Sequence record: MK268344.1
Length of the DNA: 64,000 nucleotides
Strand: one strand, 5' to 3'
Part shown: one piece after another, positions 1-64,000 of the stretch
Layout of the letters: each line of letters starts with the position of its first letter
Position numbering within the stretch: position 1 is the first letter of the stretch
Made by a program: the position numbers and the translations under genes
The notes under the pieces: model-generated
Seen by the model: only the letters and a program-made list of their open reading frames with translations
Told to the model about the DNA's origin: nothing
Databases searched by the model: none

Positions 1-2
1 AA

Positions 3-95
3 TTGTGGATGGATATTGCGATTCAACCAGTACGTAGTATTAACTTTATCTACATTCCAATCCGTATTGAGAAAACTGCTTCAGCAGGTGCTTAA
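3..95 (+). CDS. gp18: Tail sheath protein, C-terminal fragment (gene begins before the window)
   Basis: Frame 3 reads LWMDIAIQPVRSINFIYIPIRIEKTASAGA*. This matches the conserved contractile-sheath C-terminus (D-I-A-I-x-P-V-x-x-I-x-F-I-Y-I-P) and lies directly upstream of the tube genes. Confidence 0.85.
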   Translation: MWMDIAIQPVRSINFIYIPIRIEKTASAGA

Positions 96-101
96 TACTT
101 C

Positions 102-124
102 AAAAGGGGCTTATAAGCCCCTTT
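102..124 (+). terminator. Rho-independent terminator after sheath gene
   Basis: aaaaggggct-tata-agcccctttt, followed by a T-rich tract. Confidence 0.8.
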
Positions 125-200
125 TACTTTTGTAACTCCAAATATGGAAAGTAATCTAATAAATATATTAAAGATATAATTCCAATTTTGGGAGAACAAT

Positions 201-887
201 ATGGCAAATATGTTGGATAAATATGGTGTTCCACTATCTGGTGGTGGTCGTATTGCAATGAAACAACCTAAAGCGAAATATAAATTTCGTGTTATTTTCT
301 TTGGCTTTGGTGCTGCGGAAGATGGTGATTTTATTACAATTGATACCAACACAGTAGCATCACCACACGTTTCACACGAAAACGTAACTGTTCACAGTTA
401 CAACAGTAGTGCACACTACAAAGGTAAGTATACTTGGAGTGAGATCGAACTTGCATTCCGTGATTCTGTAGGAAACTCTTCTTTAAAAGCATTATATAAC
501 CAAATGCGTAAAGAATTTAACTACTATACTCAAGAATCTCGTATTGCCGATGTACAATTTAAGTTCGAAATGTGGATTCAAGCTCTAGATGGTTCTAACA
601 GTGAAAGTGTTACTAACCTTTTCCAAGGTACACAACACACATGGGTATGCCAAGGTTGTTTCATCACTGATACTAACTTTGGTGATTGGGACTATTCCAG
701 TTCTGATCCACAAGTAATCACAGCAACAATTCAACCTGATGCATGTGCATTACTAGGCCCAACTGGTCTACCACTAGGTGATGAAGTTTCTGGTAACGGT
801 ACTCCTGCTAATGCAAGTACTATTTCTGGTGCTCAAACCTCTATCAGTACTACATCTCTACCTGATAAAAACTTCTTTAATAACTAA
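201..887 (+). CDS. gp19: Tail tube protein (T4 gp19-like), copy 1
   Basis: QPKAKYKFRV, KYTWSEIELAFRD and WVCQGCFITDTNFGDWDYSSSDP motifs are typical of gp19-type tubes. Follows the sheath gene; GGAG RBS. Confidence 0.8.
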   Translation: MANMLDKYGVPLSGGGRIAMKQPKAKYKFRVIFFGFGAAEDGDFITIDTNTVASPHVSHENVTVHSYNSSAHYKGKYTWSEIELAFRDSVGNSSLKALYNQMRKEFNYYTQESRIADVQFKFEMWIQALDGSNSESVTNLFQGTQHTWVCQGCFITDTNFGDWDYSSSDPQVITATIQPDACALLGPTGLPLGDEVSGNGTPANASTISGAQTSISTTSLPDKNFFNN

Positions 888-904
888 TATTAAAATAGAT
901 CACT

Positions 905-930
905 GCCCTAGACTTGTCTGGGGCTTTTTT
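905..930 (+). terminator. Rho-independent terminator
   Basis: gccctagac-tt-gtctggggc followed by T6. Confidence 0.7.
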
Positions 931-978
931 TATGCTAAATAATAATATGATCCAAAAATATTAAATAGGGGTTAATTT

Positions 979-1752
979 ATGGCAAATATGCTAAACAAAT
1001 ATGGTGTTCCTCTACCAAGTGGTAGAAATAAAACCATGCTTCAGCCAAAATCAAAATATAAATTCAGAGTGGTTGTATATAACTTTGGTACTGATATCAA
1101 TGATCGTGATCACATAGCTCTAGATGTGGATCAAGTAGATAGACCATCGGTGACATTCAACACACAAAAAGTAGATATGTTTACTACTAATAGCTCATAT
1201 ATTACTAAACATAACTGGAATCCTATTGTACTAACAATTAGAGATTCAGTAGGTAATGAATCCGCAAAAGCACTATCAAGACAGCTTCAAAAACAATTAG
1301 ATTTTCCACGTAGAATTACTTCTCGTTCGGAACAAAACTATTCTGGTTATAAATTTGGTTTAATCATTCAAATGCTTAATGGTAGAAATTCTGAAGATAC
1401 ATTAACTAATTTAGGAAGAGATACAGCAGTTGATATTTCTTCCGCATTAACAAATAACGAAGGGTTGACTAATGCAATTGATCAATTCATAGGTGGTTCT
1501 TCATATAACAGTGATGGTATCATGGAGTACTTTGTTTGTGTTGGATGTATTATTCAAGACATAAACTACGATTCTCTTGATTATAGTTCTTCATCTCCAG
1601 TAACTATGAAAATTACAATTAAACCTGATAATGTAGTACAGTATGATACTATTGCTGAAATGTACAATAGTCGTATCAATTCTCTACTTCCTGATGAAGT
1701 TAACCAAGGGCTTGATATTATTGATAAGATTTTTGGACAAGCAGGACTATAA
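979..1752 (+). CDS. Tail tube protein paralogue (gp19-like), copy 2
   Basis: N-terminus nearly identical to 201..887 (MANMLxKYGVPL...QPKxKYKFRV). Shares RDSVGN and LDYSSS motifs. Confidence 0.75.
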   Translation: MANMLNKYGVPLPSGRNKTMLQPKSKYKFRVVVYNFGTDINDRDHIALDVDQVDRPSVTFNTQKVDMFTTNSSYITKHNWNPIVLTIRDSVGNESAKALSRQLQKQLDFPRRITSRSEQNYSGYKFGLIIQMLNGRNSEDTLTNLGRDTAVDISSALTNNEGLTNAIDQFIGGSSYNSDGIMEYFVCVGCIIQDINYDSLDYSSSSPVTMKITIKPDNVVQYDTIAEMYNSRINSLLPDEVNQGLDIIDKIFGQAGL

Positions 1753-1761
1753 GGAGATAGT

Positions 1762-3874
<2,113 letters not shown>

Positions 3875-3902
3875 ATTAAACTACTGTGACACGGAGTTAA
3901 CA

Positions 3903-4442
3903 ATGAATAAACTACAGACAATTTTAACATCTCTCACTCCTGAATTTGAGTACAGGGTGAAATTTGCAATGGAACCAACCAAAGAAGATATGGCAAAGAT
4001 TACTGCCCGTCTTATTGACCGTTATGACGCAGTTGAAGTTGGCCCATTAACTAAATTAATTTTCCAAGAAAAACCCCTAGACTTTTTTGAACTAGATTGT
4101 GGCGAAATTTGGATGTTCGATTTTACATGTAATCGTGGTGTACAACCAGAAGTACTTCGTTATGAAATTGGTAACCTCTTAAAATGGACTGAGGCTTATA
4201 TTAAAGTTCGTGGTAAAGGTGAACCAGTCGAGATGGCACAAGAAGAAGAACTTGATGATATAGATTTTGATGAATACGAAACTGTACTAGGTGAGCCATT
4301 CGGTGAACCGGAGCCAGATGGTCAGGAGTTAGCTGGACAAGAACGTGCTGAAGTAGCTGTTAAAGATGCTTTAGATAATTTAGAAAAGAAAAGCGATAAA
4401 TTTGCCAAGTACTTAGCTGCTGGCTTTAGTAAGAAGGATTAA
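3903..4442 (+). CDS. Hypothetical (probable virion) protein
   Basis: 179 aa ORF with GGAG RBS and an upstream TAAATA. Confidence 0.6.
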   Translation: MNKLQTILTSLTPEFEYRVKFAMEPTKEDMAKITARLIDRYDAVEVGPLTKLIFQEKPLDFFELDCGEIWMFDFTCNRGVQPEVLRYEIGNLLKWTEAYIKVRGKGEPVEMAQEEELDDIDFDEYETVLGEPFGEPEPDGQELAGQERAEVAVKDALDNLEKKSDKFAKYLAAGFSKKD

Positions 4443-4444
4443 TT

Positions 4445-4999
4445 ATGAGTATGTTGGAAGAAATGTTTGAAGGTGCGAATGATAATCGTGAAACCTTAAA
4501 CGAACGTCCATATTCGAGAACACAATCTGCTATTGATGCAGCCAAAGGAAAAGTAAAAGGTGCTTTCGGTTCTGGACAAATTGAACAAGGTGCACAAGAA
4601 GTTGGTGCAGAAGCAAATAAATTATGGATGGATTTCAAACGTTATATTGGTCGTAAATATGGTAAAGCCCAGCAAACTGTACCATATGGTGATGTTGTGG
4701 CTTTCTTTCAAGGAAATAAATTAGACCCAAAATTCTTGGGTAATAATCAACGTAGAAGTTTCACCCCAAAAGATGTTGGACAAGCTCTACTTGCAGCAGT
4801 GCGGGAATACATGAATGAATTTCCACAAGATAAGCAAGAAGAACCATCGCAGCAGAATGATCAGCCACGTACTGAACCACGGAATGACACAGAAGATTAC
4901 GAAGATCAGCAGCCGAAAAGCAATCCCACTGGCATTTCAGATGTACTTTCTGGTCTAAGTTCAGCAGAGCGTGAACAATTACTACGTCTACTAAGTTAA
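4445..4999 (+). CDS. Hypothetical protein
   Basis: 184 aa ORF in a tightly packed operon; AAGGA RBS. Confidence 0.6.
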   Translation: MSMLEEMFEGANDNRETLNERPYSRTQSAIDAAKGKVKGAFGSGQIEQGAQEVGAEANKLWMDFKRYIGRKYGKAQQTVPYGDVVAFFQGNKLDPKFLGNNQRRSFTPKDVGQALLAAVREYMNEFPQDKQEEPSQQNDQPRTEPRNDTEDYEDQQPKSNPTGISDVLSGLSSAEREQLLRLLS

Positions 5000-5012
5000 T
5001 AGGAGATACAAA

Positions 5013-5999
5013 ATGCTAAATTTTTTCGGTAACAATTCAGAAGTACCGAATGGCTATGTTTACACGTCATATACCGGATCAAAATATGTATTTCTAGAAG
5101 GGTTATGGTTCAATGACTCTTCTATGAAAATGGTTGATCCTTCTAAGTACTCTAAAATGTATGCAAGTGCACAACGTCAAATTGTTGAACAGAATTTACA
5201 TTCCAAAATGAAAATTGGTAATACATATATTTGTGAAGGAAAAGAATACACTTTTATAGGTGAAGGTAAATTTACCCAAAACGGTAATGTTATCGCTGAA
5301 AGCCTTAGCATTAGTCATTCTTTAATGGAAGCAGAAGATAATCAACAAATTGCACCAAATGGATATGTTTATACTTCAAATAAAGGTAAATCATATTATA
5401 AAAAAAATGGAGAATGGTATATTTCAGGAACAAAGGCTAAAGTTAATTCTTCTGCTAGTAAGCCACTTGAGCAAGCTGCTATTCGAAAAATAGAACAAGA
5501 AAATAATTCTAATGAATTGAAAATTGGTAAAAGTACTTGGACTTCTAGTAAGGGTAAAGAATATACATATGTTGGTGGAGACCGCTTTATTTCTGAAGAT
5601 GGAAAACTTTTACCAAAAGGGATGGCTGAAAAAGCTAAAGATGATATAGTCTCTAAGAAAGATGATCATAGAGAAGAAGATACTAAAGTGCGTGATGATG
5701 TAGATTCTAAAATTGATGATACCAGTACTGCTACACCTGAAGACCGCCATGAAGAAGAAAAGACAGACCAACAAAAAGCTGTTGATGAAATTGATGTAGA
5801 TCGTGAAGCCCATCAAGAAGAAAAAGATGATATCAAAGGATTAGCAAATAAAATTAAAGCTAGCCCATATTCTCGTAAGATTACAGTACTTTTAACACGT
5901 GCTGATAAACTATCACTTATGGCTGCTGATATTCTTCTATCAGGAAAGGTAGACGAAGTTAAGAAGATTTTACAATCATTAAATAATAGAGATGAGTAA
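5013..5999 (+). CDS. Hypothetical protein with an internal tandem duplication
   Basis: PNGYVYTS...W and KIG...GKEYT..G each occur twice; AGGAG RBS. Confidence 0.6.
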   Translation: MLNFFGNNSEVPNGYVYTSYTGSKYVFLEGLWFNDSSMKMVDPSKYSKMYASAQRQIVEQNLHSKMKIGNTYICEGKEYTFIGEGKFTQNGNVIAESLSISHSLMEAEDNQQIAPNGYVYTSNKGKSYYKKNGEWYISGTKAKVNSSASKPLEQAAIRKIEQENNSNELKIGKSTWTSSKGKEYTYVGGDRFISEDGKLLPKGMAEKAKDDIVSKKDDHREEDTKVRDDVDSKIDDTSTATPEDRHEEEKTDQQKAVDEIDVDREAHQEEKDDIKGLANKIKASPYSRKITVLLTRADKLSLMAADILLSGKVDEVKKILQSLNNRDE

Positions 6000-6016
6000 T
6001 CACAAGGATTAATAAA

Positions 6017-7069
6017 ATGACTAAAAAAATTAACGAAGCATCAATTAAACTTGATGTAAATGGACTAGAATCTGAAGATTTTGAAACACTATCACGTATG
6101 CTTGCCCTAGCGGGGCAAGCAGAAACTAATACTGGTTCTGTCGGTACTAGTGGTCTTGCTCCCCTAAAACCAATGGATTTTGATAGTATTGGTGATGAAG
6201 AAGTTGGGTCAGAAACACAACCTATTATGAATCCAGCAGATGCAATGGCACCTGTATCTCCTGCTGATGGTGCAGCAGAACTAGGTGATGCTATTGATGA
6301 CCTAGCAGGTACTGTATCTGATTTCGGTGCAGATACCGAAGAAAGTGAAATGTCACTTGACATGGACGGTCAACCAAGTGTATCATCTGAATCAGAGTTT
6401 GAAGATGACGAAGAACTTGGCGATATTGTTGGTTTCGATGATGTAAGTATGGAACTTGACGATAATGGTGATGACGAATTCGATATGAGTCGTATGTCAG
6501 AACTAGCTGGTTTAGGAGAATCTCTAATTACTGAAGATGATTCGGCAGCAGAAGAAGTTGTTGATACTGATGCTCGTGAAGATGAAGATCTTGTTGATGC
6601 AGAAGAAGATGCCGCGAATGAAGAATTAGATGAAAGTCAACGAATTCTACCGGATCTTTCACTAGAAGAAGATTCTAGTGAAGCTGAACAATCATATGGG
6701 CCATTCAATACTGAACGTGAAGCGGTTGAAGATGGAATGCGTCAAACTAATGGTGTTGAAGGTGATAACTTCATCATTGTACCACAAGGTAACGCATACT
6801 ACTGGAAACGTACTGTACATGAAGAACTACAGAACGAACCAGAACCCGAATTCTTTGATAATGATGGTATTGAAAATTCTCGTCATAATTATCGCCACAA
6901 ACGTACTGCATTAGGTGATAATCCACTACTTCATAATGTTCGTGAATCAGAAGAAGTAGATGCTGATAACGATAAAGAAGATGATAATGACGATGAAGAT
7001 GTAGAACAAATCTACGAAAGCATTGCTGCACAGTATGAGAAGTTTCTAGGTGGCTTAAATGGCAAATAA
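6017..7069 (+). CDS. Highly acidic protein (candidate internal head/core protein)
   Basis: 350 aa, very rich in D/E; AAGGA RBS. Confidence 0.5.
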   Translation: MTKKINEASIKLDVNGLESEDFETLSRMLALAGQAETNTGSVGTSGLAPLKPMDFDSIGDEEVGSETQPIMNPADAMAPVSPADGAAELGDAIDDLAGTVSDFGADTEESEMSLDMDGQPSVSSESEFEDDEELGDIVGFDDVSMELDDNGDDEFDMSRMSELAGLGESLITEDDSAAEEVVDTDAREDEDLVDAEEDAANEELDESQRILPDLSLEEDSSEAEQSYGPFNTEREAVEDGMRQTNGVEGDNFIIVPQGNAYYWKRTVHEELQNEPEPEFFDNDGIENSRHNYRHKRTALGDNPLLHNVRESEEVDADNDKEDDNDDEDVEQIYESIAAQYEKFLGGLNGK

Positions 7070-7469
7070 TTACCGTGAAATCATGGAAAGCATTGATGCT
7101 ATTCTTGATGACGAAACAGAAGTTGATAGGGATGAAGAATCCCTATCCCCACAAGAGCTTCTAAAAGACATTGTTGGCTGTCTAAGACATTGCATCGATA
7201 AGATGAGTTCTGAGGAAGTTGACGATTATGAAGATTTTGTGGAAAAGTTGAAAAAAGTACGTGACATTCTCCAGCAAGACGATTATAATGATGAACATCA
7301 ACTAGATGATAATGAAGAACTAGTTGAAGAAAGTCCTTTTCCTGAAATTAAAGGTGATGAATACGGAACTGCTGGTATGGGGCCACGTATTGATAAAAGT
7401 GGTAAGCAACATTATGAAAACCCAAAAGGTCAATCATATGCTGCTAAACATGGGTTTGTAGGAATTTAA
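7059..7469 (+). CDS. Acidic hypothetical protein
   Basis: 136 aa, overlaps the end of the previous gene. Confidence 0.55.
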   Translation: MANNYREIMESIDAILDDETEVDRDEESLSPQELLKDIVGCLRHCIDKMSSEEVDDYEDFVEKLKKVRDILQQDDYNDEHQLDDNEELVEESPFPEIKGDEYGTAGMGPRIDKSGKQHYENPKGQSYAAKHGFVGI

Positions 7470-7471
7470 AA

Positions 7472-7846
7472 ATGATTCCAAAGACCAACAGCACTGAATA
7501 TCAAAATGAAGTACTGGAAAAAGTTCGTGAAGTATATGAATCCGAAGCGGAGATTACTGACCGAATGCTCCTTATGTCCATTTTCGAGAACTTCAGGACT
7601 GGTGGCGGTCTTCGTCTAAGTAAATTCGGATTCGAAATCTGTCAAGGTAACGGATTGTATGAATTTGTAAAAGTCCCATTAAAACGGGAAGATAGAAATT
7701 CGGTTGTTTATACATCTTTGGATCGCATATGCACTAGTCCGTATTATGTTTGTGGAACAGACATTTACATCTCGGACATGATGGTTGTCACACAGCTTAC
7801 ATTTTGTTGCGACGACTTTCAAAAGCTCTTTGCGGTTTACATGTGA
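7472..7846 (+). CDS. Hypothetical protein
   Basis: 124 aa ORF with AGGA RBS; last gene before a promoter. Confidence 0.55.
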   Translation: MIPKTNSTEYQNEVLEKVREVYESEAEITDRMLLMSIFENFRTGGGLRLSKFGFEICQGNGLYEFVKVPLKREDRNSVVYTSLDRICTSPYYVCGTDIYISDMMVVTQLTFCCDDFQKLFAVYM

Positions 7847-7863
7847 AAAGATTTTAAAAAATC

Positions 7864-7894
7864 TTGGGACAAACCGAATAACATGTGATATAAT
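7864..7894 (+). promoter_or_regulatory. Phage-specific promoter motif, copy 1
   Basis: TTGGGACAAA-N10-TGTGATATAAT (extended -10, TGnTATAAT) upstream of the MoxR ATPase gene. Confidence 0.8.
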
Positions 7895-7930
7895 AAACGC
7901 ATATTAAGAGACACAGTACGGAACACTAAC

Positions 7931-7970
7931 AAGGCACTGAAGTTAATGGTAACACAGTGCCTTCTCTTTT
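7931..7970 (+). promoter_or_regulatory. Leader hairpin (attenuator-like) in the MoxR 5' UTR
   Basis: aaggcactg (7931-7939) pairs with cagtgcctt (7955-7963); inner gtta/taac stem; followed by ctctttt. Confidence 0.5.
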
Positions 7971-8030
7971 GCTTATGGATTAGCGATAAACTGAGTATTA
8001 CATTTTATAACCCAAATGAGGAATATACAT

Positions 8031-9353
8031 ATGAGCAACGATCTACTAAACCTAACTCTATCCCCAAAGAAAACTAAAATTGCAATGGCACTAGCTGACC
8101 GTGTAAAAGACAGTCTAATGATTTGGGGTGCTCCCGGTATTGGTAAATCTGCTGTAGCACTACAGTACGCTAATGAAAAATATCCACTACGCAAAGACAA
8201 TCTAGAAAAACTAGAATTCATGCGTAAACAAATTGAAGAAGAAACTGATGCAGCACAAAAAGCTCAACTTGAACGTGAATATAAAGCATTTGACGCTAAA
8301 CTAATCGATCAAGACACTAACTTCATCGATTTCCGTCTATCTCAAATCGACCCAACTGACCTACGTGGGATTCCTGTACCAGAAAAAATCTTCCTAGATA
8401 TGGATGGTAAATCTCTAATTGAGTCTGAACTAAAAGAAGTACAGGATTATATCGCAGAAACCGCAGTTATTTGGGCTGCACCAAAAGTACTAAAACTACC
8501 GTCTGATTGGAAAGGTGTTATTCTATTTGATGAAATTAACTCAGCCATGCCAATCGTACAGGCTGCTTCTTATCAGCTAATCCTAGACCGTTGTGTTGGC
8601 GAAATGAAGCTACCTAAAGACTGCCTAATCCTAGCAGCAGGTAACCGTGAAACTGATGGTGGTGTAACTTTCACACTAGCAACTCCACTTCGTGACCGTA
8701 TGACCCACGTTGAAATGGAACCAAACCATCAAGATTGGATTGATGATTATGCAATCGGTAAGCGTCTAAACCCAGCTACTGTAGCATTCATCAACAACAC
8801 TGGTACTAAGTTCTTCAACACGCTAAACCCTAATGACCCAAGTCATTCTGGTGGTACTTCCCCACGCTCATGGGAACGTGTTGCACAATACGAAGATCTA
8901 AATGATGGTTCTCTAGATAAAGAAGTATATCGTGCAATGATTGCAGGACGTATTGGTGAAGCTGCTGCAATCTCTTACATCGAATACGTAGAAAACGTAT
9001 CTAAACTACCTGATACTATGAAGATCCTAAATGGTGAAATCAAAGAACTAGATGGTAGCCTAGATATTTCTGCAAACTACTTTATCTCTCTAAATCTAGT
9101 GTATAAGATTATTGACCTATATGCACAAAAACAAGAGAAGAAACTAGAAGTTGATGAATGGAGCCGCCTAGCAAACAACTTCATCATTTTCCTAGAGAAG
9201 AACTTCTCCGAATATTCTGCTGAACTAGCTGTACTAGCAATTCGTACACTAACCCAAGCACGTGTTCAACTATCTTACAAAGAAGTCCCAGCATTCCAAG
9301 ACTTCGTTAAACGTTATCAGGATCTAGTGCGTCGTGCACGTACCCTAAACTAA
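8031..9353 (+). CDS. MoxR-family AAA+ ATPase
   Basis: Walker A WGAPGIGKS, Walker B VILFDEIN, AAGNR, and SPRSW sensor region. GAGGA RBS favours the ATG at 8031 over 8016. Confidence 0.85.
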   Translation: MSNDLLNLTLSPKKTKIAMALADRVKDSLMIWGAPGIGKSAVALQYANEKYPLRKDNLEKLEFMRKQIEEETDAAQKAQLEREYKAFDAKLIDQDTNFIDFRLSQIDPTDLRGIPVPEKIFLDMDGKSLIESELKEVQDYIAETAVIWAAPKVLKLPSDWKGVILFDEINSAMPIVQAASYQLILDRCVGEMKLPKDCLILAAGNRETDGGVTFTLATPLRDRMTHVEMEPNHQDWIDDYAIGKRLNPATVAFINNTGTKFFNTLNPNDPSHSGGTSPRSWERVAQYEDLNDGSLDKEVYRAMIAGRIGEAAAISYIEYVENVSKLPDTMKILNGEIKELDGSLDISANYFISLNLVYKIIDLYAQKQEKKLEVDEWSRLANNFIIFLEKNFSEYSAELAVLAIRTLTQARVQLSYKEVPAFQDFVKRYQDLVRRARTLN

Positions 9354-9360
9354 GTATTAT

Positions 9361-9384
9361 GAGGACGGGTTACCGTCCTCTTTT
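9361..9384 (+). terminator. Rho-independent terminator between the ATPase and VWA genes
   Basis: gaggacgg-gtta-ccgtcctc followed by tttt. Confidence 0.75.
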
Positions 9385-9406
9385 AATCTAACAAGAGGAT
9401 TATATA

Positions 9407-10834
9407 ATGGTAGAAAGAAATAGTGATGTATCGCCTGAAGTACTAAAAGAGTGTATCAACCGTATGATTCTTGCACGTACATCTTTAATGCTAGGTCATC
9501 CATTCTTTGGTGTTCTTGCATCACGCCTACGTCCAGTACCTAATAATACTTGGTGTCGTACAATGGCTGTTGATGGTAAACATCTTTTTTATAATGTAGA
9601 ATTCGTTATGGGTCTCCAAGACCAATCCAAGCGTGAAGAATATGCTGCAAAACTACGTGCTGCAATTCCTGATATTACGGATGAACAAGTTGAAAGTTCA
9701 TTAAATGGCCTAAGTGACCAGAACTTAATCGCAGTAATTTGTCACGAAATTTTGCACTGTGCATATGACCACTTCCTACGCCGTGGTAATCGTGATCCTA
9801 AAGCATGGAACGTCGCAGCAGACTATGCAATCAACCAAATTATTGTTCGTGATAAAATTGGACAAATTCAAGATTCATGGCTATTTGATAAGAAGTTCGA
9901 TGGAATGACAGCAGAAGAAATCTATGCTATTCTACTCGAAGAAGCCCAAAAAAATAAAGGTGATGGTGAGGGCGATGGTGACGGCGACGGCGACGGCGAC
10001 GATGGTCAAGGTCAAGGTCAGGGCGGCAGTGGCCCCGGTAAAGGTGAATTTCGTGGCACGTTCGGTGGTGGCACCGTAGACCAACATGATATTCCAGATG
10101 AGGGCAAAGCTACTGATGCTGAAGGTAATCCAATTGACGGAGATAAACGCCGTGAGTATATGGAAGACTTCAAAACTGCTATGATGAATGCTGCACGTGC
10201 AGGTAATGCACCAGCGGAAATTCAACGTATGATTAAAGACTTCCAAGAACCAAAGATTGATTGGAGATCTAAATTACATCGCACACTCCGTTCTTGGATG
10301 AAGAGTGATGCATCTTTCACTAATCCTAACCGTCGCTCGTGGAGTACTGGTTTTGGTACTACCGGAACGTTCTATGGTAACCCTATTTTCCCCGGACTAA
10401 AACCGGACGAGGACATTGATATTGCAATTGCACTAGATGCTTCCGGCTCTATTTCTGAAGCAATGCTAAAGGACTTTATCGGTGAAGTACTTGGGATTAC
10501 TAAGCAATTCAAACAATACAAAATTCGTATCATGACATTTGATACACAAGTATACACCGTTCGTGATTACAAAACTGGTGAAGAGAAGAAAATTCTCGAA
10601 TACCCAATTCACGGTGGCGGTGGTACTGACTTCCTAGCGGTATGGGAGCACATGAAGGAAGATAATTATAAGCCTAAACAGCTAATTATGTTCACTGATG
10701 GTGAACCTTGGAATTCATGGGGTGATCCAGATTATTGTAAAACATTATTTGTGATTCACTCTAACCCACGCAAAGAAGCACCATTTGGTGAAACTGTTCA
10801 CTACGAATGGGAAGCGAAAAAAGCTCGTGCATAA
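9407..10834 (+). CDS. Metallopeptidase (HExxH) plus VWA domain protein (DUF2201-like), MoxR partner
   Basis: HEILH zincin motif; WNVAADYAIN; MIDAS elements DASGS, GGGTDF and FTDG. Confidence 0.85.
   Translation: MVERNSDVSPEVLKECINRMILARTSLMLGHPFFGVLASRLRPVPNNTWCRTMAVDGKHLFYNVEFVMGLQDQSKREEYAAKLRAAIPDITDEQVESSLNGLSDQNLIAVICHEILHCAYDHFLRRGNRDPKAWNVAADYAINQIIVRDKIGQIQDSWLFDKKFDGMTAEEIYAILLEEAQKNKGDGEGDGDGDGDGDDGQGQGQGGSGPGKGEFRGTFGGGTVDQHDIPDEGKATDAEGNPIDGDKRREYMEDFKTAMMNAARAGNAPAEIQRMIKDFQEPKIDWRSKLHRTLRSWMKSDASFTNPNRRSWSTGFGTTGTFYGNPIFPGLKPDEDIDIAIALDASGSISEAMLKDFIGEVLGITKQFKQYKIRIMTFDTQVYTVRDYKTGEEKKILEYPIHGGGGTDFLAVWEHMKEDNYKPKQLIMFTDGEPWNSWGDPDYCKTLFVIHSNPRKEAPFGETVHYEWEAKKARA
9959..10032 (+). 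repeat. GC-rich short tandem repeat encoding a GD/GQ linker
   Basis: Imperfect hexamer repeats (gacggc, ggtgat, ggtcaa). Confidence 0.7.
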
Positions 10835-10844
10835 CAAGCTAAAT

Positions 10845-10870
10845 AAAAGGCACAAATGGATGTGCCTTTT
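10845..10870 (+). terminator. Rho-independent terminator
   Basis: aaaaggcaca-aatgga-tgtgcctttt followed by a T-run. Confidence 0.8.
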
Positions 10871-10881
10871 TTATTTTTTTC

Positions 10882-10912
10882 TTGGGACAAACTGAGAAAA
10901 ATGTGATATAAT
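10882..10912 (+). promoter_or_regulatory. Phage-specific promoter motif, copy 2
   Basis: TTGGGACAAA-N10-TGTGATATAAT. Confidence 0.8.
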
Positions 10913-10952
10913 AAGATGTAAGACAAATATAATACATGGAGTGTATAAAATT

Positions 10953-11207
10953 ATGAGTACTGAAAATCAAAACGCAATTTCTATCGATATCGTTGATATT
11001 ATCAATGCAGCGAAAATTATGGAACAAGCAGTTAAAAACAACGCATTCAGTGTTGAAGAACTAGTGGAAGTTTCCCCTGTGGTTGCTCGCTTCATCACTG
11101 TTGCAAACCAACTAATTGAACAACACAATGCAGCAGTTGAAGCAGCAGAAGCGGCTGAAGCTGGTGACACCGAAGGTGAAGTACAATCTGAAAGTAAAGG
11201 GGAGTAA
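10953..11207 (+). CDS. Small acidic hypothetical protein
   Basis: GGAG RBS at ~10938 favours ATG 10953 over GTG 10941. Confidence 0.6.
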   Translation: MSTENQNAISIDIVDIINAAKIMEQAVKNNAFSVEELVEVSPVVARFITVANQLIEQHNAAVEAAEAAEAGDTEGEVQSESKGE

Positions 11208-11212
11208 TCAAT

Positions 11213-11857
11213 ATGGCTATTACTCGACATTGTGGTGTAGTACGTAGTACTGGTTCTCGTGTTTTTGTTGTTTGGCGTCAGCTACCAGATGAGCCTAAAA
11301 GCTGTTTGGTAATTTATCAAGACTCACTTCCAGAACAATATGCTAATTTCGTTATCGATCTCGTTATGGGGCGTGGACAATCATCCCTAGACCTATGGGA
11401 CGTAATGGATAAAGTTGGTGTTCTAGATGGTCGTAAAATGTTAGATGTACTACACCGACTAGGTTATCTACGTCGCATTGATACTAGCAACGTTGATATG
11501 CATATTGGCAATGGTGCTAAAATTGCCCTAGATCTACTAAACGAACAGCTAGAAGCACAAACTCAACATACTGATGGTAAAGTAAAAGAATTCAATCCTT
11601 GGGATGATAAGCAAACAGAATTCCAAGAAGTAGGTGGGATTGTTTCAAAATTACTTTCCGAAGCAGCACAGTATGAACAGCTAGCAAAAGAAACTTATGA
11701 ACGTGCTTATAGTTTGGAACCTTCACTTCGTCCACAAGCACAAGTACAGGAATCAATTGAAACAAGTGATCTAGTACTAACCATTCCTGAAGGTACATCC
11801 CAAACTAAAGCAATTGAGCTTCTAAAGAAAGCATTAAAAGAACGTAGTGAAAAATAA
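11213..11857 (+). CDS. Hypothetical protein
   Basis: 214 aa ORF with GGAG RBS. Confidence 0.65.
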   Translation: MAITRHCGVVRSTGSRVFVVWRQLPDEPKSCLVIYQDSLPEQYANFVIDLVMGRGQSSLDLWDVMDKVGVLDGRKMLDVLHRLGYLRRIDTSNVDMHIGNGAKIALDLLNEQLEAQTQHTDGKVKEFNPWDDKQTEFQEVGGIVSKLLSEAAQYEQLAKETYERAYSLEPSLRPQAQVQESIETSDLVLTIPEGTSQTKAIELLKKALKERSEK

Positions 11858-12167
11858 GATATCAAGAGACGAAATTGTTAACATGATATTGGCTGAAAGG
11901 CAAAAGCAGGTAGAGTCACCAACGACTCTATCTGATTCAATGAAAACCAAAAATGATTGGACTGCACTAGCTGCTTACTATCTTTTTGAATCTGCTTCTC
12001 GCCCGGATAAACATGTAACTTTCAAAGAATTTCGGGAATCTCTTATTAAGGCATCTGCTGTTCTACTAGCTGCACTAGAAACTAGCTTCTCACTAGAAGA
12101 TGAGAAATTACAAGATTTACTTAATAAATTGGATTCTAATGATGACAATAACGGAACTAGCAAATAG
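11847..12167 (+). CDS. Hypothetical protein
   Basis: 106 aa ORF overlapping both neighbours; start codon uncertain. Confidence 0.5.
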   Translation: MKNKISRDEIVNMILAERQKQVESPTTLSDSMKTKNDWTALAAYYLFESASRPDKHVTFKEFRESLIKASAVLLAALETSFSLEDEKLQDLLNKLDSNDDNNGTSK

Positions 12168-12729
12168 TATTGCTGGATTCCAAAACGTATGTTATAGTGG
12201 CGGGGCAGCAGGTGCTGACCGCCTTTTTGGTTTGTGGGCTGCATTAAATGATCATGAACAAATTCATTTTTCATTTGCAAAACATAAGTATCATGTTGAC
12301 TGTAATACGGTTTTGGATATACCACAATATATATTATCTGATATATCAATACAAGAAAGATTGCATACTGCAAACAAGAAACTAAAACGTAAAGTTCCAC
12401 CTACTGGAAATTATGTTTATAACTTACTTGCTCGCAACTACTTTCAAATAATCAAGTCTGAACGAGTTTACTGTTTAGCAAAAATTACTTCACCTGATGA
12501 AATAGATGGTGGAACTGCATGGGCTGTGCAAATGTTCATTGACTCATGTGAAAACCCTGAAATATATGTCTATAATCTATTAGACAACAAACCCTATGTT
12601 TACGATTGTAGTACTAAAACATTTAAAGAAGTACTAGAAGTCCCGACACCACATGGTAGATGGACAGGTATTGGTTCTAGAAGTGCGACTAAACTAGATA
12701 TGGATAGTTTTACTCAGTACTTCAAGTGA
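12139..12729 (+). CDS. SLOG-superfamily-like (Smf/DprA-LOG fold) nucleotide-binding protein
   Basis: SGGAAGAD near the N-terminus and GGTAWAV later match the two glycine motifs of SLOG families. Start probably at ATG 12139 or 12142. Confidence 0.5.
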   Translation: MMTITELANSIAGFQNVCYSGGAAGADRLFGLWAALNDHEQIHFSFAKHKYHVDCNTVLDIPQYILSDISIQERLHTANKKLKRKVPPTGNYVYNLLARNYFQIIKSERVYCLAKITSPDEIDGGTAWAVQMFIDSCENPEIYVYNLLDNKPYVYDCSTKTFKEVLEVPTPHGRWTGIGSRSATKLDMDSFTQYFK

Positions 12730-12737
12730 GGTATAAT

Positions 12738-13037
12738 ATGAGTGATGAATACAATGACGGTTATAATGACGGTTATGACGCCGCCAGAAACGAATGCTAT
12801 AAAGATGCGTTCGAAGAAGGAAAAGATACTGGTCATTCTGAAGGTTACGATGAAGGTCTTGAGGACGGAAAAGAAGAAGTACGTAATGAATTAACCGCCC
12901 AAATTGATGATCTTCTATATAATTTTAGAGATAAATTACAAGAATACCGTTTTACCATTAAAACGTTGATGGAAGAAAATAGAAAGCTAAGGAAAGAGAA
13001 TGCAACAATTACACGATCTATACAAAAAAGTACTTGA
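12738..13037 (+). CDS. Hypothetical protein with GxxxG heptad-like repeats and a coiled-coil
   Basis: YNDGYNDGYD..EEGKDTGHSEGYDEGLEDG; GAGG RBS favours ATG 12738. Confidence 0.55.
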   Translation: MSDEYNDGYNDGYDAARNECYKDAFEEGKDTGHSEGYDEGLEDGKEEVRNELTAQIDDLLYNFRDKLQEYRFTIKTLMEENRKLRKENATITRSIQKST

Positions 13038-13932
13038 AACTGGTAGCTATAGTGAAGATCGAACTGGAACTGGCACAATTAAACTAATTGGTCAACAGAT
13101 GCGATTCAATCTACAAGACGGTTTTCCTGCGACGACCACAAAACGTCTAGCATGGAAAGCTATGTCATCGGAACTACTTTGGTTCTTAGAAGGTTCCCAA
13201 GATGAACGTCGGCTATGTGAAATTCTACATGGAACACGCGATCCTGAAAAACGCACAATTTGGACAGATAACTTTGAAAACCAAGGTCGTGCATTAGGTT
13301 ACATAGATGGTAATCTAGGGCCAGTCTATGGTAAACAATGGCGTGAATGGGAAGATGTTATTATTCTACCCGGAATTTACAACGAAGTTACTAGACATAC
13401 TGATATGGGATATTCTTTAGTAGAACGTACTATTAGTGGTATGTATGTAATGAAACGTGTAATTGATCAAATTGAAGTACTAATTGATGGATTAAAAAAT
13501 GATCCATATGGTCGTCGCCACATTCTATCCGCATGGAATGTTGGTGAACTTGATAAAATGGCTCTACCCCCATGCCATAGTTTCTCTCAATTCTTTGTGG
13601 TTGATGGAAAACTATCTTGTACTTTATACCAAAGATCATCAGATCTATTCCTAGGAGTGCCATTTAATATCGCAAGCTATTCTCTATTAACTCACATGCT
13701 AGCACAAGTTTGTGATCTAGAAGTAGGTGAATTTGTTTGGATGGGTGGTGATTGTCACATCTATCAAAATCATGTAGAACAAGTTAAAGAGCAACTTTCT
13801 CGTACACCTAAAGAACTACCGACGCTATGGATGGATAAATCAATCACTGATATTGATTCGTTTACTATGAGTTCATTCAAATTGGAAAATTACAACCCTG
13901 ATGCTATTATCAAAGCACCAATGGCTGTATAA
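13000..13932 (+). CDS. thyA: Thymidylate synthase
   Basis: DRTGTGT, ELLWFL, GPVYGKQWR, catalytic MALPPCH, YQRSSDLFLGVPFNIASY, HIYQNH and C-terminal KAPMAV. Confidence 0.97.
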   Translation: MQQLHDLYKKVLETGSYSEDRTGTGTIKLIGQQMRFNLQDGFPATTTKRLAWKAMSSELLWFLEGSQDERRLCEILHGTRDPEKRTIWTDNFENQGRALGYIDGNLGPVYGKQWREWEDVIILPGIYNEVTRHTDMGYSLVERTISGMYVMKRVIDQIEVLIDGLKNDPYGRRHILSAWNVGELDKMALPPCHSFSQFFVVDGKLSCTLYQRSSDLFLGVPFNIASYSLLTHMLAQVCDLEVGEFVWMGGDCHIYQNHVEQVKEQLSRTPKELPTLWMDKSITDIDSFTMSSFKLENYNPDAIIKAPMAV

Positions 13933-13940
13933 AAAGAAAA

Positions 13941-13965
13941 AAAGGAGCCAAACGGCTCCTTTTTT
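13941..13965. terminator. Bidirectional terminator
   Basis: aaaggagcc-aaac-ggctccttt with A and T tracts on either side, between convergent genes. Confidence 0.85.
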
Positions 13966-13966
13966 A

Positions 13967-15919
13967 TTATCTGTATGTGATGATTAATCGTCCCTCGAAA
14001 CGCCAATCTGGTGTTCTAGGGATTGAAACCGTTGCACTTGCAGTTCCAATAGATATACTATCAACTTCAACTTGACTATAATTGCTTCCATTAAGTTCTT
14101 GTACTTGAATACTTTGAATATTAGCATTAGGTACGGTAATAGTATAATAATTACCATTTTCCACCCATGTAGAGGTTGTAAATGCTTGTTCAACCCCACC
14201 ACCACTAACTGTAGTCCATGCACCATTTGATTTCTGCATTACTGTATTACGTTGAGTACTATAAGCGATCATGCCATCTTCACCGACTGCATTATCTACT
14301 GGATTAAGAATTGGTAGTTTAACACCGTACTGATTGAATTTCGTCCTTACCGTATCACCATCATTAATAGTAACGTCAGCCTTATTTGTTGGGTTAATAT
14401 TAAGTACAGTTTCAGTTTGTGTAATGACAGTTGGTGATGTATTATTTTCAAATGTAAATGTACCAGCATTCATTAAAGAAATATTTTTTAATCTATTACT
14501 GGTTCCGTTAAACGTTGTATTTGCTTGAAAAGTACTAACAGAATTTATAGTTAATGTATTGGACGCATTTGTACCAATAATAACATTACCTTTTAAGTTG
14601 GTATTTTTCTCAACAACTAAATCACCACCAATAGTAATAGTTCCGTCGATGTTCACTGCACCGTGGAATAAACTTAAAGAATCTTTAAATTCAACTTGGT
14701 TTTTAGATTTAACACTAAAAGTAATCGTATCATTAATACCAGTAATTCCCGGATTAGAAGTATTACCAGCACCTTGGAATTGAAATGCTGGATTATTAGA
14801 TGGATTTACATTAGTGGCTTCTAGAATAGTTAAACCTATATCATTAATACGTACTTTTTCTGTACCATTACTACTAAAACCAATACTTCCTGCCGCTTGG
14901 CGGAAAATACCAGTCTTTGAATCAGTCCATTCGCTTGGAATCATCCCGCTATTTAAATCAGGATCACTATTACCATCATTAAACGCAATAGACGGGGCTG
15001 TGGCGGTTCCGTATGTGATACCTAACCGACCTGAACCCACCGATCCATCGTTGGTCATGGAGTCTCCTGTGCGACGTAGACCATATATAATCATGTTATC
15101 AATGACTGCTTGTGTTGATGCTGAGTTAGTAATGAATGGACGCTTTACAGAACGCATTACTGTACTATCAAATGATACAGAAGATGCCATAATACTAACG
15201 CGACTTTGACGTAGACGTTGAATACTAGTTGAAGTATAAATTACCCAATCTGAATCGGATAGAGCTAATTCTGCTGAAGGATCATTGTTGTTATTAAATG
15301 CAGTAGTTAAATTTACATCACCATTAGCTAGTGCTAAAATGCCAGCATGTCCAGTACTAGGAATACTTGCAGTGATAAATCTGGCAAATGCATATGTTAC
15401 TACAGTGTTTGTACCGGTACTTGGATCTTTGCCGATATAGTACTTAATTTGTATCCAATTCCCACCTGCATTAGTTTGCGTAAAGATAACAAATGGTGCA
15501 GTTGTTGGGTTTTCTGCAAGGTGTTTAGATGCGTAATCTTGTATTGATCTAACAATAAAGTACTGACCACTTAAAGAACTTGCAGGGGCTGGTAACGCTG
15601 CGTAAGTAAATGGTGGATCGATATCATCCTGTATAGGGTCAAAAGTTCCTTTATATACCATTCCACTAGTAACTGATTCGGGAAGTTGGGATACTAATAG
15701 ACGACCATTATCATCTAAATTAGCAAAGCGGCGATATGCAACTGTGCCATCGTCGAAATCTATGACACCTTCAAACGCTTTCCAACCTTTATTATAGCGA
15801 ATCATACCACTACGAATAGCATCTTGTGTAGATTTTGTTTGTGCTTTTGGTAATTCAAGATATGCATTACTATCAATAATTACACCATTGGCACCTTTTA
15901 TTCTTTGTATACTAGTCAT
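13967..15919 (-). CDS. Virion structural / tail fibre-associated protein
   Basis: GMIRYN..FEG and GTATAPSIAF...TGIFRQAAGSIGFSSNGTEKVRI segments resemble fibre proteins; T/S/N/G-rich; upstream TAAATA. Confidence 0.55.
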   Translation of the reverse strand: MTSIQRIKGANGVIIDSNAYLELPKAQTKSTQDAIRSGMIRYNKGWKAFEGVIDFDDGTVAYRRFANLDDNGRLLVSQLPESVTSGMVYKGTFDPIQDDIDPPFTYAALPAPASSLSGQYFIVRSIQDYASKHLAENPTTAPFVIFTQTNAGGNWIQIKYYIGKDPSTGTNTVVTYAFARFITASIPSTGHAGILALANGDVNLTTAFNNNNDPSAELALSDSDWVIYTSTSIQRLRQSRVSIMASSVSFDSTVMRSVKRPFITNSASTQAVIDNMIIYGLRRTGDSMTNDGSVGSGRLGITYGTATAPSIAFNDGNSDPDLNSGMIPSEWTDSKTGIFRQAAGSIGFSSNGTEKVRINDIGLTILEATNVNPSNNPAFQFQGAGNTSNPGITGINDTITFSVKSKNQVEFKDSLSLFHGAVNIDGTITIGGDLVVEKNTNLKGNVIIGTNASNTLTINSVSTFQANTTFNGTSNRLKNISLMNAGTFTFENNTSPTVITQTETVLNINPTNKADVTINDGDTVRTKFNQYGVKLPILNPVDNAVGEDGMIAYSTQRNTVMQKSNGAWTTVSGGGVEQAFTTSTWVENGNYYTITVPNANIQSIQVQELNGSNYSQVEVDSISIGTASATVSIPRTPDWRFEGRLIITYR

Positions 15920-15976
15920 TAAAAATTCCTCGGAATATGCTCATATTACTTATTTACCCAATTTATAAAAAAATAA

Positions 15977-15999
15977 AAGCCGACAATTTATGTCGGCTT
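15977..15999 (-). terminator. Rho-independent terminator
   Basis: aagccgaca-attta-tgtcggctt with an A-run on its left (U-tract on the minus strand). Confidence 0.75.
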
Positions 16000-16006
16000 A
16001 ATTAAG

Positions 16007-16123
16007 TTAACATGCACGTTTTGTAGTCGTACCAACTAATAAAGTAACACCAAATGGAAAACTATTTAGTTCATTAGATGTAATATCCCCATGAACCGTT
16101 ACATCTGTCATAAAAGTATACAT
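16007..16123 (-). CDS. Unannotated 38-aa small protein MYTFMTDVTVHGDITSNELNSFPFGVTLLVGTTKRAC
   Basis: AAGGA RBS 7 nt before the ATG, TAA stop, bracketed by two terminators. Too short for the supplied ORF track. Confidence 0.45.
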   Translation of the reverse strand: MYTFMTDVTVHGDITSNELNSFPFGVTLLVGTTTKRAC

Positions 16124-16142
16124 ATAGTTTTCCTTAAAAAAA

Positions 16143-16162
16143 AGTCGGCTATTACGCCGACT
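16143..16162 (-). terminator. Rho-independent terminator
   Basis: agtcggc-tattac-gccgact with an A8 run on its left. Confidence 0.75.
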
Positions 16163-16170
16163 GTTATAAA

Positions 16171-16803
16171 TTATAGTTGGTGTTCATCCCACACCGCAGC
16201 AGAACGAATTGAGTCGTAATCATTTGCGGCATTGATTGCATCAATTATCTCAGCTTCTTTATCAAATAATCCATCACGATAAGCAGCGATTGAAAGATAA
16301 AGTTCTTTAAGCTCCAACATCGACATATTTACATCTTCACCATTTGGCAATCGAATTGAAACAATTTCAATGGTTTGGTCTAATAGTGATTCAATAATAT
16401 ATCCATGTAGTTCACATCGCCCATCATGAGAAATATCAAATACATGCTCACCGTGTTTATATTCACCGTTTGCAAGTTGACTTCGATAGGATCGAACACG
16501 ATTTTTCATCTCTTCACGAATAACGTCCAAATCCATTAATTTGTATGTATAAGTATTAGTCACTTTACCTTCAACATCATCAAACTTAACCTCTTTGGTG
16601 TCAAATTCGCGAAATTCGCCAGTACCAATATATACATCTTCCGATAACCAAAATCCATGTTCTAGACGCCCGGAGGCGTCTAGATAAGAAATATTCCCAA
16701 TAGTCACTTGAGTAATGGGACTACGTTGGTTATATAGGCTAGTAAGATATTTAACAACTTCATACTGACCTTGTTCGTTTTTAATTACAGCTACATAAGC
16801 CAT
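16171..16803 (-). CDS. Probable tail fibre assembly chaperone (DUF4376-like C-terminus)
   Basis: Directly downstream of the long fibre gene; acidic; C-terminal helical segment like fibre-associated proteins. Confidence 0.45.
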   Translation of the reverse strand: MAYVAVIKNEQGQYEVVKYLTSLYNQRSPITQVTIGNISYLDASGRLEHGFWLSEDVYIGTGEFREFDTKEVKFDDVEGKVTNTYTYKLMDLDVIREEMKNRVRSYRSQLANGEYKHGEHVFDISHDGRCELHGYIIESLLDQTIEIVSIRLPNGEDVNMSMLELKELYLSIAAYRDGLFDKEAEIIDAINAANDYDSIRSAAVWDEHQL

Positions 16804-16829
16804 TGATTTATTCCTCTTCTTGTGTTATA

Positions 16830-19800
16830 TTATAGATTACGTTGTGCAATGAACACATCGAGTTTATCACCAACACCACTGTAAACTACTTGACAGATGG
16901 ATACGGAGTTTGCTGCTTCGTTGATTTTAGAATCACCAATTAGACCAAACGGTGGAACCCAATTTATTGTGCAACCGCCCGCTGCTGGCTGAGTAACATA
17001 AATGAACCAAGAACCAGCATATCCTTGACGATATGGGAATGTTGGAATATCCAATGTTGGTTCAGATAAAGTAATGTTATACACGTTACTAGAACCATCA
17101 GGTGTCCATGTTGCACCAACAACTTCAGACGCTGCGGCTTTAACTTCGTATTTGCTAGTTGTTACAGAACTTGTTACTAGATCAGCAATATCAGTATTTA
17201 GAGTACCAGTAATGGTTACATCCTTAGCAGTAATAGAACCAGTACTTTCAAGATCTACAAACGTTGCTTTACCAGTAAATCCACTTTCACCACTTACAGT
17301 TAGTGAACTAATGGTAGTTGCAGATAATGTAGTTTCACCAGTAACGCCTAAAGTACCACCAACAGTAGTATCACCAGTAACACCAAGTGAAGTAGTTACT
17401 TTGGCAGAATCTAGTGTTGCTAGACCTGTGGTAGTAATAGTATCTGAGGTTGTACCACCTGTTACACTAACACCAGCAGAAGCAGTCACTTTACCACCAA
17501 ATGAAGATGTAGAAGTAATTTCAGCAGTTGCGGCTTTAACAAAAGTAGAAGCAGTAACAGACTTAGCAACAACGTCAGATGTTGATTGGTCTAGTGTACC
17601 GATAATTTTACCTTGTACTGTGAAGTCACCAGTACATACAGTATTACCATTAATTTGTAGGTTGTTATTCACAGAACCAACATCACCAATGATAGCAGAT
17701 GCCATAGTACTTTGACCGATAACATTTAAAGTTGTACCAACAGTTACATCAGCAGATGTTGTAACCTGACGTGGTGCAATAGAACGACCAGTTAAGTCAA
17801 GGTCAGCAGTGATTAAACCATCAACATCGATATTACCACTAATATGGACGTCACCGCCAATTTCAGCAATATATTTCGCTTCATCCCAAGTTAGAGTACC
17901 AACATGTAGATTGTCAGTTTTAGTTTTCTTCAATGTGGTGTTTGCACCGTTTACTGTTAAGTTATCAGTTAGAGTAGTAGTACCCGTAACAGTTAAGTTA
18001 TTACCAACAGAAACATCACTTAGTTTACTTTCACCAGAAACATTTAAAGTTCCAGTAATAGAATGATTACCTGAGTTAACACCAGCTAGTGTACTTAGAC
18101 CTGTAACATTTAAGGTTGAGCCAACAGATGCACCAGCAGCTAGTGTAATACTATTTGCTTCAATATCTGCACCAGTTAGGTCTAAACCACCTTGAGGTAG
18201 TAGGATACCTTCAATTGTTAGATTTCCCTTAACTACCGCGTTTGTTGCAATTTCCGCAGAATTAAGAGTTGCTTTACCAGTTGTGCTTAGTGTACCCGCA
18301 GTTGCTGAAGTAGCTGATAGATCAGCAAGTGTAGTTGCACCAGATACATTTAATGTAGTAGTTACAGTTGCAGAATTTAGAGTACTAGAACCAGCATTTA
18401 AACCAGCAAGTGTAGTTGCACCAGTTACATTTAATGTGCCACTAATTTTTGGAGAACCAGTAATAATTCCAGTTGTTAGTACTAGATCTGCACCAACTGT
18501 AGTATTCCCGGTACTTGCTAGAGATGCAGCCTGTAGATTAGTTGCACTTAGATCGAATTGACCATCAACGGTTAAATCACCAGCAACGTGTGCATTACCT
18601 AGAGAATCTAGAGATTTAACAGATACATCAGTTGTACTTAAATCAATAACACCAGCAGTTAATGTACCAGACACGGCTAGATCGCCAGTTACTGAAGTAT
18701 TTTTATCAATTGCAACAGTACTATTAGTTGATGTAATATTACCATTGATTGTTGCATCACCAGTTACAGTTGCAGATTCTAACACACTTGCACCAGCAGT
18801 GAGACCAGCAAGAGTGGTATTACCAGTTGCAGTTAATGTTCCAACTTTAGAAGTTGTTGCATTCAAATCTGTGACAGTTGCATTTGCAATTGTTGCAGTA
18901 GTTGAAGATAATACAGGGAATGTATTAGTCTTAACAGTATCAGATGCAGTGAAACTAATAGCTGTTACATCAGCACCAGTTAAGTCAACTGTTCCACCGA
19001 CTGATAGGTTACCGTCGAATGATGCGTTTTCAGTTGTATGAATTGATTTTGCTTCAATATCTACAGAACTTAAATCAAGAGCACCAGCTAAAACTAGAGT
19101 ACCATTAACAGTTAGATCACCAGAAGCGGTAGTATTGTTTGATAATGTAATACCATCAGCATTTGTAATAGTTGCAGTCTGAACTGAACCAGCAGTAACT
19201 TTACCACTTGCAGATAGATCTTTAACAACTGATTGACCAGTTACGGTAAGGTCTGTTGCATCAATTTCGGTTGCAGTTATTGTATTAGAGTTTAATACAG
19301 GTAGTTTGCTAGCATTAACCAAATCAGTTGAAGTTACAATACCCGGAGTAGTTAAGGATTTAACACTAACATCAGCAGAAGATAAATCTACAGTACCAGT
19401 AACAACTAAATCGCCACCGATATTTGCATTACCAGTAGTAGTAATAGATTGTGATGCAATATCAGTTTGTGATAGATCAAGATTACCCGGAATGAGAGTT
19501 CCAGTTACTGTTAGATCACCAACAGTTGTTTTACCAGTTACATTTAAAGTACCACCGATTGTTGCGTTATTTGTAACGTCTAGTGCTACATCAGAACCAG
19601 TAAATTGTGCAGACGGTGCAGAAATGTTACCAGTTGCTGTAATAGTACCAGCGGAATTTAGTTTATTAACTTGAACCGCAGCCCCAGCATCACCACTAAT
19701 AGTACCTTTTACTGTCACGTCTTGTAATGTACTTGCACCGGAAACTTCTAGTGTTGCTGATTTAACATAGGTAGTAGAAGTTACAGAATTAGGAGCAATA

Positions 19801-21512
19801 TCTAGACCATCTACGTTAGCTTCAGCAGTTACACCAGTAACGGAACCAGTTACTACTAAATCTTTGACGGTTACAGTTTGACCAGTTACATTTACATCGC
19901 CACCAAAAGAGGCATTTCCGGTTACAGATGCAGTGCCACCTACAGTTAGGTTGGTTCCAACTTTAGTTGTAGTTTTAGATTCTAGAGTTTCACCAACAAC
20001 ACCAGCAGCAGTTGTTACTGAGTTTGGTGTTAGGTCTTGACCAGAAACATCAACAGTTAGACCAGTTACAGTACCAGTGAAATCAACATCACCAAGAATT
20101 GACTTACCAGTTACTTCCAATTGTGGTGATGCAGTACCAATTGTACTATTACCAGCAATTTTTAAGTAATCAATAGTTGCTTTACCAATAGCATGTAGAC
20201 CTTCAGTACCACCAACAACACCGATTTCAGCGGAATTAGTTTTTAGTTCTTTACCAAGGAAGTTGTTAGAACTAATTTGATATGGCTCAATACTTGATTT
20301 AATATCAGTTGGGCGATTCTCATCAGAATAAGCAAATTGAATAATACCGTGATTACCACCAGTGCCATCTCGAACAGTAATAGTACTGAATGATGCGATG
20401 GAGGTTGTAGAACCAGTAATGTTTCCACCTACGGATACACCACCCTGTAGTTGAGATAAACCAGAAACAGTTAGAGAATCTACATTTAGATCACTAAAGG
20501 ATAGACCTGTTACAGAACCAGTAATTTCTAAATCACCAACAGTTGTTTTACCAGTGAAAATTGATTTACCAGCAACTTGTAGTTGTGTTTGATCACCAAT
20601 AGTACTGTTACCAGTAATGTTTAGATAATCAATGTTTGCTCTACCGATAGCATGTAGTCCTTCAGTACCACCAACAACACCGATTTCAGCAGCATTAGAT
20701 TTGATATTTTTACTTAGGAAATAGTTAGAACTAATTTGATATGGTTCAACACTTGATTTAATATCAGTTGGGCGAGATGGGTCAGCATAATCGAAATCGA
20801 TAATAGCATCAGCACCACGCATATATAGGTGTTTTAGGTTCATAGTACTATTAGATGCGGTAATATTACCGGTAATAGTTGTAGTACCTTTAATGTTTAC
20901 GTTGTTTAGATCACTTAATTGTGCTACTTTAATGCTGTTAAAATTACCAGCATCCATTGTGTAGTTACCTGAAAGTGTACCGTTAATAACAACATCACCA
21001 AAGGTACTTGCACCTGTAACATTTAGTGTTCCACCGATTACTGAATCACCATTTACTTTTAATGTATCAGTTTCTAAATCTTTCATCGTAGCTTTTGTAC
21101 CAGTTCCCATTACTAGGTCACCGTTTAATTGAGATTCACCAGCTACGGTTAATGAATCAACAGAAGTTGCTTTAAATGCAGCAGTTCCGGTAGTTTGTGT
21201 GACGTTACCGTTTAAAGTCACAGGTGCATCAAATGTGCTTGTGGCTTTTACATTTAGTGTATCTGTACTTGCATCGCCTAATGTGGTATTACCGGATACT
21301 GAGACAGTAGTTAGTGCTGCTGTTCCAGTAGATGTAATATCTTTAAGGTTAGCTGTTCCAGAAACGTCAATTTGGGTAAACGTTGCATGTGCAAAGTCCA
21401 CCGTACCTTCAACTTTAAGATCACCTTTAACGACAGCATTACCTTTAACAAGTAGATCTTTATTGATTGTACCATTCCCAGAAACGTCTAGATCAGTTTT
21501 AATAGAATACAT
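16830..21512 (-). CDS. Long tail fibre / beta-helical repeat virion protein (1560 aa)
   Basis: Many short V/I-x-G-x-L-x-V repeats rich in T/G/S/V, a distinct non-repetitive C-terminal domain, and a downstream chaperone-like gene. Confidence 0.7.
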   Translation of the reverse strand: MYSIKTDLDVSGNGTINKDLLVKGNAVVKGDLKVEGTVDFAHATFTQIDVSGTANLKDITSTGTAALTTVSVSGNTTLGDASTDTLNVKATSTFDAPVTLNGNVTQTTGTAAFKATSVDSLTVAGESQLNGDLVMGTGTKATMKDLETDTLKVNGDSVIGGTLNVTGASTFGDVVINGTLSGNYTMDAGNFNSIKVAQLSDLNNVNIKGTTTITGNITASNSTMNLKHLYMRGADAIIDFDYADPSRPTDIKSSVEPYQISSNYFLSKNIKSNAAEIGVVGGTEGLHAIGRANIDYLNITGNSTIGDQTQLQVAGKSIFTGKTTVGDLEITGSVTGLSFSDLNVDSLTVSGLSQLQGGVSVGGNITGSTTSIASFSTITVRDGTGGNHGIIQFAYSDENRPTDIKSSIEPYQISSNNFLGKELKTNSAEIGVVGGTEGLHAIGKATIDYLKIAGNSTIGTASPQLEVTGKSILGDVDFTGTVTGLTVDVSGQDLTPNSVTTAAGVVGETLESKTTTKVGTNLTVGGTASVTGNASFGGDVNVTGQTVTVKDLVVTGSVTGVTAEANVDGLDIAPNSVTSTTYVKSATLEVSGASTLQDVTVKGTISGDAGAAVQVNKLNSAGTITATGNISAPSAQFTGSDVALDVTNNATIGGTLNVTGKTTVGDLTVTGTLIPGNLDLSQTDIASQSITTTGNANIGGDLVVTGTVDLSSADVSVKSLTTPGIVTSTDLVNASKLPVLNSNTITATEIDATDLTVTGQSVVKDLSASGKVTAGSVQTATITNADGITLSNNTTASGDLTVNGTLVLAGALDLSSVDIEAKSIHTTENASFDGNLSVGGTVDLTGADVTAISFTASDTVKTNTFPVLSSTTATIANATVTDLNATTSKVGTLTATGNTTLAGLTAGASVLESATVTGDATINGNITSTNSTVAIDKNTSVTGDLAVSGTLTAGVIDLSTTDVSVKSLDSLGNAHVAGDLTVDGQFDLSATNLQAASLASTGNTTVGADLVLTTGIITGSPKISGTLNVTGATTLAGLNAGSSTLNSATVTTTLNVSGATTLADLSATSATAGTLSTTGKATLNSAEIATNAVVKGNLTIEGILLPQGGLDLTGADIEANSITLAAGASVGSTLNVTGLSTLAGVNSGNHSITGTLNVSGESKLSDVSVGNNLTVTGTTTLTDNLTVNGANTTLKKTKTDNLHVGTLTWDEAKYIAEIGGDVHISGNIDVDGLITADLDLTGRSIAPRQVTTSADVTVGTTLNVIGQSTMASAIIGDVGSVNNNLQINGNTVCTGDFTVQGKIIGTLDQSTSDVVAKSVTASTFVKAATAEITSTSSFGGKVTASAGVSVTGGTTSDTITTTGLATLDSAKVTTSLGVTGDTTVGGTLGVTGETTLSATTISSLTVSGESGFTGKATFVDLESTGSITAKDVTITGTLNTDIADLVTSSVTTSKYEVKAAASEVVGATWTPDGSSNVYNITLSEPTLDIPTFPYRQGYAGSWFIYVTQPAAGGCTINWVPPFGLIGDSKINEAANSVSICQVVYSGVGDKLDVFIAQRNL
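20100..20810 (-). repeat. Internal duplication in the fibre gene (offset 459 nt)
   Basis: Identical 32-mers at 20200-20231 and 20659-20690, and identical 25-mers at 20292-20316 and 20751-20775. Confidence 0.85.
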
Positions 21513-21578
21513 GAAATCCCTCCGTTGGAATTGTTAACTATTATTGTTACGTGTATTTATTTTTTGTTTGGATAAAAT

Positions 21579-21608
21579 ATCCAGAACACGCTAATGTTCT
21601 GGATTTTT
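21579..21608. terminator. Rho-independent terminator
   Basis: atccagaaca-cgctaa-tgttctggat flanked by A and T runs. Confidence 0.7.
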
Positions 21609-21611
21609 ATT

Positions 21612-22493
21612 TTATTTCCCGCTTATTACAACTTTACCACTAAATGGTACGTATGATTTGAATGTAACGTTACCACTAGAATCGATAATACTATCTGTGG
21701 ATATTAAGGAATAAGGTGCGACACCAGTTGCTCCATCAACTACGTTTTCGTAAATTGCTAGATATAGTGGGCCGGACTCTTGTTGGTGAATACTTGCAGG
21801 TACGGATAGTACATACATATCTCCACTTTGCACCCATTGGGCTTTATTGATTGGATTACTATAAGGTGTAGTCATAGTAGTTGCTCCTATAAGTTTGATG
21901 GTGAGATATTCCATTGGTCTTTCAATAGTTTTTAAAGTTATATTACCGATATCATCAAGTAATACTTCAGTCTGGAAACTATTACCAGTGGAATCTTGTA
22001 GCTGGACTAGAACACCAGCACCGCGATTATGAATATTCTCTGGAAGTACATAGGTATACGTATTGTCGGAGCCGTTGAAATCAGTAGGTGAAACAATATG
22101 AGATGTTACATAATCAGAATCAGTAGGCGGTACTGGTTCACTGAAAGGTTTCCACTTCCCTTCATCTTTGATGTATATTTGAACGATATAGTCATCGTCT
22201 ACTTGCATATATACATCACCGTCTTCACCTAAACTAATATCAGGTTCAGAACGTCCACGTAAAATTGGGTTGGCACCGCCACCACCGCCACCACCATGTG
22301 TATTAAAATACCCAAGGGTTACTGCATGGGAAGGTTCCACTGGATCAGCGACACTAATTGGAATTAGTCGTGAACCTTGATAGTTTTGTACTTTGATAGT
22401 ACTGATTGATTCGTCATACGTAAAACGTCCACCGTTTTTACCTAGTATGAACGACTTCTTCATAGTTCCATCTAAGTTTGAAAAAATTGCCAT
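21612..22493 (-). CDS. Virion structural protein (fibre module)
   Basis: GRSEPDISLGEDGDVYMQ motif and two related C-terminal beta modules; GGAG RBS. Confidence 0.5.
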   Translation of the reverse strand: MAIFSNLDGTMKKSFILGKNGGRFTYDESISTIKVQNYQGSRLIPISVADPVEPSHAVTLGYFNTHGGGGGGGANPILRGRSEPDISLGEDGDVYMQVDDDYIVQIYIKDEGKWKPFSEPVPPTDSDYVTSHIVSPTDFNGSDNTYTYVLPENIHNRGAGVLVQLQDSTGNSFQTEVLLDDIGNITLKTIERPMEYLTIKLIGATTMTTPYSNPINKAQWVQSGDMYVLSVPASIHQQESGPLYLAIYENVVDGATGVAPYSLISTDSIIDSSGNVTFKSYVPFSGKVVISGK

Positions 22494-22506
22494 CTTCTAT
22501 GTCTCC

Positions 22507-23622
22507 TTAGATATGATCTGAGATCGGTTCAATTGGAGATTGATATGCAATCGTGATGATGATATTAATCTTACCAGTTGTACTGTTGTTTACGGATTCG
22601 TTAAAAATACAAGAAAGGATCTCATCTTTGTCACTAACCTGATGATTTACTTCATTTACAATGTAACGTTGTGTTGTCCGAATGTCGAAGTAATCATAAG
22701 GTGCAATTACAGTACCATCGATTTCCGATTGAACCGTGCCACCGAAGCGAACTAGCATATCAGTAACATCATTGTTGTATGGTTGTAATACATCAACTTG
22801 AATATTAGTGACAACATATCCAGCAGGACATGTACCTACTACAAGTAATGCGTTAGTGTAGCTTGTATCGATGGTATTAACGATAACTTTAATATCTTTA
22901 CCATCCTTACCCGGATCACCTTTGATGCTATCACCTTTTTCACCTTTCTCACCACGGAAGAGAATCCCTTCACTCCATTGCTTCTGGTTGGTTACTTCGT
23001 TTTCTTCTACGTAGTATAAGTATCCAGTTTTTGAATTATAGAATGTATAATCAACTGGTAGATTACTAATTTGTGGAAAATCTTCACCTTGTGAATCGAT
23101 AATAAATCTACCACGTAAACCCTGTGGCCCACGGAAAGGGAATGGCCCACGCCAATCAGTGGTATCTAAATCATAAATGTAGATATTCCCATCTTCTGTA
23201 TTATAGAAGGTGTATTCGTCAAATAGATTTGTTGTTGGTAATGTAGTACCTGAATCGTCAATTGTAAATGGACGCCCAGAATCACCTTTTGGCCCACGAC
23301 CGAACTCTTCTATGTTCCAAGTTGCAGGACGGATACCCGGTTCTGAGGTTTTAAAGTAGAGTATTGCTTTACCATTAGCTAAACTCAAATAAGTCCAACC
23401 AATTGGTTTGTCAACTTCAAACGAACCATCAGGAATCTCAAATCCAATTAGATTTGGATAAAAGTTAGTACCGTTAGTACCATCATGACCAACAACAAGA
23501 CCTAAGTCATCGATAGTGTTATCAGCGTAAGTTACAATTAAGTGACCCGCACTGTTAATGTGGAACTTTGCTCCAGCACTATTACATGAACTAATTGACC
23601 CATTATTGAATGAAATTGTCAT
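22507..23622 (-). CDS. Collagen-like repeat structural protein
   Basis: GPKGDSG, GPQGLRG and GEKGEKGDSIKGDPGKDGKD. AAGGA RBS favours a start at MTISF (23622). Confidence 0.6.
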   Translation of the reverse strand: MTISFNNGSISSCNSAGAKFHINSAGHLIVTYADNTIDDLGLVVGHDGTNGTNFYPNLIGFEIPDGSFEVDKPIGWTYLSLANGKAILYFKTSEPGIRPATWNIEEFGRGPKGDSGRPFTIDDSGTTLPTTNLFDEYTFYNTEDGNIYIYDLDTTDWRGPFPFRGPQGLRGRFIIDSQGEDFPQISNLPVDYTFYNSKTGYLYYVEENEVTNQKQWSEGILFRGEKGEKGDSIKGDPGKDGKDIKVIVNTIDTSYTNALLVVGTCPAGYVVTNIQVDVLQPYNNDVTDMLVRFGGTVQSEIDGTVIAPYDYFDIRTTQRYIVNEVNHQVSDKDEILSCIFNESVNNSTTGKINIIITIAYQSPIEPISDHI

Positions 23623-23728
23623 ATATATTTCCTTATGAGTTATTGTCATATTATGAATATTTATCACCTAAAATAACATTTGACTTCCAATAAATACTTT
23701 AAAGTACATTTTATGAGGGCTAACTATA

Positions 23729-24226
23729 ATGGCTTTAAGATCAAAGAATTTTCTTTTCAGAAGAAAGGATAAAGCAGGAGTTTGGACAGATTTTCAAGAC
23801 TCTGATAGCTGGTATCCAAGCAACGACAACTACTACTGGAATGAAGTGACACTAAATATGCCAGCGGGTGGATATTGGGGAAGTACTACAGGATTACATA
23901 CAATTGCATTTACTCTACGAGAATTTGTAGGTAGAATATATGTAGAAGCTACTCTTGCAAGTGATCCGCAAGAAGAAGATTGGTTCCCAATTAAATTCAC
24001 AGAAAGTTGTAAATATTATATGGAATTTACCGATACACGAATTTATAATTCAAATACTGGTGCTCTTATGACTAAGCACGGTGTAACGGGTACATTCGCA
24101 GAATCATTAACAGGTAACTTCACTTACCTACGTGTTGGAATTGATCGCAACTATATCAGTCACGATCCAACAGATTTTCAAAAACGTATGGCTGGAAAAA
24201 TTGAAGAAATCCAAATAAATTATTAA
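23729..24226 (+). CDS. Hypothetical virion protein
   Basis: 165 aa; GAGG RBS; TAAATA at 23691. Confidence 0.55.
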   Translation: MALRSKNFLFRRKDKAGVWTDFQDSDSWYPSNDNYYWNEVTLNMPAGGYWGSTTGLHTIAFTLREFVGRIYVEATLASDPQEEDWFPIKFTESCKYYMEFTDTRIYNSNTGALMTKHGVTGTFAESLTGNFTYLRVGIDRNYISHDPTDFQKRMAGKIEEIQINY

Positions 24227-24235
24227 GGAAATAAA

Positions 24236-24844
24236 ATGGAATCCAAAATTGAACAACCAAAATTGTTCGTTAAAGGTCACGTACTAATCACGGATGTAAC
24301 TGATCCAGAAAATACAAAAGTACTTCTAGATAAAGCAAACGCAATTCACCCAGAAAATATGAGCCGTGCAATCGCAGATGCGTTGGCTAATAATGTTGAC
24401 AGCTTAGGTGTCAGTATTGGTGCTATTTCTGAAATGCGTTTCGGTAACGGCGGTACTGTAGTTTTAAGTACTGGTCGTGTTACCTACAAAACACCACGTG
24501 TAACATCCTTTGGTGGACTTTACTCAGAAACTTATGCTAAGAAAATTAACCCACGCATTAACGCAGGGATTGATTCACAGTATAACAACATTACAACTAT
24601 GCACATCCCCGGACAAGTATATACCGATATTATTTGTGTTTGTACATTAGGACTAGGTGAGCCATCTGATCAAAATACTAGTTCAAGTACTAATATGGAT
24701 GGTACATATGTTTTTGATGAATTAGGACTTTATACCGATGGTACTAACGGTCTACCTTTAACACATATCATATTCCATCCTGTTGAAAAAAGTGCTAACC
24801 GTGTTCTTCAAGTAAAATACACAGTTCGTGTGCAACTACAATAA
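24236..24844 (+). CDS. Virion structural protein (baseplate/fibre-attachment-like)
   Basis: FDELGL and THIIFHPVEKSANR motifs; AAGGA RBS. Confidence 0.55.
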   Translation: MESKIEQPKLFVKGHVLITDVTDPENTKVLLDKANAIHPENMSRAIADALANNVDSLGVSIGAISEMRFGNGGTVVLSTGRVTYKTPRVTSFGGLYSETYAKKINPRINAGIDSQYNNITTMHIPGQVYTDIICVCTLGLGEPSDQNTSSSTNMDGTYVFDELGLYTDGTNGLPLTHIIFHPVEKSANRVLQVKYTVRVQLQ

Positions 24845-24853
24845 GGATGATAT

Positions 24854-25957
24854 ATGATTAACTATACAATTCATAGAAGTAATGGGAAGATATACGCATC
24901 TATCCCAAATAATACAGTTCTTGGCCCTAACCAACCGAATCAAAACCCAACTGCTATTAACCTAGTTGGGCGTAACAAAGTTGGATATGGTCAAGCATGG
25001 AATGAAAACGCCCTTTGGCAAGCAGAAAACTTTGCAGGTCAATTGGCACCTAAAGGTTCAGTAACAGGTCAAATATGGTATAGATATACTTCTGGTATTG
25101 GGGAACTACTAATTTCGTTGGTTGATAACGCAAGACAACCCGACGCTAGTAATCCAGAAACAGAAAGAGATTGGGCGGCAATCCCAATGATTACGTTGTT
25201 TAATACAGTACCAGATGGCTCTAACTCAATCATGGGTAGAATGGTATTGACAAATAACGGAGATTCTCTTAAAGTACTGATGAAGGATAAGGAGTGGCGT
25301 GAAATTCAAACTACTCGTCCACAAAACAAACAGTATGAATCATTACTAGATATTAACTATGATATCGGAACTAAGTATATTGCCTTTACGCAATCTGCTA
25401 GTACTAAGCCAATTTCATATTTTAACGTTGGTGCAGCGAGTGATGTTACCACTGATGGATATACTATTTTCCAAAACGGTGATGGAGTTTTTCAATTCGG
25501 CTCTAACTATTTTTACGAATTGAAAATTATTGGACGCGAAGTTAGTTTGGTAAATGGGGAAGTTATTTCTATTCCACAAAACTACAAAACATGGTTAATT
25601 AAAGGTTCTTTCTATGTTAATAATAAAGGAACTTTTATTCCGGGAACCACAACAGCATCACAGATTCCAGATCCGCGACAAGTTGCGAACTTAACACAAA
25701 TTATTGACACGATTGATAGTACTCAAGATACTTGGAACGTTAGCGTTAATATTAATGGAATTGACGTTACATTACCGGGAGCTAATGGTACAACACAAGC
25801 TGATTGTGAAAATTATGTATTGGCATCGCTAAACAGTAATAAACATTTGGGGATTCGAATTGATGGTAATGTTTCAGGTTTGAACGTTGGTCAAACTACA
25901 TTAACACAATGGTCAGTCTTTATTAAAATTACTGGTGTCCCGCCGATTGGTGTATAA
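24854..25957 (+). CDS. Baseplate/short fibre-like protein
   Basis: N-terminal LVGRNKVGYG...ENFA...P...GQIWY module typical of fibre-anchoring proteins of large myoviruses. Confidence 0.5.
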   Translation: MINYTIHRSNGKIYASIPNNTVLGPNQPNQNPTAINLVGRNKVGYGQAWNENALWQAENFAGQLAPKGSVTGQIWYRYTSGIGELLISLVDNARQPDASNPETERDWAAIPMITLFNTVPDGSNSIMGRMVLTNNGDSLKVLMKDKEWREIQTTRPQNKQYESLLDINYDIGTKYIAFTQSASTKPISYFNVGAASDVTTDGYTIFQNGDGVFQFGSNYFYELKIIGREVSLVNGEVISIPQNYKTWLIKGSFYVNNKGTFIPGTTTASQIPDPRQVANLTQIIDTIDSTQDTWNVSVNINGIDVTLPGANGTTQADCENYVLASLNSNKHLGIRIDGNVSGLNVGQTTLTQWSVFIKITGVPPIGV

Positions 25958-25960
25958 AAA

Positions 25961-25984
25961 AAAGGTAGTCTATTGACTACCTTT
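25961..25984. terminator. Bidirectional terminator
   Basis: aaaggtagtc-tatt-gactaccttt between convergent genes. Confidence 0.85.
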
Positions 25985-25990
25985 TCTTTT

Positions 25991-26452
25991 TTATATAGGT
26001 AAGCAATTTAAGAACGGCTTGCCATTTTTAATTGAATCCCATAATGAATTGAAATCATGAACTATAGTTGGATTGTATAAAGTACTTTTGGCTCCCGGAT
26101 GTAATGGTTTAGGCCAATTGCCGATTTTAACCCATGCGTATCCAGCACTTTCATCATTTAGTTCAGGAATAAACTCATCAGGTACTACAATAACAAATGA
26201 ATAGTACTTGAACTTTCCATTCTTAGTACAGAAAACATCAAAAGGAATGATATCTTCAATATCAGGAACCGATGTTCCAAGTTCTTCTTCAATTTCTCTA
26301 TGTAGTGCTTCTAGGGGGCTTTCATGATATTCAATCTTTCCACCAACGAAGCCCCAATTGTTAGAGTACGTCACAGTGTCAGAACGAAGATTAAGCATCA
26401 TCCTACCCGTACTTTTAGCTAAAAATATAGCACCGACAGCTTCGTTTGTCAT
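25991..26452 (-). CDS. Nudix hydrolase
   Basis: Nudix box GGKIEYHESPLEALHREIEEELG (GX5EX7REUXEEXG). Confidence 0.9.
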   Translation of the reverse strand: MTNEAVGAIFLAKSTGRMMLNLRSDTVTYSNNWGFVGGKIEYHESPLEALHREIEEELGTSVPDIEDIIPFDVFCTKNGKFKYYSFVIVVPDEFIPELNDESAGYAWVKIGNWPKPLHPGAKSTLYNPTIVHDFNSLWDSIKNGKPFLNCLPI

Positions 26453-26461
26453 AAGTTCTCC

Positions 26462-27799
26462 TTATTCTTTAAAACCAATTCTCCAATAACCAGCACGGTA
26501 CTTGTTCATAATAACACGGTGCCAACCAAACTCGCGATTAAAGCGGTAATAGTTTTCATCGTCCATATTATAAACATATCCTTCAATACTGGATGGTTCT
26601 ATTAGTGTTGCACCATCATTTGTAATGATAGCTGCGTAGTTTGGTGGTATTACACTATTCTTATAGTGGATGTTCCTTTCAGAAACATTGATATATATTT
26701 CTTCAGGATGTGCATTTACTAGTTGATTGTCTTCAATTATAAATGTTCGTATACCAAACTTTGAAGTATAGATGGATGAATCAACTTGAACTAATAATTT
26801 ATTAGAACTTTCATCATGACCAACACTTAGTACTTCACTTTTTATTGGAGTTGGGTCTTCTAAAGATGTTAAGAATCTAATTTGTTTCTGTTTACCCTTG
26901 TGAGACTTATCCAAATAGTCAAAATATACTTCCCATGAATAGATTCTACCATTCGCTGATATAGTATTTAATCCTTGTCCAACGAGCGTTAATTCGTACA
27001 CTTCAGTACTCTTGTCACCACTCTCAATTTTATCAACGAGTATTCCCATATTCTTCGGTGTGAACACATCAACCACAATATCATTGTAATCACTTAAGAT
27101 AAAATCTTGTTCAGTGTTTGCAATTTGCATATTTGTAACAATTTGCTCAATCAATTTAGGTTTTGAGACCTTCGCAGGTAGACTCATCCATATTTGACAT
27201 TTGAAAGTCATTGTGGCAATATCTAAATCAGTGTCAGTACCTTGCGGAACAGCACGAGAACTGAATTGTGTGTCGATCAACTCTACATCTGTGAGAGAAC
27301 ACCAATCAAGTGGATTCTCTGAGGTCTGTAAAGTTACGGCTGGAGCAAAAAGACATGCTAATTGCTCTAGAATTTCCATTTTAGTAGTAAGAAGTGTTGT
27401 CCAGATGTTAACACTAAAGGTCAAATCCCAAGGTACAGGGTTAAAACGCTCCACTAAATGCTGTTCAGCCAACTTATTAGTGTATTCATTCTGTGCAGGT
27501 GATACATTTGTACCCAAAACTATCTTTTGTGACCAGTGTGAGCGTACATCCTTACGTGCCATAGTGAAAGAATCAACACTAATAGTCATCATAGGTGAAC
27601 TTTTAGCGACGTTTTCACTATTACCATTGATAATGTACTGTGCCATACGAGAAATGTCTGCGTAACGGCATGGTACTTTACGATATTTTGGATTTCCATC
27701 TTCATCTGAGCCAAAACGCACTTGAAAATCACCAAAAAGTCTGATAAGATGCATTAAAACTCGGTGAAATTGACCATCGTAGTAATATTCTACTTTCAT
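26462..27799 (-). CDS. gp15: Tail terminator / sheath stabiliser (T4 gp15-like), extended
   Basis: YYYDGQF, KVPCRY, ERFNPVPWDLTFSVNIWT, LEQL, and TMTF motifs; adjacent to the neck gene. Confidence 0.75.
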   Translation of the reverse strand: MKVEYYYDGQFHRVLMHLIRLFGDFQVRFGSDEDGNPKYRKVPCRYADISRMAQYIINGNSENVAKSSPMMTISVDSFTMARKDVRSHWSQKIVLGTNVSPAQNEYTNKLAEQHLVERFNPVPWDLTFSVNIWTTLLTTKMEILEQLACLFAPAVTLQTSENPLDWCSLTDVELIDTQFSSRAVPQGTDTDLDIATMTFKCQIWMSLPAKVSKPKLIEQIVTNMQIANTEQDFILSDYNDIVVDVFTPKNMGILVDKIESGDKSTEVYELTLVGQGLNTISANGRIYSWEVYFDYLDKSHKGKQKQIRFLTSLEDPTPIKSEVLSVGHDESSNKLLVQVDSSIYTSKFGIRTFIIEDNQLVNAHPEEIYINVSERNIHYKNSVIPPNYAAIITNDGATLIEPSSIEGYVYNMDDENYYRFNREFGWHRVIMNKYRAGYWRIGFKE

Positions 27800-29292
27800 T
27801 ATTTGTTATCCTTATGTACTCTGTATACAATGTTAGGTTTAACCGCATCTTGTAATGGAACACGGTCTGGTGAGTTGAGGAATCCGGTCATATACTGGTC
27901 TGCACCAGTCCAAGGTAAGCGACCACCGTATTTAAACTGTCTCCACGATTTAGTTTCATCAGAAAACTTCCATAATGTAACAGGTGTGTAGTCAGTACGG
28001 TAGAAGTATTCTCCATCTTGTGGATCACTTGGGAAATTAGTACCTTCACCGACTGTTCCACGTGCTGGTGGAATTTCTTCACGACTATCTTCAGGATTAT
28101 AAATGTTTTCAATGACTTCTTTCGAAGTAAATGATTTTTGGTGCTCTTGTGGTGCAACAATCCATGTTTTATTATCATCTAATACTTGATAAAGTACAGG
28201 TATTGTGTAAAATACATAGAAATCCTCGTTTTCTTCGGGTACAGTGTCTTCTTTTGTGTAAGGAAGATCACAAACTAGCCATCGTTTTTCAGATTTTAAG
28301 TATTGATATAATGTATAACCACACACGGACGAATCATCCTCTTTCATAAAAAAATCGCCATCTTTTGGACGCTTAGGAAATTCCGCACCATGTTTTGTTG
28401 GTACTTCTTCCCATGAAGTGTTGACTTTTTCAAAGAGAACTGGTAAAGTTTCCTTCCAAAAGAACATATTTTTCGATGGTTTCTTTGGAAATGAAGTTCC
28501 GCTGAAGATTTCACGTGCTTCACTATACAAATCAACTCGGTCATTGTATAAATGTTCGTTTGTGTAATGAATATATGGCACTTCATCATCAGCTTTCATA
28601 ATAATTCTATTCATTATGTCAATTTCGTTATTGTAATCGCCTTGTTGACTACCATCACCAGTACTATTTCCGTTTCCATTGTTTGGGTCATCAGGATTGT
28701 CTGGGTAATCATTATTATTAAGTATATCTGCGTATTCTGGACTGTCAGTAAGGGGCTTCACACGTATTTTAAAGATGTGATGTTGCCAAGTGACTGAGTA
28801 CCCTTCTGATGTTCTAAAGGCGTCCTGAACGGTGTAGAAGCGATTTAAACCACTATCTTTACCCATTACATCGAAGTCGCGTAGGTTAGGTAGTTCTATT
28901 ACATCACCGGGCATGATTTTTCTTCCCACACGCTGCATCATTGTGTTATAATGCATCGTAATGTCCATAGTGTTAAAGTTAAAGAACAATCCGGGAATTG
29001 TTAAGTCTGGTGTTGCTTCTTGAATTTGATATACTACTGGAATGGTGATGGCTTCTAGGTTGTAAGCACGATCTGGTGATTCACCAAAAATTAGATCTCC
29101 GATACTTGACACATCAATAGTGTTTCCGCTATAATCAGGTAATGAGGGGTCGCTAGATGTACTAGCATTTTTCGGGCCAATGTAACAGTACAACCACATA
29201 TCGGTTCCACCCATGTTGTATTGGTCTGCAATGGCACCATCGATGAATTTATAATCATCGGTTCTGCCTTTTTTCCACATGCTATATGCCAT
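27799..29292 (-). CDS. gp14: Neck protein (T4 gp14-like) with C-terminal extension
   Basis: DLIFGE..DRAY, PGDVIELP and FYTVQD motifs; TAATG coupling to the gp15-like gene. Confidence 0.65.
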   Translation of the reverse strand: MAYSMWKKGRTDDYKFIDGAIADQYNMGGTDMWLYCYIGPKNASTSSDPSLPDYSGNTIDVSSIGDLIFGESPDRAYNLEAITIPVVYQIQEATPDLTIPGLFFNFNTMDITMHYNTMMQRVGRKIMPGDVIELPNLRDFDVMGKDSGLNRFYTVQDAFRTSEGYSVTWQHHIFKIRVKPLTDSPEYADILNNNDYPDNPDDPNNGNGNSTGDGSQQGDYNNEIDIMNRIIMKADDEVPYIHYTNEHLYNDRVDLYSEAREIFSGTSFPKKPSKNMFFWKETLPVLFEKVNTSWEEVPTKHGAEFPKRPKDGDFFMKEDDSSVCGYTLYQYLKSEKRWLVCDLPYTKEDTVPEENEDFYVFYTIPVLYQVLDDNKTWIVAPQEHQKSFTSKEVIENIYNPEDSREEIPPARGTVGEGTNFPSDPQDGEYFYRTDYTPVTLWKFSDETKSWRQFKYGGRLPWTGADQYMTGFLNSPDRVPLQDAVKPNIVYRVHKDNK

Positions 29293-29332
29293 TTGTTGTC
29301 TCCAAAATGTTTATATATTGGTATTTATTTTT

Positions 29333-29363
29333 TTGGGACAAATGAGATTTTATGTGATATAAT
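29333..29363 (+). promoter_or_regulatory. Phage-specific promoter motif, copy 3
   Basis: TTGGGACAAA-N10-TGTGATATAAT upstream of clpA. Confidence 0.8.
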
Positions 29364-29402
29364 TGATTATGTCGTGCAAAATTCAACGAAGGAGAAGCAC
29401 TT

Positions 29403-31673
29403 ATGAGTTACAGTTTTCAAGATTTATACAATGATAGTAAAACACTTGCTCTAAGCCTAGGCCATGAGTTCATGACAATTGACCATCTAAGTGCAGTTGC
29501 TCTTAAAGTTCCAAGTGTTAAAGAAGCACTAGAATCTTTCGCGATTGACACGGATAAACTAAGTCAACGTATCGAAACTTATCTACGTGAAGTTCCGCCA
29601 CCACAACTTCCAGTTTCGGTGAAAGAAGCTATTGCTTCACATCAAGTTCCAGTGTCAGTACTAGTGACACGTGTTATGTACGAACTAGAAAAACAATCAG
29701 TACTCGAACAATTAAAAAATGATGATTTTACGATTGAAGGTTTCTTTGTTCTATTTGAATGTTTATCATTCTCCAACACGGCACTAGAAGTTGCTCTAAA
29801 AGAACAATCAATGTCCCGTTCTGAAGTTGCACGGTCTCTTCAGAATTATGTATCAGAACAACGTTCTGATGTAGATTTAACAAAAAGTGTTAAAACTGAA
29901 CAAAAAGGAGGCCGTGTGGCTCAACAGCAACCATCTTCTGGTAAGAAATCTATTGAAGATTACACTACCAACCTAACCGAGCTAGCTCGTGAAGGTAAAC
30001 TCGATCCAATGATTGGTCGCGAAAAAGAACTAGTTGCTCTAATTGAAACGCTATCTCGTCGTACTAAGAAAAATCCATGCCTTACTGGTGAAGCAGGTGT
30101 TGGTAAAACACAGATTATCGATGGTCTAGCACAAGCTATCGTTGATGGTAATGTACCTGAGCACATGAAAGAACTAGAGATTCTTTCTCTTAACATGGGT
30201 TCATTCACTGCTGGTACTAAGTATCGTGGTGAGTTTGAAGAACGTGTTGATAATTTCCTAAAAGAAATTAAAAAGCGTGAGAACACCATTGTATTCATTG
30301 ATGAGATTCACACTATCATGGGTGCTGGTTCCTCATCTTCCGGTACTATGGATATGAGCAATCTAATTAAACCAGCACTATCTCGTGGTGAAATTAGTGT
30401 TATTGGTGCAACTACATATGATGAATATCGTCAACATATCGAGAAAGATGGGGCACTATCTCGTCGTTTCATGAAAATTGACGTAGTTGAACCAACATTT
30501 GAAGAAACTGCTGAAATCGTAAAAGGTATCAAATCCAAATACGAAGAGTTCCACGGCGTAACTTATGCTGAAGATGCTGTAGATGCAATCATGGAACTAT
30601 CTAGTAAGTTCCTACAGAACCGCCGTTATCCTGATAAGGCTATCGACCTACTAGATGCGTCAGCAGCTAAAAACCGTACCAAATCAGGTACTGATCTAGT
30701 AGTTACCCGTAAAGATATTGAAGAAGTTGTTGCTGGTATCGCAAACCTAGAACTTTCTGTAGTTGCTTGTACTGAAAGTACTCGTATGCTAGAATTACCA
30801 GAACTACTACGTAAACGTGTGTTCGGTCAGGAAGAAGCAGTACAAAAACTTGTCGATAACGTAATGGTAGCTCGTGCTGGCCTACGTGATGCTGCAAGCG
30901 TACAAGGTGCATTCATGTTTGTCGGCCCATCCGGTACTGGTAAAACTGAAATCACCAAAGCTCTAGCTGATTCAATGGGTTCTAAACTAATTCGTTTCGA
31001 TATGTCTGAGTTCTCTCAAGAACATACTGTTGCAAAACTAATTGGTTCACCTCCCGGCTATGTTGGTCATGACACTGGTAACGGTCTACTACTAGACCAA
31101 GTAGAGCAACATCCAAATGCTGTACTACTACTAGACGAGATTGAAAAGGCACATCCTAAAGTACTACTAACCTTCCTTCAGGTTCTAGATGAGGGTCGTC
31201 TAACTGGTTCTAAAGGTAAAACTGTGTTCTTCAATAACGTAACAGTTATTATGACTACTAACCTAGGGGCAGCAGATTCCGAGAAACGTAGCATGAATAT
31301 GGGTTCGAGTGAAACTGGTCAGGATAAAGCTATTAAAGAATTCCTACCACCAGAATTCATCAACCGCATTGACGCAATTGTGAAGTTCAAAGAACTATCA
31401 TCTGAAGCAATCGATAGTGTCATTGACAAATTCATGTCACAAGTTTCTGCTGCTGTTGCATCACGTAATGTAACTGTAGTTCTAAATGATGATGCACGTG
31501 CATGGTTAGCGAAGAATGGCGTTCAACGTGGGATGGGTGCACGTCCTATGAAACGGACTATTGAACAGAATATCCGTCTACCACTAGCAAAAGAAATGCT
31601 TTGTGGATCACTACAAAATGGTGGAGTTATCAAGTTCGGTGTTGAAGATAACAAAATCGTTATCGTAAAATAA
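29403..31673 (+). CDS. clpA: ClpA-like Hsp100 AAA+ chaperone
   Basis: N-domain, GKLDPMIGRE, Walker A GEAGVGKT and GPSGTGKT, pore loops KYRGEFE and GYVG, MGARP. At 756 aa there is no ClpB middle domain. Confidence 0.9.
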   Translation: MSYSFQDLYNDSKTLALSLGHEFMTIDHLSAVALKVPSVKEALESFAIDTDKLSQRIETYLREVPPPQLPVSVKEAIASHQVPVSVLVTRVMYELEKQSVLEQLKNDDFTIEGFFVLFECLSFSNTALEVALKEQSMSRSEVARSLQNYVSEQRSDVDLTKSVKTEQKGGRVAQQQPSSGKKSIEDYTTNLTELAREGKLDPMIGREKELVALIETLSRRTKKNPCLTGEAGVGKTQIIDGLAQAIVDGNVPEHMKELEILSLNMGSFTAGTKYRGEFEERVDNFLKEIKKRENTIVFIDEIHTIMGAGSSSSGTMDMSNLIKPALSRGEISVIGATTYDEYRQHIEKDGALSRRFMKIDVVEPTFEETAEIVKGIKSKYEEFHGVTYAEDAVDAIMELSSKFLQNRRYPDKAIDLLDASAAKNRTKSGTDLVVTRKDIEEVVAGIANLELSVVACTESTRMLELPELLRKRVFGQEEAVQKLVDNVMVARAGLRDAASVQGAFMFVGPSGTGKTEITKALADSMGSKLIRFDMSEFSQEHTVAKLIGSPPGYVGHDTGNGLLLDQVEQHPNAVLLLDEIEKAHPKVLLTFLQVLDEGRLTGSKGKTVFFNNVTVIMTTNLGAADSEKRSMNMGSSETGQDKAIKEFLPPEFINRIDAIVKFKELSSEAIDSVIDKFMSQVSAAVASRNVTVVLNDDARAWLAKNGVQRGMGARPMKRTIEQNIRLPLAKEMLCGSLQNGGVIKFGVEDNKIVIVK

Positions 31674-31676
31674 AAA

Positions 31677-31700
31677 AAAAGAGGGCGAAAGCCCTCTTTT
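31677..31700. terminator. Bidirectional terminator
   Basis: aaaagagggc-gaaa-gccctctttt (GNRA loop). Confidence 0.9.
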
Positions 31701-31709
31701 TGTTTTTTA

Positions 31710-34700
31710 TCATTTAAGTAATGATGATAGTAATGTACCAGACACTTGTAACGATGAACTGAAAGTACTTAAAGGTATAACAGGATAGTTATTTGCATAC
31801 ATATACAATTTATCCTCTTTTCCTAAGTTTATCCCAACATCAGTGATTGGTGTAGGATAATAGATTTCAGCACTTCCCTTGTATCCTCTTACTGCATTTC
31901 CATTTCGACGAATAAGTAGTAATTCTGAATTCAAGGAAACAATATCACCCTCAGAACTAGAAACCCCATTCACAACGTTTCCAGTAATTGATACTTGACC
32001 AACTGCTTTAGGTTGTGAAACGTAAGTAATATTCTCGATACTATCGTTAACAATTACCGTACAACGACTATTGGTTTGAATGAATACATTATCAACTAAT
32101 GGTAAACCATAAGTCCAATGTCCTTCATCTTCATCACCAACAGGTGGAACAAATACAGGTTTAATTGTAGATGTATTGTACTCGTATACATAAATCTGTA
32201 ATGAATCTTCTAGTTTAGAGCGAACAAGTTCGCTTAACACACCTTCACCATAGATTGGTTGGTAGTATCCGTGGTCTATTTCTACACCATTTTCCTCAAA
32301 CACTTCGTTGGAGATATACCATACATCATAGTCATCTATGTCATATCCATCATCATATGAGCCACCATCCAACATAACATCGTAGAACACGTCATAATCC
32401 ATCGCATCGACCGCATAGGAGCGATCTGCTGAGTACTTGACATATTTGCTTGTCTTGAATTCGGCGTCGTTAAACGAGGTTACACGCACGATATTGATGC
32501 TTGTATAAGGAGCACCACGTAACCAATCAGTACTTGCGTGAGTATATGTATTACTGAAAACTAGCCCAGCTACAGTTACTACATCACCATTTACCGCACT
32601 AACAGTGAACACACGTGGTCTGTTACCAGTACGAATGTTTGAAGCTGTTAGAATAGTTACGAATGAACCATCTACTGCGTTAGCTGCGTAATCTTCACCT
32701 TCTGGGGTGAACACTGCTACACTATCACCGACTTTCAAACCATGATTACTGTCTAGACGAACACGACCATTTACGTTAATTACATCGTACACATGGCTTG
32801 AGTACTTAACTTCGTTATGGTATATTTGTGTTCTGTCCATTAATGCAATTGCCTCATCATAACGTGGAATACTGACTAGAGCTTCCGCTTTATTATAAGG
32901 GTTTAGGGTTATATAACCTTCAACTTGGAAGTTGCCTTGATTTTTCAATTGAGGCATATTTTCTTCGTCGTAGGAATATCCATCAACTGTGAATCTAATT
33001 TGAGACATATCTTGTTTATTAGGGTTTAAATCCGAAATATCAATAAAATATGAGTCTTGTGTTGGAGTAACAGTATCTTTTGCATTTAGTTCTATACGTT
33101 TGGTTTGAGATTCAAATGCTAAGTTATCAAATGCATTCATATCATCGTAGTATGATTTGTCATTTGATGAAGTCATTAGTTTCTGATAATCAGAATACAA
33201 TGGATTATTTTCATCAACTGGTAGATCATCTAGATTTATTTCAGCAACGTAAACGTTATTCTGTCTTACAATGAATTCTTCTTCCATGAAGTCATCTAGA
33301 CTTTGGTCGAATGGAACATCGAAATATTGACCAGCATCATTACGAACTTGAACTAGTTTACGTGGGGCCATTACCATACAATAAGCATCAATATCACGAT
33401 TATCTAGAATTGCTTTTGCGAATTCGTAATGGTCAGCACTATCTGGATCATATGAATTTCTCATAGCCGTTAGTACATAAAGTGCATCGCGATAGAATGA
33501 ATCTTCCTGATTACCATCTTCATCTGGTGAAGTCAGTTCGTTCCAACAATATAAACCATATTCATATTGTAGATAGAAGTAGATTTCATCATGTGTGTAA
33601 TTAGGATGTTCTTCTTTAACCAAATCTACAATTGTTTCAAATAGATCACGAGAATGCATTATATAACCAAAGTTTTCACCATTACTTCCAGCAAAGCCGA
33701 ATGGTAATCTAGTGTTTGGGTTATCATCAATTGCAACACCTTTGAACGGGCAATCAACTTGTTCTTCAATAGAATCAACATCTAGATTAGTATAAAGTTT
33801 CAAACGGTTAGAAAGAGTATTATACATTCTGTACTGTTGCATTGTAGTTGTAGATTCGTCGTTTGCTAACACATTCGTAGTTATTTCAAGAAGATCTTTG
33901 GTAAATTGTTCAGTTGCAGGAACATCGGCATTTAATTTCATATACATCATATCGACACCAGTTTCAAAACCTAGACCAATATCAAATGAAGGATATTTCT
34001 TCATTAATTCAGTACCAATTTTGATTTGGATTAATGCAATGTCAGCTTCTGGTTGTGTATATACATAACGCTGTAGTTTATAATGACTTCCTTTAGTTAA
34101 AAAGTCTTGTTCATTACTTTGGTAACTGTTATTAACATTTTCCAAAACATTTACGTTAGGCATATTTTCATCAGGAACACATTGAACATTATCATAATGC
34201 ATCATGATATCAATTTCTTGGAATCTTCTATTCGGTAATTCAAAATCACTTGGAAGAGAACCCTTCACTTCCCACTTGTTAGTGGTAGTATTATATTGTG
34301 CATATTCATAATCCCAAATATCTGCTTGTGATTTAACCCACTGTCCATCACGATAAATGTATCCGTTAGGATCTAAATCGTTTAGTAACCCGTTGATTTC
34401 ATCAGAATCAGATGTTTTCTGTTCAATTTGGGAGCGAATCTTAGTTCTATAAGGTTTTACTTCCTCAAAGTACGTAACAATCTGACCAATCAAGTCTTCA
34501 CTATTTGAATAGTTCTGTTTAAGAGACTGATCCAAACCAACAATATAGATGTAAGATGTTTTGAATACCCAATCAACGACAGTCTGTTCAACATGTACAT
34601 ATTTCACCATATCGAATACGATTTGACTTTGATATCCATCAAATGAATTCTTTAGTAGAGCAAGTGCTTTACGAACGTTTATTTCAACGTTACTTAGAGA

Positions 34701-37700
34701 ACCATCTTCTTTATATTGAGTGTAGTTGTTGTACAATTGGTTGTTTAACTCTACTGTACTATTCTGGCGACCAATGGCAGTCCAGATTAATAGATTACGT
34801 GAGCTATCCCTACGATATAGAGTCCACACACCATCAGCATCAGTTACGCGAATAATATCACCAACTTGATAGTTCTTAGAATTCGCAACTTCTAGCGATG
34901 CTTCAGCAGTATATTCAGTATCTTCGTTATAACCAACATCATACCAATCAGCTAATTTCCAATATTGAGTCATATCCAAGGAAGTTCCTAATGATTCAAT
35001 ATAGTCGGATTGTTTGATCATACTTTGCTGACCTTCACCTTTGTTTTCTAACGTAATTGTTACCGCAGTACCAGATGTACTTGGGTTATTCATTAGACGA
35101 ATATAACCGTTTTCGTCATAGTGTACAAAATACACGTTAGTACTAGTCAATGGAGATGGTAGTGTTCCATTAGAACTTACTAATACAGCATCATTCTCAA
35201 GGAATTTATCTTCATTAGTTGCAATTACCAATTCATTATTAAAGGTTAGTACTTTAAAGCCAACTTCATTTGGGTTTACTTCAGTAGTTTTAACATTAAA
35301 CACATCATTCATTACAACGGTGTTAGTTGTGATGTTTAAGTGACGATATACATCATTAGCTGCGTCAACAAATGTTCTACGAGCTTCAATGATATCTTTA
35401 AACCACACTTTGGATGAACCTAGACCCAATTCTGATTCAGGATAATGCAATTCTTGAACTTTACCATTACTTAATGGTTCTTGACCCATTAGTGAGTTCC
35501 ATAGGGAATTCCAAATTGATGGGTTAAAGTTATAATTATCACCTTCTTTACAAAGTTGATACTGTTCATGCTTGACCACATCATCATGATCTTCTTTATA
35601 TGTAATTGTTAGAATACTCTTATCATCTGTTACTTCATATTGCATGTCAGACATGATAAATGAGGTTTCAGAGATTGGGGAATACCAAGGAGTACTTAAA
35701 GTCAATGGATTCTTGATAATACGAGCAATTTCTTGACAAGATTTATCACGATTCTTAACTTGTGGAACATAGATACTGTTTTTAACCCAGAAATAGTACT
35801 TATTCATATAAGACTGAGTAACAGTGTCATATTCAACAAATTGACAGTAGTTTTCTTCTATCGCTTCACCACTTGGAACATAAGAGTTTTCAGTTTTGTT
35901 CAATTTGGATTGCTCATCGCAATATCTTTCCCAATCGAAAGGTTCAACTGGTGAACAAACCCATTCATAAATGTTAATTTCAGAATGTGGTAGTAATTTA
36001 CCCCAATTCACACGTTTGTACTCAAGAGTAGCAGTATTATCAACGTTACCGTTCTTATCATAGATAGGACGGGTATAGTCTAGGAAATATGCCTCTCTAG
36101 TATCCCACCAAACAGTACCTACTTTATCACTAGCCCATGCCATTTCCTCTTCACCATTGCTATTATACAATGCTGGATCATGCGAACCAATGAAACTTAC
36201 GTTTGTCATCGCTGGCCCCGGTAGAACACCGTTAATTGGGTCATAAATGTTGATGTACAATTCAGTAATGTTTGTTTGTGAATTATAAGTCGTTGCTTTA
36301 TCGAATAGCTTAGTTTCTGGTGCATTATAACTATATTTTTTGTTAATATAATCATTCTTAGCAGAAGTGTTTGCAAATCGTGACACATAACGATATAATA
36401 CAGGCTGTGGAGCAGAGAATGTCATATCAATCGAAATATCAACTGGTACAATTAATTCATTAGCTGCTGTTCCAGCATTGAAGTACTGCATTTCTGATGC
36501 TAATAGGTCAGGCATGAAGTTAGTTTCATCTACGAAGTAGAAGTAATCACCATCTTTCATTCCATGTGCTGCACTAAGAATTAATTTACAATGAGTTGTT
36601 GGTAAACCATTCTCACTTTCAATTGCTTCAATAGCAACTAGTTTAACACTAGTAGATACTAGGTTGAAAATATTCCAAGTATCGGTCATGTCATGGAACA
36701 TCCAAACAGAGTTCGGTACTTCCCCGGTTTTAGCCATATAAGCTAAACGGTCAGCGTATGCTGTTTCGTAATCACGAGTTACGTAATCAATTTCATCCAA
36801 TGTTACTGGCCCAATATCAGGTAGATTGATATTTTCACTTCTTCCACTACGAGTAGGGAAGGAAATAATACCTTTTGGACGAGTAATCCAACGAGAATCA
36901 TCACCTTGTTTACCAAAGTACACAATGTTATTATCGCCCATATTTTCAGTAGCATTTACATCAAATGTTACCAATTGTGGTTGTTGTTTAAATTCATTGT
37001 TTACCAATTGGAATTGTAATGATTTAGTTCCATAGATATTACCATAAACACCAATTTTAAACGCCCATTCTTGTAATGCTTTATACTCATCAGTATTATA
37101 AGACTTAGATACACGCAATACACGCTCTAGTACTTGGTTAGAACCTTTATCACGAATATATCCTTTATAGAAGTTCACACGTGCTGGTTCGCTTGTAATC
37201 ATCTGTAATAGATATTCACGAGATTGATAACCAATTAAGTGACGACCTAAATCACGAAGACTAACGTTTGAAACAGGATCATCCAAATCATAGTAACGAT
37301 GGAAATCAGTTACTAGAGTTTCGAAATCTGGTAATGTACCAGCTTCTAGAACAATAAAGCCCGGTGCTTCCAAACGACCATTCCAGTTTCCAGTTACATA
37401 ACCATACATACGAATTAGTTCTTGGACTGAACCGTATACTGGAATATAAATTGAATCACCAAAAATGGTTACATCATCAAACACTACCGCATGTTCATAT
37501 GATACTAGGCTCAAACGAATTAGTGCCATGCGTTTATCAATATCATCACTAACACGGACTGTGAACACACTACCTAAACGAGTTGTTTCAATTTCATATG
37601 GACGAATACCGCTATTCTCATCATCTAGTAGTGACCAAACACCACCATTAAATTGCGTTACAGATTGTACTGAACCAAATTCAGAACCAAATTTAGCACT

Positions 37701-40700
37701 TGCAGTACTTGGTGATACTGAGATATATTCACCACGTGATAGAGCTTCTTGGCTCCAAGCAAGGAAATCTTTACCGATTTGTTCCCAATCTTGAATAACA
37801 CCATCTTCGTTTTGGTCTTCAAAAATCCAACCTTTAGATTCTAGGTATTGACCATAAGAGCATAAGAAAGTATATACTTCTTGGAACGAATTGAATACTG
37901 TTCCGTATTCATATTCTTTAGTTTCTTTTAAGTACTCAACATATGTTACTACACTGCGATTACCAACTTGAGTTGTAACTTTCTTGCCATTTTTATTTGG
38001 CATCTGAACTGTGAATTTAGCACCAACTAAATCATATCCATCAATCTGATATGCAGAACCATTCCAAGTGATTTTTACAGCACTTAACACTTCGTTGCGA
38101 ATAGCAGAACTTCTTACTAAGCCAATGTGCTGACTTTCAGTACTGATTAGACCGAAAGATTCAGAATAGAAGCTAAGTTGATCTTGCTTAGTGAACCCAC
38201 CAAGTTTATGACCAATATTAATATAAGAAGAACGTAGTACATCACCATATTTGGTAGTAATGTTTTTATTCTGATATAGTAAGTTATCAGTGATTGCCAT
38301 TTGATAACCAAGTACACGGTTATTATTTTCACCATTCACTAGAGTTTGTGAATTGAAGTTTAAACGCTTGTTAGTATCACCATATAGGAACTGGTAGTCA
38401 TCCGTTACTACTTTCTTGAGAGTACTTCCACGAGTATCGTAGAAATAGTTCGCAAACTGTGCTGGTTTAGCACGATATAGCAATAGAGCTTGATCATAAG
38501 GGAACATACCAGTGTTCATGTAAGTGAATTCCATGTCACCCATGTCACCATAAGCCCAAGGTTCTGAACGATGATTTAAAGCACCACTTACTAGCCCTAG
38601 AACTTCAGGGGCAATTAGTTCAAAATCGTAAATTGTTTCACCTGATGATGTTTGACCATTTGGTGTTAGTTTAAATGGTTGTTTACCACAACGTTTGTAT
38701 TTGTCATACTGACCAGCACGAGAACCAAATAGAATCGTACCAGTGCTTGCATCACCTTTAATACTACCAACATCCCATAGTCCACTAGGAACTAGGTCAC
38801 CATTCTCATCAACTACTTCAGCAGTGTATACAGTTACAAAATCAGTTGCACCGTCACCAATACGAACGATAGTCGGTTCGTATTCTTGGTTCCACCAAGC
38901 AGGACGTTGAGCAAAGCCAAACATTTCCCACGGATGAGTTGCAGGACGGTAAGTACCGTACATGTCAGTGTAAATTCCACGCCATGAACCACGAGCAGGA
39001 TAATCAGTTACTTTTCCATCAACAACATAAGTAGTTCCGGTGTAGTTCCAAGTCATCCAATTACTTTGGTCATAGTTGTTAGTACTGTTACTAATACCAT
39101 TAGTTGCGATGAAGTTAATGTAACCACGTAATAATAGAGTATTATATTCAGAAGAATCATAATCAGTATTAGGGTTAAATGGAGTAGGGAATAGATCACT
39201 AGCATCCATTGGTGGTTCATAATCAACAACTTTAAATGAGTTATCAATACTATTAAAAATACGGTTTTCTAATTCATAAATTACATCATCCATCTTATCG
39301 ATGCCGTTAATAACTTTGTATGCTTTAGAAATAATACCAGTATGGCTTACGTTGTAGCAGCCCAATTCTTTACCAGCATAAATGTATGTTGCTTTTTGTG
39401 GTGTATATGCTTTTAGAATACCCATAAATTGTGGTGTAGGTGGAATAAAAGTACGGTTAGTACCAACGCTACTACCTACAGCATCTAAGAAGAATGGGAA
39501 TGTATTATTTTTACCAACATTGATAGTACTGAAAATAGCATCAACGATATTAGAAGCACTATTCGCAAGGAAAGCTGCTTTATCATCATTGTACATATTA
39601 ACCATTTGAGTATTGAATTTATTCAAGAAGCGGAAATATTCTGATTGTAAGAACATAAATGCTTCGAATAGGTCAATATCCTCATTAGCAGTGTTTAGCA
39701 TTAATGGTAGCATTGATGCTTCGTTCTGGATGATTTGAGTACCAACAGAGTTGTCAACTAGGCCAGCTTCTAGACGTTCTTCATAGTTGTTGAAATCATC
39801 TACTGTACCTTTTGTAATATTTTTACGTACAATTTCTCGGAAATGTGGAGTATAATCGCCTTGGTGAATATACTTGATATTTTCATTATACGGGTTGTTT
39901 TTTAGGTTGATTGGAATCTCATAAGAACCGAGATTAAAATCAGGAGTTACTTCTTTACTATATGTACGAATACAAATAACAGTATCTTCATCTATATCTA
40001 CTTCATTGTCGATTGTTACATAATCAATCATACCATCAGTGTTTAGCTGGACAGTATAGTTTTCAGTTTTTACACCGTTGATATCAATTTCAATAGTTTC
40101 ATTTGGGTTATTTGGGTTAATTTTTTGTGCTACTTCATATTTGTGATTATACACATCATAAGAAGCTGCTTGTTCATTAGTACGGTGCCAATCCATGAAA
40201 GTGCTGTTTTCGGCTTTGTAATAACGATAGGTTGCATCAACGCTACGAACATATGCAAACATATTTTCTAGTGGTGATTCAAAGTTTTCCATTTCGTCAA
40301 CAGTGTCGAATACACGATACATTGCTGTTTTTGTTACTTCTGGGACTTGGAATACATATTGTTTGGAATTCTCTTTAGAACGAACCCAATCAGTTTTTAG
40401 AGTGCCAACTATTTCACCATCAACTTCATTGATAACGTTATAGTAATATAAACCTTGAATTTCAGTTGTTACACCTAGTTTATCAAACTCATAGCGAATA
40501 CTTTGTAGGAAGTTCTCAAATACATAATAGTTGTATGAGCTTAGTTCTACGTTAGTGTCATAAATGCTACTGTAGTTGTAATCAAAGTTAACTTTTAAAC
40601 CAAATAATGAAGAACCCTTGAAGTTAGAACTTGGGTAAATTTGACCATCACTTAATTTAACACCATTACGGTCATATAATTGAAATAGTGGGAATGTATT

Positions 40701-41738
40701 TGTACTTGGCTTGGCTTGTGCACGAATCCATGCAGAACCGTTCCAGTACATTGCAGTATTTGCATATACATTACCGGATTTAATTAGTACCACGTCACCA
40801 ACATGTGGTTCACCACTTGGGCGGTCGGATGTTTCTTCATCTTCATCTAATGCTAGACCATAAACACGTGATCCATCTTCCATCGATTTGATGTATACTT
40901 TATAGATACGGTTGTTTTCTCCGGGGTTACCAATACTAGTGAATAGTACGCGGTCACCAGCTTTTAGAACATATCCATCAATACGGATGTTATCAGCTTG
41001 GCTTTTGTTAACAATATCTTCTGGCTTTACGGAATCCGAGAGATAGTTAACCACACCACGGAACTTAGTCCCATAATCGAGTAGTTCAATATTTTTGTTA
41101 TATTCAATAATTGGTGCTTGTGCACGAGCGAAACGAGTACTTTGAGCCAATTCATCAGTTAAAATGGTTCCATCAGCAAGAGTTTGACCTACAGTGTACC
41201 AAAAGTTTTGCAATGACCAAGTATTGCCATTTAAGGCACCTCTTTCCATTACAACATAGTCTGGAGAAATACCGTATTCGTTTTGGGTGTCCCAAAGATA
41301 GGTACTAAAGTTAATTAATTTATTTGGGTTAATAGGTGGAGTCCAAGAATAAAATTTACCGTTGAATAGACGGTCTTGGTTTTCCGTTAGACAGCCGTAA
41401 TGCTCTAGATAACCAACTAGATCTTCATAAAATTGTAGACTGCGAATGCTTTGATCTTCATTGCGAGATACATACGCAGGACTTAATTGATACGCCTGTC
41501 TTTGTTCTGTTAATTCTTTAATGAAAATCTTACCGGAAGCCGCAGGGGAGCTACTATCACCGATATAGCCGTCTACGATTTCTTGTTCAGCAGGATTAAA
41601 CCACTGTTGAATAATATCATCACAAAAAGTTTGGATCTGCTCTAAGCCTTGCATCCATTCTGGAAGTCTTTTTATGAATAATTTTTTATTAACAGCTTCA
41701 GCTACTTCTGTGGGCTGGAATTTAAATTCATTAGCCAT
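31710..41738 (-). CDS. Giant virion structural protein (3342 aa), probable baseplate wedge (gp7-like position)
   Basis: Single 10 kb ORF immediately downstream of gp6-like; N-terminal YSWTPPINPNKLINFSTYLW; aromatic/N/D-rich. Confidence 0.6.
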   Translation of the reverse strand: MANEFKFQPTEVAEAVNKKLFIKRLPEWMQGLEQIQTFCDDIIQQWFNPAEQEIVDGYIGDSSSPAASGKIFIKELTEQRQAYQLSPAYVSRNEDQSIRSLQFYEDLVGYLEHYGCLTENQDRLFNGKFYSWTPPINPNKLINFSTYLWDTQNEYGISPDYVVMERGALNGNTWSLQNFWYTVGQTLADGTILTDELAQSTRFARAQAPIIEYNKNIELLDYGTKFRGVVNYLSDSVKPEDIVNKSQADNIRIDGYVLKAGDRVLFTSIGNPGENNRIYKVYIKSMEDGSRVYGLALDEDEETSDRPSGEPHVGDVVLIKSGNVYANTAMYWNGSAWIRAQAKPSTNTFPLFQLYDRNGVKLSDGQIYPSSNFKGSSLFGLKVNFDYNYSSIYDTNVELSSYNYYVFENFLQSIRYEFDKLGVTTEIQGLYYYNVINEVDGEIVGTLKTDWVRSKENSKQYVFQVPEVTKTAMYRVFDTVDEMENFESPLENMFAYVRSVDATYRYYKAENSTFMDWHRTNEQAASYDVYNHKYEVAQKINPNNPNETIEIDINGVKTENYTVQLNTDGMIDYVTIDNEVDIDEDTVICIRTYSKEVTPDFNLGSYEIPINLKNNPYNENIKYIHQGDYTPHFREIVRKNITKGTVDDFNNYEERLEAGLVDNSVGTQIIQNEASMLPLMLNTANEDIDLFEAFMFLQSEYFRFLNKFNTQMVNMYNDDKAAFLANSASNIVDAIFSTINVGKNNTFPFFLDAVGSSVGTNRTFIPPTPQFMGILKAYTPQKATYIYAGKELGCYNVSHTGIISKAYKVINGIDKMDDVIYELENRIFNSIDNSFKVVDYEPPMDASDLFPTPFNPNTDYDSSEYNTLLLRGYINFIATNGISNSTNNYDQSNWMTWNYTGTTYVVDGKVTDYPARGSWRGIYTDMYGTYRPATHPWEMFGFAQRPAWWNQEYEPTIVRIGDGATDFVTVYTAEVVDENGDLVPSGLWDVGSIKGDASTGTILFGSRAGQYDKYKRCGKQPFKLTPNGQTSSGETIYDFELIAPEVLGLVSGALNHRSEPWAYGDMGDMEFTYMNTGMFPYDQALLLYRAKPAQFANYFYDTRGSTLKKVVTDDYQFLYGDTNKRLNFNSQTLVNGENNNRVLGYQMAITDNLLYQNKNITTKYGDVLRSSYINIGHKLGGFTKQDQLSFYSESFGLISTESQHIGLVRSSAIRNEVLSAVKITWNGSAYQIDGYDLVGAKFTVQMPNKNGKKVTTQVGNRSVVTYVEYLKETKEYEYGTVFNSFQEVYTFLCSYGQYLESKGWIFEDQNEDGVIQDWEQIGKDFLAWSQEALSRGEYISVSPSTASAKFGSEFGSVQSVTQFNGGVWSLLDDENSGIRPYEIETTRLGSVFTVRVSDDIDKRMALIRLSLVSYEHAVVFDDVTIFGDSIYIPVYGSVQELIRMYGYVTGNWNGRLEAPGFIVLEAGTLPDFETLVTDFHRYYDLDDPVSNVSLRDLGRHLIGYQSREYLLQMITSEPARVNFYKGYIRDKGSNQVLERVLRVSKSYNTDEYKALQEWAFKIGVYGNIYGTKSLQFQLVNNEFKQQPQLVTFDVNATENMGDNNIVYFGKQGDDSRWITRPKGIISFPTRSGRSENINLPDIGPVTLDEIDYVTRDYETAYADRLAYMAKTGEVPNSVWMFHDMTDTWNIFNLVSTSVKLVAIEAIESENGLPTTHCKLILSAAHGMKDGDYFYFVDETNFMPDLLASEMQYFNAGTAANELIVPVDISIDMTFSAPQPVLYRYVSRFANTSAKNDYINKKYSYNAPETKLFDKATTYNSQTNITELYINIYDPINGVLPGPAMTNVSFIGSHDPALYNSNGEEEMAWASDKVGTVWWDTREAYFLDYTRPIYDKNGNVDNTATLEYKRVNWGKLLPHSEINIYEWVCSPVEPFDWERYCDEQSKLNKTENSYVPSGEAIEENYCQFVEYDTVTQSYMNKYYFWVKNSIYVPQVKNRDKSCQEIARIIKNPLTLSTPWYSPISETSFIMSDMQYEVTDDKSILTITYKEDHDDVVKHEQYQLCKEGDNYNFNPSIWNSLWNSLMGQEPLSNGKVQELHYPESELGLGSSKVWFKDIIEARRTFVDAANDVYRHLNITTNTVVMNDVFNVKTTEVNPNEVGFKVLTFNNELVIATNEDKFLENDAVLVSSNGTLPSPLTSTNVYFVHYDENGYIRLMNNPSTSGTAVTITLENKGEGQQSMIKQSDYIESLGTSLDMTQYWKLADWYDVGYNEDTEYTAEASLEVANSKNYQVGDIIRVTDADGVWTLYRRDSSRNLLIWTAIGRQNSTVELNNQLYNNYTQYKEDGSLSNVEINVRKALALLKNSFDGYQSQIVFDMVKYVHVEQTVVDWVFKTSYIYIVGLDQSLKQNYSNSEDLIGQIVTYFEEVKPYRTKIRSQIEQKTSDSDEINGLLNDLDPNGYIYRDGQWVKSQADIWDYEYAQYNTTTNKWEVKGSLPSDFELPNRRFQEIDIMMHYDNVQCVPDENMPNVNVLENVNNSYQSNEQDFLTKGSHYKLQRYVYTQPEADIALIQIKIGTELMKKYPSFDIGLGFETGVDMMYMKLNADVPATEQFTKDLLEITTNVLANDESTTTMQQYRMYNTLSNRLKLYTNLDVDSIEEQVDCPFKGVAIDDNPNTRLPFGFAGSNGENFGYIMHSRDLFETIVDLVKEEHPNYTHDEIYFYLQYEYGLYCWNELTSPDEDGNQEDSFYRDALYVLTAMRNSYDPDSADHYEFAKAILDNRDIDAYCMVMAPRKLVQVRNDAGQYFDVPFDQSLDDFMEEEFIVRQNNVYVAEINLDDLPVDENNPLYSDYQKLMTSSNDKSYYDDMNAFDNLAFESQTKRIELNAKDTVTPTQDSYFIDISDLNPNKQDMSQIRFTVDGYSYDEENMPQLKNQGNFQVEGYITLNPYNKAEALVSIPRYDEAIALMDRTQIYHNEVKYSSHVYDVINVNGRVRLDSNHGLKVGDSVAVFTPEGEDYAANAVDGSFVTILTASNIRTGNRPRVFTVSAVNGDVVTVAGLVFSNTYTHASTDWLRGAPYTSINIVRVTSFNDAEFKTSKYVKYSADRSYAVDAMDYDVFYDVMLDGGSYDDGYDIDDYDVWYISNEVFEENGVEIDHGYYQPIYGEGVLSELVRSKLEDSLQIYVYEYNTSTIKPVFVPPVGDEDEGHWTYGLPLVDNVFIQTNSRCTVIVNDSIENITYVSQPKAVGQVSITGNVVNGVSSSEGDIVSLNSELLLIRRNGNAVRGYKGSAEIYYPTPITDVGINLGKEDKLYMYANNYPVIPLSTFSSSLQVSGTLLSSLLK

Positions 41739-41791
41739 TTATATCTCCGTAAAATTCATTTCATCATTTGGTTTATTTATAAAAAAATAAA

Positions 41792-41807
41792 GGCATCCGA
41801 AGATGCC
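41792..41807 (-). terminator. Terminator with a cUUCGg loop
   Basis: Minus strand reads ggcatc-ttcg-gatgcc-tttatttttt. Confidence 0.8.
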
Positions 41808-41813
41808 CTTAAA

Positions 41814-44800
41814 TTAGTTACCAATATTGATGTTACTCTTAGCTAGTGAGCTAATAATTGATACATTATCAACCGTCGCAGTACTAACAAAGAGTTGATC
41901 TGGTAAGCATGGGATTTCAAATAATTCACCAAACTTACTATTAGGGTTGTTAGGAACTAACACAACAGTACTGATTTCAGTACTCAATTGCATATGAATA
42001 TATGCACATAATTCAGTAAAGAAGAATGTATCACCAAAGTTCCAGTTCTCAACTTTAAAGAAGTCGTTGGTAATACTTATTACTCGTTGACGAATTTCAT
42101 CATCACTTAAAGTACTGTTTGGAACCTTAACAACTTTGATATCAGCTTGATATGCTGGATCTGCACTATTTCCAAATAGCGGTACATAGTTGGCACTGTG
42201 CCAAATAATACTATCACTGATTACAATCTTAGCTTCAACATCCTTAAACATATCTTTTAGTTCAACACTTGTTGGTGGTTTAGGGAAAATACCCTGTGCA
42301 CCATTTTTAATCCACAAATCAATATTAGATTTATATGAATTGGTTAGAACATACATGTCAATTAAGTTAGTTTTACTTGGGTCAATACGATTATCGTCTG
42401 GTGCATAGTGTTTCCAGTGGAACATAATTCCAGTACGAGCATTTGATACGAAATAATATTGACTAGTCACATCTTTATATCCATAGAACGAAAGTTTCTT
42501 GTTATCGTCAACATTATTTTTACCTTCATTCATGATAGCACGATAAAATGCAAGTTCTGGTGTCATTTCTATTGTATCATCTGGATCTGATAGATTTGCA
42601 AGCAATGTGTTCAAGCGGTCATTATTATTTCCAACAGTTTGTTCAATAAAATAAGATTTACCATTATATTTGAAACCAATTGTAAATCCAGAACCTTTAC
42701 CAAATAAATCACTTAACGATGTACTTCTAATTTGCACGTTTCTAAGAAATTCTTGTCGTTTGTATGTGTTTACTTCAGCCTGTGCATCAGATTCAGTATA
42801 ATTCCATGTGGTATCGAGTAATGTGAATGATGAAGAAGGTAAATTTAATATATCAATTGTAAAATCTTCATTTTCACGGAATACTAACACTCCACCAAAT
42901 TTTACTGCATCTTCACCAGTGAAATTAGGTACAACTGAAGAAAATTGATTCGGTTCCAAAGGAATTCCATTACTATCAATGTCAGTACTAGTAATAATTA
43001 CACGAGACCCGTCTAAATAGCCATTTTCCTGTTGGATAGTATCTAGAATTTGGAAATCAACTGACCTTCCTATACCTAAATTACTGTCAGGGGTACTGTT
43101 ACATGGTAAAATATTAATTTTATCTGATTGAACAGTACCAGTACTAATATCTGAAATCTTTTTAGTACTTACAAAGTAGAATTTAACTTTATCTCCACCA
43201 ACAAACACGTAGTTTATACCATATCCGTCAAATTCCCATGATTCAGCCGTGTATTGTACGCGAACTAATATTGGATATATTACATTGTTATATTGTATTG
43301 TATCATCACCAGTACTACCTTCAATTGGAATCCATGAAAGTGTTGCCGTATCGTAAATGATTACGAAATCAGTTTTCTTACTCATCATTGCTGAAATAGC
43401 TTGCAATTCAACAGTATTAAACTGCACACGATATGGTTTAATGTAAGAATAGATTGTCATTTCAGGTGGAATAGGTTGTGATAGTACATAATAACCATCA
43501 TCAGTTCTACCAATAATACTCGTCCAGTTTCCAGATGAAGTATTACTTCTAAAATTAATTAATGTACCAACTTCAAAAGTGGTTTTTGATTCATCGTTGA
43601 CGACAATTCTACCATATGTATTTTTGGAATACAACGAATTATATTCAGGTCTCCAGTATTCATTATCTGTTGGATAAACAGTGTTTGCATCCCATTCTTG
43701 GAATGTTTGGATGACAGATGTTTGACCGATGATAGGTTGAATAGAATCAACAATAATGGTTTCATTTGATTTAGTTGTTGGGAGTAAAACACCATTTCTA
43801 ATAGTGGTTTTTTCACGATACATCGCACCATCATCTGCGAACACATCTGTATTTTGATATTTCCCGGTTGGGTCATTAATATCAATAAATCTCGACTGAC
43901 CAGAGTAAATGCGGTTAATTGCTTTAGCTTTTAGTACTGTATTACCCAACATCAAAGGTGCAATATTATAATCTTCACCATTCACGAATCGGTTTTGAGT
44001 ATAATACATTTGTGGAGCACGATCTTTTATTTGTTCAATAGTTTCTGCACTTTGTGCTAGACCAGTTTCATATTGCAATGAAAATTTAATATCTAGTGTA
44101 CTATTTTCATAATCGGTTTGTGATTTAGTACGGTAAACGTATTTGATACCTTTGTTTTGAATATCAGATGTTTTAATTGTATATGTTTCACCATTACTAA
44201 CACGATACCACATACGGAATGTACCACGTGGAACAACACCACTACGTTGATCCGGGAATTTAATACTAATTTGGTCATTATCACGAGTTGTTACTGAGAA
44301 AATAGTTTTTAACTGTCTTTGTACTGAGTTATATGCAATTGATTCCATTGAAGGAACTTTTGTCCATTTTGTACGTACAATACCATCTTCGTTAATTTCC
44401 TGTACCCAAACATCGGTTTCGTTAATGTTGTTTGTGTTAATATCCTGAATACGGTTCTCAATACGAACATCATATTGATAATCTGTGTATGATAACGTAC
44501 CCTGTTTGAAATAAACAAAGAAACCAGTGTTAGGTGAAGCAAATCCATTACCGTCATTACGATATATAATGAATTTTTGTTCTTGTGGTTCTGGATGACG
44601 TTCATCAGCACCGATACTATTAATGTCAGGGTTAACGACTTCAAATGTAGTTGATGTACCATTAATTACCGCAGTAAATGGAATACTAGGAGCACTCATT
44701 GGAAGAGTATTCATGCGATATAGTTGGTTGGATACACCATTAATAGAATTCTTTTTAACTGGATTGCCAAATTGGTTGGAAGAAATGAACGCACTGTTCA

Positions 44801-45278
44801 TTACTAGAATAAAGTTTTCATACCAGTTATTATCCGCTGGGTCATTCCAACGAATTGTTTTATTTTTAAGAGATTCGTTGTAACTGTTACGAATATCTTG
44901 GTTAGTTTTAATTTCAGTTAACTTAGCTAGGCCACGACCCGGATAAGCACGTTTTGGTGCATAAGAAATCATCTTAGCAAGTTTAAGTACGGAAGCTCTA
45001 CGTTCAGCCGTATCTAAAAAGTTTTCACGACTGTTTAAATCCATACGGAATGCCAAGTTCTGGCCTAGCATGGAGATTGTATCTAGAATAAAGATAAATT
45101 CAGAGTTTTCAATCCAGTCATTAAATGAATCAGGATAGGTAAGACGCAAGTAGTTAATCATACTCTCACGAATTGTGTCAAAATCATACGCAGTTAGGTT
45201 GATCTTGAAGAAACTTTCGTATACCTGTTTCCAGTTCTCCGCAGCGTATAGATTAGATTGTCGTTTTTGTTGTGTCAT
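41814..45278 (-). CDS. gp6: Baseplate wedge protein (T4 gp6-like), 1154 aa
   Basis: AYDFDTIRESMINYL, ENFLDTAERRASVLKLAKMISY, ETIEQIKDRAP..Y.TQNR and NWNFGDTF motifs. Confidence 0.85.
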   Translation of the reverse strand: MTQQKRQSNLYAAENWKQVYESFFKINLTAYDFDTIRESMINYLRLTYPDSFNDWIENSEFIFILDTISMLGQNLAFRMDLNSRENFLDTAERRASVLKLAKMISYAPKRAYPGRGLAKLTEIKTNQDIRNSYNESLKNKTIRWNDPADNNWYENFILVMNSAFISSNQFGNPVKKNSINGVSNQLYRMNTLPMSAPSIPFTAVINGTSTTFEVVNPDINSIGADERHPEPQEQKFIIYRNDGNGFASPNTGFFVYFKQGTLSYTDYQYDVRIENRIQDINTNNINETDVWVQEINEDGIVRTKWTKVPSMESIAYNSVQRQLKTIFSVTTRDNDQISIKFPDQRSGVVPRGTFRMWYRVSNGETYTIKTSDIQNKGIKYVYRTKSQTDYENSTLDIKFSLQYETGLAQSAETIEQIKDRAPQMYYTQNRFVNGEDYNIAPLMLGNTVLKAKAINRIYSGQSRFIDINDPTGKYQNTDVFADDGAMYREKTTIRNGVLLPTTKSNETIIVDSIQPIIGQTSVIQTFQEWDANTVYPTDNEYWRPEYNSLYSKNTYGRIVVNDESKTTFEVGTLINFRSNTSSGNWTSIIGRTDDGYYVLSQPIPPEMTIYSYIKPYRVQFNTVELQAISAMMSKKTDFVIIYDTATLSWIPIEGSTGDDTIQYNNVIYPILVRVQYTAESWEFDGYGINYVFVGGDKVKFYFVSTKKISDISTGTVQSDKINILPCNSTPDSNLGIGRSVDFQILDTIQQENGYLDGSRVIITSTDIDSNGIPLEPNQFSSVVPNFTGEDAVKFGGVLVFRENEDFTIDILNLPSSSFTLLDTTWNYTESDAQAEVNTYKRQEFLRNVQIRSTSLSDLFGKGSGFTIGFKYNGKSYFIEQTVGNNNDRLNTLLANLSDPDDTIEMTPELAFYRAIMNEGKNNVDDNKKLSFYGYKDVTSQYYFVSNARTGIMFHWKHYAPDDNRIDPSKTNLIDMYVLTNSYKSNIDLWIKNGAQGIFPKPPTSVELKDMFKDVEAKIVISDSIIWHSANYVPLFGNSADPAYQADIKVVKVPNSTLSDDEIRQRVISITNDFFKVENWNFGDTFFFTELCAYIHMQLSTEISTVVLVPNNPNSKFGELFEIPCLPDQLFVSTATVDNVSIISSLAKSNINIGN

Positions 45279-45324
45279 ATCGTTATACCTCGAATATTAG
45301 TATAGAAATATTTATCAAAAAGAA

Positions 45325-45344
45325 AGGCACCCCGAAGGATGCCT
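45325..45344 (-). terminator. Terminator with a UUCG loop
   Basis: Minus strand reads aggcatcc-ttcg-gggtgcct-ttctttt. Confidence 0.75.
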
Positions 45345-45348
45345 AATA

Positions 45349-45741
45349 TTAAAAGTTTGATGCGATCGCTATCATTTTTTCGTTAGTTCGTCTGTCAAAT
45401 ACAATCTGCAAATCTTCAACTGTTTCCAATTCAACATAGTGCAGAGAAATATCAATAATATATCCATATTCTGTATTTGAAACTTCTAAGTACTCAAGTT
45501 CAACACGAGGTTCTTGGGCGATTATACGTCTAGCGTCATCATCTAGTGCTTGTTTTACACTTGGTTCGTCTAATTCGAAAACTAGATCCCATCCAATGAA
45601 TCCGTACTCAGCATCGAATGCCCTTTCACCCTTACGAGTATTGAAATGATTAAGTAAATCTTGTTTTACAAGTTCTTCATCATATAGTACTTTAGTTCGA
45701 CCAACAACAGGAGATGAAAACCCTTTGAATATAACTGCCAT
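45349..45741 (-). CDS. gp25: Baseplate wedge subunit (T4 gp25-like)
   Basis: FKGFS, LLNHFNTRKGER...YG, and IIAQEPRV motifs. Confidence 0.85.
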   Translation of the reverse strand: MAVIFKGFSSPVVGRTKVLYDEELVKQDLLNHFNTRKGERAFDAEYGFIGWDLVFELDEPSVKQALDDDARRIIAQEPRVELEYLEVSNTEYGYIIDISLHYVELETVEDLQIVFDRRTNEKMIAIASNF

Positions 45742-45750
45742 TTATTATCC

Positions 45751-46239
45751 TTACTGTAAAGACTCTACAATACGAGCTAGTTTCTCGGCACGTGAAGTAG
45801 TTTGTCTGTACCACTTAGAATCACGCATTTCTTTACCAGCAGTTCGGTAATCACCTTTCCCCATTGCAATTAATGCTTTGCGGAAGTTGAGTACAGAAGG
45901 TTTACCCATTTGGAAAACCATCTGCCATAGAACACGTTGTAATTCAACTGGCCCAGACATTTTATATTGTTCGTAAATTGATTTAGCATCGTTGTATGCA
46001 TTACGAGCATCTTTAAGTAGCAAAGCGTCTGCCTCAGCTTCGGTTAGACCATTTGAGAAGTTTTCACCCGGACGAATTAAGTGTCCGTAGCCGATTGTTG
46101 GTAGTCCTAAGCTATCTTTATATGTCCAGAACTTGCCATTCTTGAACATGCCTTTAGCGGTTTGAAACTCTTTCGATCCTTCATAGATTTTTACATCACT
46201 GAAAAATTGAGCGTCATCTGCGGTTAAAGTCCAACTCAT
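45751..46239 (-). CDS. T4-type (GH24) lysozyme
   Basis: YEG...YKDSLGLPTIGYGHLI catalytic E/D/T motif; SKWYRQTTSRA; MVFQMG. Confidence 0.85.
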   Translation of the reverse strand: MSWTLTADDAQFFSDVKIYEGSKEFQTAKGMFKNGKFWTYKDSLGLPTIGYGHLIRPGENFSNGLTEAEADALLLKDARNAYNDAKSIYEQYKMSGPVELQRVLWQMVFQMGKPSVLNFRKALIAMGKGDYRTAGKEMRDSKWYRQTTSRAEKLARIVESLQ

Positions 46240-46272
46240 ACTTATTCTCCTTTATTTAGTCGCCTAAATTAT

Positions 46273-48942
46273 TTATTGACAAGCCTCCATATATAGAGCC
46301 ATTGTCTCAGCACGACGAGTTGTTTGTCTGTACCATAGAGAATCACGTATATGATGTGCTGCTAACTTATAATTACCTTGTTGCAATGCTTTGAACATAC
46401 CTTTAAATTTACCAAGTGCTCCTGCACCCATTTGATATGCCATTTCAACTAAAACGATCTGACACAAATAAGGTGTTTGTAAACTATATTGTGCATATAA
46501 TCTTTTAGCACCATCAACTGAACGTTGTAAATCTTTAATTAATATTTGCTTCGCTTGTTCTGGTGTGATACCATTATTGAATACACCACTAGCACGTTCA
46601 CTGGCGGTTACCAAGTGACCATATCCAATGTCCTGTCCTTTAACTGGATCTGGGAAGACCCAGAATTTACCATTACGGAAGTGTCCTACTTTAGTTTGGT
46701 ACGCAATAGTACCTTCAAAGTTAATGGTATCGTTAACAAGTTTTTCATCAGTTGCTAGTACTTTCCATCCTACCGCAGTTTTATCAACAGGGCCAAGTGA
46801 AATAGCAGGTGTATCATCATTAACCGAAACTTGTCGTTTTGCGGTTTTTCTACGCGGAACATGTCGAGAACCACGTTGTGAATATCCACTGCCAATACTC
46901 TTAACTTTAGTCATTACAACTAATTCATCACTGTTTTCCGAATAGGTTGTTGCATCCATTTGTGGAGCATTAGGGTTACTAGGTTGACCACCAGTTAATC
47001 CTTTATTTGCTGCATCTGCACCTTCACCCGTTACAGTTGCGTAGAATTTACCCGGATCAACAGTTCCACTGAAACCATATAGATTTGCAGATACACGGCG
47101 AATTTCAAATTGGATAACACCTTTACCAGTACCGATAACATCACCTTTCTGTACTCTAACACCATTACGTACACTAACATTCAATCCATAGAATACTGAC
47201 TTATAACCTGTCATGTGAGCTACTACCACACCATCCGTACCAATTGTAGTTATAGTACCAAAATCTGGTGCTACCACTTCACCTTTAGTTTGAATTGTCC
47301 AACCATACCTATCAGCGGTTTTACCTTCTTGTGTTGGAACACTCTTACCCCAATATCCAAATTCACGAATAGTACCAGTACAAGGCATAAACATATACAA
47401 TCCTTCGAAAGTTTGTGTATATGTCATACTGTCACTAGAATATAGTAAATCTTGAGTTACAACTTGAGAAACTTCTTGAGTACTGTTAATGTACTGAACA
47501 GCTTCGTATTCAGCTTCTTCCGGTATCACTGGTTCAACATCATTAGCGGGTTGTGCGGGTTGTGCTTGTGATGCACTACTTGATCCGCCACCACCTTGAG
47601 GTGGTTTCATTGCATCACTGTGATTTTCTGCGTTAGAGAACTGTGCGTGATAGTGAATGTGATCATTTAATCCAACTTGTGGTGATTTAAAATCTGGAGC
47701 ACCCATAACGGCAGTGCTTGCAGTACTTCCACTTTTGACAGTTAAGCTATTACCACCACCCGATAAGTTTACAACACTACCTGAAATATCAACGTTAGAT
47801 CCAGCAGTGATTGCAGTATTACTTCCAGAAGTAATATCCACACTAGAACCAGCTTGTGCACGTAATGAAGAACCAGCAACTATGCGAATATCTGCACCGC
47901 CATTAATTACTACTTGTCCACCAATTTTACTATCTAATGAACCGACTAAATTCAATTTAGTATTTCCGGCAACACTACATTGCATATCAGCACCAGCTTG
48001 TAAGTTAATATTACGTCCAGCTACCAAGTTAATATCTAAACCCATCCGAGCATTTAGACTTTTATCCCCATGTATCATAATATCACCGTCAGGTGTCATT
48101 TCAATACGAGCAGTACCATCTCGGTTGATGATAAAAACAGAACCAGTAGCTTCTGAAAGAAGTAGTTGTGCACCACTACGAGTTCGTAGTACAATACCTT
48201 CGTTTTTACGAGTTCCTATAGCAGTATCGTTTACCGGGTTGTTAACTTGTGTATCTTGATACCCATCTGGATCTTGGTTCCAGTTTTGTTTGTTTAATTC
48301 CGCTTCGGTATATCCATCATCAAGAACAAAACTATTTCCACGTGGGGTACTCATTCCATATACTGTACTAGTTAATGTTCTAGTACTAGAACGGTTTGCC
48401 GCACCTTTTTCCTCATCATATAGTAGGTTTTGTTTTTTGAGACCTTCGATTGTAGGCACGTTTGGATATTTCTCTTGAATGTTGGTTTGGATTGTGTTAC
48501 GATCATAATCAGTTACTGGTACTGGCATATCATAACCACTATTTGGTAAGTTTTCGGTTGCCATGCCCGGAACCATTGTATTCATACGGTCATCGTAAAC
48601 ACATCCAATCCAATATGCATCAAACTGACGACCTTGAATGAAAATTACGGCGACTGTACAACCAACATCTGGCGGTACAGCCCAAAATCCATAACCTTTT
48701 GGATATTGTTGGTATGAGTTAGCTCCCGGTACTCCGGGAGTTCTACCTGCAAATGGAGAAAGGTAAGATGCCTCTATCCACGATTCTTTGGAATCACGAT
48801 CACTTTGTGAACCTTGAATCCAAACTTTTAATTTACCCGAATGTGTAGGGTCTCGGTTATCCATAACTGTTGCAAGTTGTGGAAAATTAGGATTAAATCT
48901 TGTTAATTGATCCTGTGCGAACTGTTTACTAGTATCAGCCAT
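46273..48942 (-). CDS. Baseplate central spike / hub protein (gp5-like) with M23-like and lysozyme domains
   Basis: N-terminal OB-fold (DPTHSGKLKVWI, GFWAVPPDVG), beta-helix repeats, DHIHYH tip motif, M23-like beta segment and C-terminal GH24 domain. Start probably at MADTSK (48942, ATGGCTGA overlap). Confidence 0.75.
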   Translation of the reverse strand: MADTSKQFAQDQLTRFNPNFPQLATVMDNRDPTHSGKLKVWIQGSQSDRDSKESWIEASYLSPFAGRTPGVPGANSYQQYPKGYGFWAVPPDVGCTVAVIFIQGRQFDAYWIGCVYDDRMNTMVPGMATENLPNSGYDMPVPVTDYDRNTIQTNIQEKYPNVPTIEGLKKQNLLYDEEKGAANRSSTRTLTSTVYGMSTPRGNSFVLDDGYTEAELNKQNWNQDPDGYQDTQVNNPVNDTAIGTRKNEGIVLRTRSGAQLLLSEATGSVFIINRDGTARIEMTPDGDIMIHGDKSLNARMGLDINLVAGRNINLQAGADMQCSVAGNTKLNLVGSLDSKIGGQVVINGGADIRIVAGSSLRAQAGSSVDITSGSNTAITAGSNVDISGSVVNLSGGGNSLTVKSGSTASTAVMGAPDFKSPQVGLNDHIHYHAQFSNAENHSDAMKPPQGGGGSSSASQAQPAQPANDVEPVIPEEAEYEAVQYINSTQEVSQVVTQDLLYSSDSMTYTQTFEGLYMFMPCTGTIREFGYWGKSVPTQEGKTADRYGWTIQTKGEVVAPDFGTITTIGTDGVVVAHMTGYKSVFYGLNVSVRNGVRVQKGDVIGTGKGVIQFEIRRVSANLYGFSGTVDPGKFYATVTGEGADAANKGLTGGQPSNPNAPQMDATTYSENSDELVVMTKVKSIGSGYSQRGSRHVPRRKTAKRQVSVNDDTPAISLGPVDKTAVGWKVLATDEKLVNDTINFEGTIAYQTKVGHFRNGKFWVFPDPVKGQDIGYGHLVTASERASGVFNNGITPEQAKQILIKDLQRSVDGAKRLYAQYSLQTPYLCQIVLVEMAYQMGAGALGKFKGMFKALQQGNYKLAAHHIRDSLWYRQTTRRAETMALYMEACQ

Positions 48943-51277
48943 TGCTTGCGGTTCCTTCATCATCATCGGTTAATTGGTCACGTCTACGTAGAGAACGTAT
49001 TACTAATCCACCAGTTAATTGTTGTGTAAATGAACCATTTGGCCCGAAATCACTAACAACTTTGTTTACACGGTAGATAGTTTGTGAAAATATTGTTGGA
49101 GTATCATAATCTAAGATACCAGTTTTATCACTAATCGAAACAACAGGTTTGATATTCAAAAGTAAGTACGCTTCGCTGTTAATCCAGTTAGCAAAGTGAA
49201 TGTCAGTAGTATCTATTTCCATATCTTCACCAGCAACTGCTTTTTTGAGATAATTCATGTAAGAAATGTCACTCCATCCTAGCCAAAATGGGTCACCTAT
49301 TACTTTCATGTCTAATTTACTCAAGAAAGTACGGTTGTAGTAGTTATCACGCATCAAGCGGCGATCCATTTCGTAACTACCACTGTTATCATTAGCCGAA
49401 CCTGATGTTGCAGTCTTTATGTTTTCTGGTTCTACAGGAACCGCATCAATTGTGCCATTTTTACCACCAATACCTTCAGTACCAGCGTATGTCATATCAT
49501 ATTCATTACGATAATCTTCAATGTATTGTGGGCCAGCACTTTGATAGCCAAACAATTCGTTTTGTTCATCTTCTTGGCCTACTTTCATTTGTTGTGATGC
49601 TACGGCTTCAGAATCACGAATGAAACGTTCTTCTTCTTCTGTTAGAACACGGCCTTTACTTTGTTCATCTTTTAAGTCTTGTGATTTACTCCACATATCC
49701 TGTACGTTAGTGCGGATAGATGTATCATACACGGTATCACCCAATTGAATGTACTCAGCAGCGTGAGTACCAGTGCGGTTTTCAATATCACGTTGTGTAT
49801 CAGGGTTACGAGTAACAGCTACGTTAAATCCTTGATCGAATTTAAGCTCTAATTGAAGTATTTCGGTGTTTAGACCAGTAAATTGATAGTCATAGCGTTT
49901 GATATTCAATTTAGGCTCATTGTTTCCGGGTTCAGCATACTTTTCAGCATTCTCGAAGAAGTATTCAAAGTTGAATTTGTCATGTTTTAGGTCTTCTTCA
50001 CTAACAACATCACCAATATTATATTTTACAATATAAAAATGGTTCTTATAGGCCAAATTAGCCCTGATTGGGTCATAACCAACATATTTCTGTACTGGAA
50101 TGATGTTGACAAACTGGCGACGACGATCAGTACTGGATTGAATTGGTATACAACAGTCCAATACATCATCAAACGCACGAGAAACCGGAACATCAGCACC
50201 CCATGAGAAGTTTTTAGCACCATCAGAGCCGTTTACTGTGTTTCCGACTTCTTTTGATTGTTTCATATCATAGTTAATAGACATTCCAGCTAATTCATCT
50301 GGAACGTGAATCTCATAATACAATCCATTTGCAAATTCATCATACCTGTACTGCAAATATCCGTATTGTTTTTGAGCCATTTGATTAAGTTTATCTTGGA
50401 TTTGTTGAACAAAGTCACCAAAGGTTGCTGAAGTGCAAGTATAAGGTTCTTTCAACATCCAGTCTTTGTTATCAACCAATCCAGCACGTGCACGTGTCAT
50501 TTGTAGGTCATACATCATAGTACCACCGCTATCGGATGCTCGTGCTTTAATAGTATTAATACGAACCGCCCATTTTCTGTTTAAACCGGGGATTCGTTCT
50601 GGCTTACCAGTAATTGGATGGAAACCAATAAAGTCCATTTCCATTATTAATGGTAAGTCCATAAATTTATTATAACCTAAGTTATTTGCCAAAACAACAA
50701 GGTCGTTGAATAAACTCATACCATTGTTTTCAGAAATCGACATAACACAGTTGTTAAATGAGAAGTTAGATGTTAGTCCGGGAGAAGCAGGGCCAGCAGT
50801 AGTGATTTGGACACTATCAATGCTGAAACGTCCTGTTACACCACTTTCGGCAATGACGTTTCTTGTCACTTCGGTGTCTGGGTTATCCCAAAATAATTTA
50901 TATTCTGGTGAACTTAAAGCAAATAAAGTAAAGTGATACGTGTAATTATCATATTTTAATAGAACGTTATCATATGGTACAACGAAATCATTTAAGTTTG
51001 CGTCTGAATAAACACCTTCAGCACTGTTCCAGTTTTTTGGGCGTTCTCCTGTGACTTTAGCTTTATATGGGTTGGCTGAATTTGGATTCATTCCGGGAAC
51101 CACACCTTCCCCAACTTCTTTTGCTTTGTTTACATCAGAGATATTAACCACTGTTTCCTGTTTAGTACTTTCTGCTGCTTGTGCCGCCTTGTATGTTAGT
51201 TCATTTGCTTGAGCACCCAATCCAGATGTTAGATCATTAAGAGTATTTGATGCTGCATTTGAAATCGTATTTGCCAC
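48935..51277 (-). CDS. Baseplate hub protein (gp27/gp44-like)
   Basis: YDNYTYHFTLF, MKVIGDPFWL, and IYRVNKVVSDF..GSFTQQL motifs; lies between gp53-like and gp5-like; GTG start with GGAGG RBS. Confidence 0.55.
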   Translation of the reverse strand: MANTISNAASNTLNDLTSGLGAQANELTYKAAQAAESTKQETVVNISDVNKAKEVGEGVVPGMNPNSANPYKAKVTGERPKNWNSAEGVYSDANLNDFVVPYDNVLLKYDNYTYHFTLFALSSPEYKLFWDNPDTEVTRNVIAESGVTGRFSIDSVQITTAGPASPGLTSNFSFNNCVMSISENNGMSLFNDLVVLANNLGYNKFMDLPLIMEMDFIGFHPITGKPERIPGLNRKWAVRINTIKARASDSGGTMMYDLQMTRARAGLVDNKDWMLKEPYTCTSATFGDFVQQIQDKLNQMAQKQYGYLQYRYDEFANGLYYEIHVPDELAGMSINYDMKQSKEVGNTVNGSDGAKNFSWGADVPVSRAFDDVLDCCIPIQSSTDRRRQFVNIIPVQKYVGYDPIRANLAYKNHFYIVKYNIGDVVSEEDLKHDKFNFEYFFENAEKYAEPGNNEPKLNIKRYDYQFTGLNTEILQLELKFDQGFNVAVTRNPDTQRDIENRTGTHAAEYIQLGDTVYDTSIRTNVQDMWSKSQDLKDEQSKGRVLTEEEERFIRDSEAVASQQMKVGQEDEQNELFGYQSAGPQYIEDYRNEYDMTYAGTEGIGGKNGTIDAVPVEPENIKTATSGSANDNSGSYEMDRRLMRDNYYNRTFLSKLDMKVIGDPFWLGWSDISYMNYLKKAVAGEDMEIDTTDIHFANWINSEAYLLLNIKPVVSISDKTGILDYDTPTIFSQTIYRVNKVVSDFGPNGSFTQQLTGGLVIRSLRRRDQLTDDDEGTASNG

Positions 51278-51289
51278 AAAAACCTCCTA

Positions 51290-51604
51290 TTATTTGACTC
51301 TACGTGGACTACTTAAGTAGGTTTGAATTCGTTGCAATGAAGGAATTCGAATTACTGTTCCTGCTTTAAAATCGTATATTGGGTCTACTAAAATATTTGG
51401 ATTTAGTAGAGCAAAAACGTAATATAAACGCTCATTACCATATAATTCATAAGATAAACGCCAAGGTTGTTCATCATACTTGGTTGGAATTGTATAATTA
51501 ATATCGGAATCAGCAGGTACAATTCCGATTGGTAAGTTGTATGCTAAGTACCATGTCTGACGTACTTTTGCATACGGAGAGTACTGACTATATGTAGAAG
51601 CCAT
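51290..51604 (-). CDS. gp53: Baseplate wedge subunit (T4 gp53-like / LysM-like)
   Basis: PWRLSYELYGNERLYYVF...DFKAGTVIRIP. Confidence 0.7.
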   Translation of the reverse strand: MASTYSQYSPYAKVRQTWYLAYNLPIGIVPADSDINYTIPTKYDEQPWRLSYELYGNERLYYVFALLNPNILVDPIYDFKAGTVIRIPSLQRIQTYLSSPRRVK

Positions 51605-52335
51605 TAAATGAATCCTCCTTTTCTCATTAATGCACCACGTTTAAACGCATTCAAATTGAATTCCTTCGTCATATAATCAGACGTTGGTTGTTCTTCAAGT
51701 TGAATTGTTACTGGTAGTTTTTGTGGAATCCAAACTTCATTCTCTTTGTTCATTAAACCACGTGCTCTTAGGTTATTAAAGAATGCACGAGAATCTTTAT
51801 CGGTTATATTGAACTTAGCTGTAATAGAATCCACTGGTACTTGAATGTATGGTACATCATTTTGGAAACTAAAGTTATAGGATTTGATAATAACTGGAAT
51901 GTCATTATACATATATCGTCCGTAACCACTAAACAATAGAATTGGTGGTGGAGCACCAACAACCGCAACATTTGGGTTGTTCGCTACTGCTGCTTGACGA
52001 CCAAAGTCCATTAGAGAAGATGCACGGATGAAGTTCATACATGCTAAGGTATACATCGCTTCAGTTGCAGTGCTGGAGTAGAAATCTCCTTGTACTGAAA
52101 TAATGGCGTTAGATGTATTTTTGTAGTTGTTGTAGTTACTGTTACTATGCATTGTTTGTTGTGTTTCATAGCTTACAGAACGTTGTTCGCTAATAGTAGG
52201 TGTATAGTTCCAGACCATCCCATTAGTACTGCGAAGTATAGAGAGTAGTGTTGGCTTACTTAAGTTGCCACTATCACCGTATACGTAATTTTGAGCCGCT
52301 GGGCGTGGTCTCAATCTGATTCGACGGTCTATCAT
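51604..52335 (-). CDS. Baseplate/tube-related protein
   Basis: FSGYGRYMYNDIPVIIKSY; TAATG-coupled to gp53-like; perfect late promoter upstream. Confidence 0.5.
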   Translation of the reverse strand: MIDRRIRLRPRPAAQNYVYGDSGNLSKPTLLSILRSTNGMVWNYTPTISEQRSVSYETQQTMHSNSNYNNYKNTSNAIISVQGDFYSSTATEAMYTLACMNFIRASSLMDFGRQAAVANNPNVAVVGAPPPILLFSGYGRYMYNDIPVIIKSYNFSFQNDVPYIQVPVDSITAKFNITDKDSRAFFNNLRARGLMNKENEVWIPQKLPVTIQLEEQPTSDYMTKEFNLNAFKRGALMRKGGFI

Positions 52336-52364
52336 AAAAATTCTCCATAAAAAGACTTATAATA

Positions 52365-52372
52365 TATTTATA
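52365..52372 (-). promoter_or_regulatory. T4-type late promoter TATAAATA (baseplate operon)
   Basis: Exact T4 late consensus 30 nt upstream of the ATG at 52335. Confidence 0.7.
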
Positions 52373-52375
52373 AAT

Positions 52376-52405
52376 TTGGGACAAACTGGAAAAATGTGAT
52401 ATAAT
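52376..52405 (+). promoter_or_regulatory. Phage-specific promoter motif, copy 4
   Basis: TTGGGACAAA-N9-TGTGATATAAT upstream of the gp55-like gene. Confidence 0.8.
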
Positions 52406-52456
52406 AGTGAGGTGGGACACGGATCGTCTCATGAAATTTACATGGAGTGTTACAAT

Positions 52457-53302
52457 ATGATAACTAAACCGAAGCGTAAGAAGTACTTGAATAACGCTGA
52501 CTTACTAAGAGAGATACATCTCAGTAAAATGTCGTACTGCTGGCTTATTGATGAGTGCTACAGTATGTATGATTATATCGTTTTTGATGTGGAAGAGATT
52601 GATGAGGAACTACTAGAAAAAGCTAGTGCCGCACGAATCAAACGTCTAAACAATGAAACAGTGGAAGAGATTAGGGCAAAAGAAGGGCTATCAGCGAAGA
52701 AAGCCAAAGAAGCTGCTGATGCACGTGGTCTTATCCTTACATCCGTTCCCATTGATGAAGTTGTTATACGGGTCATCACCGATGAGCATATCCCGGAAGA
52801 AAAAGGCGTCAAAATTCGTGTCAACTTCGAACCCTTCAAACATTACATCGTAGACGAAGATTCCACGTTATATGAAGTTGCTCGTTCTCACTGGATCGGT
52901 GATACCGATAGCGGTGAATTCTGTATGACACACGGACGAATGACTAATGAACTTGGAAAGATGTTCATCAAACTTGCAGAAGAAATATCCCATAAAACTA
53001 ACTACCGAAATTATACGTACTTAGATGAAATGATGGGTGATGCAAGAATCCAACTAGTTAAAAATGCTTTACTCTTTAAAGAAAGTATTTTATACAAAAA
53101 AGATAAACCTGCCGTTCAACTAAATCCTTTTTCTTACTATACATCATTTGTTAATAACGCATTCCGTTCAGTACTAAACACTGAAAAGAATGTACGCAAT
53201 ATTCGTGATGACTTACTCGAATTAAACGGGTTTACACCAAGTCATACACGACAAATTGAAATTGAAATGAAAATGATGGAAGGTAAAAATGGCTCTATTT
53301 GA
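52457..53302 (+). CDS. gp55: Late transcription sigma factor (T4 gp55-like)
   Basis: KYLNNADLL, NYRNYTYLDEM, and NPFSYYTSFVNNAF motifs; directly upstream of gp47/gp46 as in T4-like phages. GGAG RBS favours ATG 52457. Confidence 0.8.
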   Translation: MITKPKRKKYLNNADLLREIHLSKMSYCWLIDECYSMYDYIVFDVEEIDEELLEKASAARIKRLNNETVEEIRAKEGLSAKKAKEAADARGLILTSVPIDEVVIRVITDEHIPEEKGVKIRVNFEPFKHYIVDEDSTLYEVARSHWIGDTDSGEFCMTHGRMTNELGKMFIKLAEEISHKTNYRNYTYLDEMMGDARIQLVKNALLFKESILYKKDKPAVQLNPFSYYTSFVNNAFRSVLNTEKNVRNIRDDLLELNGFTPSHTRQIEIEMKMMEGKNGSI

Positions 53303-54320
53303 TAAAGCAGTAACTTTTACTGATATTCATCTAGGATTGAAGAATAATAGTAAAGAACATAATATAGATTGCGTTAACTTCATAAAATTTATGATCAATG
53401 AAGCCAAAGAACGTGATATTAAAGTTTGCATTTTTATGGGAGACTTTTTCCATAATAGAAGTAATGTCAATATTAGTACACTAAACTACGGTTTAGAAAT
53501 AATGAACTTACTAAATGACAACTTCGAACAAACATACTTTCTAGTAGGCAACCATGATATGTATCACAAGAATAAACGTGATATTACAAGTATTAACATG
53601 GCAAAGTCATTTGCAAATATCAATTTTATTAACAAAATGACAACAATCGATGATTGTACTTTCATCCCTTTTATGATAGACGATGAGTACTTGCAATTAC
53701 CGAAACTAACCAGCAAATATGTTTTTGGTCACCTCGAATTACCCGGTTACCTATTAAACAAAATGGTTGAAATGCCAAATCATGGTAAAGAAACACAAGA
53801 ATCTTTCAATGGCTGTGAATATGTCTTTAGTGGTCACTTCCACAAACGACAATCAAAAATCACACCAACTGGTACACGAATTATCTATACTGGTAACTGT
53901 TTCCCACATAACTTCTCAGATACATGGGATGATGCACGTGGTATCATGTTTTTAGAACATAACAAAGAACCACAATTCAAAGCATGGGATAATGCACCAA
54001 AGTATAGAACTTTCACTCTTTCGGAAATGCTAAATGAACCGTCATACTACATTCAAGATAATGTAATTGCTAAAGTTCAAATAGATATTCCAGTAACAAT
54101 GAATGAAATTGGCTACATTCGTGAAGTATTCAGTAAGCTATACAATATTCGTGAATTCAATATTGTGAATAGTAAGAAAGCTCTACAAGAAAGTTTAGAA
54201 TATGGTGAAGTGGAAACTTCCACGGAATCAGTAGATGAAATTGTACTAAAACAAATTCAAGAGATCGATTCACCTATGTTTGACAAAAATCTACTAATGC
54301 AAATTTATACATCACTTTAA
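53289..54320 (+). CDS. gp47: Recombination nuclease, Mre11/SbcD-like
   Basis: Phosphoesterase motifs FTDIH, GDFFH, GNHD, FGH and SGHFH. Confidence 0.92.
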   Translation: MALFDKAVTFTDIHLGLKNNSKEHNIDCVNFIKFMINEAKERDIKVCIFMGDFFHNRSNVNISTLNYGLEIMNLLNDNFEQTYFLVGNHDMYHKNKRDITSINMAKSFANINFINKMTTIDDCTFIPFMIDDEYLQLPKLTSKYVFGHLELPGYLLNKMVEMPNHGKETQESFNGCEYVFSGHFHKRQSKITPTGTRIIYTGNCFPHNFSDTWDDARGIMFLEHNKEPQFKAWDNAPKYRTFTLSEMLNEPSYYIQDNVIAKVQIDIPVTMNEIGYIREVFSKLYNIREFNIVNSKKALQESLEYGEVETSTESVDEIVLKQIQEIDSPMFDKNLLMQIYTSL

Positions 54321-54331
54321 TGGAGTAAAGA

Positions 54332-56488
54332 ATGTTAACCATCAAAAAAATAACAATGAGAAACTTCTTCTCATTCGGGAATGCCCCACAAGAACTTGAA
54401 TTTCAAGGTAAAGATATCTCACTTGTACTAGGACAGAATAACGATGTTGTAGTTGATGGTGGTGATAGTACTGGTAGACGCAACGGTGTTGGTAAATCAG
54501 CACTTATTCAAGGTCTTGTATTTGGTTTGTATGGTAAAAGCATTGGTAATGATATCAAAATACCTAACCTAGTAAACAAAATTAATACCAAATACTGTGA
54601 AGTTACGGTAGAATTTGAAAAGAACGGTGTTGAGTATAGAATTGAACGTGGGAGAAGTCCCACGTATTTTAATTTTCTTACACTAAAGGATGGAGTTGTC
54701 ATAGAAGATGATTCCAGAGGTGAAAAGAAAGATACTCAAGAAGAACTAAATGAAATTCTAGGTATTTCTCAAACTCTTTTCGAACATATTGTAGTATTAA
54801 ATGCTAACGTAGACCCTTTCCTATCACTAAGTGCACAAAAACAACGTGATATGATTGAAGAACTACTTGGTATTACACAATTGACAGAAAAAGCTGAACT
54901 TCTAAAGGATATGCAAAAGGATTCTAAGAAATTAGCAGAGCAAGAGAAGTTTAAAATCGATACATTACTTGCATCCAACGAAAGAATCCAAAAAAGTATT
55001 GAGAATCTTCAAGTACAAGCAAATACATTTGAAACTAATAAGCAAAATAAGATTGATAGTCTTAAAACACAGCTTAATGAGTTTGATTTTGCAGATAAAT
55101 TTGGGTTTGAACCACTCTATGAGAGTGCTAAAGAAATGGAAGATGCAATTGAACATAATAACAAGCGTTCTGTACTAGAAAATCGTTTGAATAGTCTAAT
55201 GCAAAAGCGTGAACAATATGATCAACAACTATCAACAAACAAAAGCCTAATTCTACAGAAGATTAATGAGCTAAAAGCCATTGATATTGAAGCTGAGTTG
55301 AAACAACACGACGAACTAGAAATGTGGCATCAGTTAGAAGATATTCTAAAGACCAATATGAATACTAAGATGTTCAAAGAGCAGTCTATAAGACAAAGTA
55401 AGTCTGAATTGGAACGTCTCAAAAACTCATTGACGAAAGAAAATGAGAAATTGTCCACAATTGAAGATAGTAAGTGTCCAATGTGTAATAGTACTTTAGA
55501 AAATGACCATAATCATTCAGAAATGGTCTCTAAAATTAATAACACAATTGAAGAACTAACTTCACAGATTTTACAGGCCGAATATAAGATTTCTACAACA
55601 CTAGAAGAGATTGATGAACTCGAAATATTCGAAATGCCACCAAAACCTACCACTAAATATGCGACTCAAGCAGAAGCTAAACTTCACGAGCATAAACTAT
55701 CTGAATATTTGAAAAAGTATGAAGAAGATGAAGTGAATATCTATGATGATGAGCTAGTCAGTACTTATACTGAATTGGAAGGTATGGAGTTAAAAGAGTA
55801 TGATGTAGTATTCAGTACTCAAGAAGTACAACAACTTGAAATGACATACAAATCATTAAAAGAACAATTGGTACGTGAAGAATCTAATGATAACCCATAT
55901 ATTACACAAATAGAGACGTTAAAGACGGATTCTCTACAAGTGGTGGACTATAATCAATATAATGAGTTAGAAAAACTATCAACTCACCAAGATTTCCTAG
56001 TAAAACTACTACTTAATAAAGATTCTTATGTCCGTAAACGTATCATTGAGCAAAATATCTCGTATCTTAACAACAGATTGCAATTTTACATTGAGCAATG
56101 TGACTCGGAGCACTTTGTGAAGTTCATGAATGACCTAAGCGTGGAGATTACACTCAATGATCAGTCCTATGACTACAAACAATTGTCTCGTGGTGAGCGT
56201 ACACGTGTAAACGTGGCCTTGTCATTGGCATTTAGGGACACCTATGAGTCATTATATCAAGGAATAAACCTAATTATGATTGATGAGATGATTGATGTGG
56301 GTCTAGATCCATCTGGTGTATACCGTATGTGGACTATTTTCTCGGATTTAGCAGTAATTCAACGTAAAAACGTGTTTGTTATTTCCCACAAAGAAGAACT
56401 ACTCAGTAAAACAGACAATATTCTTAAGATTGTCAAAGAAGATGGTTTTAGTACTATCGAATTAGTGTCACTCGATGACGTTTATTAA
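54332..56488 (+). CDS. gp46: Recombination ATPase, Rad50/SbcC-like
   Basis: Walker A NGVGKS, Zn-hook CPMC, signature LSRGE, Walker B IMIDE, and VISH. Confidence 0.92.
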   Translation: MLTIKKITMRNFFSFGNAPQELEFQGKDISLVLGQNNDVVVDGGDSTGRRNGVGKSALIQGLVFGLYGKSIGNDIKIPNLVNKINTKYCEVTVEFEKNGVEYRIERGRSPTYFNFLTLKDGVVIEDDSRGEKKDTQEELNEILGISQTLFEHIVVLNANVDPFLSLSAQKQRDMIEELLGITQLTEKAELLKDMQKDSKKLAEQEKFKIDTLLASNERIQKSIENLQVQANTFETNKQNKIDSLKTQLNEFDFADKFGFEPLYESAKEMEDAIEHNNKRSVLENRLNSLMQKREQYDQQLSTNKSLILQKINELKAIDIEAELKQHDELEMWHQLEDILKTNMNTKMFKEQSIRQSKSELERLKNSLTKENEKLSTIEDSKCPMCNSTLENDHNHSEMVSKINNTIEELTSQILQAEYKISTTLEEIDELEIFEMPPKPTTKYATQAEAKLHEHKLSEYLKKYEEDEVNIYDDELVSTYTELEGMELKEYDVVFSTQEVQQLEMTYKSLKEQLVREESNDNPYITQIETLKTDSLQVVDYNQYNELEKLSTHQDFLVKLLLNKDSYVRKRIIEQNISYLNNRLQFYIEQCDSEHFVKFMNDLSVEITLNDQSYDYKQLSRGERTRVNVALSLAFRDTYESLYQGINLIMIDEMIDVGLDPSGVYRMWTIFSDLAVIQRKNVFVISHKEELLSKTDNILKIVKEDGFSTIELVSLDDVY

Positions 56489-56492
56489 CACT

Positions 56493-56517
56493 AAAGGGAG
56501 CTATTAGCTCCCTTTTT
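56493..56517. terminator. Bidirectional terminator overlapping the endonuclease VII stop codon
   Basis: aaagggagct-att-agctcccttt. Confidence 0.8.
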
Positions 56518-56995
56518 TTATATTAAGCATTTTTAACTCACCAGATTTAATAAGTTTTCTGGCCTGATTACATCTTTTTTTAACATTACTCTCAGGAATA
56601 ATATTAAAAGATTCTAAAATTTCACATTGTTGCTTTGCTGGTAAATTTTTAAACTTTTTAACATCAACTGATAATGCAGTGTGGTGAATAACTTGTTCAC
56701 TTTCTGGTATATTATCATTTGATTCAATGTAGTCTGCTAAATTTCTCAGTACTTCATAAATTGGTTTATCAGTAAGATGACCCAAACAACGTTTAAAACT
56801 ATTGACCACACGACCTTCCCACCCATTGACCTCATTTTGTAAAACTTGACGACAATGTTGATTGCCCCCATGATAGTGATCAAGAACGGGTTTAGTAATT
56901 TTGATACCAATAATAGGATCTATGTGTTTTTGTAATTTTAAAAGCTCATTTCGGTAATTAGCTGCATCCTTACTGTCTTTCAATCGTCTTTTCAT
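56504..56995 (-). CDS. gp49: Endonuclease VII-like Holliday junction resolvase
   Basis: VLDHYH...VLQNEVNGWEG matches the DH-x-H and N-x-x-E-G core; L.NLADY follows. Confidence 0.7.
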   Translation of the reverse strand: MKRRLKDSKDAANYRNELLKLQKHIDPIIGIKITKPVLDHYHGGNQHCRQVLQNEVNGWEGRVVNSFKRCLGHLTDKPIYEVLRNLADYIESNDNIPESEQVIHHTALSVDVKKFKNLPAKQQCEILESFNIIPESNVKKRCNQARKLIKSGELKMLNIKKGS

Positions 56996-57003
56996 ATATA
57001 CCT

Positions 57004-57011
57004 TATAAATA
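57004..57011 (+). promoter_or_regulatory. T4-type late promoter TATAAATA
   Basis: Exact consensus 40 nt upstream of the endonuclease ATG. Confidence 0.6.
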
Positions 57012-57051
57012 TCTTAGTATGAAATCAATAAAATAGATTTACAAGGTATTT

Positions 57052-58008
57052 ATGATGAAAACTAAAACTCAAAACTTTATAGAAAAATCACAAAAGATAC
57101 ATGGGAGATTATATGACTATACCAAAGTTGTTTATGAAAATGCTAAAAGTAAAGTATTGATAGGATGCAAAAAACACGGATATTATTATATAACACCCAA
57201 TAAACATTTAAATGGGGCGGGTTGTCAGTCTTGTTCAAAAGAAAATAGAGTTAAATTGAAGACTAAATCTAAAAAAGATTTCGTAAATGATGCCAACATA
57301 AAACATGAACAAAAATATGATTACAGTTTAGTATCTGAAAATATTAAAAGAAGTGATCGTGTTGAGATAATTTGTGCCAAACATGGAATATTTGAACAAA
57401 CTGCACAAAATCATTTACAAGGTCAAGGTTGTCCACAATGTGGTTTAAAAACGAGAATTTCTAAACGAACTTTAAGTTCTGAAGAATTTATAAATCGTGC
57501 ATCATCATTACATGACAATTTTTATGATTATTCAAAAACAATATATACTGGAATGTATAATGAAATAGAAGTTATATGTCCAAATCATGGGAATTATCAT
57601 ATTCTTCCAGTAAAGCACTTACATCGTAAACAAGGTTGTCCAGAATGTTCGAAAGTAATGACTAAATCAAAAGCCGTAATTGAAATTTGTAAGTTTTTTG
57701 ATTCTAATGGGATACGCTACATTGAAGAATATAAAATCAACGAATGTAGAAATATTCACCCGTTGCCTTTTGATTTTTATCTAATAGATTATGATATACT
57801 TATTGAATATGATGGAATACAACATTTTAAACCTATAGAATATTTTGGTGGACAACAAGGATTAGATGAACAGCAATATAATGATAATATAAAAAATGAA
57901 TATTGTAAAAGTACAGATAAGATTCTACTTAGAATAAGGTATGATGAAAACTATCTTGAAAAAATAAAAGAGTTTCTTGATTCTTGGGACAAACAGCAAA
58001 AAGTGTGA
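57052..58008 (+). CDS. Free-standing putative homing endonuclease: 3 Zn-ribbon repeats (DUF723-like) plus PD-(D/E)xK / DUF559-like nuclease
   Basis: Three copies of H..YDY..V.Y...V.I.C.KHG.F...HL.G.GC..C; C-terminal LPFDFYL...IEYDGIQHF; AT-rich. Confidence 0.75.
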   Translation: MMKTKTQNFIEKSQKIHGRLYDYTKVVYENAKSKVLIGCKKHGYYYITPNKHLNGAGCQSCSKENRVKLKTKSKKDFVNDANIKHEQKYDYSLVSENIKRSDRVEIICAKHGIFEQTAQNHLQGQGCPQCGLKTRISKRTLSSEEFINRASSLHDNFYDYSKTIYTGMYNEIEVICPNHGNYHILPVKHLHRKQGCPECSKVMTKSKAVIEICKFFDSNGIRYIEEYKINECRNIHPLPFDFYLIDYDILIEYDGIQHFKPIEYFGGQQGLDEQQYNDNIKNEYCKSTDKILLRIRYDENYLEKIKEFLDSWDKQQKV

Positions 58009-58014
58009 TATAAT
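57984..58014 (+). promoter_or_regulatory. Phage-specific promoter motif, copy 5 (no downstream gene)
   Basis: TTGGGACAAA-N10-TGTGATATAAT; overlaps the end of the endonuclease gene. Confidence 0.8.
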
Positions 58015-58020
58015 ATAGAT

Positions 58021-58470
58021 ACAACTCAGTGTGGATGTGAAAGCATACAAATCAAACCTGATTCACTCGAAAATGTAGAGGACAGATGAGCAGACCACAC
58101 GTGCGAAGTGCAAATGAGACCCGTTAGGAGATGGCATAGTTAGTACCACCCACGGCAATGCGGCACTATAAACAAGCGTGTTAAGCAGATTGACGCTTGC
58201 TAGATAGACATATGAGGGACGACCTTACCACATTGCTAAGGGAGTTCAATTTAAGGCTGGCTTTAGATCCGTCTTGAATTTGAACAACATTAAGATTCGA
58301 TTGTATGGATTTTAATGTATGCGTACTAAGACTACGACCGTTGCACATGACCGTGATAGAGAGAAACAGAGCAACCCGCTTTCGTTCTGACTTGTTCAGA
58401 AATTCACGATACAATAATTCCGATGCTATCAGCGTCAAGCAATATTCAGATCCTTAATTGGGTCTTTTTT
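58021..58470 (+). ncRNA. Candidate large structured non-coding RNA
   Basis: Own promoter and terminator, no credible ORF, about 43% GC by hand count, multiple nested and long-range helices. Confidence 0.55.
58448..58470 (+). terminator. Terminator closing the candidate ncRNA
   Basis: agatcc-ttaatt-gggtct followed by T5. Confidence 0.65.
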
Positions 58471-58475
58471 ATTGT

Positions 58476-58660
58476 CTTCATTCCCCGATGGGGGGGATGA
58501 AATTGCCTCAACAAATCTCGTCAAGATATAAAAGTACAAATAATAAAATTCAATCATTAAAATGAATTGAAATTATGAATAACGAATGAAATGAGTTATT
58601 CATAATTGAAAATTCTTAGACAATCGAAGATTGGCTAATCAACATAAATGATTAGAAATT
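58476..58660. repeat. Cluster of inverted repeats in AT-rich DNA (candidate origin)
   Basis: C4/G7 hairpin at 58477-58501; perfect 13 bp IR at 58571-58583/58595-58607; further IRs at 58549-58571, 58621-58633 and 58635-58655. Confidence 0.6.
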
Positions 58661-58669
58661 TAGATACAA

Positions 58670-58700
58670 AAAAACCAGCAATAAATGCTGGTTAGTTTTT
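58670..58700. terminator. Terminator
   Basis: aaccagca-ataaa-tgctggtt with flanking A and T runs. Confidence 0.75.
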
Positions 58701-58907
58701 ATTTTCTTTTGAAACTTTTTTGTTATATGCACGAACCAGAAGATCCCTTTCATTTGTTGGCATATTAAGTAGCATCTCATAGGAAGTGTTAGTGATATAG
58801 ACAGATATTTCCATTAGAGCCGCTTTGATCTCTTTAACATTCAGTTCCATATCACTAAGCACTTGTCTTATTTCTTCTGGTTTGGCAATGAGAAGCTGAA
58901 TCCGAAA
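58692..58907 (-). CDS. Unannotated gp51-like ORF in the -1 frame of the gp26-like gene (probable frameshift extension)
   Basis: Open frame FRIQLLIAKPEEIRQVLSDMELNVKEIKAALMEISVYITNTSYEMLLNMPTNERDLLVRAYNKKVSKKIKN* starts at the slippery T TTT TTC. An internal ATG at 58850 lacks a clear RBS. Confidence 0.6.
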   Translation of the reverse strand, partial: FRIQLLIAKPEEIRQVLSDMELNVKEIKAALMEISVYITNTSYEMLLNMPTNERDLLVRAYNKKVSKENKN

Positions 58908-59743
58908 AAATTAGATGGATCATAACGTAGTTTGTCAATTTCCCATTGATGGTGACACTCAGAGCATTCAACATCCATTTTATGACTAATACCAATTTCT
59001 TGTAACTCATCTGAAGTTTCACGTACTTCTTTAAGTGTATTTTTTGGTAAAGAACTTACCCATTCCGTGATAAATTCATCTTCATTAACGATTTCACCAT
59101 CAGGGGTTTCAATTTTATCAATACTTTTAACAATCATGTCAAAGTTCAATTGTGTCATTGCTTCAAACACTTCAGCAAACATTTTCTTCTTCTCTTCAAG
59201 AATTTCTTCTTCATCACCTTCCATAAAGTCAATCATTTCTGCTTTCTTTTGTTCTTGAAACATACGTTGACCGAAATCACTGTATTCTTCCCAAGTATAA
59301 GGTTTAAAGTACACTTTAAGACCATTTGAAAGTTCAACTATTGGTTGTTTTTCAAAATATGTCATAGTGTCTAGAAGATTTTGTAGATTACGGTGGAACG
59401 CACCTTCATGACCACATTCAGGACAAGTAGTTTGAATTTCATAATCTTCTTCTTTGGAAGCTACTTTAATAGCGATCATTAATTGTTCTACGTCATTAAC
59501 AAAAAGTTTACCTGCGTCATTAACACCGGGAACACAGTTCTCAATAACTTTAATTATTGCATCACCACCAATTAGTGCATCTGGTGTATTAAGCATAATT
59601 TCATCACGTGCAGAACGTGCACATACTCCTAACTTAATACTTTCTAGTACTTCTTTATCGTACTTAATTACATTGTTACTTGAAAGTTTAACAAAGATTT
59701 CTTCAATCTTAGTATATTTCGATAGTGGGTTCATTTTACTCAT
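58868..59743 (-). CDS. gp26: Baseplate hub / tail assembly chaperone (T4 gp26-like)
   Basis: NPLSKY, DEIMLNTPDALIGG, DVEQLMIAIKVAS, CPECGH, CSECHH, and DPSNFF motifs. Confidence 0.75.
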   Translation of the reverse strand: MSKMNPLSKYTKIEEIFVKLSSNNVIKYDKEVLESIKLGVCARSARDEIMLNTPDALIGGDAIIKVIENCVPGVNDAGKLFVNDVEQLMIAIKVASKEEDYEIQTTCPECGHEGAFHRNLQNLLDTMTYFEKQPIVELSNGLKVYFKPYTWEEYSDFGQRMFQEQKKAEMIDFMEGDEEEILEEKKKMFAEVFEAMTQLNFDMIVKSIDKIETPDGEIVNEDEFITEWVSSLPKNTLKEVRETSDELQEIGISHKMDVECSECHHQWEIDKLRYDPSNFFGFSFSLPNQKK

Positions 59744-59778
59744 AAGGACTCCATATAATAAATAATTCTATATAATTT

Positions 59779-59786
59779 TATTTATA
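59779..59786 (-). promoter_or_regulatory. T4-type late promoter TATAAATA (divergent with + strand TAAATA at 59759)
   Basis: Exact consensus 36 nt upstream of the ATG at 59743. Confidence 0.6.
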
Positions 59787-59796
59787 AGGAATGTAT

Positions 59797-62025
59797 ATGG
59801 CAATTGATAACAGTTATGTCTTGACGCAAATACTTCAAGAACAAACAAAAGCAAATGACCATTTATCAACCATGCGTGAACTATTGGCAGATAGTTTAAA
59901 ATTACAACAGAAACAGTCCAAAAAAGGAAATAATGGCTCCGGTGATAACGGAAGTAGTGATGATTCTAGTGGAAGCGGTGGTGGTAGTGGTGGAGATAGA
60001 CGCCGAAGAGGTGGAAGACGAGATCCACAACCAAACTCTAAAAAACTATTTAAGCAATTATTCGGTGAAATGAAAAATTTCACAAGAACCACACTTGGTA
60101 ATAGTGCCACTTCATCAAACGTAGTAGGCTCTCTAGGGACTAGCTTAGGATCTTTGGGTAGTTCCCTTAAAATGATCCCCGGCCCCGTAGGAGCGGCAGC
60201 AACAGCGTTCACTGCTATTGTTGATGTTGGTATGAAAGTCTATGATTACATGAATGAACAACTTAACATGTATAACCAATTAAACAGTGCCGGGTTAACA
60301 CTTCGGGATGGTATGTTAACTGCTCGTGCTGCTTCATCTAAGTCTTTTATGAGTTTAAATGAATTTAACGAAGCAATTCAACGTAACAGTACAACAATTG
60401 CTGCTATGGATGGTCAATACGGTGATGGTGTTGTGCATTTTGCTGATTTAATGAATTCTGTACAACAATTACAGCAAGTTAATGGTCTTTATGGTGTATC
60501 CCAACAACAATTAGCAGACATTACGGCTAAAAACTTTAAATTCCAAAAACTATATGAATCACAGAACGCATTAAGAAGTATTAATCAGTCTCAAAGTACT
60601 TCAGAATTTGTAAACCAAATGACATATCTAAGTAAAACTGTTGGTAAATCAGTAGATGAATTATTAGGTAAATTTGATTCAATGGGCGAAACACTCGATA
60701 GTACAGTAACACAGTTTGCAATGACTGATAATTGGGGATTTGACCCAGATAAAGCCGCAGAAGTGACAAAAACTATGAATAGTGTATATTCGAGCATGGG
60801 TGAAACTGGACAGATTCTACAAAAAATTAATGCTTCTAGAATTTCATTATTCCAATTACCTGATGAATATAATAACCAGTTTATGCAAGGTTATGCAGAT
60901 ATGATGGAAAGTTTGCAACGATCTGGTGTTACTGATGCTAAAGTTGTTCGTGAAACAATGGCAAAATACGTCAAAGAGCATGAAGAACAATTGAGATTGG
61001 AATTAATTGCACAACAACGGTCTGGAAATGTTCAAGCAGCAGCACTATTAACTCAAATACGAAACCAAGAAAAATTATTCAATGATAGTAACACCACAAC
61101 CAATGCACAATTAGAACAGTACACAAATAATTTTAATATGTGGATTAGTAAAACATTTACTCAACCATTTAACGAAATGTATACTAAAATGCAGTTGGGA
61201 GCTATGAAGTACTTAAGTGACCTAGCTGATCGTTCAGATGGAGCTTTTGATTTTCTTGCTAATATTGTCAAAGATGGTTATATGTATTTTAATTCATCAA
61301 TGTCTGGTATGTTTGGTGTTTTATTGGATATCCCAGCAGAGTTGAGTAAAATAATTTTGGGTGACCAATATGATAAGATAAAAGGTGCTTTTGATAATAT
61401 GATGGGGGATATTATTCAAATTCCTGCCAGAATTGGTTCCCTAATATGGGATTGGTTAACTGGTAGTGATATGGATAAATCAAAAGAGCAACTTCAAGGT
61501 ACAATTCATAATGTATTTTCTGATTTTAATAATTTTTGGGACAAACTCTCCAATGTTAAATTAAACGCAGATGATATTAAGAAACGCATGAAGGATGTTT
61601 TCGATAGCGTTAAAAAATCTCTAACTGGATGGTGGGATACCGCTAAAAGTTGGTTCAGTAGTGATGATCCAATTCCAAAAGAGGCACAAAAACAAGGAAA
61701 AAACACTCCACCAACAGCGTTGATAAATACAAATGCTACACAGGCACAGCAAACAGTTGTTGCATCAAATAAACCGCAACAACCACCAGTACTAGCGGAA
61801 CCACCGCAGTCTAAGCCTGAACGTATTTCTGAAGAAGCTAAAAAATCCGAAGAGAAAAGCCAACAACCACAAGTACAAGCTCCATTATTCAATTATGATG
61901 AAGCTATGCTTGCTCAATTAAAAGCAATATCCAGTGCATTGGATGCAACTAATAGTGGCAATCAGCAAGTGGCACAGCTTCTTCGTCAAATTTCCGAAAA
62001 TACTGAAGTAGGAAGACAAACTTAA
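59797..62025 (+). CDS. Tape-measure-like protein
   Basis: Long helical A/Q/M-rich protein next to the tail chaperone; ..LLRQI.ENT C-terminus. AAGGA RBS favours ATG 59797. Confidence 0.55.
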   Translation: MAIDNSYVLTQILQEQTKANDHLSTMRELLADSLKLQQKQSKKGNNGSGDNGSSDDSSGSGGGSGGDRRRRGGRRDPQPNSKKLFKQLFGEMKNFTRTTLGNSATSSNVVGSLGTSLGSLGSSLKMIPGPVGAAATAFTAIVDVGMKVYDYMNEQLNMYNQLNSAGLTLRDGMLTARAASSKSFMSLNEFNEAIQRNSTTIAAMDGQYGDGVVHFADLMNSVQQLQQVNGLYGVSQQQLADITAKNFKFQKLYESQNALRSINQSQSTSEFVNQMTYLSKTVGKSVDELLGKFDSMGETLDSTVTQFAMTDNWGFDPDKAAEVTKTMNSVYSSMGETGQILQKINASRISLFQLPDEYNNQFMQGYADMMESLQRSGVTDAKVVRETMAKYVKEHEEQLRLELIAQQRSGNVQAAALLTQIRNQEKLFNDSNTTTNAQLEQYTNNFNMWISKTFTQPFNEMYTKMQLGAMKYLSDLADRSDGAFDFLANIVKDGYMYFNSSMSGMFGVLLDIPAELSKIILGDQYDKIKGAFDNMMGDIIQIPARIGSLIWDWLTGSDMDKSKEQLQGTIHNVFSDFNNFWDKLSNVKLNADDIKKRMKDVFDSVKKSLTGWWDTAKSWFSSDDPIPKEAQKQGKNTPPTALINTNATQAQQTVVASNKPQQPPVLAEPPQSKPERISEEAKKSEEKSQQPQVQAPLFNYDEAMLAQLKAISSALDATNSGNQQVAQLLRQISENTEVGRQT

Positions 62026-62041
62026 TTGGAGACTTATATTA

Positions 62042-63787
62042 ATGAGTTGGAGAAGACAGATGACAACTGCGAGGTCGAAAGTATCTACCTCCAGTATAGA
62101 ACAAAATAAAGCCAGTACTGCTAAAAGTACTGGTTCTAAATCTAACTATGCTTCGTACTTACCAGTTGTTTATACTGGTTTGTCAAACCGCACAGATAGA
62201 TATCGTCAATATGAACAAATGGATCAAGACCCTGAAATAAGAACATCACTAGATATTATTGCAGACTTTTGTACTCAAAGTACTGAAGATTTTGGTCTAC
62301 CATTTAAAATTAGATATAAAGATAAAATAGGTGATTCAGAAGTAACAACTTTAGAAGATCGTTTGGAATCGTGGGCTGAACAAAACGATTTTAAAACCAG
62401 AATTTATGAAATTGTTCGTGGTCTACTAAAATACGGAGATCAGTTCTTTGTACGTGACCCAGAAACAATGGAATGGATTTGGGTAAACCCTGCAAACGTT
62501 GAAGGTGTTTTTGTTAACGAAGAAACAGGTAAAAATCCAGTAGCTTATTTTATCCGGGATATTTCTTTTAATATGCGTGATAAAGTAATGTCAAACTTGC
62601 AAATTGGTTTTGATAAAATGGCATATCCGGGATCATTACCTAATGCATTGAGTGGTTCTGCTAGTCAATTCGGTGGAATGGGTGGTGGTTATGCTAATGC
62701 TGGTAATGCACAAAGTGCTGATCCGTTTAGTATGGCTGCTGGTCGTAAAGATGTTCTTCCTGTAGCGGCAGAACACGTAGTTCACCTAACACTAAATACA
62801 GGACAAGATCCAGTGTGGCCTTTTGGTACTAGTATTCTTGAATATGTCTTTAAAGTTTATAAACAAAAAGAACTTCTAGAAGATAGTATCATCATCTATC
62901 GTGTACAACGTGCTCCAGAACGCCGTGTATTTAAAATTGATGTTGGTGAAATGCAAACTCACCAAGCAATGGCATATGTTGAAAGATTTAAAAATGAAAT
63001 CCACCAGCGTCGTATACCTTCTAATAAAGGTGGTAGTACTTCATTGATGGATGCAGCTTATAACCCATTAAGTATTTTAGAAGACTATTTCTTCCCTCAA
63101 TCTTCGGAAGGTCGTGGTAGTTCAGTCGAAACTCTACCGGGTGGTGATAACTTGGGTCAAATTGATGACTTGCGTTATTTTAACAATAAATTGATTCGTG
63201 GTTTACAAATTCCAGCTTCATATCTACCACAGGGGCCAGATGATGGCGGGGTGGCTTTATTTGGAGATGGTGCAACCCAAGCAATGACCAGTGAATTGCG
63301 TTTTAACAACCAATGTATGCGTTATCAGCGTTTAATCGCCAAAGTTTTCGATATGGAATTTAAACGTTATATGGTTAAGAATGGTTATAGTATTAGTGCT
63401 TCATCTTTTGAAGTAATCTTTAACCCACCAATTAACTTCGCTTCATATCGTAAAGCAGAATTGGATGCAAAACTAATTAGTACTTACATGTCGCTAGACG
63501 GACTTCCATATATTGCTAAACAAACAATTCTCAAGAAAATGGGCTTTGAACAAAGTGATATTGTTGAGAACGAACAAAACTGGCTCATGGAAAATCCTGA
63601 TGCATTATCATCAGCACAGAGTGGTGAACAGGCAGGATTGAAATCGGTCGGAATCGATGCTCCTAATGATCCGGGAATGGATTTAGGTATGGATGAAGAA
63701 GGTAATATGGAAAGTGCTGATAAAGAATTCCAAGATATGGTTCAAAACGATGATTTTAACCCTAATAATTTAGGCAATTCTTTCTAA
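62042..63787 (+). CDS. gp20: Portal protein
   Basis: RYRQYEQMDQDPEI, LLEDSIIIYRVQRAPERRVFKIDVG, and EDYFFPQ..EGRGSSVETLPGG.NLGQIDDLRYF motifs. Confidence 0.95.
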   Translation: MSWRRQMTTARSKVSTSSIEQNKASTAKSTGSKSNYASYLPVVYTGLSNRTDRYRQYEQMDQDPEIRTSLDIIADFCTQSTEDFGLPFKIRYKDKIGDSEVTTLEDRLESWAEQNDFKTRIYEIVRGLLKYGDQFFVRDPETMEWIWVNPANVEGVFVNEETGKNPVAYFIRDISFNMRDKVMSNLQIGFDKMAYPGSLPNALSGSASQFGGMGGGYANAGNAQSADPFSMAAGRKDVLPVAAEHVVHLTLNTGQDPVWPFGTSILEYVFKVYKQKELLEDSIIIYRVQRAPERRVFKIDVGEMQTHQAMAYVERFKNEIHQRRIPSNKGGSTSLMDAAYNPLSILEDYFFPQSSEGRGSSVETLPGGDNLGQIDDLRYFNNKLIRGLQIPASYLPQGPDDGGVALFGDGATQAMTSELRFNNQCMRYQRLIAKVFDMEFKRYMVKNGYSISASSFEVIFNPPINFASYRKAELDAKLISTYMSLDGLPYIAKQTILKKMGFEQSDIVENEQNWLMENPDALSSAQSGEQAGLKSVGIDAPNDPGMDLGMDEEGNMESADKEFQDMVQNDDFNPNNLGNSF

Positions 63788-63846
63788 GACTAAATAACAA
63801 TGATGAGTTCACTTCGACTAAGAAGTGAACACATTAGGAGATGTAT

Positions 63847-64000
63847 ATGTTAAATGAACTTTTTGAATCTAGAAATGATTCAATGTACGATCCAGAAGAT
63901 GATCAAACTGTGTATAAGCTAACTGATACACGTAAACCAAAATTAACTTTAAAAGTACTAAACAATTTACGAAAGTATCGTGAATTTAAAGCTAATGAAG
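63847..64000 (+). CDS. Hypothetical protein, truncated by the window end
   Basis: AGGAG RBS; reads MLNELFESRNDSMYDPEDDQTVYKLTDTRKPKLTLKVLNNLRKYREFKANE. Confidence 0.7.
   Translation, partial: MLNELFESRNDSMYDPEDDQTVYKLTDTRKPKLTLKVLNNLRKYREFKANE

Follow-up and report, generated by a model that had tools for sequence, protein, structure and literature searches.

What is encoded in the 683-bp gap between CPT_Munch_274 and CPT_Munch_275, which carries no annotation in GenBank? The gap lies in a 64,000-nt stretch of record MK268344.1 (the window, all of which was analyzed) from the Rak2-like jumbo myovirus Munch, a Salmonella phage. A preliminary description had proposed a large structured ncRNA of a new kind at positions 58021–58470, equipped with a promoter of its own, long-range helices, and a pseudoknot; in outline, this proposal is borne out by covariation and by the lack of a match to any known RNA family. 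The 58021–58470 segment makes up the core of a single copy of a ~650–700-bp unit that has not been described before. Its components are a phage promoter; a ~420-nt RNA containing two pseudoknots; a terminator-like hairpin, which is optional; an invariant C/G-run hairpin between two CGTCA boxes; and a second structured module that is AT-rich. The element extends further than first described, occurs as four to five paralogues per genome, and has copies in bacterial islands, which changes its functional reading. Since it is multi-copy at even, conserved sites and also present in islands, the unit probably serves as a handle for replicating phage DNA or for some other central phage process.

Evidence for structure and against coding

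The window's unit, the “type A” copy, lies between the gp46/endonuclease VII genes and gp26, and is followed on its 3′ side by two terminators and then convergent genes. Its G+C count was given exactly in the preliminary description (206 of 480 nt at 58021–58500), which is 42.9% vs. 36.2% for the whole window; just 1.3% of 480-nt windows have a G+C content this high. The preliminary description recognized no tRNA, tmRNA, RNase P, or group I core in the segment, and we found no match to any known RNA family. A search of the whole window with Rfam 15 gave no matches at the gathering score, and at E ≤ 10 the interval 57900–58750 returned terminator look-alikes and noise alone. No family recurred in Rfam searches of seven other copies, and the gathering threshold was not reached by any family tested, including group I and II introns, RNase P, tmRNA, 6S, GOLLD, ROOL, and HEARO/omega RNA. 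ARAGORN found neither a tRNA nor a tmRNA in the window. Likenesses of parts of the sequence to CR-IV/CR-V of RNase P and to the P7/S elements of group I introns were rejected on element order and helix partners, which do not fit, and neither has an Rfam signal.

Our literature search found no publication on this RNA and no RNA-seq study of any Rak2-like phage. Three non-coding RNAs of the distant relative PA5oct (ncRNA001, 002, and 004) are documented by RNA-seq and were considered as homologues. Their best nhmmer match (E = 0.46) is confined to a C/G hairpin of similar type, and they do not match our covariance model R1, so they are not detectable homologues.

The preliminary description had tied its proposal to covariation in relatives, and this was found. 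We counted 99 proposed pairs in 47 homologous copies, using MAFFT alignments that were not fitted to the structure. Of the pairs, 87.0% form, in contrast to 71.4% in shuffled alignments (0 of 500 shuffles reach 87.0%) and 39–44% when partners are slid out of position. The covariation score is 0.428 vs. 0.07–0.10 with slid partners, and both sides have changed at 68 of the 99 pairs. Both pseudoknots are 96–100% paired with compensatory changes, and compensatory changes in the second module are likewise above controls. The fold z-score is −3.23 for the + strand and −0.73 for the − strand, and substitutions that preserve G-U pairs are confined to the + strand. On this comparative evidence, the gap is a real structured RNA.

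It is hardly credible that there is no RNA gene here at all, and that the locus is instead a protein gene that has decayed or been mis-annotated, or else a mobile element or DNA repeat conserved as DNA only. Such a reading could point to the 85-aa minus-strand open reading frame (ORF) of the Munch copy, to the small “hypothetical proteins” annotated over homologous regions in several GenBank records, and to a unit that is repeated and found in mobile islands. Against it, no reading frame is conserved among the 47 homologues; the 85-aa frame, whose conservation and translation the preliminary description had named as a refutation, is open only in Munch and its nearest relative and closed in the other 45, with 1–6 stops in every frame, and its product has no match in Pfam. 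Segment lengths among copies differ by non-multiples of three, helix substitutions are compensatory with G-U pairs kept on one strand only, and the unit has neither terminal repeats nor a transposase.

Promoter, core RNA, and 3′ elements

All features below are on the + strand unless stated. The predicted promoter (57986–58014) has a −35-like GGGACA at 57986–91, a 17-nt spacer, and an extended −10 element, TGA-TATAAT, at 58006–14, which places the likely transcription start at ~58021. A phage promoter just 5′ of the gap had been noted before, and the pattern is indeed enriched: GRRACA-N17-TATAAT (GGGACA-N17-TGnTATAAT at this gap) occurs four times in the window vs. 0.08 expected by chance. Every phage and island copy is preceded by a G(G/A)(G/A)ACA / TGAAAC-N17-TATAAT (or TATACT) promoter. 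In its −35, spacer, and TG-extended TATAAT, the predicted promoter belongs to a sigma-70-type class with an altered −35, published as the “divergent RpoD-like promoter,” which in phage CBB lies mostly 5′ of DNA-synthesis genes (PMC5259590).

The core RNA (58021–58440, ~420 nt, 43% G+C) rests on alignments, covariation counts, and fold z-scores. Invariant nucleotides mark its junctions, e.g., GAAAAUGUAGA, AGAUGAG, ACCCGU, CGGCAAUGCGGC, GAUAGACAUAU, CUAAGGGAG, CGACCGUUGC, and GAGAAACAGAGCAACCCGCUUUCG. A 5′ domain (58027–58101) is closed by H1 (58027–34 with 58095–101; helix 1 of our counts, 93.5% paired, both-side changes in four pairs) and contains a variable GNRA hairpin (58035–48) and H1b (58058–68 with 58078–85) with a conserved GAAAAUGUA loop; count helix 2 in this domain is 83.7% paired, with both-side changes in seven of eight pairs. 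The next domain (58107–58167) is formed by H2 (58107–11 with 58163–67), which encloses H3 (58121–24 with 58152–55) and a replaceable peripheral hairpin (58125–51). Its count helices 3 and 4 are 100% paired; the hairpin gives way to a longer domain in some copies and to a bare UUCG loop in three others (U12988_269k, U2029_61k, and U7747_146k).

Count helices 6–8 cover 58173–58227, where hairpin H4 (58173–79 with 58193–99; compensatory changes at seven of seven pairs) and hairpin H5 (58213–17 with 58223–27) are separated by the invariant GAUAGACAUAU junction seen in the alignment. A peripheral domain with putative helices follows (58244–58286), defined in the alignment by a conserved UAGAUCCGUC...AAUUU motif. 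This motif sits instead in hairpin H12 in three paralogue types (258k, 92k, and 269k), and it therefore behaves as a transplanted module. The domain at 58287–58318 is a 12-bp stem (58287–98 with 58307–18; count helix 9) that is 87% paired, with both-side changes in 11 of 12 pairs. Its loop AUUGUAU (58300–06) pairs with AUACAAU (58409–15) to form pseudoknot 1 (count helix 10; 95.6% paired, both-side changes in six of seven pairs), which is missing from the 92k type.

The 3′ core (58323–58408) comprises hairpin H8 (58323–35), H9 (58340–44 with 58371–75), H10 (58352–56 with 58404–08), H11 (58359–63 with 58379–83), and hairpin H12 (58385–401); H9 crosses both H10 and H11 and so creates pseudoknot 2. 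Count helices 13–15 of this part are 100% paired in all 47 copies, with both-side changes in three, four, and four pairs, and covariance model R1 has exactly one match in the window (58319–58440, 114.8 bits). Last comes H13 (58422–26 with 58432–36, domain 58422–58439), a hairpin read from the sequences, which takes the form GAUGC/GCGUC in Munch and GACGA/UCGUC in BF. Its pair count (27%) is uninformative because MAFFT sets these two forms out of register; in the 92k type the region pairs otherwise.

Several helices visible in the Munch sequence had been proposed before, and four of them have compensatory changes among the 47 copies: gtgtgg/ccacac (our H1), caagcgt/acgcttg (58173–99), cgtga/tcacg (58352–56 with 58404–08), and ttctga/tcagaa (58385–401). 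The remainder are jointly paired in 58.9% of cells vs. 57.5% in shuffles, with a covariation score of 0.083 vs. 0.04–0.09 for slid partners, and cctta/taagg, atagt/actat, aatca/tgatt, and agatccgt/atggattt have no support in the comparative counts. The proposed atgt-GAAA-gcat hairpin falls in a stretch that varies among copies and aligns poorly, and is still a candidate. These results bear on the original model as a whole, in which a single-copy RNA, co-expressed late, would switch between a long-range helix (58190–207 with 58426–38) and the local hairpin at 58173–99, with a pseudoknot joining 58154–63 to 58228–37. All of these pairings are present in the Munch sequence, and gatag/ctatc is complementary in 91% of cells. 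However, the pairings lack compensatory changes and are broken in relatives: variants of gatag/ctatc disrupt it, the ttgacgct/agcgtcaa part of the switch helix is 50% paired, and the proposed pseudoknot 53%. The local hairpin that should compete with the switch helix covaries perfectly, and 58426–36 forms a hairpin of its own. Nor is the element a lone one, as Munch has three more copies and relatives have >120; and its sigma-70-like promoter, of a class found mostly at DNA-synthesis genes, is not of the ATAAATA late type that co-expression with the late sigma factor and chaperones would imply. We consider this model very improbable.

The end of the element was also redrawn. A terminator-like hairpin at the end of the gap had been described, and the hairpin and T-run are there (T1, AGAUCC/GGGUCU then a U-run, 58448–58475), but conservation runs beyond 58470 to ~58650. 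T1, identified by sequence scan, is a G+C-rich hairpin followed by a U-run, as in intrinsic terminators, and is predicted to terminate. Its stems covary in the 174k and 258k types, in the 92k type (in another form), and in island copies, and it is missing from the 32k and 335k types. T1 may thus be leaky or purely structural, since it is absent in two of the five types and conserved RNA structure continues 3′ of it.

Directly downstream is the C4/G7 hairpin, UUCAUUCCCC-gau-GGGGGGGAUGAA (58477–58501; 85–89% paired). Its G-run (GGGGG) is invariant across every copy, and nearly all changes in the hairpin are C-to-U, which keeps G-U pairs on the + strand only. The hairpin lies between CGTCA box 1 (AGCGUCAAG, 58431–39), which overlaps H13, and CGTCA box 2 (CAAAUCUCGUCAAG, 58512–58525). 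Box 2 has a single match in the window and was rejected as a general phage promoter element for that reason. The two boxes vary in parallel: TGTCA accompanies TGTCA in three of three cases, and their CAAG and CAG variants track each other.

Module 2 (58525–58650) includes an AT-rich stretch of 17% G+C (58525–58610). It has a long hairpin whose outer helix (58564–68 with 58611–15) is 91.6% paired and whose predicted inner stem (58571–83 with 58595–607), where the MAFFT register shifts, carries a conserved GAAYGAARUGA loop. Hairpin M2b (58621–25 with 58629–33) is 97% paired, with both-side changes in four of five pairs. A micro-ORF from the ATG at 58497 was discarded, as indels between copies shift its frame. 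The unit shares a bidirectional intrinsic terminator (58673–58700, either strand) with the convergent genes on the gp26 side, and this terminator is likely the 3′ limit of type A read-through transcripts. Weak Rfam matches to “Trp_leader” and STnc at the same positions are terminator look-alikes.

Copies in phages and bacterial islands

Homologous units occur in 62 phage records, in four to five places each, and IMG/VR contains 56 distinct copies in five orthologous types. Eleven viral loci from a first pattern scan were dropped as chance matches in unrelated, mostly GC-rich DNA. Munch has four copies (at 40.5, 100.1, 182.0, and 262.9 kb) and Yen9-04 has five (at 24.7, 93.4, 174.4, 260.5, and 334.9 kb), in the latter with a smallest gap that would be this large by chance with p ~6e-4. 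Paralogue positions are syntenic and evenly spaced, all copies are on the majority coding strand, and each paralogue type holds its own features across genera. In four of the five types the unit lies directly 5′ of a co-oriented gene; in three of them (32k, 258k, and 335k) only a few bases separate the end of module 2 from the ribosome-binding site (RBS) or start codon of that gene. The 32k type has an additional 5′ hairpin and U-run that resemble an attenuator.

Full-length homologues also adjoin integrases in small islands of Serratia, Enterobacter, Silvania, Buttiauxella, and E. coli. These Enterobacterales islands are 8–11 kb in size, carry one copy of the unit each, and are inserted next to ffs, corC, or rof-tilS. 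Their integrases are of the Tyr or large Ser type, and other genes include CI-like S24 repressors and the defense-type cargo KwaA/KwaB; in three island families the gene next to the unit is a convergent CI-like repressor. We recognized no replication gene in them, and no primase/Rep, AlpA, or packaging genes. In the tree, island copies and phage copy A have been exchanged in at least two lineages. We looked for a protein common to phages and islands, as a candidate partner of the RNA, and found none: a conserved 286-aa neighbor in one island had no phage homologue by tblastn, and is unrelated to an LprI-domain protein of another island. A search of plasmids for the unit gave no match.

Possible roles and comparison with known systems

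The reading we favor, with a probability of a little over one in three, is that the unit is a cis-acting, RNA-primed replication-origin module, which islands have copied in order to hitch-hike. Host RNA polymerase would start at the altered-(−35) promoter and the transcript would adopt a core fold with a defined three-dimensional shape. It would then stay hybridized to its template as an R-loop at the G-run/CGTCA/AT-rich region, or pass to the T4-type replisome, and the 3′ end of the RNA would prime leading-strand synthesis. An infecting jumbo phage would over-replicate islands bearing the copied unit, and these could spread as concatemers in phage heads or act as a drain on phage replication capacity. 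The phage replication genes include UvsW, two RNase H enzymes, gp43, gp41, gp61, and gp32, with no recognizable gp59 helicase loader (PMC5259590).

An origin, or another cis-acting role, is suggested by the even spacing and strict synteny of the copies, and by conservation of the whole unit, including its promoter, the invariant non-template G-run, and the 17% G+C stretch. The two boxes appear to co-vary as protein-binding sites would, and the promoter class is enriched 5′ of DNA-synthesis genes (PMC5259590). Full-length units beside integrases, and the exchange between islands and phage copy A, point the same way. The core is only mildly purine-rich (55%). Against an origin, no known primer RNA comes close to this one in elaboration, with its pseudoknots, invariant junctions, and transplanted tertiary module, and such tight folding should make it hard for the RNA to form an R-loop. 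The T4 origins do not make up a family of homologous repeats, and module 2, 3′ of the supposed priming site, is itself RNA structure. The even spacing, which all these phages inherited, amounts to a single evolutionary observation, and the island data fit a decoy or sensor equally well. We think it unlikely, as a joint reading, that the unit is a portable RNA-based initiation device and the islands are a new and extremely minimal class of jumbo-phage satellites or replication parasites. The ribozyme-grade transcript, G-run, and CGTCA boxes would then make a primer and, with no gp59 loader in the T4-type replisome, recruit its helicase, and the RNA unit would be the islands' sole phage-specific equipment.

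A large RNA acting in trans, as a ribozyme, RNP scaffold, self-assembling RNA, or host-factor sponge, is the main rival, a serious if doubtful possibility. Gene location would be irrelevant, the four to five genes would provide high dosage or sub-specialized paralogues, and an island copy would be a decoy, competitor, or co-opted part. The RNA has the build of a ribozyme or RNP component, with two pseudoknots, invariant single-stranded junctions, and GNRA loops. Its core persists even where peripheral domains have been swapped, lost, or moved to another site, the RNA has what appears to be a strong promoter of its own, a terminator-like hairpin follows the core in three of five paralogue types, and type-specific features persist across genera; GOLLD and ROOL offer a precedent. 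Left unexplained by trans action are the conserved, even spacing, the conservation 3′ of the terminator-like hairpin, and the parallel variation of the boxes. Phages and islands share no partner protein that we could find, and neither a cleavage or ligation junction nor a substrate is evident. Quite unlikely, in our view, is a cis-acting leader that modifies its own RNA polymerase (put-like antitermination) or controls downstream genes, re-installed every ~60–90 kb in a genome transcribed almost wholly one way. Placement directly 5′ of a co-oriented gene makes a leader function possible in four of the five types, module 2 abuts the RBS or start codon in three of them, and the attenuator-like feature of the 32k type fits. 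So do the majority-strand, evenly spaced copies and the organization of CBB, which has 74 predicted terminators and only 34 minus-strand ORFs among 554 (PMC5259590). The type A copy is the exception: two terminators and convergent genes follow it, so it has nothing downstream to control. In three island families the unit is followed by the convergent repressor gene, and the antiterminator RNAs known so far are roughly a tenth of its size.

If confirmed, this would be a new class of large pseudoknotted RNA, comparable in size and conservation to GOLLD, ROOL, and RNase P RNA. Unlike orphan RNAs, it comes with rich clues to function, i.e., syntenic and evenly spaced paralogues in each Rak2-like jumbo phage that we examined, a G-run hairpin with co-varying boxes, and independent capture by chromosomal islands with anti-phage cargo. 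Replication start in ~350-kb genomes with T4-like replisomes, and the existence of satellites of virulent enterobacterial jumbo phages, would become directly testable, in culturable systems such as the E. coli phages 121Q/PBECO4, Salmonella phage Munch, and Serratia phage BF. The model can also be used to annotate “empty” gaps of 0.6–0.8 kb, now often covered by spurious small ORFs in GenBank.

Among known systems, the pre-primer at the ColE1 origin is a folded RNA, RNA II, of ~550 nt. There, as predicted for our unit, transcription from a sigma-70-type promoter yields a folded, non-coding RNA of ~0.5 kb; RNA II folding decides whether a hybrid forms at a G/C-run region and primes DNA, with involvement of RNase H. 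The two have no sequence or structure homology, however, and RNA II has no phylogenetically supported pseudoknots. The unit has no antisense gene of the RNA I type (its minus strand has no fold signal) and occurs four to five times per virulent phage genome, and its own origin role is a proposal. The T4 origins oriF(uvsY) and oriG(34) combine a middle-mode promoter with a downstream unwinding element and are primed through R-loops. The phage lineage studied here has T4-type proteins for replication and recombination, UvsW and RNase H among them, and the unit has in common with these origins several dispersed sites per genome, a sigma-70 −10 with a replaced −35 followed by an AT-rich stretch, and an origin promoter that doubles for a downstream gene. 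T4 replicates and packages plasmids that bear a T4 origin; that any such DNA is replicated and packaged would explain the islands. In contrast to the unit, these origins are not mutually homologous and need no structured RNA, and MotA-type activation in Rak2-like phages is hypothetical.

GOLLD and ROOL resemble the core RNA in being hundreds of nucleotides long, rich in helices and pseudoknots, phage-borne, and without an associated ORF or known function, but Rfam searches as permissive as E ≤ 10 matched the unit to neither of them. To our knowledge, neither has been reported as five syntenic, evenly spaced paralogues, within a unit of promoter, G-hairpin, and boxes, or beside integrases in islands. 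The put RNAs of HK022 are likewise cis-encoded structured RNAs at the start of phage transcription units; they differ in size (~70 nt, two stem-loops), and the type A copy has no genes to read into. Satellites typically copy a cis-acting site of their helper. PICMI, PICI, and P4-type satellites are small integrase-bearing chromosomal islands with defense cargo, as are the islands here; the satellites depend on virulent or helper phages, and PICMI is packaged as concatemers (PMC10803314). The islands described here, known from their sequences, differ in having no recognizable primase/Rep, AlpA, or packaging genes, and the element that they have in common with the phages is a large RNA unit rather than cos or pac.

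Locus and distribution in Rak2-like phages

Comparative analysis shows a new, conserved RNA with two predicted pseudoknots, lying within a larger conserved unit of ~650–700 bp that is present in multiple copies in phages and is shared with bacterial islands. The window corresponds to about 124,001–188,000 of MK268344.1 (BLAST), the genome of Salmonella phage Munch, a 350-kb Rak2-like jumbo myovirus. The stretch flagged as a structured RNA in the preliminary description sits inside a 683-bp gap without annotation, bordered on the left by the genes for the recombination nuclease gp47/gp46 and, on the opposite strand, endonuclease VII, together with a zinc-ribbon ORF of 318 aa, and on the right by convergent gp26 baseplate-hub genes. 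The G+C count reported for 58021–58500 is exact (206/480, 42.9%, vs. 36.2% for the window), and just 1.3% of same-length windows across the whole window match or exceed it. The proposed promoter is genuine as a motif, GGGACA-N17-(TG)TATAAT occurring four times in the window where 0.08 are expected, and the proposed terminator, a hairpin plus T-run at 58448–75, passes a terminator scan.

Three more exact copies of this promoter class (GGGACAAA...ATGTGATATAAT), at 7866–7894, 10884–10912 and 29335–29363 (+), appear to be start sites for further transcripts of this temporal class. The 318-aa ORF (57052–58008, +) has repeated CxxC treble-clef/zinc-ribbon motifs (Pfam DUF723, DUF4379) and lies between the endonuclease VII gene and the unit's promoter, its stop codon abutting the -10 element. 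Because it is missing from the syntenic site in Erwinia phage SNUABM_12, it looks like a free-standing, homing-endonuclease-type insertion adjoining a conserved target.

The region was matched by blastn in 62 GenBank phage records, at four to five separate places per genome, all from Rak2-like phages of Escherichia, Salmonella, Klebsiella, Erwinia, Serratia, Yersinia, Cronobacter, Pectobacterium and Xanthomonas; in Serratia phage BF and SNUABM_12 the homologous places are 640–800 bp gaps without annotation. Scanning IMG/VR with two patterns and then applying nhmmer yielded 56 distinct copies, and a more specific pattern gave 80 more metagenomic loci, all true matches. The copies form five orthologous types, each at the same genomic position across different genera. 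Phage Yen9-04 (354 kb) has copies at 24.7, 93.4, 174.4, 260.5 and 334.9 kb, and Munch has four detectable copies, at 40,546–41,178; 100,086–100,808; 181,990–182,700 (the window copy, type A); and 262,901–263,554 of its genome. The probability that five points placed at random in Yen9-04 would all lie 68.7 kb or more apart is ~6e-4; the arrangement is inherited and therefore counts as a single observation. Copies of the 32k type (the Munch 40.5-kb copy, locus L018 40500–40570, and those of CBB, GAP32 and Yen9-04) have an additional hairpin and U-run between promoter and core, which looks like a copy-specific 5' attenuator.

Predicted structure of the unit

Candidate helices came from an all-against-all column scan and from inspection of alignment A2 (47 copies, plain MAFFT), and were then counted. 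Across these copies 87.0% of cells are paired (71.4% when shuffled, with 0/500 reaching 87.0%; 39–44% with partners slid), the covariation score is 0.428 (0.163 and 0.07–0.10), and 68 of 99 pairs are changed on both sides (54.6 and 30–34); the conservation and compensatory changes sought in relatives are thus present. The paralogue alignment has near-invariant blocks between stems that are wholly different in sequence yet still complementary, and in it conservation runs ~180 nt beyond 58470, where the RNA had been thought to end.

Well-supported helices are H1 (58027–34 with 58095–101), H1b (58058–68 with 58078–85, conserved loop GAAAAUGUA), H2 (58107–11 with 58163–67), H3 (58121–24 with 58152–55), H4 (58173–79 with 58193–99), H5 (58213–17 with 58223–27), a 12-bp stem (58287–98 with 58307–18) and H12 (58385–401). 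The loop of the 12-bp stem (58300–06) pairs with 58409–15 in predicted pseudoknot 1 (95.6% paired; 6/7 pairs compensatory). In predicted pseudoknot 2, H9 (58340–44/58371–75) crosses H10 (58352–56/58404–08) and H11 (58359–63/58379–83), all three 100% paired. The peripheral parts show modular behaviour: H3 encloses a long hairpin in some copies and only a UUCG loop in three others, the 92k type is without pseudoknot 1, and the motif UACAAUAUAGAUCCGUC follows AAGGGAG in three types and lies within H12 in the remaining ones. In its longer form, (G)UACAAUAUAGAUCCGUC..AAAUU, this motif has two alternative structural sites by paralogue type (A2 columns about 340–400 and 540–575; 58258–58282 vs. hairpin 58385–401), as would be expected of a docking (tertiary-contact) module.

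A terminator-like hairpin follows the core in three of five types, in differing forms, and in islands. Every copy has a C-run/G-run hairpin (58477–501), CGTCA box 2 (58512–25, unique in the window), a subsequent 86-bp AT-rich stretch (17% G+C), and module 2, whose terminal hairpin (58621–33) is 97% paired with 4/5 pairs compensatory. GGGGG is invariant and C-to-U is nearly the sole variation in the C/G-run hairpin, so pairing is kept on the + strand only. The two CGTCA boxes (58431–58439, 58515–58523) flank this hairpin at a spacing of 47 to 87 nt across A2 and change together: TGTCA accompanies TGTCA in 3/3 cases, CAAG vs. CAG variants track, and an upstream Y also tracks. Because this variation is parallel rather than complementary, it suggests that one factor reads both. 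Munch's type A copy ends at a bidirectional terminator (58673–700); module 2 of other types extends to the ribosome-binding site of a gene in the same orientation.

A distant relative, Pseudomonas phage PA5oct, has an RNA-seq-documented 619-nt RNA, ncRNA004 (locus L076, 617–1235), with a TTGACA-type promoter at its start and a similar C/G-run hairpin, UUCCUUCCC-aaac-GGGGAGGAA, at its end. It shares short look-alike motifs with the unit, yet no homology is detectable by nhmmer or covariance model; it may be an analogue.

Rfam gave no match at curated or permissive thresholds, and ARAGORN, in keeping with the preliminary description, finds no tRNA or tmRNA. Searches of open full text on Rak2-like phages, jumbo-phage ncRNAs, large-scale phage RNA motif surveys and recent intergenic-element preprints found no description of it. 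For these two reasons we rate the predicted RNA a new class.

Units in bacterial islands

Scanning one genome per bacterial species gave eight homologues spanning the full length (nhmmer E = 1e-95 to 1e-105), all of which have promoter TGAAAC-N17-TATACT, core, G hairpin, boxes and module 2. Hosts are Serratia fonticola (complete chromosome), a second Serratia, Silvania, Enterobacter chinensis, Buttiauxella and other Enterobacteriaceae; the unit occurs in 2 of 5,426 complete E. coli genomes and in none of the plasmids searched. It is always found at one end of a small insertion of low G+C, adjoining a tyrosine integrase or large serine recombinase and often a CI-like S24 repressor. Cargo is variable, including KwaA/KwaB (Kiwa) in strain RIT714, Hcp/DUF4225 and HNH proteins in Serratia, and DUF4326/DUF488/dual-OB proteins in E. 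coli LR-29-1; replication or packaging genes were not recognised in the islands examined.

The RIT714 island (L165 10001–17642, ~8 kb, between corC and an MFS transporter gene) runs tyrosine integrase, RNA unit, 207-aa protein, LprI-domain protein, small resolvase, 176-aa protein, KwaB-KwaA. It is a candidate for a jumbo-phage-linked element, either a minimalist satellite or a defence island. In LR-29-1 (NZ_AP027515.1; L169 9753–20303) the island lies beside the SRP RNA gene ffs, with an IS3-disrupted integrase, the unit in a 1.4-kb unannotated gap, the proteins mentioned and a small recombinase. A perfect 13-bp inverted repeat, CCCTATAAATATC-GGTA-GATATTTATAGGG, is directly upstream of the unit's promoter in island locus L080 (about 6090–6125), with homologous sites in L077, L079, L083 and L084; since these islands encode a CI-like S24 repressor, it is a possible operator rendering the unit inducible. 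In S. fonticola (L167 10001–13334) a large serine recombinase and then two ParB/RepB-like genes directly adjoin the unit, at the island end beside rof-rof-tilS. Another copy beside the same trio (L166) may be degenerate, scoring 13.7 bits with R1, a covariance model of the core's 3' part.

In a maximum-likelihood tree, seven of the island copies group together (support 99/99), in a clade that also includes a divergent jumbo phage through its syntenic type A copy. The copy from the E. coli island nests among the phage type A copies, with BF and Yen9-04 as neighbours (95/93). Transfer of units between phages and islands has therefore happened on more than one occasion. Among metagenomic units, 17/74 are closest to island copies. 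Two divergent jumbo-phage lineages, IMG/VR UViG_3300031414_000131 (L029) and Ga0308166_1000037 (L090, L120, L128), have copies nearer the island clade than other phages and are likely donors or recipients in this exchange.

Possible function

A coding or DNA-only reading is nearly excluded: the 85-aa minus-strand ORF raised earlier is interrupted in every frame in 45/47 homologues, the lengths of homologous segments vary by amounts not divisible by three, Pfam gave no match to the ORF, and the fold is better than shuffles on the + strand (z = -3.23) and no better on the - strand (z = -0.73). Nearly excluded, too, is the switch model of the preliminary description, whose long-range helix and pseudoknot, like its remaining helices beyond the supported ones, score no better than controls.

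We tentatively favor, at a probability of roughly 0.37, a cis-acting, RNA-primed replication origin, in which the unit's transcript would prime replication, with the G-run and AT-rich stretch following the RNA. Several features argue for it: the copies occupy conserved sites at even intervals; the promoter is of the altered-(-35) class, found mainly upstream of DNA-synthesis genes in CBB (PMC5259590); the G-run is invariant and non-template, and an AT-rich stretch follows; and Rak2-like phages have gp43, gp41, gp61, gp32, UvsW and RNase H, with no recognisable gp59. Copying a helper's origin would also be the simplest way for a gene-poor island to obtain amplification, and possibly packaging, from a T4-like phage. 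Against an origin, tight folding works against an R-loop, and module 2 is an RNA structure in its own right. Moreover, we know of no primer RNA nearly so elaborate. This architecture is best accounted for by a trans-acting ribozyme, RNP or assembly RNA, the main rival and a possible one, which leaves spacing, boxes and islands unexplained. A cis leader or antiterminator is unlikely; it fits four paralogue types but not the window's type A copy.

For a replication origin, known systems offer partial parallels. T4 oriF and oriG use middle-mode promoters, to which the unit's altered-(-35) promoter may be likened, and amplification and packaging of T4-origin plasmids by T4 are known. The nearest natural analogue of the origin copying proposed for the islands is the PICMI satellites (PMC10803314).

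What the first reader, a model, noticed from the sequence alone, without database searches (positions are those of the whole stretch)
58692..58912. Probable -1 programmed ribosomal frameshift fusing the gp26-like chaperone to a hidden gp51-like domain
Seen in sequence: near the end of the gp26-like ORF the minus strand reads AAT TTT TTC, a canonical X XXY YYZ heptamer (T TTT TTC, 58910-58904). The 0 frame stops 12 codons later. The -1 frame stays open for 71 codons to a TAA at 58694-58692, just before the terminator, and encodes a protein-like helical segment (SYEMLLNMPTNERDLLVRAY) resembling small gp51-type proteins. The ORF track misses it. Established: tail assembly chaperones (lambda G/GT) use -1 frameshifts next to the tape measure gene, and this gene is adjacent to the tape-measure-like ORF. 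Inference: 291 aa and ~350 aa products, a G/GT-like arrangement in a T4-type phage.
Basis: partly seen in the sequence, partly recalled or inferred. Interest (0 to 1): 0.7.

Follow-up and report, generated by a model that had tools for sequence, protein, structure and literature searches.

The report
Conserved frameshift in baseplate-hub chaperone gene
The baseplate-hub chaperone gene of this jumbo phage almost certainly makes two proteins, a short one and a longer one made when the ribosome slips back one base on a run of T's; the same signal sits in the equivalent gene of every jumbo and marine T4-like locus I examined, whereas phage T4 itself makes the two forms from two separate genes (26 and 51).

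Summary
The gp26-like ORF (58868-59743, minus strand, 291 aa) contains T_TTT_TTC in the correct frame at 58904-58910. The -1 frame stays open for 72 codons to TAA 58692-58694, which lies at a terminator.

The heptamer alone is not unusual, but its conservation is. All 83 environmental jumbo-phage loci, 12 cultured jumbo phages and 79 of 79 usable marine T4-like loci have an in-frame T-run heptamer just before the 0-frame stop, followed by a -1 ORF of 60-95 codons. These relatives go down to 24-30% protein identity.

The -1 ORF has no stop codon in 78 loci, against 461 and 410 in the other two frames. It shows a coding pattern of substitutions upstream of any ATG. It is conserved from the two Phe codons onward and usually has no nearby start codon.

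T4 gp26 and gp51 are both PF12322 paralogs. T4 gp51 carries the equivalent C-terminal segment in one frame, so the fused product has a natural counterpart.

There are three caveats. No product has been detected. The similarity of the window's own extension to gp51 is remote. The neighbouring "tape measure" is unproven and is transcribed divergently.

I found no published report of this frameshift.

The parts
58868..59743 (-). 0-frame ORF, 291 aa: gp26/gp51-family (PF12322) baseplate-hub assembly protein. It has two CxxC pairs and ends in a conserved D-P-x-x-F-F motif followed by an unconserved tail.
   Evidence: PF12322 E 2e-29 and phrog_150 E 1.5e-30. The AF2 model has pLDDT 84 with residues 276-291 disordered. 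C107, C110, C260, C263 and F279 are invariant in 23 homologs.
58904..58910 (-). Slippery heptamer T_TTT_TTC in X_XXY_YYZ register (0-frame codons AAT TTT TTC).
   Evidence: The block TTTTTTCG is invariant in the DNA alignments. A heptamer is present in all jumbo-type loci and as T_TTT_TTN in 79/79 marine T4-like loci. Synonymous-site constraint is shown.
58692..58910 (-). -1 frame reading window: 72 sense codons (two Phe codons shared with the heptamer, then 70 more) plus TAA. It encodes a four-helix segment, the C-terminal extension of the long product. GenBank records annotate only its last 52 codons as a hypothetical protein (ATG 58850).
   Evidence: phrog_18291 E 2.6e-28. tblastn finds 76 phage records, all aligned from residue 1. 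AF2 pLDDT 80, helices 2-8, 11-38, 44-49 and 52-71. Coding signature upstream of ATGs.
58868..58903 (-). 0-frame tail after the heptamer (11 codons plus stop). It is variable in length (1-11 codons) and in sequence among relatives, and is predicted to be disordered.
58874..58895 (-). Weak candidate hairpin (5-bp stem, CTTCT/AGAAG) starting 8 nt 3' of the heptamer. It is not convincing in this phage; many distant relatives have strong hairpins at this position.
   Evidence: window copy -3.2 kcal/mol; family-wide median z -1.2 against about -0.1 in control windows, Mann-Whitney p about 5e-6; z +0.85. RNAalifold finds no common structure.
58673..58693 (-). Intrinsic-terminator-like hairpin (8 bp) followed by a T run. 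It overlaps the stop codon of the -1 frame and ends the transcription unit.
   Evidence: The same layout is seen in Hallingskeid and CBB.
59749..59786 (-). Expression signals of the gene: octamer tataaata (59779-59786) and GGAG (59749-59752), 5 nt before the ATG. Neither ATG 58850 nor GTG 58862 has a comparable Shine-Dalgarno motif in front of it.
   Evidence: The Munch record lists a ribosome-binding site for gene 276 but none for gene 275. Reading the octamer as a T4-type late promoter rests on my own knowledge.
59791..62025 (+). Context: a divergently transcribed 744-aa virion protein (phrog_14121) that may be a tape-measure-like protein. The T4-type portal gene follows (62042-63787).
   Evidence: The CBB homolog gave 29 peptides in the virion (PMC5259590). 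The RaK2 note reads 'similar to ... tail tape measure protein'. There is a weak match to the C-terminal part of T4 gp29 (E 0.002, low complexity).

Best explanation
The site is a programmed -1 ribosomal frameshift in the single gp26/gp51-family gene of this jumbo phage.

Most ribosomes read the 0 frame to its stop and make a 291-aa protein. That protein is a folded PF12322 domain with a short disordered tail. A fraction of ribosomes slip back one base while the two Phe-tRNAs sit on TTT TTC in the P and A sites. Both tRNAs re-pair on TTT codons, and translation continues in the -1 frame for 70 more codons to the TAA at the terminator. The result is a 350-aa protein with the same N-terminal 280 residues plus a four-helix C-terminal module.

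The two products correspond to T4 gp26 (short form) and T4 gp51 (long form, encoded in one frame). Both T4 proteins are listed as hub assembly chaperones (PMC3004832).

Shown: the signal, its register, the open and coding -1 frame, its conservation, and the in-frame T4 gp51 counterpart. Inferred: that slippage is ribosomal, its efficiency, that the product ratio matters, and that both forms act in hub or tail assembly.
For: (1) Register and layout in the window.

(2) Conservation.
- All 83 IMG/VR loci retrieved with a profile of homologs (27-86% identity) have an in-frame T_TTT_TTC, T_TTT_TTT or A_AAT_TTT 1-11 codons before the 0-frame stop. In 81 of them the -1 frame is open for 72-95 codons; in the other two the contig ends first.
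- The same layout occurs in Hallingskeid, RaK2 and CBB.
- It also occurs in Atu_ph07, PA5oct, SCTP-2, XacN1, Xoo-sp13 and a Vibrio jumbo phage, down to 24% identity.
- It occurs in phiM9, Melnitz-3 and Aeromonas phage AsFcp_4.
- It occurs in 79 of 79 usable marine T4-like loci.

(3) The frame switch must happen in a very short stretch. The overlap between the nearest upstream -1 stop and the 0-frame stop has a median of 8 codons, and it always contains the heptamer.

(4) The -1 frame is coding from the heptamer onward.
- There are 0 stops in 78 loci x 60 codons, against 461 and 410 in the other two frames.
- In the stretch after the 0-frame stop and before the first ATG, differences at codon positions 1/2/3 are 64/57/149.
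- Synonymous to non-synonymous changes there are 102:102, against 32:192 and 19:194 in the other frames.
- The aligned -1 pieces are conserved from residue 1.

(5) Independent initiation is implausible as the general mechanism.
- The first ATG lies at a median of codon 32.5, and at codon 20 or later in 53 of 72 loci.
- RaK2 has none for 32 codons.
- PA5oct annotates nothing there.
- In the window there is no Shine-Dalgarno motif before ATG 58850 or GTG 58862.

(6) Synonymous-site constraint. The base before the first Phe codon is T in 62/62 T-run sites, against 36% T at third positions elsewhere. The Phe pair is TTT TTC in 61/62, although TTC is only 28% of Phe codons elsewhere.

(7) A natural in-frame counterpart exists.
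- T4 gp51 is PF12322 over residues 1-201 (E 3.9e-52) and phrog_634 over 147-246.
- The -1 pieces of the T4-like phages hit phrog_634 (E 1e-12 to 1e-27). They also hit the C-terminal end (231-281 of 282) of phrog_150, which T4 gp51 covers end to end.
- T4 gp51 residues 200-243 align with positions 2-46 of a profile of -1 pieces that excludes T4 (E 7.7e-5).

(8) T4 gene 26, which has a separate gene 51 beside it, encodes the same Phe-Phe with non-slippery codons, and its -1 frame is closed.

(9) The site falls in a disordered linker after the folded domain.

(10) No in-frame fusion exists among 100 homolog clusters of the jumbo type, all 273-309 aa apart from three fragments of 165-172 aa.
Against: - No protein, peptide or ribosome-profiling evidence for the long product was available.
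- The window's own copy has no convincing downstream stimulatory structure, and no common structure is found by alignment folding. Efficiency may therefore be low.
- In the window an ATG (58850) lies 17 nt after the 0-frame stop, so some independent or coupled initiation cannot be excluded for this phage.
- Homology of the window's extension to the gp51 C-terminus is remote: single sequence E 0.014 and profile-profile probability 43%. There are no phrog_634, Pfam, NCBIfam or PDB hits.
- A relative without a heptamer exists (Cygsa01), so the module can be expressed in another way.
- The related sequences are not phylogenetically independent, so the raw counts overstate the number of independent observations.
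Confidence: 0.85

Rival explanations
1. The downstream ORF is an independent small gene, as the databases annotate it (52 aa from ATG 58850 in Munch). It would be translated by its own initiation or by termination-reinitiation after the gp26-like stop, and the heptamer would be irrelevant.
For: - Every GenBank record that annotates it treats it as a separate hypothetical protein or small 'gp51'.
- In the window an ATG lies 17 nt after the 0-frame stop.
- Cygsa01 has no heptamer, and its ATG overlaps the stop.
- Gene callers find 41-67-aa ORFs.
Against: - Conservation and the coding signature start at the heptamer, upstream of any ATG.
- The first ATG is at a median of codon 32.5, and several phages have no usable start for 30 or more codons.
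- Annotated starts differ widely between relatives, giving ORFs of 40 to 67 aa, which is what is expected if none is the real start.
- There is no Shine-Dalgarno motif in the window.
- This reading does not explain the invariant T run, its fixed register or the synonymous-site constraint.
- T4 gp51 carries the segment fused in frame.
Confidence: 0.08
2. The long product arises by transcriptional slippage. RNA polymerase would stutter on the T run and make a subpopulation of mRNAs with an altered run length, which ordinary translation would then read into the extension.
For: The conserved element is a homopolymeric run of 6-7 T, and the protein outcome would be essentially the same. The lack of a strong RNA stimulator in the window is compatible with this.
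Against: - The run is short. By my own knowledge, well-documented cases use about 9 or more identical bases.
- Ten distinct loci have only five T's preceded by AAA, still in exact X_XXY_YYZ register.
- The register relative to the 0 frame is fixed in all loci, which matters for tRNA re-pairing but not for polymerase stuttering.
- Downstream hairpins at the classical 5-8-nt spacing are enriched in the family.
Confidence: 0.05
3. The layout is an assembly error or a recent inactivating frameshift mutation in a gene that is normally read in one frame.
For: Homopolymer runs are error-prone in sequencing. In T4 gp51 the corresponding protein is in one frame.
Against: - Five independent genome records have identical layouts.
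- The same two-frame layout is found in about 180 loci from isolates and metagenomes across very distant lineages.
- There are no in-frame versions among jumbo-type homologs.
Confidence: 0.01

Closest known systems
Phage T4 gp26 and gp51 (baseplate hub assembly chaperones; Pfam PF12322, PHROG 150 and 634)
   Same: The window's 0-frame protein is a PF12322/phrog_150 member, as are both T4 gp26 and T4 gp51. It shares the two CxxC pairs and the C-terminal Phe-Phe motif. The short form ends where T4 gp26 ends. The long form has the architecture of T4 gp51: the domain plus a helical tail of about 50-70 residues. In T4, gene 26 is also transcribed divergently from the hub/tape-measure cluster.
   Different: T4 uses two separate paralogous genes and has no slippery site, whereas here one gene and two frames do the job. 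The jumbo-phage domain is about 70 residues longer. Similarity of the extension to the gp51 tail is remote. T4 gene 26 has an annotated internal in-frame start (26') that I did not examine here.
Small 'gp51 baseplate hub assembly catalyst' ORFs of cyanophage-type, rhizobial and other T4-like phages (phrog_634)
   Same: They have the same position directly after the gp26-type gene, the same -1 offset, a similar length (60-69 codons) and the same T-run heptamer at the junction. They share an M-x-P-x-x-E-R-type motif with the window's extension.
   Different: They are annotated as independent genes, and I found no frameshift annotation or paper for them. The 0-frame stop follows the heptamer at once in those phages, whereas it comes 11 codons later in the window. 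The window's piece falls in another PHROG (18291).
Lambda G/GT and P2 E/E+E' tail assembly chaperones (the conserved -1 frameshift of long-tailed phages; Xu, Hendrix and Duda 2004, cited in PMC9024508)
   Same: Each has two products with a common N-terminal part, the longer one made by a -1 slip on an X_XXY_YYZ heptamer near the end of the short ORF. Both are assembly factors for the tail or hub. The gene lies next to a candidate tape-measure gene.
   Different: There is no sequence or fold similarity to known chaperone families (no Pfam, NCBIfam or PDB hits). The gene is not between the tube and tape-measure genes and is on the opposite strand from the candidate tape measure. A role with the tape measure is an inference; it is echoed only by one GenBank product name, 'tape measure protein assembly chaperone', for a gp26 homolog.
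E. coli dnaX (tau/gamma), the textbook bacterial -1 frameshift
   Same: A tandem-slippage heptamer, and two products from one gene that share an N-terminus.
   Different: By my own knowledge, in dnaX the shifted frame stops almost at once, so the frameshift product is the shorter one. That site also has strong upstream and downstream stimulators. Here the shift lengthens the protein, and no strong stimulator is evident in this phage.

Membership tests
PF12322 / phrog_150 (T4 gp26-gp51 family) | Significant match to the family profile over its full length | tested here: met
   PF12322 E 2e-29, residues 16-280 on profile positions 4-218 of 219; phrog_150 E 1.5e-30. T4 gp26 scores 8.8e-64 and T4 gp51 scores 3.9e-52 on the same model.
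PF12322 / phrog_150 (T4 gp26-gp51 family) | Two CxxC pairs and a C-terminal aromatic Phe-Phe motif | tested here: met
   C107, C110, C260, C263 and F279 are invariant, and F280 is conserved in at least 90%, in 23 homologs. T4 gp26 ends with the same kind of motif.
gp51-type C-terminal module (phrog_634) | Sequence similarity of the -1 extension to the C-terminal segment of T4 gp51 and to the small gp51 ORFs | tested here: inconclusive
   Profile-profile, jumbo pieces (A2) against T4-like pieces (A8): E 2.4e-4, probability 43%, collinear over 32 columns. The window piece alone gives E 0.014. There is no direct phrog_634 hit and no BFVD fold hit to gp51. For the T4-like -1 pieces the link to T4 gp51 is firm.
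gp51-type C-terminal module (phrog_634) | Same position, frame offset and size relative to the PF12322 domain | tested here: met
   The module starts at the Phe-Phe motif, is offset by -1 and is 60-95 codons long in all lineages.
Programmed -1 ribosomal frameshift site | X_XXY_YYZ heptamer in the 0-frame register inside the overlap of the two frames | tested here: met
   (the overlap has a median of 8 codons and always contains the heptamer).
Programmed -1 ribosomal frameshift site | The shifted frame is protein-coding from the site onward and lacks its own start | tested here: met
   Stops, codon-position and synonymous-change counts. First-ATG statistics. No Shine-Dalgarno motif. Caveat: the window itself has an ATG 20 codons into the -1 frame.
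Programmed -1 ribosomal frameshift site | Conservation of the signal among homologs beyond what the encoded amino acids require | tested here: met
   T at the X position in 62/62 sites against a 36% background. TTT TTC in 61/62 although TTC is 28% of Phe codons. T4 keeps Phe-Phe with non-slippery codons.
Programmed -1 ribosomal frameshift site | Downstream stimulatory RNA structure 5-9 nt after the heptamer | tested here: inconclusive
   Hairpins are enriched family-wide (median z -1.2 against about -0.1; p about 5e-6; several of -14 to -21 kcal/mol). The window copy has only -3.2 kcal/mol, and no consensus structure is found.
Programmed -1 ribosomal frameshift site | Detection of the trans-frame protein product | not testable with these tools
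   No proteomic or ribosome-profiling data were at hand. The CBB virion table does not list the gp26-like protein, and the PA5oct record gives it no mass-spectrometry note.
Lambda-type tail assembly chaperones (G/GT) | Sequence or fold membership in known chaperone families | tested here: not met
   No such family appears in the Pfam, NCBIfam or PHROG hits. There is no PDB fold match for either part.
Lambda-type tail assembly chaperones (G/GT) | Gene located between the tail tube gene and the tape measure gene, on the same strand | tested here: not met
   The gene is divergent from the 744-aa candidate and is followed by a terminator.
Lambda-type tail assembly chaperones (G/GT) | Assembly factor that is absent from the finished virion | tested here: inconclusive
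   The literature gives T4 gp51 as not present in the particle and is contradictory for gp26 (PMC3004832). In CBB and PA5oct the neighbouring protein, but not the gp26-like one, has mass-spectrometry support. There are no data for Munch.

The most novel reading that the evidence does not exclude
One frameshifting gene would be the general, and perhaps ancestral, way in which the whole T4 superfamily makes both the gp26-type and the gp51-type hub chaperones. That superfamily includes jumbo Rak2-, PA5oct- and Atu_ph07-like phages, marine cyanophage-type myoviruses, rhizobial phages and some Aeromonas phages. T4 and its close relatives would be the exception, having hard-wired the two forms into two adjacent, divergently transcribed paralogous genes. 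This would give the T4 superfamily its equivalent of the lambda G/GT frameshift. It would also mean that hundreds of 'small gp51' or hypothetical ORFs in databases are mis-annotated C-terminal parts of a trans-frame protein.
Probability: 0.6. Interest if true: 0.8.

Novelty: new member of a known kind. Interest (0 to 1): 0.72.

Why it matters
By my own knowledge, programmed -1 frameshifts in tail assembly genes are a hallmark of long-tailed phages, and the T4 group has been an apparent exception.

The finding suggests that the T4 superfamily does use the same logic, in a different protein family (PF12322). It also suggests that T4's two poorly understood hub chaperones, gp26 and gp51, are the short and long forms of one ancestral product.

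Three things would follow:
- A direct and testable handle on what gp51's 'catalytic' C-terminal tail does.
- Corrected annotation of a core gene in jumbo phages and marine cyanophages, including phages considered for therapy and biocontrol.
- A large, deeply conserved natural data set for bacterial frameshift signals: a T-run heptamer with or without a downstream hairpin or an adjacent stop codon.

Tried and rejected
- Direct similarity of full-length T4 gp51 or T4 gp25 to the jumbo -1 pieces gave nothing useful. The link appeared only through the T4-like small gp51 pieces and PHROG profiles.
- Search for an in-frame fusion among jumbo-type homologs: none among 100 clusters. A profile of the extension searched against 1.84 billion representatives gave 14 hits, namely 12 small ORFs of 41-67 aa and two unrelated repeat proteins.
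- Pfam, NCBIfam, PDB sequence, PDB fold and BFVD fold searches for the extension returned nothing beyond itself and unnamed phage ORFs. The PDB fold search for the 291-aa model gave only noise.
- Consensus RNA structure downstream of the heptamer: none by RNAalifold in two subsets. The window's own fold is not better than shuffles.
- The tape-measure identity of the 744-aa neighbour was not established: there are no PDB or Pfam hits, and only a low-complexity match to T4 gp29.
- Ten literature searches (one rejected by the tool for a too-short term) found no paper describing a frameshift in gp26/gp51-type genes. The library is open-access only, so this is not proof of novelty.
- A locus search with a mixed T4-like alignment failed because it had no conserved stretch. 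It was replaced by a single-protein search.
- I did not check whether Munch has a second, distant PF12322 paralog beyond tblastn, which finds one place per genome.
Full report
**What the window is.** The 1.2-kb region around the finding is 100% identical to Salmonella phage Munch (350 kb). It is 99.7-100% identical to four other independently sequenced jumbo phages. Munch annotates the 291-aa ORF as 'base plate' (CPT_Munch_276). It annotates the last 52 codons of the downstream frame as a separate hypothetical protein (CPT_Munch_275), with no ribosome-binding site listed for it. The gene is divergent from a 744-aa virion-protein gene, which is followed by the T4-type portal gene.

**Observation.** On the minus strand the ORF 59743..58868 reads AAT TTT TTC at 58912-58904, so T_TTT_TTC (58910-58904) is in X_XXY_YYZ register. 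The 0 frame ends 11 codons later. The -1 frame read from 58910 is open for 72 codons, to a TAA (58694-58692) that lies in a terminator-like hairpin.
- The heptamer alone is not significant: it occurs 14 times in the window against 26.7 expected.
- The combination is rare. Among 44 long open frames in the window, only this one has an in-frame slippery heptamer near its end with a long open -1 frame behind it.

**Conservation in jumbo phages.** A profile of homologs (A1) retrieved 80 IMG/VR loci, in addition to four retrieved earlier with the single protein (one locus was common to both searches). Together they make 83 loci at 27-86% identity.
- All 83 have an in-frame slippery heptamer 1-11 codons before the 0-frame stop.
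- In 81 the -1 frame is open for 72-95 codons. In the other two the contig ends first.
- The 72 distinct -1 pieces, which also include the GenBank loci fetched up to then, have T_TTT_TTC in 61, A_AAT_TTT in 10 and T_TTT_TTT in 1.
- The same layout holds by direct reading in Hallingskeid, RaK2 and CBB. It also holds in Atu_ph07, PA5oct, SCTP-2, XacN1, Xoo-sp13 and a Vibrio jumbo phage, down to 24% identity.
- tblastn with the 72-residue -1 piece finds 76 phage records, each aligned from residue 1.

**Is the -1 frame really read from the heptamer?**
- The window in which the frame change must occur, between the nearest upstream -1 stop and the 0-frame stop, has a median of 8 codons and always contains the heptamer.
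- Over 60 codons after the site the -1 frame has no stop in 78 loci. The other two frames have 461 and 410.
- In the stretch after the 0-frame stop and before the first ATG, differences between related sequences fall 64/57/149 on codon positions 1/2/3 of the -1 frame. Synonymous to non-synonymous changes are 102:102, against 32:192 and 19:194 in the other frames (only 16 pairs qualified).
- The first ATG in the -1 piece lies at a median of codon 32.5, and at codon 20 or later in 53 of 72 loci. RaK2 has none for 32 codons. PA5oct has no annotation there.
- Annotated starts differ between relatives, giving small ORFs of 40 to 67 aa.
- In the window, neither ATG 58850 nor GTG 58862 has a Shine-Dalgarno motif, while the main gene has GGAG 5 nt before its ATG.
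- The 0-frame tails after the heptamer vary in length and sequence and are predicted to be disordered.
- Synonymous sites are constrained. The base before the first Phe codon is T in 62/62 sites, against 36% elsewhere. The Phe pair is TTT TTC in 61/62 although TTC is the minor Phe codon at 28%. The final C is the first base of the next -1 codon, mostly Arg, which again points to decoding of the -1 frame right at the site.

**The gp51 connection.** T4 was fetched under an accession shown in papers.
- In T4, gene 26 (208 aa) is followed by gene 25. Gene 51 lies on the other strand, divergent from gene 26 and upstream of genes 27, 28 and 29.
- T4 gene 26 encodes the conserved Phe-Phe with non-slippery codons, and its -1 frame is closed at once.
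- Both T4 gp26 and T4 gp51 match PF12322 end to end (8.8e-64 and 3.9e-52). They are weakly similar to each other (E 2e-6), so they are paralogs.
- T4 gp51 has about 50 further C-terminal residues, which match phrog_634, 'baseplate hub assembly catalyst'.
- In Sinorhizobium phage phiM9, Methylophilales phage Melnitz-3 (Kyanoviridae) and Aeromonas phage AsFcp_4 (Straboviridae), the gp26 gene ends with an in-frame T_TTT_TTN and the -1 frame is open for 60-68 codons.
- In phiM9 and Melnitz-3 these -1 ORFs are annotated as small 'gp51'. In AsFcp_4 nothing is annotated there.
- The three -1 pieces hit phrog_634 (E 1e-14 to 1e-27). They also hit the last 50 positions of phrog_150, which T4 gp51 covers from 13 to 280 of 282 and which the window's 0-frame protein covers from 2 to 232.
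- A profile of -1 pieces without T4 aligns with T4 gp51 residues 200-243, starting at the position of the second Phe (E 7.7e-5).
- T4 gp51 is therefore a natural in-frame version of 'domain plus -1 extension'.
- A further 79 of 79 usable marine T4-like loci have T_TTT_TTN followed by a 63-69-codon -1 ORF.
- One relative, Cygsa01, has no heptamer. Its small gp51 starts at an ATG overlapping the stop.
- For the window's own extension, the link to this module is positional and architectural, plus a modest profile-profile score (E 2.4e-4, probability 43%). Alone it gives E 0.014.
- tblastn with T4 gp51 finds full-length in-frame copies in 1,375 records, essentially T-even-like phages. Synechococcus phages are among the ten commonest groups for T4 gp26 but not for T4 gp51. 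I did not test mutual exclusivity genome by genome.

**Stimulatory elements.**
- The window's downstream region folds no better than shuffles. Its best local hairpin is 5 bp.
- Alignment folding finds no shared structure.
- Across 78 loci, however, the 45 nt starting 4 nt after the heptamer are more structured than three control windows (median z -1.2 against -0.11 to -0.16; p about 5e-6). Several distant relatives have hairpins of -14 to -21 kcal/mol at 5-7-nt spacing.
- In the marine set the 0-frame stop follows the heptamer at once.

**Structures.** AlphaFold gives a confident fold for residues 4-275 of the short form (pLDDT 84, pTM 0.80) and four helices for the extension (pLDDT 80). Neither has a PDB fold match. 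BFVD returns only the annotated Munch ORF and unnamed phage ORFs.

**Function.** The T4 review lists gp26 and gp51 as hub assembly chaperones. It describes gp51 as required for assembly but not present in the particle, and gp26 as possibly a hub component (PMC3004832). One GenBank record names a gp26 homolog 'tape measure protein assembly chaperone'. The 744-aa neighbour is a virion protein in CBB (PMC5259590) and has weak tape-measure hints. The G/GT comparison is therefore an analogy in logic, not family membership.

**Verdict.** The best model is one gene making a gp26-like short form and a gp51-like long form. What remains open is direct detection of the long product, its abundance, and ribosomal versus transcriptional slippage. 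None of my literature searches found a description of it.

Noticed in passing
window 58604-58646 (minus strand): An intergenic element just downstream of the terminator is 95% identical over 43 nt in the otherwise diverged Escherichia phage EJP2. It is also present in Erwinia phage Hallingskeid (L003, about 3357-3397). It is single-copy in the window, and its function is unknown.
   Followed up: partly
L090 3803-5229 (phage T4 genes 26 and 51): T4 gp26 and gp51 are both full-length PF12322 members. The two genes are adjacent and divergently transcribed, as an inverted duplication would leave them. The last residues of gp26 after the Phe-Phe resemble the start of the gp51 extension.
   Followed up: partly
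whole window: TTTTTTC is under-represented: 14 copies against 26.7 expected from dinucleotide-preserving shuffles, and all 100 shuffles had at least 14. This would fit selection against slippery runs elsewhere.
   Followed up: no
window 59791-62025 (plus strand): The 744-aa virion protein has an N-terminal helix, then a Gly/Ser/Asp-rich stretch and an Arg-rich stretch, then Gly/Ser/Ala-rich hydrophobic segments, and a Gln/Pro-rich C-terminal region. It has tape-measure-like features but no significant family hit.
   Followed up: partly
L099 1197-1379 (Pseudomonas phage Cygsa01): This phiW-14-like relative has no slippery heptamer. Its small gp51 ORF starts at an ATG that overlaps the gp26 stop, which is a third way of expressing the same module, besides frameshifting and a fused gene.
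   Followed up: partly
L101-L180 (marine T4-like loci): In these loci the 0-frame stop codon follows the T-run heptamer immediately or after one codon. The last heptamer base varies (C, A, T or G) according to the first residue of the -1 extension.
   Followed up: partly
L021, L030, L031, L034, L052, L058, L065, L091 (just 3' of their heptamers): Distant jumbo-type relatives carry strong hairpins (-14 to -21 kcal/mol, z -4 to -7) starting 5-7 nt after the heptamer. The enterobacterial Rak2-like group, including the window, has only a 5-bp stem.
   Followed up: partly
database names of homologs: gp26-like proteins are named 'ribosomal protein S27E', 'RNase P subunit RPR2' or 'Lead, cadmium, zinc and mercury transporting ATPase' in some sources. 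These names probably arise from the two CxxC zinc-ribbon-like pairs.
   Followed up: no
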